From Enterobacteria phage ID204 Moscow/ID: a stretch of DNA of 5,475 nt. Positions within the stretch are counted from its first letter, which is position 1. Every line of letters starts with the position of its first letter. The stretch lies in sequence record KC237308. The stretch is one strand, 5' to 3'. Under the pieces are notes generated by a model. It did not search any database, had not been told where the DNA came from, and worked only from the letters and a program-made list of their open reading frames with translations. Made by a program: the position numbers and the translations under genes. Positions 1-5,475 of the stretch are shown here, piece after piece.

Positions 1-3
1 ACC

Positions 4-33
4 TTGACACAACCATAACTACATATCTATTAT
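4..33 (+). promoter_or_regulatory. Candidate sigma70 promoter for gene A (pA): -35 TTGACA at 4..9, 18-nt spacer, -10 TATTAT at 28..33
   Basis: Seen in sequence: exact TTGACA hexamer and a 5/6 match to TATAAT with 18-nt spacing. From memory, phiX174 has a TTGACA in the equivalent H-A intergenic position. The -10 assignment is inference; CTATTA at 27..32 with a 17-nt spacer is an alternative. Confidence 0.45.
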
Positions 34-34
34 G

Positions 35-59
35 CCTCCAAATCATCGGAGGCTTTCTT
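35..59 (+). promoter_or_regulatory. Stem-loop CCTCC (35..39) / GGAGG (48..52) with an 8-nt loop, followed by a pyrimidine-rich tract CTTTCTT; it sequesters the gene A Shine-Dalgarno and may be the readthrough terminator after H
   Basis: Seen in sequence: perfect 5-bp inverted repeat whose 3' arm is the GGAGG Shine-Dalgarno 9 nt upstream of the ATG at 62. From memory, phiX174 has the same arrangement (CCTCCAAATCTTGGAGGCTTTTTT before the A start). The regulatory or terminator role is inference. Confidence 0.4.
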
Positions 60-61
60 AC

Positions 62-1723
62 ATGCAACAAGCTAGTGACTTCTACAACAAACCACATATC
101 GACGCTATAAAACCACTCGTTGAAACCGCTGGTATGTCTGTGCTCTCTCAATCTCCAAACCTCCGTATCTGGAAACAGGTAAATTCTCGCATCAAACTTC
201 TGGAAGAAATTCTCGCTCATTACACCAATGGTATACGCCGTGACGACAACGGCGACTTCTGGATGAATCCTAACTCTCAACTCGCAACTACAATTGCCTA
301 TCGTGCCCATCAAAAAGGACACAATCCAAAACTTATTCAATACCCTGATACATTCACTCTGGATGACATTATCCGTAAAAAGCCATTACCACAAAACGCC
401 CCTGACGAATTAAAACTCTCCGATGAAATCGGGGAAGACTATCGCCTTACAATCATCTCTCTAATCGAAGAAATGCAAGAAATCTACGACGTGCTCGGAC
501 AACTTGATATTAATAACACTATAGACCACAAACCTATCGGTAACGCCCACTGGAATCTACTCTATGAAAAACCTGTCTATAAACACTGGTATGAACTGGT
601 ATCAAAACGACCCCTTAAATCAATCAGAGACGACTACAACTATGCAAAGGCTAAGGGTATCAAAGATGAGTGCTCGAAAATCCTTGAGGAATCTACTATG
701 AAATCACGTAGGGGCTTTACCGTTCAAAGATTAATGAATGCTATGCGTACCGCTCACACTGAGGGCTGGTATGTTGTATTCGATACTCTTACTCTAGCCG
801 ATGACCGCTTAAAGGACTTCTATGATAACCCCAATGCTCTTCGTGACTACTTTCGTGATATTGGTCGCATGGTTCTCACTGCCGAGGGTCGTTCTGTGCA
901 TGATTCATCTGCGGACTGCTATCAGTACTTTTGTGTGCCTGAGTATGGCACCCAGCACGGCCGTCTACATTTTCACGCAGTGCACCTTATGCGCACACTT
1001 CCTCTGGGTTCTATCGACCCTAACTTTGGTAAGCTGGTGCGTACTAATCGGCAAATAAATAGCTTGCAAAACACATGGCCTTATGGTTACTCTATGCCCA
1101 TCGCGGTTAGATACTCCCAAGATGCGTTCTCACGCGCTGGCTGGCTCTGGCCTGTTGATACAAAGGGTGAACCCCTTAAAGCTACCTCGTATATGGCTGT
1201 CGGCTTCTACGTCGCTAAATACGTTAACAAAAAATCAGATATTGACATGGCCTCTAAAGGTCTAGGGAATAAAGAATGGAACAATTCACTCAAAACCAAA
1301 ATCAACCTGTTGCCCAAGAAAATCTTTCGCATCAGAATGTCCCGCAACTTCGGAATGAAGCTCCAGTCAATGAGTCACCTCTCAGCGGAAACACTCATTC
1401 AACTGACCCAAGTGGGTTACGACGTGACCCCGTTCAACAACATCTTGAAGCAGAACGCCAAGAAAGAGCTCAGATTGAGGCTGGCAAAGAAATCTGTCGC
1501 CGACGTTTTGGAGGCGCAACCTGTGACGACCAATCTGCTAAAATTCATGCGCAATTTGACCCGTCAAATCGGAGTGTCCAGCCTACAGAGTTTTATCGCT
1601 TCAATGACAACGAAATTAACAAGTATGGATATTTCTGATGAAACCAAAAACTACGTTGATACTTCAGGAATTGCTTCTACTCACTTACGAATTAAATCGA
1701 AGTGGACTGCTGGCGGAAAATGA
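62..1723 (+). CDS. A: Replication initiation protein A (HUH rolling-circle endonuclease), 553 aa
   Basis: The translation aligns along its whole length with phiX174 gpA as I recall it (for example the C-terminal block ...KSKWTAGGK). The HUH motif HFHAVH is encoded at 968..985 and the active-site tyrosines of YVAKYVNKK at 1208..1210 and 1220..1222. I chose the ATG at 62 because it follows GGAGG (48..52) at 9-nt spacing and matches the position of the phiX174 A start. The ORF track's ATG at 32 is in frame but has no Shine-Dalgarno and lies inside the predicted -10 element. Stop TGA at 1721..1723. Confidence 0.93.
500..529 (+). other. Viral (+) strand origin of rolling-circle replication, 30-nt core recognised and nicked by protein A; predicted nick between G506 and A507
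   Basis: Seen in sequence: CAACTTGATATTAATAACACTATAGACCAC, which matches the phiX174 origin 30-mer as I recall it. It lies inside gene A, encoding ...[10 protein letters not shown]..., as in phiX174. The nick position is taken from established knowledge of phiX174 gpA cleavage. Confidence 0.85.
698..1723 (+). CDS. A*: Protein A* (N-terminally truncated A, from an internal in-frame start), 341 aa
   Basis: In-frame ATG at 698 (MKSRRGF...) preceded by GAGGA at 686..690 with 7-nt spacing. Position and length (341 aa) match the phiX174 A* start as I recall it. Whether this start is used is inference by homology. Confidence 0.75.
1276..1638 (+). CDS. B: Internal scaffolding protein B, 120 aa, overprinted inside gene A in an alternate frame
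   Basis: ORF-track translation MEQFTQNQ...[15 protein letters not shown]...[16 protein letters not shown] aligns with phiX174 gpB (120 aa) as I recall it. A purine-rich AGGGA lies at 1264..1268 upstream of the ATG. Stop TGA at 1636..1638. Confidence 0.92.
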
Positions 1724-1790
1724 TGAAATTCAATCTCAACTTAAAGAATTCGAGAAGCTCTTACTTCGTCACCTTTCGCCATCACCTTAA
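1638..1790 (+). CDS. K: Protein K (small non-essential protein), 50 aa, overlapping the end of A and the start of C in a third frame
   Basis: Not in the ORF track (too short). Hand translation from the ATG at 1638 gives [50 protein letters not shown], with stop TAA at 1788..1790. It matches phiX174 gpK ([31 protein letters not shown]...) as I recall it. The ATG shares its A with the stop codon of B (TGATG). Confidence 0.8.
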
Positions 1791-1974
1791 CGTCTTGGCA
1801 AAGACTGACGCCCTCGACGAGGAAAAATACCTAAACATGCTAGGTGCTCTCCTCAAGGACTGGTTCCGGTATGAAGAGCATTTCGTACATGGTAAACAAT
1901 CAATGCTTGACTTATTAAATGAACGTGGACTATTATCCACATCAACAACCAACCCAAAAGGAAATACAAAATGA
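1720..1974 (+). CDS. C: Protein C (switch from RF replication to ssDNA synthesis and packaging), 84 aa
   Basis: Translation [58 protein letters not shown]... matches phiX174 gpC as I recall it. The ORF track begins at a GTG at 1702; the ATG at 1720 overlaps the A stop as ATGA, the same arrangement as in phiX174. Stop TGA at 1972..1974. Confidence 0.88.
1907..1936 (+). promoter_or_regulatory. Candidate sigma70 promoter for the D-E-J-F-G-H late transcript (pD): -35 TTGACT at 1907..1912, 18-nt spacer, -10 TATTAT at 1931..1936
   Basis: Seen in sequence. It lies inside gene C about 35 nt upstream of D, in the same relative position and with the same architecture as the phiX174 pD region as I recall it (TTGACA ... 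GCGTGGATTACTAT). Activity is inferred. Confidence 0.5.
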
Positions 1975-2426
1975 ATTCTAACGAATCTGCTGTTGCTTTC
2001 GCTACTGCTCTTGCATCTATCAAGCTCATCCAAGCTTCATCTGTGCTGGACCTGACCGAAGACGACTTCGACTTCCTAACCCGTGACCGTGTATGGATTG
2101 CTACCGACCGCTCCCGTGCTCGCCGCGCTATTGAGGCCTGCGTATATGGTACATTGGACTTTGTCGGATACCCTCGCTTTCCTGCTCCTGTTGAATTTAT
2201 TGCTGCCGTCATTGCTTATTATGTTCATCCCGTTAACATCCAGACAGCATGTCTTATTATGGAAGGCGCCGAATTCACCGAAAATATTATCAATGGTGTT
2301 GACCAGCCAGTTAAGGCCGCTGAACTATTCGCTTTTACCCTGCGTGTACGCGCCGGAAACACTGACCATGTTACACATGCAGAAACTAACGTACGTGAAC
2401 AATTACGTGCTCAAGGAGTAATGTAA
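1971..2426 (+). CDS. D: External scaffolding protein D, 151 aa
   Basis: Translation is near-identical over long blocks to phiX174 gpD as I recall it (TALASIKLIQAS.VLDLTEDDFDFLT...WIATDRSRARR...EACVYGTLDFVGYPRFPAPVEFIAAVIAYYVHPVNIQTACLIMEGAEFTENIING). AAAGGA lies 8 nt upstream. The ATG overlaps the C stop as ATGA. Stop TAA at 2424..2426. Confidence 0.96.
   Translation: MNSNESAVAFATALASIKLIQASSVLDLTEDDFDFLTRDRVWIATDRSRARRAIEACVYGTLDFVGYPRFPAPVEFIAAVIAYYVHPVNIQTACLIMEGAEFTENIINGVDQPVKAAELFAFTLRVRAGNTDHVTHAETNVREQLRAQGVM
2146..2421 (+). CDS. E: Lysis protein E (MraY inhibitor), 91 aa, overprinted inside gene D in the +1 frame
   Basis: Internal ATG at 2146 within the 2083..2421 ORF gives MVHWTLSDTLAFLLLLNLLLPSLLIMFIP..., matching phiX174 gpE (MVRWTLWDTLAFLLLLSLLLPSLLIMFIP...) as I recall it, including the transmembrane helix and the proline at position 21. 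GAGG at 2133..2136 lies 9 nt upstream. Length of 91 aa equals phiX174 E. Confidence 0.9.
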   Translation: MVHWTLSDTLAFLLLLNLLLPSLLIMFIPLTSRQHVLLWKAPNSPKILSMVLTSQLRPLNYSLLPCVYAPETLTMLHMQKLTYVNNYVLKE

Positions 2427-2506
2427 TGGCTAAAGGCTCTCGTCGGCGTTCGCCGTCCCGCTCTAAAGGTGCTCGCCTCTGGTATGTTGGCGGCACACAA
2501 TTCTAA
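2426..2506 (+). CDS. J: Small basic DNA-binding/packaging protein J, 26 aa
   Basis: Not in the ORF track (too short). Hand translation gives MAKGSRRRSPSRSKGARLWYVGGTQF, with stop TAA at 2504..2506. The C-terminal GARLWYVGG motif matches phiX174 gpJ as I recall it. AGGAG at 2414..2418 lies 7 nt upstream. The ATG shares one nucleotide with the D stop (TAATG). Confidence 0.88.
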   Translation: MAKGSRRRSPSRSKGARLWYVGGTQF

Positions 2507-2512
2507 TCTTCT

Positions 2513-2534
2513 AGGGGCTTCGGCCCCTCTATTT
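2513..2534 (+). terminator. J-F intergenic hairpin AGGGGC-UUCG-GCCCCU (2513..2528) followed by CTATTT; candidate partial terminator and mRNA-stabilising element
   Basis: Seen in sequence: perfect 6-bp G/C-rich stem closing a UUCG tetraloop, immediately after the J stop. The same GGGGCTTCGGCCCC element is present after J in phiX174 as I recall it. Terminator function is from established knowledge of phiX174, not tested here. Confidence 0.6.
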
Positions 2535-2545
2535 AAGGATATAAA

Positions 2546-3829
2546 ATGTCTAACGTTCAAACTTCCGCTGACCGCATTCCTAACGACCTTTCTCACCTCG
2601 TCTTCGAGGCTGGCAAAATCGGTCGTTTAAAAACTATCTCTTGGACTCCAGTTGTCGCTGGCGACTCATTTGAAACTGAAATGGTAGGCGCTATTCGCCT
2701 TTCCCCACTTCGTCGCGGCCTTGCCGTCGACTCTCGTGTGGATATCTTCTCTTTCTATATCCCGCACCGCCATATCTACGGACAACAATTTATTGACTTC
2801 ATGAAAGCTGGCGTTAATGCCGCTCCTCTTGCTCCGGTTACCTGCTCCTCTGGCTGGGATTCTGCTGCCTATCTTGGCACTATTCCATCCTCAAACCTCA
2901 AGGTTCCTAAATTCTTACATCAAGGATACCTTAATATTTACAACAACTACTTTAAGCCACCGTGGGATGCTGACCTTACTTACGCTAACCCATCTAATAT
3001 GCCTGAACAGGATTATAAATGGGGCGTTTGTGTCGCTAACTTAAAATCTATCTGGACTGCCCCCTTACCTCCTAACTCTAAAACATCAGAGACTATGACC
3101 ACTGGTGCTACGTCTATTGATATTATGGGCCTGCAAGCTGCTTATGCTAAATTGCACACCCAACAAGAACGTGACTACTTCATGACTCGTTACCGCGATA
3201 TTATGAAAGACTTCGGAGGTCACACCTCCTATGACGGCGATAACCGTCCTCTTCTGCTTATGCGCTCTGAATTCTGGGCCTCTGGCTATGACGTCGACGG
3301 TACTGACCAAACCTCTTTAGGTCAGTTCTCCGGTCGCGTCCAACAAACATTCAATCACAAGGTACCTCGCTTTTATGTACCTGAACACGGCGTTATCATG
3401 ACTCTCGCCGTTACTCGCTTCCCTCCGACTCATGAAATGGAGATGCACTATCTTGTCGGCAAGGAATCTTTAACCTATACCGACCTCGCTTGCGACCCTG
3501 CTCTTATGGCTAACCTTCCTCCGCGCGAAGTATCCCTTAAGGAATTCTTCCACTCCTCGCCGGACTCTGCTAAGTTCAAAATTGCCGAAGGCCAATGGTA
3601 TCGTACGCAGCCTGACCGCGTCGCATTCCCCTACAACGCACTTGACGGCTTCCCTTTCTACTCTGCTCTGCCGTCTACTGACTTAAAACAACGTGTCCTA
3701 GTTAACACTGATAACTACGACGAAATCTTTCAGTCTATGCAACTCGCACACTGGAATATGCAAACTAAATTTAATACTACCGTCTATAGACATATGCCTA
3801 CGACTCGTGATTCAATCATGACGTCATAA
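2546..3829 (+). CDS. F: Major capsid protein F, 427 aa
   Basis: Translation aligns along its whole length with phiX174 gpF as I recall it (MSN.QT...DLSHL...PLRRGLA.DS.VDIF.FY.PHRH.YG...QGYLNIYNNYFK.PW...TSIDIMGLQAAYA.LHT.QERDYFM.RY...LPTTRDSIMTS), and the length is identical at 427 aa. AAGGA at 2535..2539 lies 6 nt upstream. Confidence 0.97.
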   Translation: MSNVQTSADRIPNDLSHLVFEAGKIGRLKTISWTPVVAGDSFETEMVGAIRLSPLRRGLAVDSRVDIFSFYIPHRHIYGQQFIDFMKAGVNAAPLAPVTCSSGWDSAAYLGTIPSSNLKVPKFLHQGYLNIYNNYFKPPWDADLTYANPSNMPEQDYKWGVCVANLKSIWTAPLPPNSKTSETMTTGATSIDIMGLQAAYAKLHTQQERDYFMTRYRDIMKDFGGHTSYDGDNRPLLLMRSEFWASGYDVDGTDQTSLGQFSGRVQQTFNHKVPRFYVPEHGVIMTLAVTRFPPTHEMEMHYLVGKESLTYTDLACDPALMANLPPREVSLKEFFHSSPDSAKFKIAEGQWYRTQPDRVAFPYNALDGFPFYSALPSTDLKQRVLVNTDNYDEIFQSMQLAHWNMQTKFNTTVYRHMPTTRDSIMTS

Positions 3830-3840
3830 AGCCTATAACG

Positions 3841-3878
3841 TGACAGGGGGAAAAATTTTAATTTTTCGCCCCCTGTCA
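3841..3878 (+). other. Long imperfect hairpin in the F-G intergenic region (arms TGACAGGGGG / CCCCCTGTCA with an internal AAAAATT / AATTTTT sub-stem); candidate terminator and complementary-strand priming or primosome-assembly site
   Basis: Seen in sequence: 10-bp outer stem 3841..3850 with 3869..3878, plus an inner 7-bp A/T stem and a CG bulge. The phiX174 F-G intergenic region has a homologous hairpin around the same AAAAATTTTAATTTTT core as I recall it. The function is inferred from phiX174/G4 knowledge. Confidence 0.55.
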
Positions 3879-3927
3879 GGTTGAACAAGCGCAAGCGCGT
3901 TAGCTACTTAACTTAAGGACTACTACT

Positions 3928-4458
3928 ATGTTTCAATCTTACGTCTCTAATCACACTTCACCTCAAACTAATACAACTATCTCCGGCTCTAAAACCCCTG
4001 CCGCTCTGGCTCCTATTTTATCTACGCCAGAGCTTAGCAGGGCTACTTTAGCCGGAACTATTACTACTACTGCGTTAGCTTCATACGCTGGTCTAGCACA
4101 TATTGTGCGCATTGACCACACTAACGCTACTAATCATCAATTACTAACTATCGCAACCTCTCTCGCGTCTGCCTCGCCTATTACTGCGATGGCTGTACGC
4201 TTCGAGGTTGCTTCGGGTACGGTTCCTACCGCTATCCCTTCTACAGCTACTTACTATCCAATTCAAAATATCATCTCCGGTACCTTCTTATCTGTCCGAG
4301 ATGCCGTTACTATCGAGACTATTCCAACCACTTCGTCAAATGACGTCTATGCTGGTGTCTTTATCTTCTCTAATGCATGGGTTGCTGGCCCTGTCTCTGG
4401 CGTTATCTCTGTCAATCAGGTAAACCGTGAGGTTTCTGTACTCCAACCTCTTAAATAA
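3928..4458 (+). CDS. G: Major spike protein G, 176 aa
   Basis: Translation MFQSY.S...VRFE..S..VPT..P....YYP......G.F..V.D.VTI...P.......VY.G.......WV.......SVNQV..E...LQPLK aligns with phiX174 gpG (175 aa) at the conserved positions I recall. AAGGA at 3915..3919 lies 8 nt upstream. Stop TAA at 4456..4458. Confidence 0.93.
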   Translation: MFQSYVSNHTSPQTNTTISGSKTPAALAPILSTPELSRATLAGTITTTALASYAGLAHIVRIDHTNATNHQLLTIATSLASASPITAMAVRFEVASGTVPTAIPSTATYYPIQNIISGTFLSVRDAVTIETIPTTSSNDVYAGVFIFSNAWVAGPVSGVISVNQVNREVSVLQPLK

Positions 4459-4467
4459 GGAACTACT

Positions 4468-5475
4468 ATGTTTGGTGCAATCGCTGGCGGTATCGCCTCT
4501 TCTCTTGCTGGCGGACTCATCAACAAAGCCTTTGGAGGCGGTCAATCTGCCTCCTCTACTGGCGTTCAAGGTGATGTTCTCGCTTCTGACAATAATGTAA
4601 TCGGTGCTAATGATGCTGGTATCAAATCCGCTATTCAAGGCTCTAATCCACCTAATGGCCAACAAGCTGCTCCCAATGCTATTTCGGGCGTTCTCGCTGA
4701 CACTGGCAAAGACGCCCTATCTTCAATCACTGGCGCTGGCGTTAATAAACTTATGGAAAAAATCGGACTATCTAAAACTGCTTCTGATAAAGGCAAGGAC
4801 ACAAAGGATTATCTTGCTTCTGCATTCCCCGAGCTCAACCCGTGGGAACGTGCTGGCGCTGGTGCTTCGTCTGCTGGCATGGTTGACGCTGGCTTCCAAA
4901 ACCAAAAAGAACTAACTCGCATGCAGCTTGACAATCAAAAAGAAATCGCTAAGATGCAAAACGACACACAAAAGGATATCGCTGGTATCCAATCTGTCAC
5001 ATCCCGGCAAAATACTAAGGACTCTGTCTATGCTCAAAACGAGATGCTCCAATATAACCAAAAAGAATCTATGTCACGCGTTGGCTCTATTCTCGAAAAC
5101 ACAAGCCTCACCAAACAACAACAAACTTCTGAAATTATGCGGCAAATGCTTACTCAAGCTCAAACCGCAGGTCAACATTTTACAAATGACCAAATCAAAG
5201 AGCTTACACGAAAAGTTGGCGCTGATATTGATTCTGTCCGCGCTAACACTGACCGTACCCATGTAGAAACTCAACGCTCAAAACAGGAGGTTCAAAACTC
5301 CCGTTACGCTTCTTCACAAGTCGGTAAAACCGCTAAGGACGTCTCTAATGCAGTTACTGATACAGCTAGCTCTATTGTTGATTATTTTCGTGGTATTGAT
5401 AACAAAGTGGCAGAAACTTATAACAACTATTTCAAAGATGGTAAATCCGACGGAATCGGGTCGAACATCAAATAA
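4468..5475 (+). CDS. H: Minor spike / DNA pilot protein H, 335 aa
   Basis: Translation matches phiX174 gpH as I recall it over long blocks ([15 protein letters not shown]...GGGQ...[23 protein letters not shown]...[73 protein letters not shown]...[39 protein letters not shown]...DGK.DGIGSN). AAGGA at 4457..4461 lies 6 nt upstream. Stop TAA at 5473..5475, which is the last codon of the window. Confidence 0.95.

Follow-up and report, generated by a model that had tools for sequence, protein, structure and literature searches.

Genome organization and closure

The window, by which we mean the whole 5475-nt sequence of Enterobacteria phage ID204 Moscow/ID (KC237308), carries the genes A, A*, B, K, C, D, E, J, F, G and H, all eleven intact and in the canonical phiX174-type order (Table 1). 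They lie on a single strand; B and K are overprinted on A and C, and E on D, and the whole set is colinear with the annotated genes of ID2, G4 and phiX174. Each of the ten distinct products scores above the gathering threshold of its own Pfam family (Phage_GPA, Phage_B, Protein_K, Phage_C, gpD, Microvir_lysis, Microvir_J, Phage_F, Phage_G and Microvir_H), with E-values of, for example, 1e-84 for gpD, 7e-27 for Phage_G and 4e-163 for Phage_F. The external scaffolding protein D and a separate spike protein G are both absent from gokushoviruses. ID204 is already known as a deposited isolate of the well-studied Idaho microvirid collection, and nine of the proteins (A, A*, B, K, C, E, F, G and H) match the GenBank ID204 proteins within AGC34599-AGC34609 residue for residue. 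These GenBank proteins all come from one record, whose 5475 nt equal the length of the window.

Table 1. Genes and non-coding features of ID204, with positions in the 5475-nt window.
Feature	Position	Strand	Basis and closest match
P_A-like sigma-70 promoter	4-33	+	TTGACA 4-9, 18-nt spacer, TATTAT 28-33; consensus scan 11/12
GC-rich hairpin followed by TTTCTT, terminator-like	34-53	+	H-A spacer; terminator scan
Gene A, replication initiator, 553 aa	62-1723	+	Phage_GPA; 98.7% aa identity to ID2 gpA; identical to AGC34599
Viral-strand replication origin, gpA recognition/cleavage sequence, 30 nt	500-529	+	match to phiX174 origin
A*	698-1723	+	internal in-frame ATG at 698 in A; identical to AGC34600
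Gene B, internal scaffolding protein, 120 aa	1276-1638	+	within A; Phage_B; 90.8% to ID2; identical to AGC34601
Gene K, 50 aa	1638-1790	+	Protein_K; TAA 1788-1790; identical to AGC34602
Gene C, DNA maturation protein, 84 aa	1720-1974	+	Phage_C; identical to AGC34603
Gene D, external scaffolding protein, 151 aa	1971-2426	+	gpD; 99.3% to ID2; identical to FL76 gpD
Gene E, lysis protein, 91 aa	2146-2421	+	within D; Microvir_lysis; identical to AGC34605
Gene J, DNA-binding protein, 26 aa	2426-2506	+	Microvir_J; identical to ID2 gpJ
Gene F, major capsid protein, 427 aa	2546-3829	+	Phage_F; 97.9% to ID2; identical to AGC34607
Large F-G spacer hairpin	3837-3882	+	homologous to phiX174 F-G hairpin; directly before the left G-swap boundary
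Putatively exchanged G module: ribosome-binding site, gene G and G-H spacer (~560 nt)	~3908-4466	+	identity drop versus ID2
Gene G, major spike protein, 176 aa	3928-4458	+	Phage_G; identical to AGC34608
Gene H, DNA pilot / minor spike protein, 335 aa	4468-5475	+	Microvir_H; 98.2% to ID2; identical to AGC34609

Protein K has 50 residues in ID204 and 56 in ID2 and G4, being cut short by a nonsense codon at position 51. The change, G1788T, is synonymous in the overlapping gene C, and the GenBank annotation of ID204 likewise gives a 50-aa protein K.

The initial annotation had described the window as a complete, circularly permuted microvirus genome with all eleven phiX174-type genes in order, starting at the −35 element of the A promoter and ending at the H stop codon, and the present analysis bears this out. 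The position of the −35 hexamer means that the linear sequence opens 3 nt upstream of it, and the TAA of H (5473-5475) forms the last bases; the same linear permutation is found in the GenBank record of ID2. When the ends are joined, the H-A spacer measures 61 nt, close to the 63 nt of phiX174 (3918-3980) as had been surmised, and the joined sequence aligns gap-free at the join with three independent metagenomic G4-like contigs that span H into A. In the relative L018, a terminal overlap closes a circle of 5486 nt. The length of ID204 lies, again as anticipated, between those of phiX174 (5386 nt) and alpha3 (6087 nt), and it fits the range of about 5.4-6.1 kb that the circular ssDNA genomes of the Bullavirinae have.

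The promoter-like element in the H-A spacer is also kept in ID2 and, judging from its position and from phiX174, probably serves as the promoter of gene A. The terminator-like hairpin that follows it is kept in contigs L006-L008 and in phiX174, according to the junction alignment. The replication origin, CAACTTGATATTAATAACACTATAGACCAC, is identical to that of phiX174 at 30 of 30 positions, a match that is reached by none of 200 shuffles.

It had also been stated that the genome carries no inserted cassette, and that any novelty would have to lie in lineage-specific differences or in overprinted frames. The former statement is correct: a global alignment to ID2 (5486 nt) places indels solely within the G module, and ID204 has no insertion, large indel or rearrangement relative to its relatives. 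As to the latter, a lineage difference was indeed found, namely the replacement of G discussed below, while the overprinted frames yielded nothing specific to ID204. We have considered the scenario in which the main interest of ID204 lies in a concealed extra function, be it an overprinted gene or some small accessory element. In ID204, ID2, G4 and WA14 alike, the +1 frame of H has open stretches of 116 and 104 codons at matching positions, and alternative-frame stretches of 91 and 69 codons are open within G. However, such stretches are found genus-wide and also in phiX174 (205 codons), and they are therefore not specific to ID204. The TTG start of the G-internal ORF comes directly after GAGG, without the spacing of a ribosome-binding site, and a genome 11 nt shorter than that of ID2 has no spare length for an accessory element. 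An Rfam search of ID204 gave no matches, and no strong inverted repeats were detected in it besides the F-G spacer hairpin. Jaschke et al. (PNAS, 2019) are said to have shown by synthesis that the 11 annotated genes of phiX174 are sufficient. A hidden extra function is thus very unlikely in our judgement, and the useful outcome here is a negative one, in that ID204 has neither an inserted cassette nor a novel system.

Probable replacement of the spike gene module

NCBI files ID204 (taxid 1273714) under Gequatrovirus talmos (subfamily Bullavirinae), and its nearest relatives are ID2, FL68, FL76 and one Logan contig. In neighbor-joining trees of F and H, ID204 groups with ID2 and FL76 in the G4-like clade, and the best matches of F, G and H all belong to the Bullavirinae, with none outside the Microviridae. 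In our INPHARED copy, the best nucleotide match is ID2 at 96.2%. The backbone is 95.5-96.3% identical to those of ID2, FL76 and L018, the highest value being that for ID2, whereas over the whole genome (global alignment, identical columns) the identity is 91.6% to ID2 and 90.9% to FL76. The usual line for phage species is at least 95% nucleotide identity genome-wide. The whole-genome figures fall below it because the G module differs, yet NCBI keeps ID204 in G. talmos.

The difference is sharply confined. In a sliding comparison with ID2, the identity is 96-100% outside the region 3900-4460 and 36-58% inside it, and base-level breakpoints can be placed at about 3908 and about 4466. At both edges, the identity falls from approximately 100% to approximately 50% across roughly 10 nt. 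Overall, the backbone is 96.3% and the G module 50.4% identical. The backbone genes have dS values of 0.09-0.24, dN of 0.002-0.010 and pS of 0.08-0.21, with dS of 0.16 in F and 0.09 in H on either side of G. In G itself, pS is 0.64, pN is 0.40 and dS is about 1.5, i.e. the synonymous sites are saturated. The ratio pN(G)/pN(F) amounts to 39.9 for ID204-ID2, compared to 3.4 for G4-WA14. Sharp divergence restricted to G, together with saturated synonymous sites, points to recombination at conserved flanks that replaced the gene as a whole, and these comparisons indicate that the entire G module was replaced in one of the two lineages.

It is important to consider whether G could instead have changed in place, on the common ID204/ID2 backbone and without recombination, under strong diversifying selection exerted by, for example, host LPS variation. 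Across the subfamily, no structural gene evolves faster than G. Ordinary between-lineage pairs have pN(G)/pN(F) ratios of 3.4-6.6, and lineages with 88-92% identity in F have 43-66% in G. Selection on the protein, on the other hand, cannot lift dS about ten-fold over that of the neighboring genes, and in-place divergence is effectively refuted by this. The abrupt edges also speak against it, as does the parallel change of non-coding sequence, namely of the ribosome-binding site and the G-H spacer, and the G tree conflicts in topology with the trees of F and H. Pfam and repeat scans of ID204 revealed no reverse transcriptase and no repeats that could belong to a diversity-generating element. 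We consequently regard this scenario as highly improbable and favor replacement of the module by recombination.

The other option considered was that ID204 is not a natural genome, its chimeric arrangement having arisen through misassembly or by construction in the laboratory. The ID phages were isolated by the Rokyta laboratory, which does build gene-swap chimeras of this kind (PMC4627924). However, no parental isolate matches the G allele of ID204, the best reaching 56.5%, and the GenBank record names a natural isolate from Moscow, Idaho. The ENA metagenome contig L004 covers both G-module junctions gap-free at 99.2% identity to ID204; it is not an identical copy of ID204, since the identity is only 99.2%, and the arrangement is therefore not an artefact. 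The same type of G occurs in three more environmental contigs, one from JGI and two from Logan (4832 and 5505 nt), each 2 or 3 residues off. This leaves next to no probability for an artefact or a construct, and we return to a natural exchange of G.

In the G tree, ID204 is sister to the G4/WA14 clade, while ID2 and FL76 fall outside, in discordance with the F and H trees. The tree suggests that it is the G of ID2 that is the outlier; its grouping with phiX174 has a support of only about 50%. Both G types diverge from those of G4 and WA14 by 1.3-1.9 times more than expected from a calibration on F. By our own estimate, the recipient of the foreign gene was somewhat more probably the ID2 clade than not, with the ID204 lineage as the less likely candidate and replacement in both as an improbable third. 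The gpG of ID204 has at most 56.5% identity to any G in the phage collection. A wider search, covering this collection, a 5.8-billion-protein database, IMG/VR, JGI metagenomes, GTDB genomes and E. coli genomes, turned up no donor of either G type: outside the ID204 cluster, no sequence was closer than 56%.

On these grounds we hold with high confidence that ID204 is a complete lytic phiX174-type coliphage with a presumably circular ssDNA genome and no accessory cassette. Its only substantial difference from its closest relatives is a G module of different evolutionary origin, probably the outcome of recombination in one of the lineages.

The F-G spacer hairpin

We now consider the hairpin that lies between F and the exchanged module. 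It is predicted to fold, as DNA, with −20 kcal/mol (z = −4.5), and a BLAST search with the F-G spacer finds positions 2305-2371 of phiX174. In the alignment of the phiX174-type hairpins, the apex AAAAATTTTAATTTTT is followed by GGTTGAxCAAGCG(C)AAGCGCG. Compensatory changes are present in 8 of the 19 pairs, with a covariation score that none of 500 shuffles reaches, and 98% of the cells in the alignment are paired, compared to at most 58% in slid controls. By analogy, the hairpin would be a primosome assembly site or a complementary-strand origin and/or terminator; that of phiX174 is a primosome assembly site, its function and location being taken from PMC5778457 and established knowledge.

The corresponding spacer of G4 is of another kind. 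It has 136 nt, compared to 98 nt in ID204, and the two are unrelated (26-27% identity, gaps in 40-47 of every 100 alignment columns). The G4 spacer is instead homologous to the G-H spacer of alpha3 and is a complementary-strand origin recognized by the DnaG primase. The alpha3-like spacer is found in G4, ID11 and ID12, and the phiX174-type hairpin in ID204, ID2, WA14, ID18 and the Lilledu group, where it is presumably a PriA-dependent primosome assembly site. Over about 80 nt, the hairpin is 100% identical between ID204/ID2 and Lilledu, although the genomes are only about 78% identical. The hairpin would also be the left crossover point of the exchange of G. It is conceivable, but in our view rather unlikely, that Gequatrovirus thus contains two unrelated origin types and that the spacer and G form a hotspot at which origin and receptor-binding modules are shuffled independently between genera. 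If this is true and not yet described, near relatives of G4 would differ in the host priming machinery they need. That the closest relatives of G4 carry the phiX174-type hairpin and not the G4-type origin may merit a specialist's attention.

Proposed consequences and relation to known systems

An AlphaFold2 (AF2) model of ID204 gpG superimposes on solved gpG structures with TM scores of 0.78-0.81, the best match being G4 gpG (1gff; TM 0.81, 54% identity over the structural alignment). The model thus predicts that the canonical spike fold is kept, and by every test available, i.e. the intact ORF, the Pfam Phage_G match and the similarity to G4 gpG, the gene appears to be functional.

As in any such phage, gpA would nick the origin and thereby start rolling-circle replication. 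With B and D as scaffolds, pentamers of F and G would assemble into procapsids. C and J would package the DNA, and E would lyse the cell, while G and H would make up the 12 spikes that recognize LPS and deliver the DNA. G has been proposed to be an LPS-binding protein (PMC12328618). The spike gene would have been replaced in one lineage after the split of the ID204 and ID2 backbones (dS about 0.1-0.2), probably by homologous recombination during co-infection with an unsampled microvirus, with one crossover in the conserved spacer between F and G and the other either in the conserved 3' part of G or at the start of H. With a changed exposed spike surface on an otherwise unaltered virion, LPS and host specificity as well as antigenicity may be affected.

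The pair ID204/ID2 is a clear case from nature in which a receptor-binding gene was exchanged as a module, with a 96% identical backbone and a 41% identical G protein. Sackman and Rokyta reportedly studied exactly this pair in 2013. The G swap between ID204 and ID2 is an ordinary whole-gene exchange of a kind already known in microviruses. PMC4627924 states that natural gene transfer occurs among microvirid coliphages, credits Sackman & Rokyta 2013 with recombination at a locus with at least 60% protein divergence, and describes experimental G swaps between phiX174 and G4, of which one chimera was viable and one needed exogenous spike and pilot proteins.

Among the known genomes, Escherichia phage ID2 Moscow/ID/2001 (NC_007817), FL68 and FL76, all G. 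talmos, have the gene order and linear permutation of ID204. Between ID2 and ID204, the A, C, D, E, F and H proteins are 97.6-99.3% identical, J is 100% and B and K are about 90% identical, and the F-G spacer hairpin and the layout of the 61-nt H-A spacer are the same, while gpG has 179 residues in ID2 and 176 in ID204, with 40.9% identity. G4, the type member of Gequatrovirus (capsid PDB 1GFF), has the eleven-gene architecture in common with ID204, with F 92% and A 90% identical and about 80% identity genome-wide. In phiX174, which belongs to another genus (Sinsheimervirus), the same eleven genes are found in the same order, together with the identical 30-nt origin, a homologous F-G hairpin and a similar H-A spacer, but F, H and G are only 65%, 68% and 36% identical, respectively. 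The G chimeras and gene transfers of microvirid coliphages that PMC4627924 cites (Doore & Fane 2015; Rokyta et al. 2006; Sackman & Rokyta 2013) resemble ID204 in the exchange of the single gene G on a constant backbone and in G proteins that are about 60% divergent, as in the ID204/ID2 pair. The exchange between ID204 and ID2, for which the database search gave no donor, is a natural one.

Gene content and identity of the genome

The window carries the complete set of phiX174-type genes in canonical order, all on the plus strand and colinear with the annotated genome of ID2, a relative from Gequatrovirus talmos. Each distinct product scores above the gathering threshold of the matching Pfam family, and the eleven ordered genes reported in the initial annotation are thus upheld by both position and family membership.

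Coordinates of the genes and of the control elements at the start of the window
Feature	Coordinates	Strand	Location
A	62-1723	+	
A*	698-1723	+	
B	1276-1638	+	
K	1638-1790	+	
C	1720-1974	+	
D	1971-2426	+	
E	2146-2421	+	
J	2426-2506	+	
F	2546-3829	+	
G	3928-4458	+	
H	4468-5475	+	
Near-consensus sigma-70 promoter	TTGACA 4-9, TATTAT 28-33		very start of the window
Hairpin and T-run	34-53		directly after the promoter

As had been read from the sequence alone, the window begins at a promoter −35 element and its last three bases are the H stop codon, and its 5475 nt indeed lie between phiX174 (5386 nt) and alpha3 (6087 nt). When the ends are joined, the H-A spacer measures 61 nt, close to the 63 nt of phiX174 as expected, and the junction aligns ungapped at the join with three independent metagenomic G4-like contigs that span H to A. 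At 500-529 the window has a zero-mismatch copy of the 30-nt phiX174 origin of viral-strand synthesis. An in-frame ATG at 32, kept in ID2, would extend the A frame by ten codons (MPPNHRRLSY) through the terminator-like hairpin; annotations place the A start at 62.

All of the initial factual statements proved correct, with the footnote that K has 50 and not 56 residues. Codon 51 of K is changed from GAA to TAA by a G-to-T change (1788-1790), which is silent in gene C, whose frame overlaps here (CTG to CTT). The K protein of ID204 in GenBank is likewise 50 residues long, and the truncated form is the sole member of its protein cluster.

Compared at the protein level, the window is the deposited ID204 genome, since the exact matches all lead to one 5475-nt NCBI record of Enterobacteria phage ID204 Moscow/ID: A, A*, B, K (50 residues), C, E, F and H are identical to AGC34599-34603, 34605, 34607 and 34609, and G is identical to the major spike protein AGC34608.1, which shares a cluster with a 99%-identical protein. 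In the NCBI taxonomy ID204 and ID2 are both filed under Gequatrovirus talmos.

There is neither room for nor sign of an accessory cassette. A megablast search of 50,697 phage records, a collection from which ID204 is absent, matched Bullavirinae only, the best match being ID2 (5486 nt) with 96.2% identity across 91% of the window. In the global alignment with ID2 the window is 11 nt shorter and the indels are confined to gene G. An Rfam search of the window gave no matches, and a repeat scan found nothing beyond short direct repeats at chance level and the hairpin of the F-G spacer, the sole strong inverted repeat. The reading of the genome as free of insertions, and with it the interpretation built on that finding, is supported. 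Overprinted frames, the other possible place for novelty, did not bear this out. The H +1 frame (4604-5266) has two open stretches, of 104 and 116 codons, whose positions do not differ between the window, ID2, G4 and WA14, and it is open for 205 codons in phiX174; long open alternative frames are thus shared by the genus and phiX174 rather than specific to ID204, and this one is probably a compositional effect.

Replacement of the G module

The anticipated lineage-specific differences come down to one real difference from ID2, the G module, consisting of the G ribosome-binding site, gene G and the G-H spacer. In a sliding scan against ID2 and FL76, a second talmos relative, identity is 96-100% except at approximately 3900-4460, where it falls to 36-58%. 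At base resolution, the match with ID2 is perfect along the F-G spacer until about 3907. It is then lost over the ribosome-binding site of G, all of its ORF and the short spacer before H, to return at the H start codon (4468). The G proteins share 40.9% identity, against 89-100% for the other ten. The closest G in the phage collection, which lacks the ID204 record, is at most 56.5% identical, and the best match among solved structures is gpG of G4 (about 54%).

Extreme divergence of G in place was considered and rejected on the synonymous sites. Between the window and ID2, A, C, D, F and H have dS values of 0.09-0.24, while the synonymous sites of G are saturated (pS 0.64, dS about 1.5). Non-synonymous divergence is 39.9 times as high in G as in F for this pair, compared to 3.4 times for G4-WA14, an ordinary between-lineage pair. 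In the F and H trees the window clusters with ID2 and FL76, while the G tree puts it as sister to the entire G4/WA14 clade, with the G of ID2 and FL76 lying outside and weakly attached to phiX174. Given the sharp edges, the changed non-coding flanks, the ten-fold jump in dS and the discordant trees, the one reasonable explanation is that G was exchanged as a whole through recombination rather than having diverged in place.

The arrangement itself is real. An independent metagenome contig from ENA (L004) covers both junctions of the module, ungapped and with 99.2% identity to the window. G alleles differing from that of the window by 1-3 residues occur in L004 and in three more contigs, from JGI and Logan, that a protein-cluster look-up brought up. 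The encoded G is intact and a member of Phage_G. Its AlphaFold model (pLDDT 77) superposes on gpG of G4, PJNS, phiX174 and alpha3 with TM scores of 0.78-0.81; by these marks it is a normal spike protein.

Concerning the direction of the exchange, the window backbone shares 95.5-96.3% identity with ID2, FL76 and L018, a 5516-nt Logan contig (SRR11772951); among themselves these three share 97.3-98.5%. L018 closes through a 30-nt terminal overlap into a circle of 5486 nt and constitutes a fourth ID2-type genome, with 98.5% backbone identity to ID2 and a 179-residue ID2-type G. The window is thus the backbone outlier of the ID2 group, the other three all carry ID2-type G, and the exchange therefore falls on one of two sister branches. 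Calibration on F would predict less divergence from G4/WA14 than either G type shows, by a factor of 1.3-1.9. The G tree favours the window G as genus-typical and the ID2 G as foreign, and we lean slightly towards the ID2 clade as the recipient.

The donor was not found in any collection searched: protein searches gave no donor or carrier relatives in IMG/VR and no G relatives in JGI metagenomes, and none were present in GTDB genomes or, by DNA search, in complete E. coli genomes. Used as bait, the F-G spacer retrieved only ID2 itself from IMG/VR and a single Lilledu-like contig from metagenomes, and hence no further G types on the backbone of the window.

The initiation regions of G (3915-3933, AAGGACTACTACTATGTTT) and H (4457-4473, AAGGAACTACTATGTTT) are nearly alike in the window, and both proteins begin with MF. 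The corresponding ID2 regions resemble each other less. This likeness may have come in with the G module.

Outside the module, the divergence from ID2 is uneven, with 11 of 120 residues changed in B (1276-1638) against 7 of 553 in A. A 220-nt stretch of F (2700-2920) has only 91% identity to ID2, and FL76 departs from both ID2 and the window over a large part of F, being 86-93% identical to the latter. These are hints of further small-scale mosaicism in the talmos group. The 220-nt stretch was considered as a second recombinant patch and rejected; ID2 is still its best match, with no better one elsewhere to suggest another donor. Site by site, the differences from ID2 are scattered over the backbone with no clear second block.

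The F-G spacer as a probable complementary-strand origin

The F-G spacer of the window is 98 nt long (3830-3927) and contains a hairpin at 3837-3882; its conserved element stops where the G swap starts. The spacer of G4, ID11 and ID12 is different. It is 136 nt long, unrelated to that of the window and similar to the G-H spacer of alpha3, and serves as the primase-recognised complementary-strand origin. The hairpin shared by the window, ID2, WA14, ID18 and the Lilledu group is instead homologous to one at nt 2305-2371 of phiX174. In an alignment of six sequences 98% of the cells are paired, compared to at most 58% in slid controls, and 8 of the 19 pairs show compensatory double changes. Lilledu, whose genome is about 78% identical overall, has a spacer element 100% identical to that of the window across about 80 nt.

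The primosome assembly site of phiX174 lies in its F-G spacer, as reportedly described by Shlomai & Kornberg 1980. The complementary-strand origin of phiX174 is a hairpin primosome assembly site bound by PriA (PMC5778457). The hairpin of the window is presumably a site of this type and, because of its homology to that of phiX174 and its dissimilarity to the G4 spacer, complementary-strand priming in ID204 is probably phiX174-like and not G4-like. That ID204 primes in this way may already be known.

Comparison with known gene exchanges

Within the spike, LPS binding has been proposed for G (PMC12328618), and the swap is for that reason likely to alter the receptor or antigenic surface. A full-text literature search by the name ID204 found no phage papers. 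The ID2/ID204 pair itself is reportedly the one used by Sackman and Rokyta. According to a 2015 PeerJ account (PMC4627924), Sackman & Rokyta 2013 dealt with recombination at a locus with at least 60% protein divergence, and the 59% divergence between the G proteins of ID2 and ID204 fits the locus so described. The same account cites Rokyta et al. 2006 for natural horizontal transfer among microvirid coliphages and Doore & Fane 2015 for crosses of phiX174 and G4 at G, in which one chimera was viable and the other required spike and pilot proteins from an exogenous source. The window is thus a known phage with an already known kind of gene exchange.

What the first reader, a model, noticed from the sequence alone, without database searches (positions are those of the whole stretch)
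4..64. Gene A start, promoter and an SD-sequestering hairpin: the six-frame ORF start at 32 is probably not the real start
The ATG at 32 (MPPNHRRLSY...) has no Shine-Dalgarno and overlaps the predicted -10 hexamer TATTAT (28..33). The in-frame ATG at 62 follows GGAGG (48..52) at ideal spacing and matches the phiX174 arrangement. That GGAGG is base-paired in a CCTCC/GGAGG stem-loop (35..52) followed by a pyrimidine-rich tract. This could both terminate readthrough from gene H and dampen A translation, consistent with the known low expression of A. Whether a transcript started from pA even contains the 5' arm depends on the exact start site.
Basis: partly seen in the sequence, partly recalled or inferred. 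Interest (0 to 1): 0.45.

Follow-up and report, generated by a model that had tools for sequence, protein, structure and literature searches.

The report
Gene A promoter nested in terminator
This is the well-known control region in front of the replication gene A of phiX174-type phages, where a promoter, the terminator that ends the preceding gene's transcripts and the ribosome-binding site of gene A overlap; gene A starts at the second ATG (62), so the finding is correct but ordinary.

Summary
There is TTGACA (4-9), an 18-nt spacer and TATTAT (28-33). A 6-bp hairpin GCCTCC/GGAGGC (34-53) is followed by TTTCTT and by ATG at 62. ID2, G4 and phiX174 annotate the A start at the equivalent of ATG62. 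The upstream ATG32 lies inside the -10 hexamer and is absent from alpha3-like and other relatives. The hairpin is kept in 25 distinct relatives, with compensatory changes, and always abuts the -10. It is the ortholog of the phiX174 pA/T_H element, reported to block about 70% of transcription arriving from gene H. The phiX174 record places the pA start at the first loop base, which corresponds to window A40. Transcripts from pA therefore lack the 5' arm, are not terminated, and leave the Shine-Dalgarno largely free. By prediction, only read-through RNAs form the hairpin. Opening the Shine-Dalgarno then costs 10.7 kcal/mol, against 2.9 in pA transcripts. The start-site call and the terminator reading are supported. 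Dampening of pA mRNA translation is not. Already known; low interest.

The parts
4..9 (+). -35 hexamer TTGACA of promoter pA
   Evidence: Consensus scan, 11/12 overall. Aligned with phiX174 TTGACA 3927-3932. That hexamer holds 15 of the 35 detrimental pA mutations in the phiX174 mutational scan. Kept in the 25 relatives as TTGACA, or as a one-base variant: TTGACT, TAGACA or TTGGCA.
28..33 (+). -10 hexamer TATTAT of pA, after an 18-nt spacer
   Evidence: Same position as TTTCAT 3950-3955 in phiX174, TAATAT in G4 and TATATT in alpha3.
32..34 (+). Upstream in-frame ATG (start of the six-frame ORF). A by-product of the last two -10 bases plus the first stem base, not the A start.
   Evidence: Absent in the alpha3 clade, PJNS002 and L018. 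It lies upstream of the predicted transcript start.
34..39 (+). 5' arm GCCTCC of the T_H hairpin
   Evidence: 100% paired with 48-53 in 14 distinct relatives, with 2 compensatory pairs.
40..41 (+). Predicted pA transcription start (A40, possibly A41), the first base of the hairpin loop
   Evidence: Inference. It lies 7 nt after the -10 and is homologous to the annotated phiX174 start 3962, the first A of loop AAATCTT. Not mapped in this phage.
40..47 (+). Hairpin loop AAATCATC
48..53 (+). 3' arm GGAGGC of the hairpin. GGAGG 48-52 is the Shine-Dalgarno of gene A.
   Evidence: In phiX174, 63% of substitutions in this arm are detrimental, against 13% in the 5' arm.
54..59 (+). T-tract TTTCTT (the terminator's U-tract in RNA)
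   Evidence: Terminator-like hit. A T-run follows the stem in all 25 relatives.
62..1723 (+). Gene A (replication initiator), 553 aa, true start ATG62
   Evidence: ID2 annotates the CDS at 62-1723, and tblastn gives 98.7% identity. Homology to G4 and phiX174 A begins right after this ATG.
4468..5475 (+). Gene H, the upstream gene whose transcripts the hairpin terminates. Its stop codon is the last triplet of the window.
   Evidence: The genome is circular, so window position 1 follows 5475.

Best explanation
Positions 4-64 are the H-A intergenic control region of a Bullavirinae phage, orthologous to the phiX174 pA/T_H/RBS(A) composite. Three signals overlap.

1. A strong sigma-70 promoter (TTGACA, 18 nt, TATTAT).
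2. A Rho-independent terminator that begins at the base after the -10 hexamer: a 6-bp GC-rich stem 34-53 followed by the U-tract 54-59.
3. The Shine-Dalgarno of gene A, which is the 3' arm of that stem. A starts at ATG62.

RNA polymerase arriving from genes D to H transcribes both arms. The hairpin forms, and most polymerases stop after gene H. In the RNAs that read through, the hairpin should also bury the A Shine-Dalgarno.

Polymerase that starts at pA begins at about A40, in the loop. Its RNA lacks the 5' arm, so it cannot form the hairpin, is not terminated, and carries a largely free Shine-Dalgarno on a 22-nt leader.

ATG32 is a side product of the -10 hexamer abutting the stem and is not in the pA transcript.

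Shown here: the sequence features, their conservation and covariation, and the annotated starts in relatives.
Taken from phiX174: the start site, terminator activity and mutational sensitivity.
Inferred: the start at A40 in this phage and translational silencing of read-through RNA.
For: - Identity of the genome: 96% identical to ID2, a Gequatrovirus.
- A starts are annotated at ID2 62, G4 59 and phiX174 3981, all at the ATG after the hairpin.
- The same layout is seen in phiX174, G4, alpha3 and WA13.
- 25 distinct elements from isolates and metagenomes keep the layout. The 5' arm starts 23-25 nt after the -35 (21 nt in one sequence), which is 0-1 nt after the -10.
- The stem is paired in 100% of cells across 14 distinct sequences. 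Two pairs change on both sides (U-A to C-G and C-G to U-A), with G-U intermediates. Sliding the 3' partner by 1-3 columns gives 32-67% pairing.
- The phiX174 record annotates a transcription start at 3962, the first loop base.
- Logel and Jaschke report that the end of the pA promoter is immediately followed by the terminator stem, and that T_H blocks about 70% of transcription.
- The phiX174 complete mutagenesis preprint assigns the -35 and -10 to the homologous hexamers. It finds the 3' stem (the RBS) sensitive in 63% of substitutions and the 5' stem in 13%.
- Predicted cost to open the Shine-Dalgarno is 10.7 kcal/mol in RNA containing the 5' arm and 2.9 kcal/mol in RNA starting at A40. The same contrast holds in ID2, phiX174, G4 and alpha3.
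- The fold of 40-100 is no better than shuffles, z = -0.47.
- NC35 lost the -10 and the 5' arm together in one 29-nt deletion.
Against: - No transcript 5' or 3' end has been mapped in this phage or in any ID2-like phage. The start at A40 rests on promoter geometry and on the phiX174 annotation.
- The U-tract (UUUCUU) is interrupted, so termination could be weaker than in phiX174 (UUUUUU).
- In phiX174 most 5'-stem substitutions are tolerated in the laboratory. So the hairpin, whether as terminator or as Shine-Dalgarno mask, contributes little to fitness in that assay, despite its strict conservation in nature.
- In pA-born RNA the Shine-Dalgarno is still predicted to be weakly paired with downstream pyrimidines: P(unpaired) is about 0.13. 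This pairing is cheap to open.
Confidence: 0.85

Rival explanations
1. One reading: the hairpin sits in the leader of the pA mRNA and represses A translation by sequestering the Shine-Dalgarno, which would explain the low expression of A.
For: The Shine-Dalgarno is the 3' arm of a stable hairpin at -11.7 kcal/mol. A is a low-abundance protein according to the literature quoted.
Against: - The 5' arm begins 1 nt after the -10 hexamer. Sigma-70 starts lie about 6-9 nt downstream, so this promoter cannot transcribe the whole arm.
- The phiX174 start is annotated at the first loop base.
- The abutment is kept in all 25 relatives.
- 5'-stem substitutions in phiX174 are mostly neutral.
- The low level of pA transcript is attributed largely to mRNA instability.
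Confidence: 0.04
2. ATG32 is a genuine, perhaps minor, start that gives an A protein with a 10-residue N-terminal extension, translated from read-through transcripts.
For: The upstream ATG is in frame and open in phiX174 (27 nt), G4 (27), ID2 and the window (30), ID18-like phages (30) and L038 (30). This holds despite differences in loop and tail length.
Against: - There is no Shine-Dalgarno upstream of ATG32.
- Its G is the first base of the stem.
- The ATG is absent in 13 alpha3-like elements, PJNS002 and L018.
- The 3' arm is read as Arg-Arg in G4-like phages but as Gly-Gly in phiX174, so there is no conservation at the protein level.
- Frame preservation rests on about two independent events, a chance of roughly 1 in 9.
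- The phiX174 5' stem tolerates mutation.
- No such peptide is among those listed in the phiX174 cell-free proteomics table.
Confidence: 0.03
3. The conserved hairpin acts mainly at the DNA level on the single-stranded viral genome or the replicative form. An example would be the H-A intergenic sequence proposed to bind a limiting host replication factor.
For: [quoted passage not shown]
- The same hairpin forms in DNA at -5.9 kcal/mol, z = -2.8.
Against: - The DNA hairpin is weak.
- The invariable T-run after the stem, the fixed abutment to the -10 and the Shine-Dalgarno content of the 3' arm are all RNA-level features.
- Termination at this site was measured in phiX174.
- The authors of the evolution study note that the substitutions also lie in the predicted H terminator.
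- This could be an added role rather than an alternative one.
Confidence: 0.08

Closest known systems
phiX174 pA promoter / T_H terminator / gene A ribosome-binding site (NC_001422, nt 3927-3983)
   Same: Same order and spacing: TTGACA, a 17-18 nt spacer, a -10 ending in AT, an identical GCCTCC/GGAGGC stem directly after the -10, a T-run, then ATG. An in-frame upstream ATG is also formed by the -10/stem junction.
   Different: - The -10 is TATTAT rather than the degenerate TTTCAT with its TATG extension.
- The loop is 8 nt rather than 7.
- The tail is TTTCTTAC rather than TTTTTT.
- The gap from GGAGG to ATG is 9 nt rather than 7.
Phage ID2 (NC_007817) H-A intergenic region, with A annotated at 62
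   Same: Positions 34-64 are identical, and so is the A start.
   Different: Two substitutions in positions 1-64: C10 for T, and T31 for C (TATTAT in the window, TATCAT in ID2).
The alpha3 / WA13 / St-1 clade version of the same element
   Same: TTGACA, 18 nt, TATATT, a stem abutting the -10, a T-run, then ATG.
   Different: - The stem is GCCCTC/GAGGGC, with two pairs changed on both sides.
- It is extended by 3-4 further pairs.
- There is no upstream ATG.
- The element sits at the end of a 758-nt intergenic region (the annotated A start is at 759).
Shine-Dalgarno-sequestering hairpins in general (RNA thermometers, riboswitch expression platforms, phage translational operators)
   Same: The Shine-Dalgarno forms one arm of a stable stem.
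   Different: No ligand, temperature or protein decides whether the stem exists. It depends on where the RNA started. The 5' arm lies upstream of the gene's own promoter start, so the gene's main mRNA never contains it.

Membership tests
Rho-independent (intrinsic) terminator | GC-rich stem of about 5-14 bp with a short loop | tested here: met
   A 6-bp stem with 5 G-C pairs and an 8-nt loop; -11.7 kcal/mol, z = -5.2.
Rho-independent (intrinsic) terminator | U-rich tract immediately 3' of the stem | tested here: met
   TTTCTT at 54-59, 5 of 6 T, starting 0 nt after the stem. A T-run is present in all 25 relatives.
Rho-independent (intrinsic) terminator | Lies downstream of a transcribed gene and ends its transcripts | not testable with these tools
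   The position is right: the stem starts 33 nt after the gene H stop. Activity is known only for the phiX174 ortholog, which blocks about 70% of transcription.
Rho-independent (intrinsic) terminator | Base pairing maintained in evolution | tested here: met
   100% of cells are paired in 14 distinct sequences, with 2 compensatory pairs. Slid controls give 32-67%.
Sigma-70 promoter (pA) | -35 and -10 hexamers with a 16-18 nt spacer | tested here: met
   TTGACA, 18 nt, TATTAT: 11 of 12. A match this good occurs in 4.6% of shuffled genomes.
Sigma-70 promoter (pA) | Mapped transcription start about 7 nt after the -10 | not testable with these tools
   Only the phiX174 ortholog carries an annotated start, at 3962. 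A40 is predicted by homology.
Ortholog of the phiX174 pA/T_H/RBS(A) element | Same genomic position (between H and A) and alignable sequence with the same order of signals | tested here: met
Translational repressor hairpin acting on the gene's own mRNA | Both arms are present in the mRNA that is translated | tested here: not met
   Tested by geometry and homology only. The 5' arm (34-39) lies between the -10 (ending at 33) and the predicted start A40. It is met only for read-through RNA from gene H.
Gene A start at ATG32 (long ORF) | Start codon conserved in relatives and preceded by a ribosome-binding site | tested here: not met
   Absent in the alpha3 clade, PJNS002 and L018. No Shine-Dalgarno in 15-31. 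Relatives annotate the downstream ATG.

The most novel reading that the evidence does not exclude
The nested layout may work as a filter on transcript origin. A would then be translated only from RNAs born at pA. RNAs that read through from the strongly transcribed late genes would be terminated (about 70% in phiX174) and, if they escape, translationally silenced. In those RNAs the terminator hairpin persists and buries the A Shine-Dalgarno; the predicted extra opening cost is about 8 kcal/mol.

This would uncouple the dose of the toxic A and A* proteins from late transcription at two levels. The strict abutment of the stem to the -10 in all 25 relatives fits this reading. So does the natural co-deletion of the -10 and the 5' arm in phage NC35. 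I found no explicit statement or test of it in the papers I could read.
Probability: 0.35. Interest if true: 0.3.

Novelty: already known. Interest (0 to 1): 0.1.

Why it matters
For annotation, the point is practical. A six-frame ORF call or a longest-ORF gene caller would give gene A ten spurious N-terminal residues in this and related phages; the correct start is 62.

Biologically, the region is a textbook case of signal compaction in the phiX174 family. The comparative data here only confirm that the promoter-in-terminator geometry is kept across the whole subfamily.

The one open point of modest interest is whether read-through transcripts are translationally silent for gene A.

Tried and rejected
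- **Rfam.** A scan of the whole window at E <= 1 gave only one chance-level hit elsewhere. No curated RNA family covers the element.
- **Alternative pairing.** I looked for a partner that would mask the Shine-Dalgarno in pA-born RNA. GGAGG pairs weakly with CUUCU around position 80. The fold is no better than shuffles (z = -0.47) and costs only 2.9 kcal/mol to open. Rejected as a designed structure.
- **Frame of the upstream ATG.** I tested whether its in-frame position is selected. It is in frame in every lineage that has it. G4 and the window are colinear, only about two indel events are independent, and three lineages lack the ATG. Not significant.
- **Metagenome scan.** It returned mostly phiX174 spike-in copies, including a 328-kb concatemer contig, and only five useful new variants.
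- **Primary papers.** Those for the phiX174 start site and terminator mapping (Harley and Reynolds 1987; Hayashi 1981) are not held in the library. The start site therefore rests on the RefSeq annotation and on my recollection that the in vitro A mRNA begins AAAUCUUGG.
- **Whole-genome terminator scan.** It is not enriched over shuffles: 3 found against 4.0 expected. That count on its own is no evidence. The case rests on stability, conservation and homology.

Full report
**What the window is.** The 5475-base window is a complete circular microvirus genome. [quoted passage not shown] It is 96% identical to Escherichia phage ID2 (Gequatrovirus) over 91% of its length and about 85% identical to other G4-like phages. 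The finding therefore concerns the H-A intergenic region.

**Check of the observation.**
- TTGACA 4-9, an 18-nt spacer, TATTAT 28-33
- ATG 32-34
- CCTCC 35-39 and GGAGG 48-52
- a pyrimidine tract 54-59
- ATG 62-64, in frame with ATG32

The stem is one pair longer than stated: GCCTCC 34-39 pairs with GGAGGC 48-53.

The promoter match is 11 of 12, the best in the genome. A match that good occurs in 4.6% of shuffled genomes. A CCTCC within 3-10 nt upstream of a GGAGG occurs in 1.25% of shuffles. The RNA hairpin folds at -11.7 kcal/mol with z = -5.2.

**Which ATG starts gene A.**
- ID2 annotates A at 62-1723, G4 at 59 and phiX174 at 3981. In each case this is the ATG after the hairpin.
- ATG32 is made of the last two bases of the -10 hexamer plus the first base of the stem. 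It has no Shine-Dalgarno.
- phiX174 and G4 have the same upstream in-frame ATG, 27 nt before the real start. Thirteen distinct alpha3-like elements (TATATT-GCCCTC), Salmonella phage PJNS002 (TAATA-GCCTCC) and the metagenomic relative L018 (TTGAATC-GCCTCC) have none.
- The extension is not conserved as protein. The 3' arm is read as Arg-Arg in G4-like phages and as Gly-Gly in phiX174.
- In the phiX174 complete mutagenesis preprint, 63% of substitutions in the 3' stem are detrimental. That stem overlaps the gene A ribosome-binding site GGAGG (3969-3973). Only 13% are detrimental in the 5' stem (10.64898/2026.07.25.740675). This is expected if initiation depends on that Shine-Dalgarno and the codons upstream do not matter.

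**What the hairpin is.** I collected the region upstream of gene A from isolates and from viral and metagenome contigs. This gave 25 distinct versions. All have the following:
- a -35-like hexamer
- 23-25 nt (21 nt in one sequence) to the first base of a 6-bp stem, so the stem begins 0-1 nt after the -10
- a T-run
- the A start codon

In an alignment of 14 distinct sequences, the six pairs are standard pairs in 100% of cells. Two pairs change on both sides between clades (U-A to C-G and C-G to U-A), and G-U intermediates occur. Sliding the 3' partner by 1-3 columns drops pairing to 32-67%. The alpha3 clade adds 3-4 further pairs that also covary. The structure is under selection.

In phiX174 this element is the Rho-independent terminator T_H. 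[quoted passage not shown] They also report that T_H blocks about 70% of the transcription reaching it, and that the net change from gene H to gene A is 0.29-fold (10.1101/2020.03.05.979765). Zhao et al. give T_H the most stable hairpin score of the four phiX174 terminators (PMC3335065).

**Where the pA transcript starts.** The phiX174 RefSeq record annotates a transcription start at 3962. In the sequence this is the first A of the loop AAATCTT, 7 nt after the -10 TTTCAT 3950-3955. This agrees with my recollection that the in vitro A mRNA begins AAAUCUUGG.

The window has the same geometry: the -10 ends at 33, the arm is 34-39, and the loop begins at A40. The predicted start is A40 (or A41). 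Independently of the homology, a sigma-70 start lies about 6-9 nt after the -10, so this promoter cannot transcribe the whole 5' arm. The pA mRNA therefore has a 22-nt leader, AAAUCAUCGGAGGCUUUCUUAC, with no terminator hairpin.

**Consequences for translation.** I computed the ensemble free-energy cost of forcing the Shine-Dalgarno open.
- In RNA that contains the 5' arm (read-through from H), the cost is 10.7 kcal/mol.
- In RNA starting at A40, the cost is 2.9 kcal/mol.
- The same contrast holds in ID2, phiX174, G4 and alpha3.

The residual pairing in the pA-born RNA is with downstream pyrimidines. The fold of 40-100 is no better than shuffles, z = -0.47.

The hairpin can therefore occlude the Shine-Dalgarno only on read-through transcripts. 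Zhao et al. attribute the low level of pA transcript largely to mRNA instability.

**Mechanism proposed.** Polymerases coming from the late genes transcribe both arms and mostly terminate after H. Those that escape carry an A cistron with a buried Shine-Dalgarno. Polymerases starting at pA begin in the loop, escape termination and make a translatable A mRNA.
- Shown here: the anatomy, the conservation, the covariation and the annotated starts.
- Borrowed from phiX174: the start site, the termination efficiency and the mutational asymmetry.
- Inferred: the A40 start and the silencing of read-through RNA.

A point against a strong role for the stem is that most 5'-stem substitutions in phiX174 are tolerated in the laboratory.

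A point in favour of functional coupling is phage NC35 (DQ079872). A single 29-nt deletion there removed the spacer, the -10 and the whole 5' arm. It left the -35 fused to the loop, the Shine-Dalgarno and the T-run. No promoter-like or terminator-like site remains upstream of A.

**Rivals.**
- A DNA-level role for the H-A intergenic region in complementary-strand synthesis has been proposed for phiX174, where parallel substitutions accumulate in chemostats (PMC3606162). The DNA hairpin is weak (-5.9 kcal/mol). The conserved T-run, the Shine-Dalgarno content and the abutment to the -10 are RNA-level features. I treat this as a possible additional role.
- An N-terminally extended A made from ATG32 on read-through RNA cannot be excluded, but it has no positive support.

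**Comparison and novelty.** The element is the ortholog of a described and measured phiX174 regulatory region, and it is identical over 34-64 to that of ID2. Nothing in it departs from the known kind. The finding is correct in its main claim and ordinary. Its practical value is to prevent a 10-codon over-extension of gene A in automatic annotation.

Noticed in passing
window 3917-4413 (gene G = 3928-4458): The genome is 96% identical to ID2 on both sides, but this stretch does not align with ID2 at the DNA level. The encoded major spike protein G is at most 56.5% identical to any G in the phage collection. It looks like a swapped-in, previously unsampled spike module in an otherwise ID2-like phage.
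   Followed up: partly
L024 695-735 (phage NC35, DQ079872 / NC_007820): This alpha3-like wild isolate has a clean 29-nt deletion. It removes the pA spacer, the -10 and the whole 5' arm of the T_H hairpin, and keeps the -35, loop, Shine-Dalgarno, T-run and ATG. No promoter-like or terminator-like site remains in the H-A intergenic region.
   Followed up: partly
window 32-64, and the homologous sites in L002, L003, L015, L038 and L090: Wherever an upstream ATG exists at the -10/stem junction, it is in frame with the A start and open (27, 27, 30, 30, 30 nt). This holds even though loop and tail lengths differ between lineages. Too few independent events to call it selection.
   Followed up: partly
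L015 1-60 (ID18-like genome): Only 21 nt separate the -35 hexamer from the stem, against 23-25 nt in all others. This implies a 15-nt spacer to TAACAT and probably a weak pA in that lineage.
   Followed up: no
phiX174 gene A, residues 62-79 (L002; literature, PMC6883844 Table 1): The formyl-Met peptide listed for protein A in the cell-free proteomics study is fMQGVEFDNGDMYVDGHK. It matches an internal Met62 of phiX174 A (translation), not the annotated N-terminus MVRSYY. It was seen only from the kleenX174 template. It therefore does not confirm the canonical A start and hints at an internal initiation site.
   Followed up: no
loci L039-L107 (contig FUFK010037421.1, 327,964 bases): A metagenome contig consists of dozens of tandem phiX174 genome copies. 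This is almost certainly an assembly artefact of the sequencing spike-in.
   Followed up: no
window 4342-4359 and 4383-4402: Two weak terminator-like hairpins (3 G-C pairs each) lie inside gene G. Their number is at the level expected by chance.
   Followed up: no

What the first reader, a model, noticed from the sequence alone, without database searches (positions are those of the whole stretch)
500..529. Rolling-circle origin 30-mer embedded in gene A, with the matching HUH and double-tyrosine motifs in the A protein
The cis-acting origin and the trans-acting nuclease motifs (HFHAVH at 968..985; Tyr codons at 1208..1210 and 1220..1222 in YVAKYVNKK) are all readable in the sequence, which makes this a self-contained replication module. 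The origin core matches the phiX174 origin as I recall it even though the surrounding A coding sequence has diverged, consistent with strong constraint on the protein A recognition and cleavage site.
Basis: partly seen in the sequence, partly recalled or inferred. Interest (0 to 1): 0.45.

Follow-up and report, generated by a model that had tools for sequence, protein, structure and literature searches.

The report
Textbook phiX174-type replication origin in gene A
The 30 bases at 500-529 are an exact copy of the well-studied phiX174 rolling-circle replication origin, sitting inside the gene for its own nicking enzyme in a complete G4/ID2-like coliphage genome; the reading is correct but long known.

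Summary
The window is a complete 5475-nt G4-like microvirus (Gequatrovirus), 96% identical to phage ID2 except in gene G. Positions 500-529 are CAACTTGATATTAATAACACTATAGACCAC, unique in the window. They are identical to phiX174 4299-4328, where that record marks the viral-strand origin at 4306, which places the expected nick between G506 and A507. HFH at 968-976 and the Tyr codons at 1208 and 1220 align with phiX174 His263/Phe264/His265 and Tyr343/Tyr347, and the protein scores 1e-58 against Pfam Phage_GPA. The constraint is on the DNA. Gene A is 70% identical to phiX174 overall and 44-48% in the 60-nt flanks, yet the origin is 30/30. Across 15 diverged A genes this 10-codon window has the highest nucleotide identity (0.90) and third-codon-position identity (0.93, against a median of 0.48). 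Variation falls in the AT-rich spacer and at positions 2, 24 and 30. Metagenomic relatives with only 34-38% identical A proteins keep ACTTGATA and CACTAT(A/T)GACCA in register. The exact 30-mer is in 565 deposited phage records, and the conserved origin is described in the literature. Verdict: real, correctly interpreted, already known, low interest. The divergent spike gene G is the most unusual thing in the window.

The parts
500..529 (+). Viral (+) strand rolling-circle origin, the 30-nt 'icosahedral phage origin'. It encodes [10 protein letters not shown] (A residues 147-156 counted from ATG 62). The predicted nick is between G506 and A507.
   Evidence: Exact and unique in the window. Identical to phiX174 4299-4328, with rep_origin annotated at 4306. 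Global maximum of nucleotide and third-position conservation in gene A. 22 of the 25 invariant columns in a 150-nt, 7-lineage alignment lie inside it.
500..509 (+). Cleavage/recognition block CAACTTG|ATA.
   Evidence: Positions 3-10 (ACTTGATA) are invariant in all 24 A genes examined, including those with 34-38% identical A proteins. Position 2 is A or G. That this decamer suffices for cleavage of single-stranded DNA is my recollection of van Mansfeld et al. 1980, cited as ref 68; I did not read that paper.
510..516 (+). AT-rich spacer (TTAATAA), the variable middle of the origin.
   Evidence: Variation is concentrated at origin positions 11 and 14-17. The alpha3/St-1 clade has T11A and A14G. 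AlphaFold 3 models in the phiX174 mutagenesis preprint show base pairing disrupted at the AT-rich region.
517..529 (+). 3' conserved block CACTATAGACCAC, the presumed gpA duplex-binding ('key') sequence.
   Evidence: Origin positions 18-23 and 25-29 are invariant in all 24 sequences; only positions 24 and 30 vary, in distant relatives. The binding role is inferred from the phiX174 literature, recalled and not read here.
62..1723 (+). Gene A, the replication initiator (553 aa). The open frame also allows a start at ATG 32.
   Evidence: Pfam Phage_GPA PF05840, E 1.1e-58, 199 bits against a cut-off of 31.4. 99% aa identity to ID2 gpA, 90% to G4 and 44% to alpha3. ID2 annotates A at 62-1723. GGAGG lies at 48-52, 9 nt upstream of ATG 62.
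698..1723 (+). A* internal in-frame start. The origin lies upstream of it, in the A-only part of the gene.
   Evidence: ID2 and G4 annotate A* at 698-1723. The window has ATG at 698, preceded by GAGGA at 686-690.
779..796 (+). Rolling-circle Rep motif 1 (FDTLTL). It includes T242 and T244, homologues of phiX174 T202 and T204.
   Evidence: Conserved across 15 representatives. T244 is invariant and T242 is T or S. The phiX174 preprint assigns these residues a role in positioning the DNA.
968..976 (+). HUH motif His303-Phe304-His305 (metal binding).
   Evidence: H303 and H305 are invariant in 15 of 15 representatives and the middle residue is F or W. They align with phiX174 H263/F264/H265. E294 (941-943) aligns with phiX174 E254 and is also invariant.
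1208..1222 (+). Catalytic tyrosine pair Tyr383 (1208-1210) and Tyr387 (1220-1222), in YVAKY.
   Evidence: Both are invariant in 15 of 15 representatives and align with phiX174 Tyr343/Tyr347. Their catalytic role in phiX174 is stated.

Best explanation
Positions 500-529 are the viral-strand (+) origin of rolling-circle replication of a G4/ID2-like microvirus, embedded in frame in the N-terminal, A-only part of gene A.

By homology with phiX174, the mechanism runs as follows. The initiator gpA (62-1723) binds the supercoiled replicative form at the conserved 3' block (517-529). The AT-rich spacer (510-516) opens and exposes the 5' block (500-509) as single strand. One of the two tyrosines (Tyr383 or Tyr387), with the Mg2+ site formed by the HUH motif (His303, His305) and Glu294, then attacks the phosphodiester between G506 and A507. 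This attaches gpA covalently to the 5' phosphate of A507 and leaves the G506 3'-OH as primer for the host polymerase. After one round, the second tyrosine cuts the regenerated origin while the first phosphotyrosine bond is resolved by ligation. That releases a circular viral strand and leaves gpA attached for the next round.

Shown here: sequence identity of the origin, its uniqueness, its register in gene A, DNA-level conservation beyond what coding requires, and homology and conservation of the catalytic residues. Inferred from phiX174 biochemistry and not tested here: binding, melting, the nick position and the alternating use of the two tyrosines.
For: - **Match to the annotated origin.** The 30-mer is exact and unique in the window and identical to phiX174 4299-4328, where rep_origin is annotated at 4306.
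- **Divergent surroundings.** Gene A is 70.3% nt identical to phiX174, and the origin is one of only 3 of 464 ten-codon windows at 30/30. The flanks are 29/60 and 17/39 identical.
- **DNA-level conservation.** Across 15 A genes under 95% nt identity, the window starting at nt 500 ranks first of 428 for overall identity (0.904) and for third-position identity (0.926, against a median of 0.479). Its nucleotide identity exceeds its amino-acid identity (0.798).
- **Pattern of variation.** Variation is confined to origin positions 2, 11, 14-17, 24 and 30. Bullavirinae-like metagenomic genomes with A proteins only 34-38% identical keep both blocks in the same codon register.
- **Cognate enzyme.** Pfam Phage_GPA E 1e-58. 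H303, H305, E294, Y383 and Y387 are invariant and align with phiX174 H263, H265, E254, Y343 and Y347.
- **Literature.** Cleavage at G4305/A4306 within a 30-nt ori+, the catalytic Tyr343/Tyr347, the HUH motif His263/His265, and detrimental synonymous changes at Q107-D115 are reported in bioRxiv 10.64898/2026.07.25.740675. The review PMC5714925 gives phiX174 protein A as the prototype of Phage_GPA and describes bind and nick sites in the origin.
- **No hairpin.** No stable hairpin forms at the origin (z = +0.93), as expected for the unstructured phiX-type origin.
Against: Nothing found argues against it. The limits are that no experiment on this phage or on ID2 was found, so function rests on identity with phiX174 and G4. 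The assignment of roles to the three sub-blocks comes from 1980s phiX174 biochemistry that I could cite only through reference lists; PMC339857 is not held. No solved gpA structure exists for checking the protein-DNA contacts.
Confidence: 0.97

Rival explanations
1. The 30 bases are conserved only because the peptide [10 protein letters not shown] is essential to gpA. On this view the DNA has no cis-acting role.
For: The stretch is in frame and most of its peptide is conserved (Q/R-L-D-x-x-x-T-I-D-H/Q).
Against: Third-codon-position identity is 0.926 against a gene median of 0.479. It exceeds that of any other window, including the catalytic motifs: the windows at nt 914-920 have similar amino-acid identity (0.75-0.78) but third-position identity of only 0.60-0.63. 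Nucleotide identity (0.904) is higher than amino-acid identity (0.798). In phiX174, synonymous changes at exactly these codons are detrimental.
Confidence: 0.01
2. The identity with phiX174 reflects recent horizontal transfer or gene conversion of a short patch between microvirus lineages, not long-term purifying selection.
For: Recombination does occur in this group. Gene G of this window is a foreign or highly divergent cassette in an otherwise ID2-like backbone.
Against: The conserved patch has the same boundaries, to within 1-2 nt, in phiX174-like, G4-like and alpha3-like lineages and in three metagenomic ones. The flanks are diverged in every pairing. The alpha3 clade carries its own fixed two-base variant. 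The most distant genomes keep the two blocks but differ in the spacer, which looks like selection on function and not like a copied patch.
Confidence: 0.02
3. The sequence is the ancestral origin, but it is not the site, or not the only site, used in this phage. A diverged gpA would then have shifted specificity or would use another nick site.
For: No experiment exists for this phage. The N-terminal half of gpA differs substantially from phiX174.
Against: No second copy of the 30-mer or of the decamer exists in the genome. The best other decamer matches have 2 mismatches and the best other 30-mer match has 12. G4, whose gpA is 90% identical to this one, has the identical 30-mer at the identical coordinate. 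An unused origin would not stay invariant at synonymous sites.
Confidence: 0.01

Closest known systems
phiX174 viral-strand origin (ori+, nt 4299-4328, nick G4305/A4306) with gene A protein
   Same: The 30-nt sequence is identical. It sits in the same reading-frame register ([10 protein letters not shown], phiX174 Q107-H116 against window Q147-H156), in the A-only part upstream of A*. The HUH motif (H263/H265 against H303/H305) and tyrosine pair (Y343/Y347 against Y383/Y387) correspond.
   Different: The host genome is a different genus (Gequatrovirus, not Sinsheimervirus). gpA is 40 residues longer at the N-terminus. Gene A is 70% nt identical, and the sequence flanking the origin is only 44-48% identical.
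Phages G4 and ID2 (Gequatrovirus) gene A and origin
   Same: The 30-mer lies at the same coordinate, 500-529. gpA is 90% (G4) and 99% (ID2) identical, and the gene layout A/A*/B/K/C/D/E/J/F/G/H is the same.
   Different: None at the origin. Elsewhere the window differs from ID2 in gene G, at 35-54% nt identity, and has a shorter K. The ID2 and G4 records do not annotate the (+) origin as a feature.
alpha3 / St-1 (Alphatrevirus) origin variant CAACTTGATAATAGTAACACTATAGACCAC
   Same: The two outer blocks, the register in gene A and the cognate HUH/YxxxY initiator are the same.
   Different: There are two substitutions in the spacer (positions 11 and 14), giving DNSN in place of DINN. gpA is 44% identical.
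Other HUH rolling-circle origins (pT181/pC194-type plasmid double-strand origins; CRESS-DNA virus nonanucleotide stem-loop origins)
   Same: They follow the same logic: a bind site plus a nick site, and a tyrosine forming a 5'-phosphotyrosine link, with HUH metal coordination in the HUH initiators (review PMC5714925).
   Different: By my recollection, those origins commonly present the nick site in a hairpin loop. Here no hairpin is predicted (z = +0.93), and opening is attributed to an AT-rich spacer in supercoiled DNA. phiX-type initiators use two tyrosines and reinitiate, whereas pT181 RepC is inactivated after one round.

Membership tests
phiX174-type 30-nt viral-strand origin of isometric ssDNA coliphages (Bullavirinae) | 30-nt sequence CAACTTGATATTAATAACACTATAGACCAC, or the alpha3-type spacer variant | tested here: met
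   30/30 match to phiX174 4299-4328 and to G4 and ID2 500-529.
phiX174-type 30-nt viral-strand origin of isometric ssDNA coliphages (Bullavirinae) | Located inside gene A, upstream of the A* start, in the frame that reads [10 protein letters not shown] | tested here: met
   500 is the first base of codon 147 of A, counted from ATG 62. A* starts at 698. The register is the same in all 24 A genes aligned.
phiX174-type 30-nt viral-strand origin of isometric ssDNA coliphages (Bullavirinae) | Single copy per genome | tested here: met
   One match at up to 3 mismatches. The next-best 30-mer has 12 mismatches. There is no other decamer at up to 1 mismatch.
phiX174-type 30-nt viral-strand origin of isometric ssDNA coliphages (Bullavirinae) | Constraint on the DNA itself, beyond coding needs | tested here: met
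   Highest third-position identity in gene A (0.926 against a median of 0.479). Detrimental synonymous mutations at the homologous phiX174 codons.
phiX174-type 30-nt viral-strand origin of isometric ssDNA coliphages (Bullavirinae) | Nicked by cognate gpA between G7 and A8 of the 30-mer on supercoiled DNA; sufficient in cis for rolling-circle replication | not testable with these tools
   This needs biochemistry. It is inferred from phiX174 (G4305/A4306).
Phage_GPA (PF05840) HUH rolling-circle initiators | Significant match to the family profile above the curated cut-off | tested here: met
   E 1.1e-58, 199.2 bits against a cut-off of 31.4, covering residues 146-404 of the 563-aa ORF.
Phage_GPA (PF05840) HUH rolling-circle initiators | HUH motif (His-hydrophobic-His) | tested here: met
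   H303-F304-H305 at 968-976. Both His are invariant in 15 of 15 representatives.
Phage_GPA (PF05840) HUH rolling-circle initiators | Two catalytic tyrosines spaced YxxxY | tested here: met
   Y383 and Y387 (1208-1210, 1220-1222), invariant in 15 of 15, aligned with phiX174 Y343/Y347.
Phage_GPA (PF05840) HUH rolling-circle initiators | HUH-nuclease fold | not tested
   No solved relative is detectable by sequence. I did not run a structure prediction because it would not change the verdict.
Gequatrovirus (G4-like Bullavirinae) genome | Collinear genome highly similar to G4/ID2 type phages | tested here: met
   96.2% identity to ID2 over 91% of the window and about 85% to the G4/ID11 group. The gene order is the same.

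The most novel reading that the evidence does not exclude
The origin itself is not new. The most novel reading the evidence leaves open comes from the comparison. Deep-branching, uncultivated Bullavirinae-like genomes (L025, L026, L027; A proteins 34-38% identical) carry origin variants. These keep ACTTGATA and CACTAT(A/T)GACCA but change position 2, the spacer, and positions 24 and 30. Paired with their diverged initiators, these natural variants could define which bases gpA actually reads and whether initiator and origin have co-evolved into separate specificity groups.
Probability: 0.4. Interest if true: 0.25.

Novelty: already known. Interest (0 to 1): 0.08.

Why it matters
For this window it matters little. 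It confirms that a newly seen ID2-like coliphage has the standard viral-strand origin and a standard initiator, so replication can be annotated by homology; neither the ID2 nor the G4 record marks the (+) origin as a feature. The quantitative comparison does show a clear case of a cis-acting DNA element overriding synonymous-site freedom inside a gene. It also shows that the two outer blocks of the origin are conserved much deeper in the Bullavirinae-like radiation than the initiator protein sequence is.

Tried and rejected
- **Hairpin at the origin.** I folded 470-560 as single-stranded DNA to look for one. None is predicted: -2.5 kcal/mol, z = +0.93, and 168 of 200 shuffles fold at least as well. 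A stem-loop type origin is rejected.
- **Second origin or decamer.** None exists in the window.
- **Host genomes.** The 30-mer has no match in 5,426 complete E. coli genomes by megablast.
- **Solved structure of a gpA relative.** None was found by sequence.
- **Primary papers.** A search for Heidekamp found no held paper. The van Mansfeld 1986 paper, PMC339857, is not held. A search for the Rokyta microvirid-genomes paper returned mostly unrelated 'ID2' gene papers. One search call failed on a term that was too short.
- **Origin-like sequence in the most distant gpA relatives.** L028-L030 (about 30% identity, catalytic domain only) give best matches of 12-13 mismatches, which is background.
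- **Relatives of the divergent G protein in IMG/VR.** None was confirmed.
- **Not run.** I considered structure prediction of gpA and a fold search but did not run them, because they could not change the verdict.

Full report
**What the window is.** The 5475 bases are a complete microvirus genome with the gene order A/A*, B, K, C, D, E, J, F, G, H. Megablast against 50,697 phage records gives Escherichia phage ID2 (Gequatrovirus) as the best hit, at 96.2% identity over 91% of the window. The G4/ID11/ID18 group follows at about 85%. The window is linearised at the same point as the ID2 and G4 records, and most gene coordinates coincide.

**Checking the observation.**
- Positions 500-529 read CAACTTGATATTAATAACACTATAGACCAC. 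This is the only match in the window at up to 3 mismatches on either strand, and none of 200 shuffles produced a match. The next-best 30-mer has 12 mismatches.
- The sequence is identical to phiX174 NC_001422 4299-4328 and to G4 and ID2 500-529.
- The phiX174 record annotates rep_origin ('origin of viral strand synthesis') at 4306.
- 968-985 encodes HFHAVH, and 1208-1210 and 1220-1222 are the two Tyr codons of YVAKYVNKK, all in the gene A frame.

**The protein.**
- The ORF matches Pfam Phage_GPA (PF05840) at E 1.1e-58.
- In a 24-sequence alignment, window H303/F304/H305, E294 and Y383/Y387 (numbered from ATG 62) align with phiX174 H263/F264/H265, E254 and Y343/Y347. Apart from the F/W middle residue of the HUH motif, all are invariant in 15 of 15 representatives under 95% nt identity.
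- A 2026 preprint on complete mutagenesis of phiX174 states that cleavage and religation occur at G4305/A4306 within the 30-nt ori+. It also states that Tyr343/Tyr347 are catalytic and that His263/His265 with Glu254 hold the Mg2+.
- The review PMC5714925 names phiX174 protein A as the prototype of Phage_GPA and describes bind and nick sites in the origin.
- No solved structure of a relative exists.

**Is the conservation more than coding constraint?** It is.
- Gene A of the window is 70.3% nt identical to phiX174, and only 3 of 464 ten-codon windows are 30/30. The origin is one. The other two overlap each other at the 3' end of A, where K and C also overlap it.
- The 60 nt upstream are 29/60 identical, and downstream 17 of 39 aligned bases match.
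- Relatives were collected through the protein, not through the origin sequence: 26 IMG/VR loci plus four reference genomes.
- Across 15 representatives, the window starting at nt 500 ranks first of 428 for overall nucleotide identity (0.904) and for third-position identity (0.926, against a median of 0.479). Its nucleotide identity exceeds its amino-acid identity of 0.798.
- The windows at nt 914-920, which lead into the HUH motif, have similar amino-acid identity but third-position identity of only about 0.60-0.63.
- In phiX174, synonymous mutations at Q107-D115, the homologous codons, are among the few detrimental synonymous changes and are attributed to ori+.

**Anatomy from natural variation.**
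- Across 24 A genes, origin positions 1, 3-10, 12-13, 18-23 and 25-29 never vary. Variation is at positions 2, 11, 14-17, 24 and 30.
- The alpha3/St-1 clade has the fixed variant CAACTTGATAATAGTAACACTATAGACCAC.
- Three metagenomic genomes encode F, D or H homologues, so they are Bullavirinae-like, but their A proteins are only 34-38% identical. They carry CGACTTGATATTAATCACACTATTGACCAG (L025) and CGACTTGATAATACATGCACTATAGACCAT (L026, L027) in exactly the same codon register.
- This agrees with the three-part description I recall from the phiX174 literature: a 5' recognition and cleavage block, an AT-rich spacer, and a 3' binding block.
- In a 150-nt alignment of seven lineages, 22 of the 25 invariant columns lie within the 30-mer.
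- The region does not fold into a hairpin (z = +0.93). This distinguishes it from stem-loop origins of other HUH replicons.

**Mechanism.**
- By homology, gpA binds the supercoiled replicative form at the 3' block. The spacer opens, and a tyrosine attacks between G506 and A507, becoming linked to the 5' phosphate of A507.
- The host polymerase extends from G506. After one round, the second tyrosine cuts the regenerated site while the first link is resolved by ligation, releasing a circle.
- Only the sequence-level facts are shown here. The chemistry is inferred from phiX174.
- 'Self-contained module' overstates the case. Host Rep helicase, SSB and DNA polymerase III are needed, as is a separate complementary-strand origin. 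This rests on established knowledge.

**How known is it?** The exact 30-mer is present in 565 phage records, essentially every phiX174-like and G4-like genome in the collection, and the alpha3/St-1 group holds the 28/30 variant. It is absent from 5,426 complete E. coli genomes. [quoted passage not shown] 1988, ref 22). The finding is therefore accurate, correctly interpreted and already known.

**Other things seen.**
- Gene G (3928-4458) is only 35-54% nt identical to ID2, while the rest of the genome is about 96%. Its protein is at most 56.5% identical to any G in the phage collection. It is 99% identical to a single ENA metagenome protein, with the next hit at 55%.
- K ends at a TAA (1788-1790) where ID2 has GAA and G4 has CAA, giving 50 aa in place of 56.
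- The F-G intergenic region holds a strong hairpin (-20 kcal/mol, z = -4.5). It is identical in ID2 but does not align with the G4 complementary-strand origin.

Noticed in passing
window 3928-4458 (gene G, major spike protein): Gene G is a divergent cassette in an otherwise ID2-like genome. It is 35-54% nt identical to ID2, while the rest of the genome is about 96%. The protein is at most 56.5% identical to any G in 50,697 phage records. It is 99% identical to one ENA metagenome protein (P0001, on a 1145-nt contig), with the next hit at 55%. No relative was confirmed in IMG/VR. This suggests a recombinational swap of the host-recognition spike and is the most unusual thing in the window.
   Followed up: partly
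window 1638-1790 (gene K): K stops at TAA 1788-1790, where ID2 has GAA and G4 has CAA. K is therefore 50 aa here and not the 56 aa annotated in ID2 and G4. The ID2 record's annotation describes K as non-essential.
   Followed up: partly
window 3837-3882 (F-G intergenic region): A long, nearly perfect hairpin, GTGACAGGGGGAAAAATT...AATTTTTCGCCCCCTGTCAG, forms in the viral strand (-20 kcal/mol over 3826-3930, z = -4.5, 0 of 200 shuffles fold as well). It is identical in ID2 but does not align with the G4 primase-dependent complementary-strand origin annotated at G4 3970-3998. It may be the complementary-strand origin and/or a terminator of the ID2 clade.
   Followed up: partly
window 2513-2528 (J-F intergenic region): A short G+C hairpin with a TTCG loop (AGGGGC TTCG GCCCCT) sits just after the J stop codon. 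It was read by eye. Its position corresponds to the terminator after J that the phiX174 preprint lists (T_J).
   Followed up: no
L025:2640-2669, L026:212-241, L027:646-675, L011:1053-1082: Uncultivated Bullavirinae-like genomes from IMG/VR, encoding D, F, G or H homologues, carry origin variants. L025 (A protein 38% identical) has 4 mismatches and L026/L027 (34%) have 7, all outside ACTTGATA and CACTAT(A/T)GACCA. L011 (A protein 52% identical) keeps the exact 30-mer.
   Followed up: partly
window about 1574-1606 and the last ~35 nt of gene A (ending 1723): These are the other stretches of unusually high third-position or phiX174 identity within gene A. One starts at nt 1574-1577 inside the A/B overlap (third-position identity 0.77-0.81). 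The other is the 30/30 match to phiX174 at the end of A, where K and the start of C also overlap it. Overlapping reading frames are the likely cause.
   Followed up: no
window 32-64 (start of gene A): The open frame allows a start at ATG 32 (563 aa), but GGAGG at 48-52 lies 9 nt before ATG 62, and ID2 annotates A from 62 (553 aa). The G4 record annotates its start at 59.
   Followed up: partly

Follow-up and report, generated by a model that had tools for sequence, protein, structure and literature searches.

That phages of the phiX174 type have overlapping genes has been textbook knowledge since 1976-77. In phiX174 itself (Sinsheimervirus), the A/A*/B/K/C/D/E/J topology, the junction strings (TGATG, ATGA, ATGA and TAATG), a B protein of 120 aa, an E protein of 91 aa whose gene ends 5 nt before the D stop and a 30-nt origin are all as in the phage analysed here, ID204. 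The two phages differ in the length of J (38 aa in phiX174 versus 26 aa in ID204), K (56 versus 50 aa) and A (513 versus 553 aa). Their E proteins begin with MVRWTLW and MVHWTLS, respectively, and their nucleotide identity in the overlap block is about 76%. ID2 Moscow/ID/2001 (NC_007817), FL68 and FL76 have the same gene order, A* to J coordinates and four junction motifs as ID204, with 95-100% identity to it across A to F and H; they differ from it by a K protein of 56 aa, by E residues S17 and S43 (N17 and N43 in ID204) and by a C protein that begins with MKKF (MMKF in ID204). The clade of G4, the type of Gequatrovirus (with ID8, ID12 and ID11), belongs to the same genus as ID204 and shares its B/K and A/C junctions, with a nucleotide identity of about 85%. 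Unlike those of ID204, the C and D genes of G4 do not overlap (TGAAATG), its D and J genes are 42 nt apart, and in the G4 clade E extends 10-37 nt beyond the D stop (into J in ID8 and ID12). Since the G4 junctions differ, those of ID204 are phiX174-like rather than like those of its own genus type. PhiX174 from which the overlaps were removed is viable, with about 6-fold less protein C (bioRxiv 10.1101/2020.06.10.143693), and nonsense mutations in its gene K are tolerated with no laboratory fitness loss (bioRxiv 10.64898/2026.07.25.740675). Inhibition of MraY and lysis of E. coli, SlyD dependence and mraY resistance alleles have been described for the E proteins of phiX174, G4, alpha3 and ID52; the P21A substitution abolishes lysis by phiX174 E and ID52 E (PMC11126076).

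The window, i.e. the whole stretch of DNA that was analysed, is the 5475-nt circular ssDNA genome of ID204. Its genes are all on the + strand and follow one another as A(A*)-B-K-C-D-E-J-F-G-H, the arrangement of the phiX174/G4 type, whose genomes have about 5.4-6.1 kb. According to the NCBI taxonomy, ID204 is a G4-group coliphage of the Bullavirinae (Gequatrovirus talmos). All ten proteins match their own Pfam family above the cut-off. Nine of them (A, B, K, C, D, E, F, G and H) were compared with GenBank, and each is identical to its counterpart in Enterobacteria phage ID204 Moscow/ID (AGC34599-AGC34609), a record that also has 5475 nt. B, K and E are annotated in the deposited ID204 record: the overlap block is correct, ordinary and already known. 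In some other records, e.g. Lilleen and Logan contigs, B, K and E are still missed by annotation pipelines. Over 91% of the genome, the nucleotide identity of ID204 is 96.2% with ID2 and 95.3% with FL68 and FL76. Gene G shows about 50% nucleotide identity to the same three genomes and is a cassette replacement spanning about 3906-4440. The 30-nt viral-strand origin (CAACTTGATATTAATAACACTATAGACCAC) lies within gene A at 500-529; the identical string is found in phiX174 (4299-4328) and in 12 other loci. A circular metagenomic contig, L016 (SRR6872429), is an independent relative that is 98-99% identical to ID204. This contig and another circular relative, L017, were reached through cluster mates (P0008 and P0041); the contig index queried with the G and A proteins of ID204 gave no match. 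An Rfam scan of the whole genome on both strands found no family. A designed phiX174-like genome was ruled out because all proteins match a GenBank isolate of 2012-13 and because of the independent contig L016. The best explanation, to which a probability of about 0.95 is given, is a complete G. talmos genome in which positions 1276-2506 are a phiX174-type overlap block, with a presumed expression scheme and local selection on the second frame. This block contains the non-structural and scaffolding genes, whose packing is exactly that of phiX174.

Gene A (replication initiator, 553 aa, 62..1723, +; PF05840, 1e-58; exact match to AGC34599.1) most likely starts at 62, and probably not at 32, where the ORF has its first ATG, because the ID2 annotation agrees (A from 62) and GGAGG precedes this codon at 49-53; the anti-SD energy at this start is -9.5 kcal/mol. 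A* has an internal in-frame start of A at 698 (+). Gene B (internal scaffolding protein, 120 aa, 1276..1638, +; PF02304, 2.8e-48, 163.8 bits; exact match to AGC34601.1) is in the +2 frame of A. Gene K (50 aa, 1638..1790, +; PF12283, 8e-18, 64.8 bits for a cut-off of 25, aligned to positions 1-49 of the 56 in the profile; identical to AGC34602.1, named 'protein K') is read in the +1 frame of A as far as position 1723; beyond it, its frame is offset by 2 from that of C. Gene C encodes the DNA maturation protein (84 aa, 1720..1974, +; PF12025, 4e-36; exact match to AGC34603.1) and gene D the external scaffolding protein (151 aa, 1971..2426, +; PF02925, 1e-84; exact match to AGC34604.1). Gene E (lysis protein, 91 aa, 2146..2421, +, stop TAA at 2419-2421; PF04517, 2e-12, 47.2 bits for a cut-off of 25; exact match to AGC34605.1) lies in the +1 frame within D, and its end is 5 nt upstream of the D stop. 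Gene J (DNA-binding core protein, 26 aa, 2426..2506, +; PF04726, 1e-12) is preceded by AGGAG at 2413-2417, and its product is 100% identical to ID2 J. A sigma-70-like promoter match in C upstream of D (1907..1936, +; TTGACT, 18-nt spacer, TATTAT; 10/12 matches, a consensus match only) may correspond, by its position, to the phiX174 promoter pD. Two minus-strand ORFs were rejected as antisense genes: the run of the 119-aa ORF (1853-2212) is cut to 61 aa in ID2, FL68, FL76, L016 and L017, and for the 83-aa ORF (1782-2033) an 84-aa run recurs solely in L016.

The four stop/start junctions of the block, all on the + strand, have overlaps of 1 or 4 nt. B/K: TGATG, 1636..1640, with the TGA of B at 1636-1638 and the ATG of K at 1638-1640 (1-nt overlap). 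A/C: ATGA, 1720..1723, with the C start at 1720-1722 and the A stop at 1721-1723. C/D: ATGA, 1971..1974. D/J: TAATG, 2424..2428. An earlier note on this DNA had given the same coordinates and junction strings, which proved exact when B, K, C, D, E and J were re-derived, as did the regions it had described as translated in two frames (1638-1723 in A and K, 1720-1790 in K and C). Its assignment to the phiX174 architecture is borne out by matches of the proteins to their own Pfam families, 96% identity to ID2 and four junctions identical in every letter to their phiX174 counterparts. The A/C junction reads ATGATG: a T at 1724 (A in ID2) gives a second ATG at 1723-1725, hence an alternative TGATG arrangement in the ID204 lineage. 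The gene caller used on L016 picked this second ATG.

The codon usage of the B frame in 1276-1637 is genome-like (T3 of 0.35 versus 0.37 in the reference) and that of the A frame is not (T3 of 0.15), so B is probably the older frame and the C-terminus of A the overprinted one. A published analysis of codon usage, reviewed in PMC8227390, is consistent with this. B had previously been described as overprinted in A; the topology stands, but the genealogy is probably the reverse. The aromatic C-terminus of B (…EFYRFND…GYF) is kept in 15 genomes, and the C-terminal two-thirds of the protein are conserved across three genera. Constraint on synonymous sites was measured as the share of varying third positions in conserved codons. 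Among nine gequatroviruses, this share in A is 28% where the gene overlaps B, versus 47% where it stands alone (p=0.0016), and 18% where it overlaps K (p=0.02); in D, it is 31% in the codons that also encode E residues 1-35, versus 72% where D stands alone (p=0.0005). Finer bins in thirteen genomes give 38-45% under 1401-1637, 20% under 1638-1720 and 35% under 2146-2205; in these alignments, neither the N-terminal third of B nor the C-terminal part of E showed constraint on the overlapped gene. The strong synonymous constraint expected by the earlier note is therefore real but patchy: it affects A under the N-terminus of K and D under E residues 1-20 strongly, A under the C-terminal two-thirds of B moderately, and does not extend throughout the overlaps. 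Selection on the second frame is local: its targets are K in its N-terminal half, E in about its first 20 residues and B in its coat-binding C-terminal two-thirds. Pairwise pS/pN by region is supporting evidence only, as gene overlap biases standard dN/dS and mosaicism can mimic constraint. Regional differences in synonymous divergence could in part be due to recombination mosaics and not to selection, e.g. a pS of 0.035 against 0.22 for D/E versus the talmos genomes.

The functional statements on the ID204 genes are carried over from phiX174, G4, ID21 and ID52. E residues 10-29 (LAFLLLLNLLLPSLLIMFIP, 2173..2232, +) include the transmembrane helix with Pro21, both kept as had been proposed; Pro21 is found in 37 of 37 E sequences. 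Codon 17 (2194-2196, AAT) encodes Asn in ID204 only, the other 36 sequences having Ser (34) or Arg (2). The change responsible, G2195A (S17N), is silent in D (GAG to GAA). It affects an otherwise nearly invariant helix, which would be the one that binds MraY, and is absent from all other sequences examined. ID204 E matches the E chains of the solved MraY-E-SlyD ('YES') complexes (8g02_B, 2.5e-28; 8g01_B, 1.1e-20), with 90 residues aligned to phiX174 E (8g02) and 77 residues to ID21 E (8g01). The transmembrane segment LAFLLLL-LLLPSLLIMFIP is identical to that of the complexes except for residue 17, and the N-terminal HWTLS is common to ID204 E and ID21 E. Apart from S17N, ID204 E differs from both in its C-terminal half, which is divergent among all E proteins. 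By analogy with phiX174, the N-terminal helix, kinked at Pro21, would insert into the membrane, and E, with SlyD on its C-terminal part, would block MraY; the resulting lack of lipid I synthesis would lead to lysis at septation.

Long stop-free runs are found in unannotated frames of this genome, e.g. 116 aa (+1 of H) and 91 aa (+1 of G), and the length of K is within chance: in 607 of 2000 synonymous-codon shuffles, the +1 frame of the A part has a run at least as long as the one observed. The alternative-frame ORFs could on these grounds be taken as chance products of T-rich third codon positions in microvirus genes, and not as genes. The probability of this is negligible: the lengths of B (120-aa ORF, +2 frame of A) and E (91-aa ORF, +1 frame of D) are reached in 0 and 2 of 2000 such shuffles, respectively, B, K and E each match a curated family, their frames are open in the 15 other complete public Bullavirinae genomes that were compared and the structure of E has been solved bound to its target. 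In contrast, the minus-strand 119-aa ORF is broken in five of the five closest relatives. For B, K and E, a chance origin is effectively refuted; as ORF length is uninformative for K, the reality of this gene rests on homology (PF12283, 8e-18) and on conservation in three genera. K might nevertheless be decaying in the ID204 lineage. It has 50 aa versus 56 aa in ID2, FL68, FL76, G4 and phiX174, is six codons shorter than in all G4- and phiX-group genomes compared, and falls below the 53-62 aa of the other 15 genomes, Lilleen being represented by the K ORF read in its sequence. Its early stop (TAA, 1788-1790) is due to G1788T, which changes GAA to TAA in K and is silent in C (CTG to CTT, Leu). 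The stop would then be the first step in the loss of a dispensable gene, consistent with a length within chance and with the phiX174 K nonsense mutants that show no laboratory fitness loss (bioRxiv 10.64898/2026.07.25.740675), and K could not be called retained. Such a decay is quite unlikely, as the loss is confined to the variable C-terminal tail (ERTGKD), positions 1-49 of the 56 of the Pfam profile still align, and the same early stop and intact 50-aa K are found in L016, about 1.5% diverged. Furthermore, K is the better conserved frame in 1638-1720 (78-89% aa identity, versus 70-73% for the A frame), and the length of K is naturally flexible, since alpha3 K has 53 aa (the 53-62 aa of the alpha3 group reflect a variable tail). 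Judging from phiX174 work, K would be a dispensable accessory protein. The earlier view that B, K and E are retained holds insofar as all three are open and match their families, with the reservation that K is shortened to 50 aa and that E carries S17N.

The stop/start overlaps could also be a mere by-product of compaction or of gene origin (A and C being extended, K and E arising de novo), each gene initiating independently and the overlaps having no translational role. The set TGATG, ATGA, ATGA, TAATG is common to phiX174 and the ID2 clade and is not found in G4, ID18 or alpha3. The C/D and D/J overlaps are missing in G4, ID8, ID12 and the alpha3 clade, and A and C are also unlinked in the latter, which has spacers of 26-42 nt at A/C and C/D; in ID18 and WA14, overlaps of 14 and 8 nt are found in place of ATGA and TAATG. 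The gene set can therefore work without these overlaps, as does that of viable decompressed phiX174 (bioRxiv 10.1101/2020.06.10.143693). Each of B, D, E and J is preceded by a recognisable SD sequence of its own (energies between -5.6 and -8.0 kcal/mol, J being at -8.0). RNA folding of the four junctions compared with shuffles, examined for start-site masking, gave nothing unusual (z from -1.07 to +0.80). A lack of any translational role is possible but doubtful, given that the 1-nt B/K overlap (TGATG; TAATG in ID21) is found in 15 of the 15 compared genomes with annotated B and K, belonging to three genera, while the SD of K (-3.1 kcal/mol) is at the background level (mean of -2.1 over all ATGs). 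Clades that unlinked C and D from the upstream stop have acquired stronger SDs in the spacers (-7.4 and -8.8 in the alpha3 clade), and removal of the A/C and K/C overlaps in phiX174 led to the drop of about 6-fold in protein C (bioRxiv 10.1101/2020.06.10.143693). Translational coupling can thus reasonably be proposed, its plausibility being greatest for K and C. The ribosome-binding site of K is weak, as is, less markedly, that of C (-4.8 kcal/mol), and both genes start right at the stop codon that ends the preceding one; for this reason, the most likely route, as far as the sequence can tell, would be that ribosomes terminating on B and A restart and translate K and C. Coupling through the unmasking of a structured start is unsupported because the RNA structure of the junctions is ordinary. 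As in phiX174, one mRNA would serve for the translation of B, K and C and a second one for that of D, E and J.

The overlaps of ID204, including B, K and E, are already in GenBank and carry little weight as a discovery; they are of use mainly for the calibration of overlapping-gene detectors and annotation pipelines. Not all Bullavirinae have the complete set of interlocked junctions, which characterises the phiX174 and ID2 clades. Constraint from the second frame concentrates where a function is known or expected, i.e. the transmembrane start of E, the coat-binding end of B and the N-terminus of K. Changes that are silent in the host frame can shorten or alter the nested protein. It is a speculative and rather improbable idea that the ID204 lineage has in this way retuned two overprinted accessory genes (K by G1788T, found in at least two field genomes, and E by G2195A, seen in ID204 alone), by changes invisible in the host frames. 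If either change does alter burst size, lysis timing or MraY/SlyD dependence, it would be a natural adaptation confined to the second frame of an overlap.

Ten collinear genes were found by ORF scan on the + strand of the 5475-nt window. Each of the ten proteins matches its own microvirus Pfam family, well over the cut-off (Phage_GPA, Phage_B, Protein_K, Phage_C, gpD, Microvir_lysis, Microvir_J, Phage_F, Phage_G, Microvir_H). No Rfam family was matched anywhere in the window. By megablast against the phage collection, the nearest record is Escherichia phage ID2 Moscow/ID/2001 (96.2% over 91% of the query), followed by FL76 and FL68 (95.3%) and then by the G4 clade (about 85%). Nine proteins (A, B, K, C, D, E, F, G, H) were found by exact-sequence look-up to be identical to ID204 proteins among GenBank AGC34599-AGC34609; the window is therefore that complete 5475-nt genome, placed in Gequatrovirus talmos by NCBI. 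The record already annotates B as "internal scaffolding protein", K as "protein K" (50 aa) and E as "cell lysis protein". The overlap feature is thus known, and annotated in exactly this genome. Only mildly new, and comparative only, are the distribution of the junctions by clade, the local map of constraint, the 50-aa K and the S17N change in E.

The observation made in the earlier note is confirmed and its interpretation was essentially correct. Its coordinates are all correct (genes: B, 1276-1638; K, 1638-1790; C, 1720-1974; D, 1971-2426; E, 2146-2421; J, 2426-2506), and the junctions read as it had given them (B/K, TGATG, 1636-1640; A/C, ATGA, 1720-1723; C/D, ATGA, 1971-1974; D/J, TAATG, 2424-2428). 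Junctions were compared in 15 annotated genomes from three groups of Bullavirinae and two circular metagenomic relatives (Logan contigs L016 and L017). The window, ID2, FL68 and FL76, together with the phiX174 clade and both Logan contigs, share the set TGATG/ATGA/ATGA/TAATG, and their E terminates 5 nt upstream of the D stop. The description "classic phiX174 architecture" is thus literally true of this genome. In contrast, G4, ID8 and ID12 are devoid of the C/D overlap and their E extends 10-37 nt beyond the D stop; overlaps of 14 nt (C/D) and 8 nt (D/J) occur in ID18 and WA14; the alpha3 clade has spacers of 26-42 nt at A/C and C/D. The description is truer of G. talmos than of G4, the type of its genus. 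The only junction common to all compared genomes is the 1-nt B/K overlap. The deposited annotation of Escherichia phage Lilleen (MK629526) includes six genes; intact unlisted ORFs are found for B (1188-1550, 120 aa), K (1550-1714, 54 aa) and an E-like protein (2064-2357, 97 aa).

Translational coupling at these junctions is an inference. The Shine-Dalgarno (SD) sequence of K is at background (-3.1 kcal/mol vs a mean of -2.1 over all ATGs) and that of C is weak (-4.8 kcal/mol); B, D, E and J each have their own. Clades in which C and D are unlinked from the upstream stop have stronger SDs in the spacers (-7.4 and -8.8). As RNA, all four junctions fold no better than shuffled sequence. A phiX174 devoid of overlaps is viable, with about 6-fold less protein C (bioRxiv 10.1101/2020.06.10.143693). 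Termination-reinitiation is therefore rated as likely at the K start and plausible at the C start; D and J would not need it.

The start of gene A is probably at 62 and not at the earliest ATG (32), because ID2 is annotated so and GGAGG is found at 49-53 (anti-SD energy, -9.5 kcal/mol). A near-consensus sigma-70 promoter match (4-33; TTGACA, 18-nt spacer, TATTAT) is directly followed by a terminator-like hairpin (34-53) whose 3' arm includes this GGAGG; pA, T_H and the A ribosome-binding site have the same layout in phiX174 (bioRxiv 10.64898/2026.07.25.740675). In the ID204 lineage, the A/C junction reads ATGATG (1720-1725): T1724 (A in ID2) gives C a second in-frame ATG at 1723 (MMKF vs MKKF), so that the A stop/C start can be read as ATGA or, alternatively, TGATG. 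In the sister contig L016, automatic gene calling placed the C start at this second ATG (83 aa). The 30-nt viral-strand origin, CAACTTGATATTAATAACACTATAGACCAC (500-529), recurs unchanged in phiX174 (4299-4328) and in 12 other retrieved loci, whereas the gene A protein is overall only about 68% identical. Long perfect hairpins are found between F and G (3841-3878; GACAGGGGG…CCCCCTGTC) and after J (2510-2527; AGGGGCTTCGGCCCCT). Both were missed by a simple terminator scan; they are presumably counterparts of the phiX174/G4 terminator and complementary-strand origin elements.

In 2000 synonymous-codon shuffles of A, the length of B was never reached in the +2 frame, and the 91 aa of E were reached in 2 of 2000 shuffles of D. 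The 50 aa of K are not beyond chance (comparable +1-frame runs in about 30% of shuffles of A); K is accepted as a gene because of its Pfam match (8e-18) and because its frame is open and alignable in 15/15 other Bullavirinae compared. Unannotated frames of G and H contain open runs of 91-116 aa: 91 aa in the +1 frame of G, and up to 116 aa in the +1 frame of H, which includes ORFs at 4604-4915 and 4928-5266 (103 and 112 aa). Such long +1-frame ORFs in structural genes would be expected from T-rich third codon positions. On the minus strand, ORFs of the overlap region are not conserved. A 119-aa ATG ORF opposite C and D (1853-2212) is unique to the ID204 genome; in the five closest relatives (ID2, FL68, FL76, L016 and L017) only 61 aa of the run are open, so that it is most likely due to chance.

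All three overprinted frames are present, as had been claimed, but "retained" needs qualification for K and E. K has 50 aa in the window and 56 aa in every other gequatrovirus and phiX-group K compared. Through a G->T change at 1788, the K codon GAA has become TAA; in C the change is synonymous (CTG to CTT). The same stop is found in the independent circular 5475-nt contig L016 (SRR6872429), whose genes are each about 1-3% diverged from those of the window; the 50-aa K is therefore a lineage trait and not an error. Nonsense variants of K were tolerated in a complete mutagenesis of phiX174 (bioRxiv 10.64898/2026.07.25.740675).

E keeps its N-terminal helix (residues 10-29, LAFLLLLNLLLPSLLIMFIP, encoded at 2173-2232), and its residue 21 is Pro, as noted previously. 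Among 37 E sequences (cluster representatives and the window), Pro21 is present in 37/37, and 29 have exactly the helix LAFLLLLSLLLPSLLIMFIP. Residue 17 is Ser in 34 of the 37 and Asn in the window alone, owing to G2195A, which is silent in D; E of L016 carries Ser17. From E of ID2, the window's E differs by S17N and S43N. The E-like ORF of Lilleen has L in place of the otherwise invariant Pro21 (…LLLSLFLLLSL…). E is assigned as an MraY-targeting lysis protein because it was aligned to the MraY-E-SlyD complexes 8g02 (phiX174 E) and 8g01 (ID21 E); ID21 E has the same N-terminus, HWTLS. P21A is inactive in E of phiX174 and ID52 (PMC11126076), and literature cited in PMC8227390 indicates that the N-terminal membrane domain is sufficient for lysis.

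The "strong constraint on synonymous sites" proposed earlier holds for parts of the overlaps. It was measured on codons that encode an unchanged amino acid from genome to genome, as the share in which the third base varies. In nine gequatroviruses, with p taken against the host gene alone, this share is 47% for A alone, 28% for A under B (p=0.0016) and 18% for A under K (p=0.02). It is 72% for D alone, 31% under E residues 1-35 (p=0.0005) and 62% under the remaining E (not significant). For C, it is 48% alone and 39% under K (not significant). In finer bins (13 genomes), the third base varies in 85% of such codons at 1276-1400 (the N-terminal third of B), 38-45% at 1401-1637, 20% at 1638-1720, 35% at 2146-2205 (E residues 1-20) and 71-100% in the remaining D. 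Pairwise pS follows the same trend, which recombination may partly confound. Constraint is thus found at 1401-1720 and over E residues 1-20, but not in the N-terminal third of B or the rest of E. In three-frame translation, the host frame is usually better conserved (A over B, D over E, C over K), except at 1638-1720 (K, 78-89% identity vs A, 70-73%). The conserved part of B is its C-terminus, which binds coat. Synonymous-site constraint is real but local, and is located where function is known or expected.

Outside the overlaps, what stands out most in the window is the major spike gene G (3928-4458), which looks like a cassette replacement. The replaced segment (about 3906-4440) has about 50% nt identity to ID2, FL68 and FL76, and the flanking regions are 96-100% identical to ID2 (F, 96%; H, 97.5%). 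Breakpoints are sharp, immediately upstream of the G start and shortly before the G stop. No G protein of the phage collection comes closer to it than 56.5% identity (WA14, ID18); L016 and a few metagenomic fragments carry this type of G. The 90% cluster of protein D includes 281-946-aa "proteins" from fungal and tapeworm assemblies (including Rhizophagus, Gigaspora, Funneliformis, Penicillium, Hymenolepis and Rodentolepis), many on 5463-nt contigs. They look like microvirus genomes that entered by contamination or spike-in and were wrongly annotated as eukaryotic genes.

By analogy with work on the phiX174 group, B and D would act as scaffolds, C would switch replication to packaging, J would condense DNA, and K would be a dispensable modulator of burst size. 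E would be a single-gene lysis protein that, with SlyD bound, fills the active-site groove of MraY. The phrase "B overprinted in A" describes the topology correctly, but probably not the history. At 1276-1637, codon usage is genome-like in the B frame (T3 0.35 vs 0.37 in single-coding genes; CAI-like score 0.58) and not in the A frame (T3 0.15; 0.42). At 1638-1720, that of A is genome-like and that of K is not; at 2146-2418, the genome-like frame is that of D (T3 0.43), not that of E (T3 0.13). Codon usage here reproduces the conclusion of Pavesi, as reviewed in PMC8227390, that K and E originated de novo and that the A/B overlap arose from extension of A over B.

What the first reader, a model, noticed from the sequence alone, without database searches (positions are those of the whole stretch)
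2426..2506. J protein is only 26 aa and K is 50 aa: lineage signature pointing away from phiX174 toward G4/alpha3-like phages
phiX174 J is 38 aa and K is 56 aa as I recall. Here J lacks most of the N-terminal basic extension but keeps the C-terminal GARLWYVGG.QF core that docks to the capsid, and K ends six residues early at TAA 1788..1790. Together with an A protein of 553 aa (phiX174 513 aa, G4 about 554 aa as I recall), this suggests a G4-like genome. J length affects DNA packaging density and capsid charge balance, so it is a functional difference and not only a taxonomic marker.
Basis: partly seen in the sequence, partly recalled or inferred. Interest (0 to 1): 0.35.

Follow-up and report, generated by a model that had tools for sequence, protein, structure and literature searches.

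The report
Short J typical, short K private
The window is the already deposited G4-like coliphage ID204: its 26-residue DNA-packaging protein J is the normal short form of that group, while its 50-residue K protein is a small sublineage-specific truncation and not a sign of G4 ancestry.

Summary
J is 26 aa (2426..2506), K is 50 aa (1638..1790, TAA at 1788..1790) and A is 553 aa (62..1723).

The window is a complete Bullavirinae genome. All ten proteins tested match GenBank entries of Enterobacteria phage ID204 Moscow/ID (Gequatrovirus talmos). ID2 is the nearest record in the phage collection, at about 96% outside gene G.

- **J length:** it is a real clade marker. It is 38 aa in phiX174-like phages, 25–26 aa in G4-like and 24 aa in alpha3-like phages. 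The short forms lack an internal 12-residue block, not the N-terminus. The KGARLWYVGG core is invariant.
- **K length:** it is not a marker. K is 56 aa in phiX174, G4, ID2 and ID18, and 53 aa in alpha3. The 50-aa K comes from one G→T change at 1788 (Glu51→stop), which is silent in the overlapping gene C.
- **Who shares the short K:** only one other genome found, an independent uncultured relative 98.3% identical to the window.
- **Likely effect:** K is dispensable in phiX174 and its tail is the least conserved part, so the truncation is most likely near-neutral.

The "G4-like" conclusion is right, and the K argument for it is wrong. This is already known biology and of low interest.

The parts
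2426..2506 (+). Gene J: 26-aa DNA-binding/packaging protein, MAKGSRRRSPSRSKGARLWYVGGTQF (7 K+R, no D/E)
   Evidence: Same coordinates as annotated J of ID2. Pfam PF04726 53.5 bits against a cut-off of 30. Exact match to GenBank AGC34606.1 and AAZ48954.1.
2413..2418 (+). AAGGAG Shine-Dalgarno for J, 7 nt before the ATG. The J ATG overlaps the D stop codon (TAATG at 2424..2428).
   Evidence: read directly; D annotated as 1971..2426 in ID2
2513..2528 (+). GC-rich hairpin (GGGGCU-UCGG-CCCCU region) in the J-F intergenic spacer. Probable transcript-end or stability element; function inferred only.
   Evidence: -11.7 kcal/mol, z = -1.4, not significant on its own; no consensus terminator found
1638..1790 (+). 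Gene K, 50 aa, truncated by 6 residues relative to the 56-aa form
   Evidence: PF12283 64.8 bits, profile positions 1-49 of 56. Exact match to GenBank AGC34602.1 'protein K' of ID204.
1788..1790 (+). Premature K stop TAA. G1788T relative to ID2 (GAA Glu51 -> TAA). The same base is the third position of C codon 23 (CTG -> CTT, Leu, silent).
   Evidence: shared by L007
1791..1808 (+). Former K tail, now untranslated in the K frame (would read RLGKD, then the ancestral stop at 1806..1808); still coding for C
   Evidence: read-through translation
62..1723 (+). Gene A, 553 aa (A* from 698); GGAGG at 48..52
   Evidence: exact match to AGC34599.1
1720..1974 (+). Gene C, 84 aa; overlaps the 3' part of K and constrains it
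3906..4465 (+). Mosaic block containing gene G (3928..4458, 176 aa). Only 41% aa identical to ID2 G, while the rest of the genome is ~96% nt identical. Not part of the J/K finding, but it co-occurs with the short K in the ID204-type sublineage.

Best explanation
The window is the complete genome of coliphage ID204, a Gequatrovirus talmos isolate whose closest sequenced relative is ID2.

**J.** Its J gene encodes the normal short form of the microvirus DNA-packaging protein. This form has one N-terminal basic cluster and the invariant C-terminal KGARLWYVGG-x-Q-F/Y segment. By homology with the solved G4, alpha3, PJNS002 and phiX174 virions, the C-terminal segment sits in a groove on the inside of coat protein F. 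The basic part contacts the ssDNA, and 60 copies enter with the genome and replace scaffolding protein B. Compared with phiX174 J, it lacks an internal 12-residue proline-rich/basic block. J therefore brings about +420 charges per virion instead of +720. This is a fixed difference between genera, not a peculiarity of this genome.

**K.** The 50-aa K is a separate and much younger event. A single G-to-T change at 1788 is silent in the overlapping, essential gene C and turns K codon 51 into a stop. It removes a six-residue hydrophilic tail that is the least conserved part of a non-essential protein. It is most likely neutral or nearly so, and it has been inherited within a small ID204-type sublineage.

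**Shown here:** coordinates, identities, the clade distribution of lengths, the causal base change and its silence in C, and its presence in a second independent genome.

**Inferred:** the molecular role of J (from homologues and literature) and the near-neutrality of the K truncation.
For: - **Identity of the genome:** all 10 proteins are exact matches to ID204 entries AGC34599-AGC34609, on a contig of 5475 nt. Taxonomy is Gequatrovirus talmos. ID2 is the best DNA hit.
- **J:** it is identical in nucleotide and amino-acid sequence to ID2 J and is a member of PF04726. Solved homologues are 1m06, 1gff, 9k3n and 1rb8/2bpa.
- **J length by clade:** 38 / 25-26 / 24 aa in 22 genomes or loci. The gap is a single internal 12-column block, and K14, G15 and R17-G23 are invariant.
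- **J structure:** a 26-residue J has been resolved contacting F and ssDNA, and the 38-residue form is described as having 12 extra residues.
- **K change:** G1788T gives E51* in K and L23L in C. K is 56 aa in ID2, FL76, L005, G4, ID18 and phiX174.
- **K singleton:** only ID204 has a 50-aa K among homologues in 5.8 billion proteins.
- **Second genome:** L007 (Logan SRR6872429, circular, 5475 nt) is 98.3% identical and has the same stop. Its 91 differences include 74 transitions and are mostly synonymous in A, F and H, so it is an independent natural relative.
- **K tail:** the last six columns are the least conserved in the family, and lengths of 53 and 54 aa also occur.
- **Constraint in the overlap:** in the K/C overlap, 5 of 7 substitutions are silent in C and change K.
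- **Dispensability:** nonsense variants in phiX174 K are tolerated and no K mutation impaired fitness in a complete mutagenesis (bioRxiv 10.64898/2026.07.25.740675).
Against: - Neutrality of the K truncation is not demonstrated. K is reported to affect burst size (Gillam et al. 1985, as cited, and the RefSeq note). The laboratory assay could miss such effects, and about 90% of K mutations were excluded there because they also alter overlapping genes.
- The short K co-occurs perfectly with the divergent G allele in the two genomes where both can be seen. A functional link cannot be excluded with n = 2.
- The role of J is taken from homologues. No experiment or structure exists for this J, although the identical protein occurs in ID2.
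- Whole-protein net charge of F is the same (-4) in the window and in phiX174. I therefore found no evidence of simple charge compensation, and the effect of the lower J charge on this virion remains open.
Confidence: 0.9

Rival explanations
1. One reading: both the 26-aa J and the 50-aa K are genus-level signatures of G4/alpha3-like phages.
For: The J half holds. The genome is indeed G4-like.
Against: K is 56 aa in G4, ID2, ID18, FL76 and L005, the same as in phiX174, and 53 aa in alpha3-like phages. The 50-aa form is a singleton cluster in the protein collection.
Confidence: 0.03
2. The K stop is a sequencing or assembly error, or a laboratory-passage mutation in the ID204 stock, and the natural phage has a 56-aa K.
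For: It is a single base change in a non-essential gene. Only one cultured isolate carries it.
Against: An independently assembled circular genome from another sample (L007) has the same T at 1788. It differs from the window at 91 other sites, in a pattern typical of natural divergence. T1788 is one of 100 fixed differences between ID204-type and ID2-type genomes.
Confidence: 0.04
3. The K truncation is adaptive and functionally linked to the replaced spike gene G. For example, it might tune burst size or timing in the host range conferred by the new G.
For: Short K and the ID204-type G co-occur in both genomes where both regions are available. The K span shows somewhat more change than the background (6.4% against 3.6-4%).
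Against: There are only two genomes, and they also share about 100 other fixed differences, so the co-occurrence is explained by common descent. The K tail is variable across the family. K nonsense mutants are tolerated in phiX174. No known interaction links K and G.
Confidence: 0.05

Closest known systems
Escherichia phage ID204 Moscow/ID (GenBank proteins AGC34599-AGC34609), Gequatrovirus talmos
   Same: All ten proteins tested are identical, including the 26-aa J and the 50-aa K. The contig length is 5475 nt. The window is this phage.
   Different: Nothing detected at protein level. The nucleotide record itself was not in the searchable phage collection, so base-for-base identity was not checked.
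Escherichia phage ID2 Moscow/ID/2001 (NC_007817), type isolate of Gequatrovirus talmos
   Same: Same gene order and coordinates up to 3900. Nucleotide identity is about 96% outside G. J is identical, and A is 553 aa.
   Different: K is 56 aa (GAA, not TAA, at 1788). G is 179 aa and only 41% identical. The genome is 5486 nt.
G4 protein J (25 aa; structure 1GFF) and alpha3 protein J (24 aa; structure 1M06)
   Same: They are short, single-cluster basic J proteins with the same internal 12-residue gap relative to phiX174 and the same KGARLWYVGG core.
   Different: There are 1-2 residue length differences. The window's RRSPSRS stretch resembles alpha3 (RRSPSRR) more than G4 (RRSGGKS).
phiX174 protein J (38 aa; structures 2BPA/1RB8)
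   Same: Same family (PF04726), same C-terminal core, and the same genomic position between D and F with the TAATG overlap.
   Different: It has an extra internal SGARPGRPQPLR block and 12 basic residues against 7.
phiX174/G4 protein K (56 aa; Pfam PF12283)
   Same: The conserved N-terminal region ([15 protein letters not shown]) and the LSPS motif are retained. The gene position overlapping A and C is the same.
   Different: It lacks the last six residues (ERTGKD in ID2) because of E51*.

Membership tests
Microvirus J protein (Pfam PF04726) | Profile HMM score above the curated gathering threshold | tested here: met
   53.5 bits against a cut-off of 30, full length 1-26
Microvirus J protein (Pfam PF04726) | Very small, strongly basic N-terminal part with no acidic residues, and a conserved hydrophobic C-terminal segment KGARLWYVGG-x-Q-F/Y | tested here: met
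   7 K+R and 0 D+E; K14, G15 and R17-G23 invariant in the 7-sequence alignment
Microvirus J protein (Pfam PF04726) | Gene lies between D and F, with its start overlapping the D stop | tested here: met
   TAATG at 2424..2428; same layout as annotated ID2 and phiX174
Microvirus J protein (Pfam PF04726) | 60 copies packaged with the ssDNA, with the C-terminus bound in a groove of coat protein F | not testable with these tools
   Inferred from solved homologues 1gff, 1m06, 9k3n and 2bpa and from the description
Genus Gequatrovirus (G4-like), species G. talmos | Closest whole-genome similarity to G4-like phages, specifically ID2, and not to phiX174-like or alpha3-like phages | tested here: met
   96% to ID2 over 91% of the query and about 85% to other G4-like phages. 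Global identity is 92% ID2, 81-83% G4/ID18, 68% phiX174 and 61% alpha3. NCBI lineage.
Genus Gequatrovirus (G4-like), species G. talmos | Nucleotide identity to the type isolate above a species threshold (95% is the usual phage criterion, from my own knowledge) | tested here: inconclusive
   96.4% outside the G block but 92.4% over all aligned columns because of the replaced G gene. NCBI nevertheless files it under G. talmos.
Genus Sinsheimervirus (phiX174-like) | 38-aa J with two basic clusters; about 5386-nt genome; 513-aa A | tested here: not met
   J 26 aa, genome 5475 nt, A 553 aa, 68% nt identity
Genus Alphatrevirus (alpha3-like) | About 6.0-6.3 kb genome, 24-aa J, 53-aa K, high similarity to alpha3 | tested here: not met
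   5475 nt, 61% nt identity, protein identities of 29-77%
Bacteriophage protein K (Pfam PF12283) | Profile HMM score above the gathering threshold | tested here: met
   64.8 bits against a cut-off of 25
Bacteriophage protein K (Pfam PF12283) | Full-length 56-residue protein as in phiX174 and G4 | tested here: not met
   50 aa; profile positions 1-49 of 56 matched; E51*

The most novel reading that the evidence does not exclude
The Glu51-stop in K is a naturally fixed, stably inherited truncation of an overlapping gene. It was produced by a change that is silent in the essential partner gene C, and it marks an ID204-type sublineage that also carries a replaced spike gene G. If the truncation were adaptive, or a first step towards loss of K, it would be a natural example of how gene overlap lets the less constrained frame decay. 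It would also offer a handle on the still obscure function of K.
Probability: 0.08. Interest if true: 0.35.

Novelty: already known. Interest (0 to 1): 0.1.

Why it matters
It matters little beyond correct bookkeeping. The phage, its 26-aa J and its 50-aa K are already deposited and annotated. The split between short and long J among the phiX174, G4 and alpha3 groups is long established, with structures for both forms.

The useful outcome is a correction. J length (with A length) is a valid quick marker of genus. K length is not. The short K is a recent single-base event confined to ID204 and one uncultured relative.

The short K does offer a small natural experiment. It suggests that the last six residues of K are dispensable in the wild. 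It also illustrates that, where K and C overlap, selection on C dominates.

Tried and rejected
- **Upstream or alternative J start:** rejected. There are in-frame stops immediately upstream, and 2426 is the first start codon.
- **Exact-pattern scans for more genomes with the K stop:** IMG/VR returned only ID2. The first JGI metagenome scan returned nothing. The second returned one 19-mer hit in a 123-kb contig (L025) with no other similarity to the window, so it is a chance match.
- **Exhaustive HMMER search of K against 1.84 billion representatives:** uninformative for K length. Clustering at 50% collapses true K proteins. The six hits I inspected were all phiX174-type K sequences extended or fused to unrelated sequence, which I read, from my own recognition of the motif, as control reads fused to adapter-derived sequence; the other ~97-160-aa hits at phiX174-level identity probably have the same origin.
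- **L008 (Logan SRR6872423):** it has the ID204-type G and the 26-aa J but ends before the K region, so it gives no information on K.
- **Literature on ID204:** a full-text search for 'ID204' found nothing relevant. Sackman & Rokyta 2013, Hafenstein & Fane 2002 and Rokyta et al. 2006 are not held. My recollection that Sackman & Rokyta 2013 describes ID204 as a natural G-gene recombinant is therefore unverified.
- **Charge compensation by coat protein F:** whole-protein net charge is -4 in both the window and phiX174. This crude test gives no support and cannot address the inner surface specifically.
- **Consensus terminator scan around J and an Rfam scan:** nothing found.

Full report
**What the window is.** The 5475-nt window has the canonical Bullavirinae gene order A/A*/B/K/C/D/E/J/F/G/H on the + strand.

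- Megablast against 50,697 phage records finds 569 microvirus records. The best are ID2 Moscow/ID/2001 (96.2% over 91% of the query) and FL76/FL68 (95.3%). Other G4-like phages follow at about 85%, and phiX174-like and alpha3-like phages at 60-80%.
- An exact-sequence look-up shows that all ten proteins tested (A, B, K, C, D, E, J, F, G, H) are identical to GenBank proteins AGC34599-AGC34609 of 'Enterobacteria phage ID204 Moscow/ID'. These sit on a contig of 5475 nt.
- NCBI taxonomy places that isolate in Gequatrovirus talmos.
- The window is therefore a known, annotated isolate that is simply absent from the searchable phage collection.

**Checking the observation.**

- J is the 26-aa ORF 2426..2506, MAKGSRRRSPSRSKGARLWYVGGTQF. 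Its ATG is the first start after an in-frame stop and overlaps the D stop as TAATG. It is preceded by AAGGAG at 2413..2418. ID2 has J annotated at exactly these coordinates.
- K is 1638..1790, 50 aa, ending at TAA 1788..1790.
- A is 553 aa from ATG 62, the start annotated in ID2.
- The recalled reference values are right. In phiX174, J is 38, K is 56 and A is 513 aa. In G4, J is 25, K is 56 and A is 554 aa. In alpha3, J is 24, K is 53 and A is 494 aa as annotated.
- J and K both pass Pfam's curated thresholds: PF04726 at 53.5 bits and PF12283 at 64.8 bits. K matches only profile positions 1-49 of 56.

**J length as a lineage marker.** I extracted J from 22 genomes or loci: references, relatives found through the D protein in IMG/VR, assembly contigs and Lilleto.

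| Group | J length |
|---|---|
| phiX174-like | 38 aa |
| G4-like | 25-26 aa (G4 25; ID18, ID2 and ID204 26) |
| alpha3-like | 24 aa |
| Lilleto | 28 aa |
| PJNS002 (structure 9k3n) | 26 aa |

- In the alignment, all short forms share one internal 12-column gap opposite phiX174 SGARPGRPQPLR. The N-terminal M-x-K-basic start is kept, and K14, G15 and R17-G23 are invariant.
- J alone does not separate G4-like from alpha3-like phages. It is 73% identical to G4 J and 77% to alpha3 J, and the RRSPSR stretch is alpha3-like.
- The whole genome and A length do separate them.

**How J works (inferred from homologues).**

- Solved virions exist for alpha3 (1m06), G4 (1gff), PJNS002 (9k3n) and phiX174 (2bpa/1rb8), all with J chains homologous to this one.
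- The PJNS001/PJNS002 study describes the basic J inserting into a groove of the capsid protein. In that study the 38-residue form has 12 additional residues, and the 26-residue form contacts ordered ssDNA through Lys3, Arg7, Arg17 and Tyr20.
- Arg7, Arg17, Tyr20 and Lys3 are all present in the window's J.
- Earlier work is summarised in a paper held here: mutant or foreign J proteins alter attachment and biophysical properties of phiX174 virions (citing Hafenstein & Fane 2002, Bernal et al. 2004 and Hafenstein et al. 2004, which I could not read directly).
- Numerically, 60 copies of the window's J carry +420 charges for 5475 nt (0.077 per nt), against +720 for 5386 nt in phiX174 (0.134 per nt). 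Whole-protein net charge of F is -4 in both.
It applies to the whole genus and not to this genome in particular.

**K is a different story.**

- K is 56 aa in phiX174 and also in G4, ID2, ID18, FL76, the ID2-type assembly contig L005 and the IMG/VR G4-like loci. It is 54 aa in Lilleto and 53 aa in alpha3-like phages. A 50-aa K therefore does not point towards G4 or alpha3.
- Relative to ID2 the stop is a single G→T at 1788 (GAA Glu51 → TAA). That base is the third position of codon 23 of the overlapping gene C, where CTG→CTT leaves Leu unchanged.
- Among K homologues in a 5.8-billion-protein collection, only the ID204 entry is 50 aa.
- It is nevertheless not an error. An assembly contig from an unrelated run (Logan SRR6872429, L007) is circular with a 30-nt terminal overlap and a 5475-nt unit. 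It is 98.3% identical to the window, has the same G allele, and has an identical 50-aa K.
- Its 91 differences include 74 transitions and are mostly synonymous in A (21 of 24), F (29 of 39) and H (5 of 6). All reading frames are intact. This is what natural divergence looks like.
- T1788 is one of 100 fixed differences separating ID204-type genomes (window, L007) from ID2-type genomes (ID2, FL76, L005) outside gene G.

**Why the truncation is probably tolerated.**

- The six lost residues (ERTGKD in ID2) fall in the least conserved columns of the K alignment, and natural length variants exist.
- In the K/C overlap, 5 of 7 ID2-to-window substitutions are silent in C but change K. In the K/A overlap, 3 of 4 are silent in K and change A. 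The conserved N-terminal half of K is thus protected, while its tail absorbs changes permitted by C.
- In a complete mutagenesis of phiX174, nonsense variants are lethal in every protein except K, and no K mutation reduced fitness in that assay. The authors caution that about 90% of K mutations were excluded because they also hit overlapping genes.
- RefSeq notes and Gillam et al. 1985, as cited there, report a burst-size effect of K. A subtle cost or benefit therefore cannot be excluded.

**Rivals.**

- A sequencing or laboratory artefact is unlikely given L007.
- An adaptive link between the short K and the replaced G gene is not excluded. It rests on two genomes that share ancestry, and there is no known K-G interaction.

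**Verdict.** The overall inference (G4-like, not phiX174-like) is right and rests soundly on J and A. The K argument is wrong, and the description of the J difference needs refinement. Everything here is already in public records and the literature. The only mildly new point is that the K truncation is shared by an independent uncultured genome and arose through a C-silent substitution.

Noticed in passing
window 3906..4465 (gene G 3928..4458 and its ribosome-binding region): Sharp mosaic block. G is only 41% aa identical to ID2 G, while the flanks are about 96% nt identical, with 0 differences in 3653..3905. No G in the phage collection is closer than 56% (WA14/ID18). The same G type occurs in two Logan contigs, one ENA contig and one JGI contig. 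This looks like natural replacement of the spike gene by horizontal transfer from an unsampled lineage.
   Followed up: partly
window 2299..2613: A 315-nt run is identical to ID2 and covers the D/E 3' ends, J, the J-F spacer and the start of F. Background divergence is 3.6%, and the expected number of such runs is about 1e-3. Runs of similar position occur against FL76 and L005. This suggests either very strong constraint on the region or a recent recombination or sweep.
   Followed up: partly
window 3841..3878 (F-G intergenic region): A long, near-perfect hairpin (GACAGGGGG...CCCCCTGTC). The 103-nt region folds at -33.4 kcal/mol with z = -4.45. It is conserved in ID2 and ID18 but does not align with G4's annotated complementary-strand origin and primer region. 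It may be this clade's equivalent origin or terminator structure.
   Followed up: partly
window 32..61: The A reading frame is open from an upstream ATG at 32 (563 aa). The annotated start at 62 has the GGAGG at 48..52. G4 and ID18 annotate a start one codon earlier, at 59.
   Followed up: no
proteins P0072-P0220 (hits): The representative protein library contains 287 hits, most of them about 97-160 aa, made of phiX174 K fused to what I recognise as translated sequencing-adapter sequence (e.g. RSEERFSRNAETDLVCRLLLEKK); six were inspected. Similarly, the D-protein cluster contains fused 'proteins' attributed to fungi and helminths. These are phiX174 control-DNA contamination in public assemblies.
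   Followed up: partly
L022 (Escherichia phage Lilleto, MK629529): J (28 aa) and K (54 aa) reading frames are present but not annotated in the deposited record, which lists only 6 CDS.
   Followed up: no

What the first reader, a model, noticed from the sequence alone, without database searches (positions are those of the whole stretch)
2817..3044. Hydrophobic alternate-frame ORF inside F (75 aa, ATG start); similar ORFs inside G and H; probably compositional artefacts
ORF 2817..3044 (MPLLLLRLPAPLAGILLPILALFHPQ...) starts at a real ATG and is leucine/proline-rich, superficially like a membrane peptide. However, it has no Shine-Dalgarno, and T-rich third positions in the F frame are expected to generate Leu/Phe-rich shifted frames. 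The G-internal ORF 4208..4423 and the H-internal ORFs 4604..4915 and 4928..5266 start at TTG or GTG. This genome family is the classic case of overprinting, so the ORFs are worth one check before dismissal.
Basis: inference. Interest (0 to 1): 0.2.

Follow-up and report, generated by a model that had tools for sequence, protein, structure and literature searches.

The report
Chance out-of-frame ORFs in phage genes
The 75-codon hydrophobic reading frame inside capsid gene F, and similar ones inside G and H, are by-products of codon composition rather than genes, but one H-internal frame overlaps a short stretch of H that G4-like phages keep almost letter-for-letter identical for an unknown reason.

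Summary
The window is a complete G4-like Bullavirinae genome, 96% identical to phage ID2 outside gene G. All four ORFs exist as described, all in frame +1 of F, G or H.

The F ORF (2817-3044) is ordinary:
- Synonymous-codon shuffling of F gives a +1 ORF this long 44% of the time. The same test flags real genes B (P=0.0004) and E (P=0.0016).
- The frame is intact only in the window and ID2. Every other relative examined has stops, including FL68/FL76 at 93% identity.
- F shows no loss of synonymous variation over the span (O/E 1.04).
- There is no Shine-Dalgarno, and the hydrophobicity equals that of shuffled +1 frames.

The G ORF and H ORF1 also show no constraint. H ORF2 (TTG 4928) has stops in its 5' part in 8 relatives.

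One unexpected result: H 5080-5142, inside ORF2, is nearly invariant in G4-like phages (synonymous O/E 0.08). It holds the second-longest invariant run in the genome after the replication origin. The signal is absent in phiX- and alpha3-like clades. It is most likely a cis-acting element. A shorter +1 ORF (ATG 5030 to TAG 5266, with an AAGGA Shine-Dalgarno) is not excluded.

The parts
2817..3044 (+). The flagged 75-codon ATG ORF in frame +1 of capsid gene F. Judged a compositional by-product, not a gene.
   Evidence: ORF present. Expected by chance (longest +1 ORF P=0.44). Intact only in the window and ID2; at least one stop and/or loss of ATG in all other relatives. Synonymous O/E in F over the span is 1.04. 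6 of the 11 possible stop-creating synonymous changes are seen in relatives, or 4 of 12 in the context-controlled count. SD duplex only -3.5 kcal/mol. No Pfam or PHROG match.
4208..4423 (+). 71-codon TTG ORF in frame +1 of spike gene G. Judged a by-product.
   Evidence: The frame is open in most relatives, but TTG is replaced by TCG/TCA/GCA and others in all but one relative (IMG5580 keeps TTG but has an internal stop). Longest-ORF null P=0.18; probability that the span is open 0.20. Synonymous O/E 1.00. SD duplex -1.8. The window's G has no close relative (at most 66% nt), so this comparison is weak.
4604..4915 (+). 103-codon GTG ORF in frame +1 of H (H ORF1). Judged a by-product.
   Evidence: Open in all G4-, SECphi17- and phiX-like genomes except S13; broken in alpha3-like genomes. 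GTG becomes GTA or CTG in the SECphi17-like group. Synonymous variation in H is above average (O/E 1.25), and the +1 peptide diverges strongly between the window and G4. SD duplex +0.7. Probability of being open under the null is 0.1-0.4 per genome.
4928..5266 (+). 112-codon TTG ORF in frame +1 of H (H ORF2). As defined it is not conserved.
   Evidence: Stops in its 5' part in IMG5580, SECphi17, Lilleto and L115-L121. No SD (duplex +0.2). Synonymous O/E over the whole span is 0.65, driven entirely by the internal block 5080-5142.
5080..5142 (.). Synonymous-constraint block inside H (coiled-coil region): 21 codons almost invariant in G4-like phages, with weaker constraint out to about 5200. Function unknown.
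   Evidence: Synonymous O/E is 0.08 within the G4/ID18/talmos group (19 distinct sequences), 0.59 within the SECphi17-like group and 0.23 between the groups; column-permutation P<2e-4, 0.04 and <2e-4. The 34-codon window containing it (5080-5181, O/E 0.26) is the third-lowest in the genome, after the A/K and A/B overlaps. It is the second most conserved 60-nt window and holds the second-longest invariant run (5087-5117, 31 nt) after ori(+) at 491-530. The signal is absent in alpha3-like (1.02) and phiX-like (1.37) clades. No significant RNA or DNA fold (z -0.4 to -1.3). No Rfam match in H. No long-range complement.
5017..5266 (+). Sub-ORF of H ORF2: AAGGA (5017-5021), then 8 nt, then ATG 5030, running to TAG 5264-5266 (78 codons). 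This is the only alternative frame open across the constrained block. Speculative.
   Evidence: SD duplex -5.7 kcal/mol. Open in 25 of 26 G4-/SECphi17-like genomes. Metagenomic L121 has two +1 stops inside the block while H stays intact. The frame is truncated in the phiX- and alpha3-like genomes examined. Probability of being open under the null is 0.13-0.30 per genome. The frame +2 and antisense frames all carry stops here.
5347..5406 (.). Second, weaker synonymous-constraint block near the 3' end of H, with no ORF of 40 aa or more over it.
   Evidence: O/E 0.35, 0.30 and 0.59 in the three comparisons (P<=0.011). No fold signal (z +0.7). The ORF list has no candidate there.

Best explanation
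The four ORFs are not genes. In these phages the third codon positions of F, G and H are about 70% T or C. In the +1 frame those positions become second codon positions. The shifted frame therefore reads mostly Leu/Phe/Ile/Val (xTx) and Ser/Pro/Thr/Ala (xCx) codons. It rarely forms TAA/TAG/TGA, because each of these needs T at host position 2, followed by A or G at position 3 and then a purine. Long, hydrophobic-looking +1 ORFs are thus the default outcome.

The F ORF 2817-3044 is one such chance ORF. It happens to begin at an ATG (host codons AAT GCC) and is intact only in the window's own lineage (window plus ID2).

Separately, by inference: the one real signal inside the flagged spans is the invariant block H 5080-5142 in G4-like phages. 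It is most likely a cis-acting DNA or RNA element embedded in H, not the product of H ORF2.
For: Shown:
(1) Null model. Synonymous shuffles reproduce the ORF lengths (F P=0.44, G 0.18, H 0.74), while the real overlapping genes B and E are outliers (P=0.0004 and 0.0016).
(2) The F frame is interrupted in FL68/FL76 (93% nt identity, same species; 1 stop) and in the G4 clade (2 stops). In the ID18 clade ATG becomes ACG and there are 2-3 stops. Alpha3-like genomes have 2-4 stops and phiX-like genomes 1. Nine further genomes all have stops.
(3) Synonymous variation over the spans: F 1.04, G 1.00, H ORF1 1.25. The same statistic ranks the A/K overlap (0.11), the A/B overlap (0.21) and the start of E (0.49) among the lowest windows genome-wide.
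(4) In the F span, changes that create +1 stops are accepted at least as often as control changes (4/12 versus 2/10).
(5) No SD for any of the four ORFs.
(6) Peptide composition equals that of shuffled +1 frames.
(7) No family matches.

Literature: in phiX174, 71 of 82 conserved cryptic ORFs were disrupted at once and the phage stayed viable. The fitness defect mapped to expression of H itself (PMC6883844).

For the H block as a cis element: razor-sharp, near-total invariance over 63 nt, resembling ori(+). A natural variant (L121) has two +1 stops inside it. A second constrained block (5347-5406) has no ORF at all.
Against: E, a real gene, lowers synonymous variation in D only to 0.89 overall, so the synonymous test alone cannot exclude a weakly constrained peptide. 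For F the decisive evidence is the stops in relatives. That still leaves a very young gene restricted to the window/ID2 lineage formally possible.

H ORF1 is open in every G4-, SECphi17- and phiX-like genome except S13, although the per-genome null probability is only 0.1-0.4. The context-controlled stop-avoidance test is borderline (0/13 versus 3/9, P=0.055).

For the H block, no structure, motif or known element was found that would say what the cis function is. The only open alternative frame across it is +1.
Confidence: 0.88

Rival explanations
1. The F ORF 2817-3044 is a very young, lineage-specific overprinted gene. It would encode a small membrane peptide present only in the window/ID2 lineage.
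For: It has an ATG start and is intact in both the window and ID2 (96% identity). The probability that this particular span is open under shuffling is 0.08. Its N-terminus is hydrophobic.
Against: The 0.08 is post hoc; the longest-ORF test gives P=0.44. The window and ID2 peptides already differ at 9 of 75 residues, clustered in the hydrophobic N-terminus (LLLLRLPAP versus LLSHLLLLP). FL68/FL76, in the same species, carry a stop. There is no SD and no synonymous constraint. Five prolines in the first 26 residues argue against a transmembrane helix.
Confidence: 0.02
2. The invariant block in H reflects a 12th gene specific to G4-like phages. This would be a 78-codon +1 ORF (ATG 5030 to TAG 5266) overprinted on the coiled-coil part of H, whose central, basic Leu/Lys-rich segment (...[14 protein letters not shown]...) is under strong purifying selection.
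For: +1 is the only alternative frame without stops across the block. AAGGA lies 8 nt upstream of ATG 5030, with duplex energy -5.7 kcal/mol, like the real genes. The ORF is open in 25 of 26 G4-/SECphi17-like genomes against a null of 0.13-0.30 per genome. Both the open frame and the synonymous constraint are present in G4-like and absent in phiX-/alpha3-like clades. The flanking parts of the ORF have mildly reduced variation (O/E 0.63-0.81). In the 3' part of the block (5143-5166) the tolerated H-synonymous changes are K<->R in +1, while the 4-fold sites whose changes would be radical there are invariant.
Against: The strong constraint covers only 21 codons and is near-absolute (O/E 0.08). 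That is tighter than in the known overlaps at comparable window size (A/K 0.11, A/B 0.21, E/D 0.49) and more like ori(+). L121 keeps H intact but has two +1 stops inside the block. IMG5580 weakens the SD to AAAGA. The BLOSUM and stop-avoidance tests do not discriminate: a negative control (A upstream of B, frame +1) is also 'significant', and the signal vanishes when stratified by codon change. The amphipathic K/L pattern is the expected +1 shadow of Gln/Glu/Lys and Leu/Ile/Met codons in a coiled coil (inference). The phiX174 counterpart is truncated, and phiX174 tolerates mass disruption of cryptic ORFs (PMC6883844).
Confidence: 0.1
3. The H block is conserved because of recombination or homogenisation among co-circulating G4-like phages, or because of a local mutational cold spot, not because of selection on the nucleotides.
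For: G4-like genomes are mosaic. The window itself carries a replaced G cassette next to H, and pairwise synonymous divergence along H is patchy.
Against: The same 63 nt are conserved in every lineage, including the SECphi17/Lilleto-like group at 75-78% overall H identity. This would need many independent transfers of one short segment. The few differences follow the phylogeny (for example position 5086: C in the window/ID2/FL lineage, G in all other G4-like genomes). The G-cassette breakpoints (about 3905 and about 4440) are not at the block. The region is unstructured and has C at several third positions, which should be mutable in ssDNA (inference).
Confidence: 0.07

Closest known systems
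Conserved 'cryptic ORFs' of phiX174 (Jaschke et al. 2019, PNAS; PMC6883844)
   Same: These are unannotated alternative-frame ORFs with ATG/GTG/TTG starts nested in known Bullavirinae genes, several of them in H. They are shared by some relatives and have no detected product. Disrupting 71 of them at once left phiX174 viable.
   Different: That set required an identifiable SD; none of the four ORFs here has one. The experiment was done in phiX174, not in a G4-like phage, so it does not test G4-specific features such as the H block.
Overprinted genes of Bullavirinae: B and K in A, K in C, E in D, A* in A
   Same: Same genome family and the same sense-strand nesting. E and K are in frame +1 of their hosts, as the candidates are.
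   Different: The real genes are open in all three genera, have SDs, exceed the shuffling null and depress host synonymous variation. The F, G and H ORF1 candidates meet none of these. H ORF2 meets only a local version of the last.
Embedded cis-acting elements in Bullavirinae coding sequence, e.g. the viral-strand origin inside gene A (window 491-530)
   Same: The H block 5080-5142 shares with it near-total nucleotide invariance over tens of bases inside an ORF, with sharp edges.
   Different: ori(+) is conserved across genera and has a known protein partner (gene A protein; established knowledge). The H block is specific to G4-like phages, is CA-rich and G-poor, is unstructured, and has no known function.

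Membership tests
Functional overprinted gene of Bullavirinae (as B, K, E) | Reading frame stays open in related genomes | tested here: not met
   F ORF: intact only in the window and ID2; at least one stop in every other relative examined, including FL68/FL76 at 93% nt. H ORF2 from TTG 4928: stops in 8 relatives. The G ORF and H ORF1 frames stay open, but that is expected from composition.
Functional overprinted gene of Bullavirinae (as B, K, E) | ORF longer than codon composition of the host gene predicts | tested here: not met
   Synonymous-codon permutation: F P=0.44, G P=0.18, H P=0.74. Controls: B P=0.0004, E P=0.0016.
Functional overprinted gene of Bullavirinae (as B, K, E) | Reduced synonymous variation of the host gene across the overlap | tested here: not met
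   F ORF 1.04, G ORF 1.00, H ORF1 1.25. H ORF2: met only locally (5080-5142, O/E 0.08-0.59). Controls: A/K 0.17, A/B 0.71, E/D 0.89 over the whole overlaps, and 0.11, 0.21 and 0.49 in their best 34-codon windows.
Functional overprinted gene of Bullavirinae (as B, K, E) | Conserved start codon preceded by a Shine-Dalgarno sequence | tested here: not met
   SD:anti-SD duplex: F ORF -3.5, G ORF -1.8, H ORF1 +0.7, H ORF2 +0.2 kcal/mol. The 11 known genes range from -3.1 to -9.5. Starts are lost in relatives: ATG to ACG/CCG in F, TTG to TCG/TCA in G, GTG to GTA/CTG in H ORF1. The internal ATG 5030 does have AAGGA (-5.7).
Functional overprinted gene of Bullavirinae (as B, K, E) | Detected protein product or mutant phenotype | not testable with these tools
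   No expression data exist for this phage. In phiX174, cell-free expression with mass spectrometry found only one cryptic peptide (ORF 75, 23 aa), and a genome with 71 cryptic ORFs disrupted was viable (PMC6883844).
E-like single-gene lysis / membrane peptide | N-terminal transmembrane helix conserved among relatives | tested here: not met
   The F ORF N-terminus has 5 prolines in 26 residues. Its hydrophobicity equals that of the shuffled +1 frame. The segment already differs between the window and ID2 and is interrupted or start-less in other clades. No transmembrane predictor was run.
Embedded cis-acting element / synonymous constraint element (H 5080-5142) | Nucleotide invariance beyond what the encoded protein requires, replicated in independent lineages | tested here: met
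   O/E 0.08, 0.59 and 0.23 in two groups and between them. 31-nt invariant run, second only to ori(+).
Embedded cis-acting element / synonymous constraint element (H 5080-5142) | Identifiable structure, motif or binding partner | tested here: inconclusive
   No significant fold, no Rfam family in H, no conserved sigma-70 match in the block, no long-range complement. Its CA-rich, G-poor character, including AAC AAC AAC AAA, suggests Rho or Hfq binding, but that is inference only and was not tested.

The most novel reading that the evidence does not exclude
G4-like phages (Gequatrovirus and the SECphi17/Lilleto-like relatives), but not phiX174- or alpha3-like phages, encode an unannotated 12th protein. 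It would come from a +1 ORF nested in the coiled-coil region of H (SD AAGGA 5017-5021, ATG 5030, TAG 5266; 78 aa, basic and Leu/Lys-rich with a hydrophobic tail). Selection on its central segment would then cause the near-invariance of H 5080-5142.
Probability: 0.1. Interest if true: 0.7.

Novelty: not a real feature. Interest (0 to 1): 0.2.

Why it matters
Microviruses are the textbook case of overlapping genes, so every long nested ORF invites the question of a missed gene. This check shows that the flagged F ORF, and the G and first H ORFs, are what codon composition produces by default. That agrees with the experimental conclusion for phiX174 that its ORF annotation is complete.

The useful by-product is a calibrated scan. 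It recovers B, K, E, the region upstream of B, and the replication origin. It also exposes two unexplained constraint elements in gene H of G4-like phages. If either is regulatory, or one is coding, it would add a clade-specific function to a genome family thought to be fully annotated. It would also matter for synonymous recoding of H in synthetic or attenuated phages.

Tried and rejected
- **BLOSUM62 test.** I asked whether accepted host-synonymous changes are conservative in the +1 frame. It looked significant for H ORF1 and ORF2 (P about 0.0006). It was equally 'significant' for a negative control (A upstream of B, frame +1; P=0.0002). It lost all signal, including for E and B, when stratified by codon change. 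I rejected it as confounded by A<->G changes at Gln/Lys/Glu codons and by avoidance of NTA/NTG codons.
- **Context-controlled stop-avoidance test**. Low power: even E gives P=0.28. It is only useful for showing that stop-creating changes are freely accepted in the F span.
- **RNA and DNA folding** of the H block, its wider context and the second block. No z-score was beyond -1.3.
- **Rfam at E<=1**. The only hit was a spurious snoRNA match in the A/B/K region.
- **Promoter/terminator consensus scan**. The number of hits was as expected by chance and none fell in the block. A TTGACA-16-TAAGAT site at 4928-4955 is noted but not established.
- **Repeat and complement search**. Nothing pairs with the block.
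- **Pfam and PHROGs** for the four peptides. Nothing below threshold.
- **Genome-contig scan with H**. It returned only phiX174 spike-in contamination and no G4-like diversity.
- **Rokyta et al. 2006** could not be read because it is not held.
- **Literature searches** for a known element in G4 gene H found nothing.

Full report
**What the window is.** The 5475-nt window is a complete circular-type genome of a G4-like microvirus (Bullavirinae, Gequatrovirus). It is 96% identical to Escherichia phage ID2, and 93% identical in gene F to FL68/FL76, which are classified in the same species, Gequatrovirus talmos. By homology the gene map is:
- A 62-1723, A* 698-1723, B 1276-1638, K 1638-1790, C 1720-1974
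- D 1971-2426, E 2146-2421, J 2426-2506
- F 2546-3829, G 3928-4458, H 4468-5475

**The observation.** All are in frame +1 of their host gene. The remarks about a missing Shine-Dalgarno and T-rich third positions are also correct.

**Is the F ORF more than chance?** No. I permuted synonymous codons within each host gene, which keeps the protein and the codon usage.
- The longest +1 ORF in F is 79 codons, against a null mean of 77 (P=0.44).
- G: 91 versus 73 (P=0.18). H: 116 versus 144 (P=0.74).
- The same test singles out the real overlapping genes B-in-A (P=0.0004) and E-in-D (P=0.0016).
- The peptide's hydrophobicity is also what the +1 frame gives by default. LFIVM is 0.45 observed versus 0.40+/-0.05 after shuffling, and GRAVY is 0.89 versus 0.73+/-0.26.

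**Is the F ORF conserved?** No. I assembled F, G and H from 31 loci covering all three genera, then added 9 further genomes. In codon alignments the homologous +1 frame of F is open only in the window and ID2.
- FL68/FL76 have one stop.
- The G4 clade has two.
- The ID18 clade has ACG in place of ATG plus 2-3 stops.
- Alpha3-like genomes have 2-4 stops and phiX-like genomes one.
- All nine additional genomes have at least one stop.
- Even between the window and ID2 the peptide differs at 9 of 75 residues, mainly in the 'membrane-like' N-terminus.

**Is F constrained over the span?** No. I used a pairwise synonymous observed/expected (O/E) statistic. It counts codons with identical amino acids, takes expectation per amino acid and per sequence pair, and uses 16-17 distinct G4-like genomes. 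It gives 1.04 for the F span, 1.00 for the G ORF and 1.25 for H ORF1.

The statistic has power. Genome-wide, the lowest 34-codon windows are the A/K overlap (0.11), the A/B overlap (0.21), the start of E in D (0.49), the region just upstream of B (0.51) and the viral-strand origin region (0.60).

In the F span, 6 of the 11 possible synonymous changes that would create a +1 stop are actually present in relatives. In a context-controlled count this is 4/12, against 2/10 for equivalent changes that create no stop. None of the four peptides matches Pfam or PHROGs. I conclude with high confidence that 2817-3044 is a compositional by-product.

**G ORF and H ORF1.**
- The G frame stays open in most relatives, but the TTG start is TCG, TCA or another non-start codon in all but one relative; IMG5580 keeps TTG but has an internal stop. 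There is no SD. The window's G has no close relative, so this comparison is weak.
- H ORF1 is open in all G4-, SECphi17- and phiX-like genomes except S13. However, H's synonymous sites vary freely there and the +1 peptide diverges strongly between the window and G4. The GTG start becomes GTA or CTG in the SECphi17-like group, and there is no SD.
- Persistent openness follows from avoidance of NTA/NTG codons. The same depletion of +1 stops is seen in gene A upstream of B, where no gene is known.

**H ORF2 and an unexpected signal.**
- From TTG 4928 the ORF is broken by stops in IMG5580 and in all seven SECphi17/Lilleto-like genomes, so that ORF is not conserved.
- Its span nevertheless had the lowest synonymous O/E of any window of that size in H (0.65).
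- The signal is local. The 21 codons at 5080-5142 are almost invariant, with weaker constraint to about 5200.
- To test this on more lineages I retrieved 9 further H genes from public assemblies via a protein search.
- With this larger set the block's O/E is 0.08 within the G4/ID18/talmos group (19 distinct sequences), 0.59 within the SECphi17-like group and 0.23 between the groups. Column-permutation P values are <2e-4, 0.04 and <2e-4.
- It is the second most conserved 60-nt window in the genome among nine lineage representatives. It contains the second-longest invariant run (31 nt, 5087-5117) after the replication origin at 491-530.
- The constraint is absent in alpha3-like (1.02) and phiX-like (1.37) clades.

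**What could the H block be?**
- It is CA-rich, G-poor and unstructured (z-scores -0.4 to -1.3).
- It has no Rfam match, no conserved promoter or terminator consensus and no complementary partner elsewhere in the genome.
- The only alternative frame without stops across it is +1.
- Within that frame there is an ATG at 5030 preceded by AAGGA at an 8-nt spacing, with duplex energy -5.7 kcal/mol like the real genes. This gives a 78-codon ORF ending at TAG 5266. It is open in 25 of 26 G4-/SECphi17-like genomes and truncated in the phiX- and alpha3-like genomes examined.
- That is suggestive, but several points favour a cis-acting element:
  - The invariance is near-absolute and sharply bounded, as at the origin. 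It is tighter than in the known overlaps at comparable window size.
  - The flanking two-thirds of the ORF are only mildly constrained (O/E 0.63-0.81).
  - One natural sequence (L121) keeps H intact while carrying two +1 stops inside the block.
  - A second constrained block in H (5347-5406, O/E 0.30-0.59) has no ORF at all.
- Tests meant to separate coding from non-coding constraint were not discriminating.
- My estimates: about 0.55-0.6 for an unknown cis element, about 0.1 for a new +1 gene, and the rest for other causes. Possible Rho or Hfq binding to the (AAC)3AAA-containing stretch is speculation and was not tested.

**Comparison with what is known.** The four ORFs belong with the 'cryptic ORFs' of phiX174. 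Jaschke et al. (PMC6883844) disrupted 71 of 82 conserved cryptic ORFs at once and obtained viable phage. The fitness defect mapped to H and was traced to H expression through a synonymous site in its third codon, not to a cryptic ORF. That work was done in phiX174 and does not address G4-specific elements. I found no literature on a conserved element inside G4 gene H.

**Verdict.** The flagged F ORF is not a real feature. The H 5080-5142 block is real, unexplained and worth a separate experimental look.

Noticed in passing
window 3905-4440: The whole G gene cassette, including its ribosome-binding site, is replaced relative to ID2. Identity is 96-100% on both sides and drops to 30-60% between about 3905 and about 4440, with sharp breakpoints. 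The encoded G is only 40% identical to ID2's G. The best match in the phage collection is 66% nt, to ID18/WA14. This is a mosaic genome with a spike-protein allele not represented in the databases searched.
   Followed up: partly
window 5347-5406: A second stretch of H has reduced synonymous variation in both the G4 group and the SECphi17-like group (O/E 0.35 and 0.30; 0.59 between groups). It lies 70-130 nt upstream of the H stop codon. No ORF covers it and it has no significant fold. It contains the palindrome AGCTAGCT and a T-rich run. It may be regulatory for the downstream gene A.
   Followed up: partly
window 4921-4960: A promoter-like site, TTGACA-16 nt-TAAGAT (10 of 12 consensus positions), sits exactly at the TTG 'start' of H ORF2. 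The synonymous positions inside both hexamers are invariant in the G4/ID18/talmos group. The site reads TTGATA in SECphi17 and in L117/L119 and is absent in phiX-like genomes. Consensus hits in the genome are no more frequent than in shuffles, so this is only a lead.
   Followed up: partly
window 1638-1790: Gene K is 50 codons here, against 56 in ID2, the FL phages and G4. A GAA to TAA change at 1788-1790, synonymous in the overlapping C frame (CTG to CTT), removes the last six residues.
   Followed up: partly
L035-L113 (genome contigs): The 79 distinct loci returned were contigs filed under unrelated bacterial and archaeal assemblies (Clostridium, Methanoculleus, Mesorhizobium and others). 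Their H genes all matched the query at the 68% identity seen for phiX174, on contigs mostly 5.3-5.5 kb long. This is most likely Illumina spike-in contamination. They were not compared directly with phiX174.
   Followed up: no
L115-L121 and L025: Public read-archive assemblies contain a group of complete genomes of about 5.5 kb related to SECphi17 and Lilleto. Their H genes are 75-78% identical in nucleotides to the window. They widen the known diversity next to Gequatrovirus and were useful as an independent lineage for constraint tests.
   Followed up: partly
window 32-61: The ORF finder extends gene A upstream to an ATG at 32. That start has no Shine-Dalgarno (duplex +1.9 kcal/mol), whereas the annotated start at 62 has the strongest in the genome (-9.5). 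A terminator-like hairpin (34-53) overlaps that SD, just downstream of a near-consensus promoter at 4-33.
   Followed up: no

What the first reader, a model, noticed from the sequence alone, without database searches (positions are those of the whole stretch)
3830..3927. F-G intergenic region: long composite hairpin plus GCGCAAGCGCG element, candidate complementary-strand origin
The only sizeable non-coding region (98 nt) contains a 38-nt imperfect hairpin (3841..3878) with a G/C outer stem and an A/T inner stem, followed by AACAAGCGCAAGCGCGTTAGC (3885..3905). In phiX174 the primosome assembly site, and in G4 the primase-recognised complementary-strand origin, are reported in the F-G intergenic region. 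The conserved AAAAATTTTAATTTTT core suggests the same role here. It may also act as the post-F terminator.
Basis: partly seen in the sequence, partly recalled or inferred. Interest (0 to 1): 0.45.

Follow-up and report, generated by a model that had tools for sequence, protein, structure and literature searches.

The report
PhiX-type primosome site in G4-like phage
The non-coding stretch between the coat and spike genes of this small single-stranded DNA phage holds a hairpin plus a conserved flanking motif that matches the site where phage phiX174 recruits the host PriA priming machinery, so it is very probably the start signal for copying the incoming strand: a known kind of element, found here in a phage whose best-known relative, G4, uses a different start signal.

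Summary
The F-G intergenic region (3830-3927) holds the most stable ssDNA hairpin of the genome (3837-3882). It is followed by GTTGAACAAGCGCAAGCGCGTTAG (3880-3903).

The window is a complete ID2-like Gequatrovirus genome. Its intergenic core is homologous to phiX174 nt 2305-2371, which is the T_F hairpin, the complementary-strand origin and the PriA binding site. It is not homologous to the G4 primase-only origin, which is absent from the window.

Eight of 19 stem pairs show compensatory changes among phage lineages.

A covariance model built only from non-Bullavirinae relatives finds the window element at 55 bits (E about 1e-13), on the + strand only. Those relatives are plasmids, P2-like prophages, an inovirus and another microvirus. 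The model also finds the phiX174 site, and finds nothing in G4, ID11, ID12, alpha3 or St-1.

Best reading: a PriA-dependent primosome assembly site on the packaged strand, possibly doubling as a weak post-F terminator, although it has no U-tract.

It is a new member of a known kind. Three further points:
- The origin type (PriA site or G4-type) is a swappable cassette within the subfamily.
- The core is 100% identical to Lille-type phages despite about 60% identical flanks.
- The two-module signature recurs across unrelated replicons that have an ssDNA stage.

The parts
3830..3927 (+). F-G intergenic region (98 nt) between the F stop codon (3827-3829) and the G start codon (3928-3930)
   Evidence: ORF list. 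The ID2 annotation has the same layout.
3833..3907 (+). Full extent of the two-module element as delimited by the family covariance model
   Evidence: Model R1 was built from 19 non-Bullavirinae members. It scores 55.4 bits, E about 1e-13, and this is the only full-length hit in the window. On the minus strand only the hairpin part scores (14.6 bits, E 0.03).
3837..3882 (+). Module 1: a 46-nt hairpin closed by AAC/GTT, which is invariant in every member collected. It has a G.G mismatch (3840/3879), a 10-bp G/C-rich stem, a 6-bp A/T stem and the loop TTTA.
   Evidence: Folds; inverted repeat I1. Covariation among phage lineages: 8 of 19 pairs changed on both sides, 97% of cells paired. Family-wide: 16 of 21 pairs changed on both sides.
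3851..3866 (+). A/T apex AAAAATTTTAATTTTT, identical to phiX174 2322-2337
   Evidence: alignments A1 and A3.
3867..3868 (+). CG bulge on the 3' arm. In phage Lilleto a matching GC on the 5' arm makes the stem perfect.
3880..3903 (+). Module 2: the sequence-conserved 3' flank GTTGAACAAGCGCAAGCGCGTTAG. It can form a mini-hairpin (3888-3901). It is the homologue of phiX174 2353-2373.
   Evidence: Nearly invariant across phiX-, ID18-, ID2- and Lille-type phages. It recurs in plasmids and prophages. The phiX174 counterpart holds 16 detrimental point mutations in a saturation mutagenesis preprint.
3915..3919 (+). AAGGA, the likely ribosome-binding site of gene G, 8 nt before the ATG. It is not part of the origin element.
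   Evidence: Read from the sequence; inference.

Best explanation
The element is a phiX174-type primosome assembly site, that is, a PriA-dependent origin of complementary-strand synthesis. It is carried on the packaged (+) strand of an ID2-like, G4-group microvirus.

Inferred mechanism:
1. When the circular ssDNA enters the cell, SSB coats it except for the very stable hairpin 3837-3882.
2. PriA recognises this hairpin together with the conserved 3' flank 3880-3903.
3. PriB and DnaT join, and DnaC loads DnaB.
4. DnaG primes, and Pol III holoenzyme converts the strand to the duplex replicative form.

What is shown here: the anatomy, homology to the experimentally defined phiX174 site, maintenance of the hairpin by compensatory change, membership of a wider family of such signals, presence on the + strand only, and absence of the alternative G4-type origin.

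What is inferred: PriA binding and every downstream step.

In mRNA the same hairpin may act as a weak terminator or a 3'-end stabiliser after gene F, as its phiX174 homologue is annotated. I hold this more loosely.
For: (1) Homology. The IGR core matches phiX174 2305-2371 at 77% over 70 nt. The flanking F and G sequences are only 60% and 49% identical.

(2) The phiX174 counterpart is described as the T_F hairpin that overlaps the complementary-strand origin and binds PriA (5' stem 2308-2326). It is followed by a mutation-sensitive short hairpin at 2353-2373 (bioRxiv 10.64898/2026.07.25.740675). The F-G region of phiX174 is cited as the primosome binding site in PMC3606162. The site is described as a fork-like hairpin at which PriA, PriB, PriC and DnaT load DnaB in PMC5778457.

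(3) Structure. It is the most stable ssDNA fold of the genome. Eight of 19 stem pairs carry compensatory changes among three phage lineages, with 97% of cells paired against 32-47% when the partner columns are slid.

(4) Independent family test. A covariance model built only from plasmid, prophage, inovirus and non-Bullavirinae microvirus copies hits window 3833-3907 on the + strand at 55.4 bits. It hits phiX174 2304-2375 at 50 bits. It finds nothing in G4, ID11, ID12, alpha3 or St-1.

(5) No G4-type origin. The G4 F-G cassette matches G4, ID11 and ID12, and the G-H region of alpha3 and St-1, but no PAS-type genome, and the reverse also holds.

(6) Context of relatives. The element sits on the Rep- or gene-sense strand in the other rolling-circle phages examined. 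In plasmids it sits next to an origin or oriT. These are places where a lagging- or complementary-strand start is needed.
Against: There is no biochemical or genetic evidence for this phage or for ID2.

The classic papers that map the phiX174 site could not be read here (Shlomai & Kornberg 1980; Arai & Kornberg 1981). The phiX174 coordinates therefore rest on a 2026 preprint, a 2013 paper and my memory of a 44-nt hairpin within a 55-nt protected fragment.

The phage-only covariation rests on only three effectively independent lineages.

In the phiX174 mutagenesis, many 5'-stem mutations increase fitness. The full stem is therefore not simply optimal for function.

The apparent invariance of module 2 across the wider family is partly by construction, because several scans required that motif.
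Confidence: 0.8

Rival explanations
1. It is a G4-type origin. The folded region would be recognised directly by DnaG primase on SSB-coated DNA, with no need for PriA, PriB, DnaT, DnaB or DnaC.
For: The genome belongs to the G4 genus. In G4 the origin lies in this same F-G gap. The G4 origin mechanism is summarised in PMC6783573.
Against: The window has no similarity to the 136-nt G4 cassette, at E<=1 and word size 7 (alignment A2). The window IGR folds into one long hairpin plus a small one, not three stem-loops with a 3' CTG start. It is instead homologous to the phiX174 site.
Confidence: 0.03
2. It acts only at the RNA level, as the post-F terminator (T_F) or as a 3'-end stabiliser that sets the F:G mRNA ratio. 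Priming would occur elsewhere or non-specifically.
For: The homologous phiX174 hairpin is annotated as T_F, and T_J, T_F and T_G each block 20-40% of transcription. As RNA the window IGR folds at -33 kcal/mol (z -4.1).
Against: Neither hairpin is followed by a T-run, and the consensus scan does not call it a terminator. Relatives sit at plasmid origins and next to oriT, in settings that are not the ends of operons. Module 2 is conserved as sequence rather than as structure. Only one strand gives a full model match. The phiX174 site is an experimentally used PriA site.
Confidence: 0.1
3. It is an RNA-polymerase-primed origin of the M13/Ff or F-plasmid Frpo kind, in which a long hairpin imitates a promoter on ssDNA.
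For: The hairpin is long and has an A/T-rich apex. One family member lies in an inovirus-like contig (L194).
Against: The element is homologous to the phiX174 site, whose conversion needs the primosome proteins. No promoter-like hexamers were called in the IGR. I did not compare it directly with the M13 origin.
Confidence: 0.04

Closest known systems
phiX174 primosome assembly site (n'/PriA recognition site, ori(-), overlapping terminator T_F), phiX174 nt about 2305-2373
   Same: It lies in the same F-G gap, on the same strand, with the same two-module anatomy. The A/T apex (16 nt) is identical and the closing AAC/GTT is identical. Module 2 differs at 3 positions. Overall identity is 77% over 70 nt.
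   Different: The G/C part of the stem is entirely different in sequence (GGGGG/CCCCC against GCGG/CCGC), but it still pairs, and the phiX174 GA/GA internal loop is fully paired here. The window has a CG bulge and one extra C in module 2. The 15-20 nt upstream of the hairpin in phiX174 are missing. The T-run that follows module 2 in phiX174 (GGTTTTCT) is absent.
G4 origin of complementary-strand synthesis (G4oric)
   Same: It occupies the same genomic slot (the F-G gap) in phages of the same genus, and presumably does the same job, starting the complementary strand.
   Different: The sequence is unrelated and the fold is different: three stem-loops in 136 nt, primed by primase and SSB alone. 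Homologues of the G4 cassette lie in the G-H gap of alpha3 and St-1.
Plasmid single-strand initiation signals of the phiX174 type (n'-pas; ssiA/ssiB of ColE1-type plasmids)
   Same: ColA and a Leclercia Mob plasmid carry the same AAC-hairpin-GTT plus GGACAAGCCGCAGGCGCGTCAG arrangement, about 80 nt from the ColE1-type nick sequence. ColE1 itself gives a 27.5-bit model hit between bom and rop. RepE and IncFII plasmids carry the element beside their replication genes. ColE1 plasmids are described as having PriA-dependent ssiA and ssiB sites (PMC3167613).
   Different: The plasmid stems are G/C-richer, and in ColE1 the hairpin is differently built. That the ColE1 hit equals the mapped ssiB / L-strand factor Y site rests on my memory, not on a source I could read.

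Membership tests
phiX174-type primosome assembly site (PriA-dependent ori(-)) | Lies on the strand that is single-stranded at infection (the packaged + strand), in non-coding DNA | tested here: met
   The element is at 3833-3907 on the + strand, between F and G. All genes are on the + strand. That the gene-sense strand is the packaged strand in Microviridae is established knowledge.
phiX174-type primosome assembly site (PriA-dependent ori(-)) | Sequence homology to the experimentally defined phiX174 site | tested here: met
   77% over 70 nt to phiX174 2305-2371. E is 2e-9 in a 13-genome search and 2e-5 to 3e-4 in the 2.3-Gb phage collection for unmodified phiX174-type records (4e-9 for a deletion isolate).
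phiX174-type primosome assembly site (PriA-dependent ori(-)) | A hairpin of about 44 nt, stable enough to persist on SSB-coated DNA | tested here: met
   A 46-nt hairpin. The IGR folds at -20 kcal/mol as DNA (z -4.4), the best 60-nt fold in the genome. Persistence under SSB was not tested.
phiX174-type primosome assembly site (PriA-dependent ori(-)) | Hairpin maintained by selection (compensatory substitutions) | tested here: met
   Phages: 8 of 19 pairs changed on both sides, 97% paired. Wider family: 16 of 21 pairs, 92.7% paired against 35-46% for slid controls.
phiX174-type primosome assembly site (PriA-dependent ori(-)) | Recognised by a family model that also recognises the phiX174 site | tested here: met
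   Model R1, built with no Bullavirinae sequence: window 55.4 bits, phiX174 50 bits, no hit in G4-type genomes.
phiX174-type primosome assembly site (PriA-dependent ori(-)) | Binds PriA and stimulates its ATPase; conversion of ssDNA to duplex requires PriA, PriB, DnaT, DnaB/DnaC and DnaG | not testable with these tools
   Needs biochemistry or host genetics.
G4-type primase-dependent origin | Homology to the G4 F-G cassette (G4 isolate OR492646 nt 3841-3976) | tested here: not met
   No match anywhere in the window. Alignment A2 shows no shared blocks.
G4-type primase-dependent origin | Three stem-loops with the CTG primer start 3' of them | tested here: not met
   The window IGR folds into one long hairpin plus a 3-4 bp hairpin, whereas the G4 IGR folds into three. 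The feature is described in PMC6783573.
Rho-independent terminator (T_F) | G/C-rich stem-loop followed directly by a U-tract | tested here: not met
   The stem is present, but no T-run follows 3882 or 3905. It is not among the three terminator-like sites found.
Rho-independent terminator (T_F) | Drop in transcript level across the element in vivo | not testable with these tools
   Known only for phiX174, where T_J, T_F and T_G each block 20-40%.

The most novel reading that the evidence does not exclude
The window element is one copy of a sequence-conserved, two-module single-strand initiation signal: an AAC-closed hairpin of about 45 nt followed by GTTGRMCAAGC..GCGCGKYAG.

This signal would move horizontally between unrelated replicons that pass through an ssDNA stage. 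These include Bullavirinae, other Microviridae, inovirus-like elements, P2-like prophages, and ColE1-like, IncF and RepE plasmids.

Within Bullavirinae it would be exchanged as a cassette against the G4-type origin, so that dependence on PriA would be a swappable trait even within one genus.

The nearly invariant 3' module would then be a sequence-specific recognition determinant for a primosome component. The current view of PriA as a structure-only reader does not account for that.
Probability: 0.3. Interest if true: 0.6.

Novelty: new member of a known kind. Interest (0 to 1): 0.38.

Why it matters
For this phage the result is mostly tidy annotation. It identifies the probable complementary-strand origin and predicts dependence on the host PriA/PriB/DnaT restart proteins. 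That differs from G4, the reference member of the genus, and can be tested by plating on mutant hosts.

More broadly, the comparison shows three things:
- The two classic solutions to starting the complementary strand are mutually exclusive cassettes occupying intergenic slots in Bullavirinae.
- The PriA-type cassette has probably been exchanged recently: its core is 100% identical between genomes whose flanks are about 60% identical.
- The same signature occurs in plasmids, P2-like prophages and other ssDNA phages.

If the conserved 3' module proves to be a recognition determinant, this family gives a ready-made comparative data set for an old open question: what PriA, or the preprimosome, actually reads in a primosome assembly site.

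Tried and rejected
Literature that could not be read:
- Rokyta 2006, Shlomai & Kornberg 1980, Arai & Kornberg 1981, van der Avoort 1984 and Szymanski 2011 are not held. I therefore cannot say whether the phiX-like IGR of ID2 and ID18 has been noted in print.
- Searches for a published consensus of these sites found nothing relevant.

Searches that led nowhere:
- Rfam: nothing relevant, only a chance 21-bit snoRNA match elsewhere in the window.
- Per-nucleotide phiX174 fitness table: my numeric search terms matched only atom numbers in structure files, and none occurred in the stored, truncated part of the table. Abandoned.
- Pattern AAATTTTAATTT..GGTTGA in viral contigs: swamped by chance A/T-rich matches.
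- Metagenome scan for module 2: 29 hits, of which only 2 are real (one Lille-like, one ID18-like). The rest are chance matches in G/C-rich contigs with no hairpin.
- Genome scan: 3 of 7 hits were chance. Viral-contig scan: 7 of the 31 new loci were chance.

Readings rejected:
- G4-type origin: rejected for lack of any homology.
- Consensus intrinsic terminator: rejected for lack of a T-run.
- The minus-strand ORF 3784-3894 (36 aa, TTG start) was treated as spurious.

Not done: a search for homologues of the divergent G protein, as outside the finding.

Full report
**What the window is.** The 5475 bases are a complete Bullavirinae genome of the G4 group (genus Gequatrovirus). It is 96% identical to phage ID2 Moscow/ID/2001 over 91% of its length. 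The gene order is A, A*, B, K, C, D, E, J, F, G, H, all on the + strand. F ends at 3829 and G starts at 3928. The finding therefore covers exactly the 98-nt F-G intergenic region (IGR), which is the longest non-coding stretch.

**The observation.**
It extends to 3837-3882 through an AAC/GTT closing helix across a G.G mismatch, with a CG bulge at 3867-3868.
- As ssDNA the IGR folds at -20 kcal/mol, against -9.4 +/- 2.4 for dinucleotide shuffles (z -4.4).
- In a 60-nt sliding scan it is the most stable fold of the whole genome (-16.6; mean -4.1, sd 2.6).
- The second element is at 3884-3904, one base left of the coordinates given.
- The AAAAATTTTAATTTTT apex (3851-3866) is identical to phiX174 2322-2337.

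**Which known origin it resembles.**
- A sensitive blastn of 3800-3960 against 50,697 phage records matched phiX174-type genomes at 2255-2371. G4-type genomes matched only over the last bases of gene F.
- A controlled comparison of 13 genomes was clear-cut. The window IGR matches phiX174 2305-2371 (77% over 70 nt), ID18 and WA14 (78%), ID2 and FL76 (98%) and the Danish phages Lilledu and Lilleto (96-98%).
- The 136-nt G4 cassette matches only G4, ID11 and ID12 in the F-G gap, and alpha3 and St-1 in their G-H gap (75-79%).
- No genome has both cassettes.
- The G4 cassette is present in 365 phage records, all G4-type.

**What the phiX174 counterpart is.**
- A 2026 saturation-mutagenesis preprint describes the phiX174 hairpin, with its 5' stem at 2308-2326, as terminator T_F overlapping the origin of the complementary strand and as a PriA binding site.
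- The same preprint describes a shorter hairpin at 2353-2373 carrying 16 detrimental mutations spread over both stems.
- PMC3606162 places the primosome binding site in the F-G region.
- PMC5778457 describes it as a fork-like hairpin on which PriA, PriB, PriC and DnaT load DnaB onto SSB-coated DNA.
- Window 3837-3882 aligns with phiX174 2308-2351. Window 3884-3904 aligns with phiX174 2353-2373.

**Is the hairpin under selection?**
- Within each lineage the element hardly varies, so the phage comparison has in effect three independent states: phiX-type, ID18-type and ID2/Lille-type.
- Between them, 8 of the 19 stem pairs have changes on both sides, and 97% of cells pair. Sliding the partner columns drops pairing to 32-47%.
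- Module 2 is conserved as sequence, with almost no covariation.
- The IGR core is more conserved between the window and phiX174 (75%) than the adjacent coding DNA (60% for the end of F, 49% for G).

**A wider family.** A blastn of the window element against plasmids gave unexpected hits: 77-80% over 60-70 nt, best E 6e-7.
- *Erwiniaceae plasmids.* Four plasmids carry it, always between the divergent parA/parB genes and repE. The anatomy is the same, and the stems are perfect 21-bp helices that differ from one another by compensatory changes.
- *Other plasmids.* The same arrangement occurs in many Pantoea and other Enterobacterales plasmids. It occurs in ColA and in a small Leclercia Mob plasmid about 80 nt from the ColE1-type nick sequence. 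It occurs about 1.1 kb downstream of repA1 in an IncFII plasmid. ColE1 itself has a looser version between bom and rop.
- *P2-like prophages.* It lies downstream of replication gene A and on that gene's sense strand. This version or close relatives occur in 95 of 5426 complete E. coli genomes.
- *Other ssDNA phages.* It occurs in two non-Bullavirinae Microviridae contigs, an inovirus-like contig, and a Pectobacterium contig with inovirus-type gII and gV genes that holds two copies in opposite orientation.
- *Strand.* In the rolling-circle phages where the strand can be judged, the element is on the gene-sense strand. The exception is the two-copy Pectobacterium contig.

**Cross-validation.**
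- I aligned 19 non-Bullavirinae copies. Sixteen of the 21 hairpin pairs have changes on both sides, and 92.7% of cells pair, against 35-46% when the partner columns are slid.
- I built a covariance model from these 19 copies alone.
- With filters off, over 83.8 kb, the model finds window 3833-3907 on the + strand at 55.4 bits (E about 1e-13). This is the only full-length hit in the window. The minus strand scores only for the hairpin (14.6 bits).
- It finds phiX174 2304-2375 at 50 bits, ID18 at 66.5 bits and ColE1 at 27.5 bits.
- It finds nothing in G4, ID11, ID12, alpha3 or St-1.
- This is a membership test that does not depend on any phage of the subfamily.

**Mechanism.** The best reading is a PriA-type primosome assembly site.
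1. SSB coats the incoming strand but leaves the hairpin free.
2. PriA recognises the hairpin together with the 3' module.
3. PriB and DnaT join, and DnaC loads DnaB.
4. DnaG primes, and Pol III completes the duplex.

Only the anatomy, homology, selection on the structure, strandedness and absence of the alternative origin are shown here. The protein steps are carried over from phiX174.

The terminator idea survives only by homology. No T-run follows either hairpin, and the consensus scan does not call it. In phiX174 a TTTTCT run follows module 2.

**Evolutionary setting.**
- On F, H and A* protein trees, the clade with the G4-type origin in the F-G gap (G4, ID11, ID12) is nested among lineages that carry the PriA-type site: phiX174, Lille-type, ID18-type and ID2-type.
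- The simplest reading is that the PriA-type site is the older occupant of this slot, and that the G4 crown group replaced it with a cassette related to the one in the alpha3 G-H gap.
- The window IGR core (3830-3905) is 100% identical to Lilledu and Lilleto, apart from a 2-nt insertion in Lilleto. Their flanks are 62% (end of F) and 56% (G) identical. The much closer relative ID18 differs at 26% of core positions. This pattern points to recent horizontal exchange of the cassette.
- I could not check whether any of this is in the literature.

**Caveats.**
- Several collection scans required the module-2 motif, so its invariance among those hits is partly by construction. The blast-derived hits, and the hairpin found at a fixed distance from the motif, are independent of that requirement.
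- The identity of the ColE1 hit with the mapped second primosome site rests on position, on PMC3167613 and on my memory.
- The phage-only covariation has three independent data points.

**Verdict.** The finding is a real, well-supported, ordinary-in-kind element: the PriA-type complementary-strand origin of an ID2-like phage. Its interest comes from the origin-cassette swap within the genus and from the breadth of the two-module family.

Noticed in passing
window 3906-4458: Gene G (major spike protein) is unlike that of any phage in the collection. The best nucleotide match is 67% (ID18/WA14). It is 51% identical in nucleotides and 41% in protein to ID2. The rest of the genome is 96-100% identical to ID2. 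The left edge of the divergent block lies immediately after the origin element (about 3906) and the right edge at the G-H junction (about 4450). This looks like a recombinant or novel spike allele.
   Followed up: partly
window 3830-3905 versus L005 3755-3830 and L009 3762-3839: The IGR core is 100% identical to the unclassified Danish phages Lilledu and Lilleto. Their genomes are only 74% identical overall, and 62% and 56% identical in the flanks. This looks like recent horizontal exchange of the origin cassette.
   Followed up: partly
L003 3841-3976, L007, L008 (F-G gap); L011 4960-5094, L012 (G-H gap): The G4-type origin cassette and the PriA-type cassette are mutually exclusive among the 13 Bullavirinae genomes compared. 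The G4-type cassette sits in a different intergenic slot in alpha3 and St-1. On F, H and A* protein trees, the clade with the G4-type origin in the F-G gap is nested among PriA-type lineages.
   Followed up: yes
L169 2998-3071, L170 2990-3064, L171, L172 (Erwiniaceae plasmids): A homologous two-module element lies in the roughly 520-nt gap between the divergent parA/parB genes and repE. It has perfect 21-bp stems that differ between plasmids by compensatory changes.
   Followed up: yes
L180 (ColA) about 6640-6720 minus strand; L181 2457-2530; L183 (ColE1) 1529-1608 minus strand; L182 2955-3029: The element, or in ColE1 a looser version, lies next to the ColE1-type nick sequence GTATACTGGCTTA in Mob plasmids, and about 1.1 kb downstream of repA1 in an IncFII plasmid.
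   Followed up: partly
L190 3779-3851; L215 20000-20072 (E. coli K_EC180 chromosome): P2-like prophages carry the element about 2 kb downstream of the end of replication gene A, on that gene's sense strand, beside an ogr/Delta-like gene. In all, 95 of 5426 complete E. coli genomes hold this version or relatives, at 85 chromosomal and 60 plasmid places.
   Followed up: partly
L207 4142-4191 (-), L212 252-314 (-), L194 5392-5466 (+), L175 5080-5151 (-) and 5677-5748 (+): Versions of the element occur in two non-Bullavirinae Microviridae contigs (F capsid proteins of 530-571 aa) and in an inovirus-like contig with a secretin gene. In these three it lies on the gene-sense strand. A Pectobacterium contig with inovirus-type gII and gV genes has two copies in opposite orientation.
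   Followed up: partly
L178 906-997 (Volucribacter psittacicida chromosome contig): Module 2 follows a different hairpin and a T-run in a Pasteurellaceae chromosome. The family model scores it at 50 bits. The context was not examined.
   Followed up: no
L166 (phiX174 isolate CMMhiMhi, AF299308): This phiX174 isolate has a 15-nt deletion in the IGR that ends just before the TAACG that opens the hairpin, leaving the two-module element intact.
   Followed up: no
window 4-53: A near-consensus promoter (TTGACA, 18 nt, TATTAT; 11 of 12 matches) is followed directly by a G/C hairpin and a T-run at 34-53. These overlap the first possible start of gene A. This resembles the overlapping pA/T_H arrangement described for phiX174.
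   Followed up: no
window 32 versus 62: The longest A reading frame starts at ATG 32 (563 aa), whereas the ID2 annotation starts A at 62. The H-A gap is therefore 31 or 61 nt.
   Followed up: no
window 2513-2528: The hairpin AGGGGCTTCGGCCCCT in the J-F gap is the likely counterpart of the phiX174 post-J terminator.
   Followed up: no

Follow-up and report, generated by a model that had tools for sequence, protein, structure and literature searches.

An 11-residue repeat in the pilot protein H of the G4-like microvirus ID204 Moscow/ID corresponds to the three hendecads of the phiX174 H tube

Results

Gene H and its genomic context

The window, by which we mean the whole stretch of DNA analysed here (5475 bases; sequence record KC237308, Enterobacteria phage ID204 Moscow/ID), is the complete genome of a G4-like microvirus (Bullavirinae, Gequatrovirus). 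When it was compared by megablast with 50,697 phage records, the closest was Escherichia phage ID2 Moscow/ID/2001, with 96.2% identity over 91% of the window, followed by FL76/FL68 (95.3%) and then by WA14/ID18/G4/ID11 (about 85%). The open reading frames map colinearly onto the annotated genes of ID2 (A, A*, B, K, C, D, E, J, F, G and H), and genes A, D, F and G were confirmed by Pfam.

Some features of the window depart from ID2 outside gene H. Gene K (1638..1790) encodes 50 aa versus 56 aa in ID2. The codon GAA of ID2 is TAA in the window owing to a G-to-T change at 1788, which is synonymous (CTT/CTG, Leu) in the frame of the overlapping gene C. Gene G (3928..4458) is a foreign cassette, located at window positions 3917-4413, in an ID2-like backbone. 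The window is ~96% identical to ID2 at 1-3916 and at 4414-5475, with no blastn match between these two parts, and the best DNA match of the cassette reaches 66.9%. The encoded protein is a genuine member of the Phage_G family (Pfam, 94.7 bits). Its identity to ID2 G is 40%, and to no G among the 50,697 phage records does it exceed 56.5%; no close relatives of the protein were found in IMG/VR viral contigs.

Gene H (4468..5475, + strand) encodes a DNA pilot or minor spike protein of 335 aa. The placement expected of a microvirus H is after G, at the end of the F-G-H block, in a genome of roughly 5.4-6.3 kb; here the gene follows the major spike gene G directly and closes the F-G-H structural block, in the same place as in ID2. 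Its product matches the Pfam family PF04687 (Microvir_H) with 459.6 bits (cut-off 22.7; E 7.6e-138), covering profile positions 2-308 of 310, and 329 of its 335 residues (98%) are identical to ID2 gpH. The assignment to H made in the preliminary description is therefore borne out by both the Pfam score and the identity to ID2 gpH.

A phmmer search of the protein against all PDB chain sequences returned 4JPP and 4JPN as sole matches, both of them the coiled-coil domain of the phiX174 'Minor spike protein H'. Residues 138-291 aligned to positions 1-140 of chain 4jpp_A (E 3.2e-57), and residues 138-216 to 4jpn_A (E 4.4e-34). Since these sequence matches to crystallised chains lie far above any threshold, we consider the window H to be homologous to the tube domain. 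The central domain that aligns to the crystallised phiX174 tube thus comprises aa 138-291 (4879..5340, +). The lack of such an alignment had been named beforehand as a finding that would speak against the assignment; the alignment is present. The A-rich segment described below had also been said to mark the functional core of H, and it does fall within the part aligned to the solved structure.

The first 25 residues of H (4468..4542, +) form a Gly/Ala/Ser-rich, hydrophobic N-terminus, presumed to be a membrane-interacting helix. The stretch contains 8 Gly, 15/25 small residues and nine small-xxx-small motifs, and residues 1-19 are the most hydrophobic 19-residue window of the whole protein (Kyte-Doolittle 1.36). 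A glycine-rich N-terminus had been placed at 4468..4545 and described as retained. Retained it is, with 20/25 residues identical to phiX174 H, but its end lies one codon earlier, at 4542. In phiX174, the N-terminal region of H is hydrophobic and involved in assembly and in interaction with membrane lipids, as summarised in the bioRxiv phiX174 mutagenesis preprint.

Three units with the phiX174 register

Bases 4900-4992 (+) correspond to residues 145-175 of the 335-aa H protein, and their translation had been given exactly. The repeat array in this region consists of three units: Hendecad 1 (aa 146-156; 4903..4935, +), Hendecad 2 (aa 157-167; 4936..4968, +) and Hendecad 3 (aa 168-178; 4969..5001, +). 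The first two start with CAAAAAGAA and the third with CAAAAGGAT. The interval 4900-4992 stops short of the end of the array: all three units together occupy 4903..5001 and end 9 nt further on.

Column for column, these units match those of phiX174 H, which are listed in Table 1 of Roznowski, Fisher & Fane 2020 and together span phiX174 residues 151-183 (PMC7354561). Hendecad 1 is identical at 10/11 positions to QKELTKMQLDN (from 151), Hendecad 2 at 9/11 to QKEIAEMQNET (from 162), and Hendecad 3 at 9/11 to QKEIAGIQSAT (from 173). Overall, 28/33 residues are the same, and the Gln positions are identical.

The repeat at the nucleotide level

Recurring A-rich nucleotide units had been reported in this segment, and this observation was confirmed. 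The motif CAAAARGA occurs in 5 copies in the window versus 0.43 expected, a number reached in 0/200 shuffles. Of its copies in H, three (at 4903, 4936 and 4969) follow one another at intervals of exactly 33 nt, and the fourth is at 5059; all four encode Q-K-E/D. Moreover, no other 93-nt stretch of the genome is as rich in A as 4900-4992 (46% A, 99.9th percentile), and the lag-33 nucleotide identity across the three units is 44/66.

Both the excess of the motif and the richness in A would be compatible with units that act as DNA or RNA, be it as a substrate for slippage or recombination, as a protein-binding array on ssDNA, or as an internal promoter. Two additional observations point in the same direction. 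The H homologue of Pectobacterium phage Mimer (ON872163, UUW39432) carries precisely one further 11-residue unit, so the number of units has changed in evolution. In addition, a promoter-like sequence (TTGACA-16-TAAGAT) is located at 4928-4955. We nevertheless regard a role at the DNA or RNA level as very improbable. The three units (residues 146-178) are pairwise identical at 3-6/11 positions as protein and at only 19-23/33 positions as DNA (58-70%), and Tandem Repeats Finder, run on the whole window with a minimum score of 30, reported no array in H because the DNA identity between the units is too low. The codons used are the preferred ones of the genome, in which CAA accounts for 81% of Gln, AAA for 71% of Lys and GAA for 71% of Glu codons; with these preferences, about 40% of Q-K-E occurrences would be expected to be written as CAAAAAGAA.

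Comparison with relatives also argues against such a role. The QKE/QKD peptide is kept while the DNA varies, with CAGAAAGAG, CAAAAGGAA and CAGAAGGAA in G4 and CAAAAAGAG, CAGAAAGAG and CAAAAAGAG in phiX174, and this synonymous variation is as frequent as elsewhere in H. Among codons with a conserved amino acid, the share that differs synonymously from phiX174 is 0.61 in the hendecads versus 0.42-0.50 in the rest of H; against G4, the corresponding values are 0.32 and 0.14-0.48. No extra synonymous-site constraint in the hendecads was seen in this comparison. Folding of the packaged ssDNA strand at the segment was nothing unusual (z = 0.14), and no family was matched in an Rfam search of the window.

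The promoter-like sequence (4928-4955, +) is a sigma-70-like candidate inside hendecads 1-2 that agrees with the consensus at 10/12 positions, and consensus is the only match it has. A codon alignment shows its hexamers preserved in relatives of the G4 clade, whose amino acids do not differ there in any case, and eroded in phiX174 and NC29.

Within the tests run, the most fitting reading of the nucleotide repeat is that it follows passively from the repeat in the protein, because the codons are preferred ones, extra synonymous constraint, a stable fold and an Rfam match are all absent, and the open stretch in the +1 frame (see below) is no longer than in shuffled sequences.

The period of the repeat

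The segment had been described as a series of heptad-like repeats. A repeat beyond chance is indeed present, but it recurs every 11 residues (33 nt) and not every 7. Within residues 146-178, the amino-acid identity at lag 11 is 12/22, compared to 4 at lag 7; every other lag between 2 and 15 gives 0-4. A lag-11 score of 12 was reached by 0/5000 shuffles of the whole H protein and by 0/5000 shuffles of the coiled-coil region. A 7-residue, left-handed coiled-coil repeat could draw on the weak lag-7 signal (4 identities), which arises from the Gln residues found at i and i+7 inside each unit, and further downstream the domain is truly heptad-based. We still consider this reading highly unlikely, even less probable than a role of the DNA itself. 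Apart from the strength of the lag-11 signal, all six Gln of residues 146-178 occupy position 1 or 8 of their unit, and each of these two positions is Gln in 3/3 units. Their spacing is 7, 4, 7, 4 and 7, which sums to 11 per unit; in a heptad register, the same six Gln are scattered over three positions. Finally, the homologous phiX174 residues were published as hendecads (PMC7354561), and the N-terminal half of the tube as a right-handed supercoil (PMC4224467).

Helical-moment and register-enrichment tests were used as a stand-in for a coiled-coil predictor. The moment of Gln, Asn and Arg peaks at 98.0 degrees, equal to a period of 3.67 or 11/3 (p = 0.088, over only 33 residues), and the enrichment of Gln in the hendecad register gave p = 0.045; both are marginal values, taken from a short stretch and from sequence alone. 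In the heptad region, moment and register tests stayed below significance (p 0.07-0.4). For a barrel with a polar lumen, 'coiled-coil propensity' alone cannot decide the matter. Because the lumen is lined by Gln, Asn and Arg, an absence of this propensity would not count against the assignment to H.

The 11-residue period is shared across the family. In all nine H homologues examined, including phiX174, the alpha3-like NC29 and the distant Mimer, the strongest internal repeat is at lag 11 and lies in the same region. Q146, Q153, L154, N156 and M163 are invariant in the alignment of these nine proteins.

An overlapping gene in the +1 frame (ORF 4928..5266, 112 aa, TTG start) is the least probable source of the composition of the segment: the window and all G4-like relatives share a stop-free stretch of 116 codons that begins close to H codon 150, but codon-order and synonymous-codon shuffles of H give means of 121 and 143 codons (p = 0.48 and 0.73), and the open stretch of NC29 has only 74 codons. 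For the window and G4, the open stretch is explained by codon composition (p 0.34-0.73). In phiX174, the +1 frame of H is free of stops for 205 codons from near H codon 46, with a borderline p of 0.019 by codon-order shuffling and p 0.15 by synonymous shuffling.

The remainder of the tube domain

Downstream of the hendecads, the register of phiX174 can be followed through the rest of the domain. A transition (kink) segment (aa 179-189; 5002..5034, +) is identical at 10/11 positions to the phiX174 Transition 184-194 SRQNTKDQVYA, which is helical but kinked (PMC7354561). It is followed by Heptads 1-10 of the left-handed tube part (aa 190-259; 5035..5244, +), for which the register was transferred from Table 1 of PMC7354561, where Heptads 1-11 cover phiX174 residues 195-271. 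The identity of the individual Heptads 1-10 to phiX174 ranges from 2/7 to 7/7. The phiX174 'amide bald spot' T244/M251/K254/E258 has conserved equivalents in T239/L246/K249/D253.

Two extra heptads (aa 260-273; 5245..5286, +) have no counterpart in phiX174 H and appear as a 14-residue gap in the alignment to 4JPP. This insertion, exactly two heptads long, falls between the equivalents of phiX174 heptads 10 and 11, and in the transferred register its heptads carry Asn/Arg and Glu/Arg at positions 1 and 4. The last heptad, EVQNSRY (aa 274-280; 5287..5307, +), is equivalent to phiX174 Heptad 11 QTQNQRY. In this heptad, E274 stands for phiX174 Q265; the latter is Glu in other clades (PMC7354561), and the Glu of the window agrees with this.

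A single-sequence AlphaFold2 model of full-length H had a mean pLDDT of 53.3, a low confidence at which it is usable for secondary structure only. It predicts helices at 136-180, 184-233 and 240-323. The first predicted break, at residues 181-183, coincides with the published kinked transition, and the helix 240-323 runs unbroken across the insertion, with a pLDDT of about 65-70. When the model was compared with the PDB by Foldseek, the best E was 2.6 and the matches were unrelated, as expected for long isolated helices.

Comparison with other H proteins

The H protein of ID2 (NC_007817, YP_512378; Gequatrovirus talmos) likewise has 335 aa, and the 31-residue segment encoded by 4900-4992 is identical in both phages; on the DNA level it differs by two synonymous changes only, at 4912 and 4917. 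The six substitutions between the two proteins (window to ID2: S106A, E122D, S186A, Q195E, E316D and T317A) are all located outside the hendecads. In phiX174, H has the same order and register of three hendecads, an 11-residue transition and heptads, with an overall identity to the window protein of about 67-72%; the number of heptads is 11 in phiX174 but 13 in the window.

The gpH proteins of G4, ID11 and ID18 (Gequatrovirus G4) share the hendecads and the 14-residue, two-heptad insertion with the window. Unlike the window protein they have 337 aa, they are 84-91% identical to it, and other synonymous codons are used in their QKE motifs. The insertion was found in ID2, ID18, G4, ID11 and SECphi17, but it is absent in phiX174 and in NC29. 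It is therefore a clade-level trait, visible in long-published G4 sequences and not specific to the window.

The pilot protein of Mimer is an H homologue with 30-32% identity to the window protein, and its lag-11 repeat occupies the same region. Its units, such as TALKATAMNNE and TALQSTAMTND, are not based on Gln. The lag-11 identity in Mimer H is 13/22, a value that 0/2000 shuffles reach. Given its one additional unit, the number of units in the right-handed tube part varies across the Microviridae.

Discussion

The 11-residue period at the start of the tube domain has a simple geometric meaning. Helices with 11 residues per 3 turns (3.67 per turn) supercoil in a right-handed manner, while those with 7 residues per 2 turns (3.5 per turn) supercoil in a left-handed manner. 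From this 11/3 geometry, we take the hendecads to be the sequence basis of the right-handed part of the tube. The central coiled coil of phiX174 H has been solved (PDB 4JPP and 4JPN; Sun et al. 2014 Nature 505:432, as cited in PMC7354561 and PMC4224467). Its monomers are kinked near the middle, with the N-terminal half in a right-handed and the C-terminal half in a left-handed supercoil, and the tube has a length of 170 Å (PMC4224467). According to the phiX174 literature, its width leaves room for two antiparallel ssDNA strands. The lumen carries N, Q or R at 18/23 positions, with Q being the most abundant, and mutations of lumen residues impair genome delivery while assembly, attachment and eclipse are unaffected (PMC7354561).

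Taking these results together, we estimate the probability at roughly 95% that the segment encodes three hendecads that start the central α-helical domain of H, and that the A-rich periodicity of the DNA is passive. None of our results contradicts this reading. The segment corresponds to the three published hendecads of the phiX174-family H tube, an already known feature of a tube whose structure and genetics have been worked out in phiX174.

If H works like its phiX174 homologue, ten monomers would leave the capsid at infection. They would form a decamer that conducts the DNA, with the glycine-rich, hydrophobic N-terminus as the presumed membrane-interacting end. The right-handed supercoil in the N-terminal part of the barrel would stem from the hendecads, and after the kinked 11-residue transition the heptads would lead to the left-handed supercoil of the C-terminal part. 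Gln146, 153, 157, 164, 168 and 175, at unit positions 1 and 8, are the likely lumen-facing amides and may contact the passing DNA. The A-rich periodicity would then be Q-K-E written three times, 33 nt apart, in the preferred codons CAA/AAA/GAA.

In-frame insertions that lengthen the coiled coil of phiX174 are reportedly viable, and deletions are said not to be fully functional. At the published 170 Å per 121 residues, the two-heptad insertion would lengthen the H tube by about 20 Å. The insertion of the window has 14 residues and lies in the heptad part, whereas that of Mimer H has 11 residues and lies in the hendecad part. These two cases suggest that insertions and deletions respect the local structural unit. 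As the indels of H come in whole units, the length of the tube may be unit-quantised and evolvable. It is a speculative and rather doubtful idea that the G4 clade has a tube longer by ~20 Å as the product of such an evolvable, unit-quantised trait, perhaps tuned to the host envelope or to the spike protein G. If this were true, only the functional link would be new, as the insertion itself is already contained in published sequences.

With respect to the biology of the H tube, the repeat of the window adds nothing, and a protein sharing 98% of its residues has already been deposited. The mosaic nature of gene G is more noteworthy than the repeat in H, because G is the spike protein implicated in the recognition of host lipopolysaccharide (bioRxiv phiX174 mutagenesis preprint). 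What is gained for gene H is annotation: its register can now be placed as right-handed hendecads, a kink, left-handed heptads and a clade-specific insertion of two heptads. The correction from 'heptad' to 'hendecad' matters here, since the two periodicities give opposite handedness of the supercoil.
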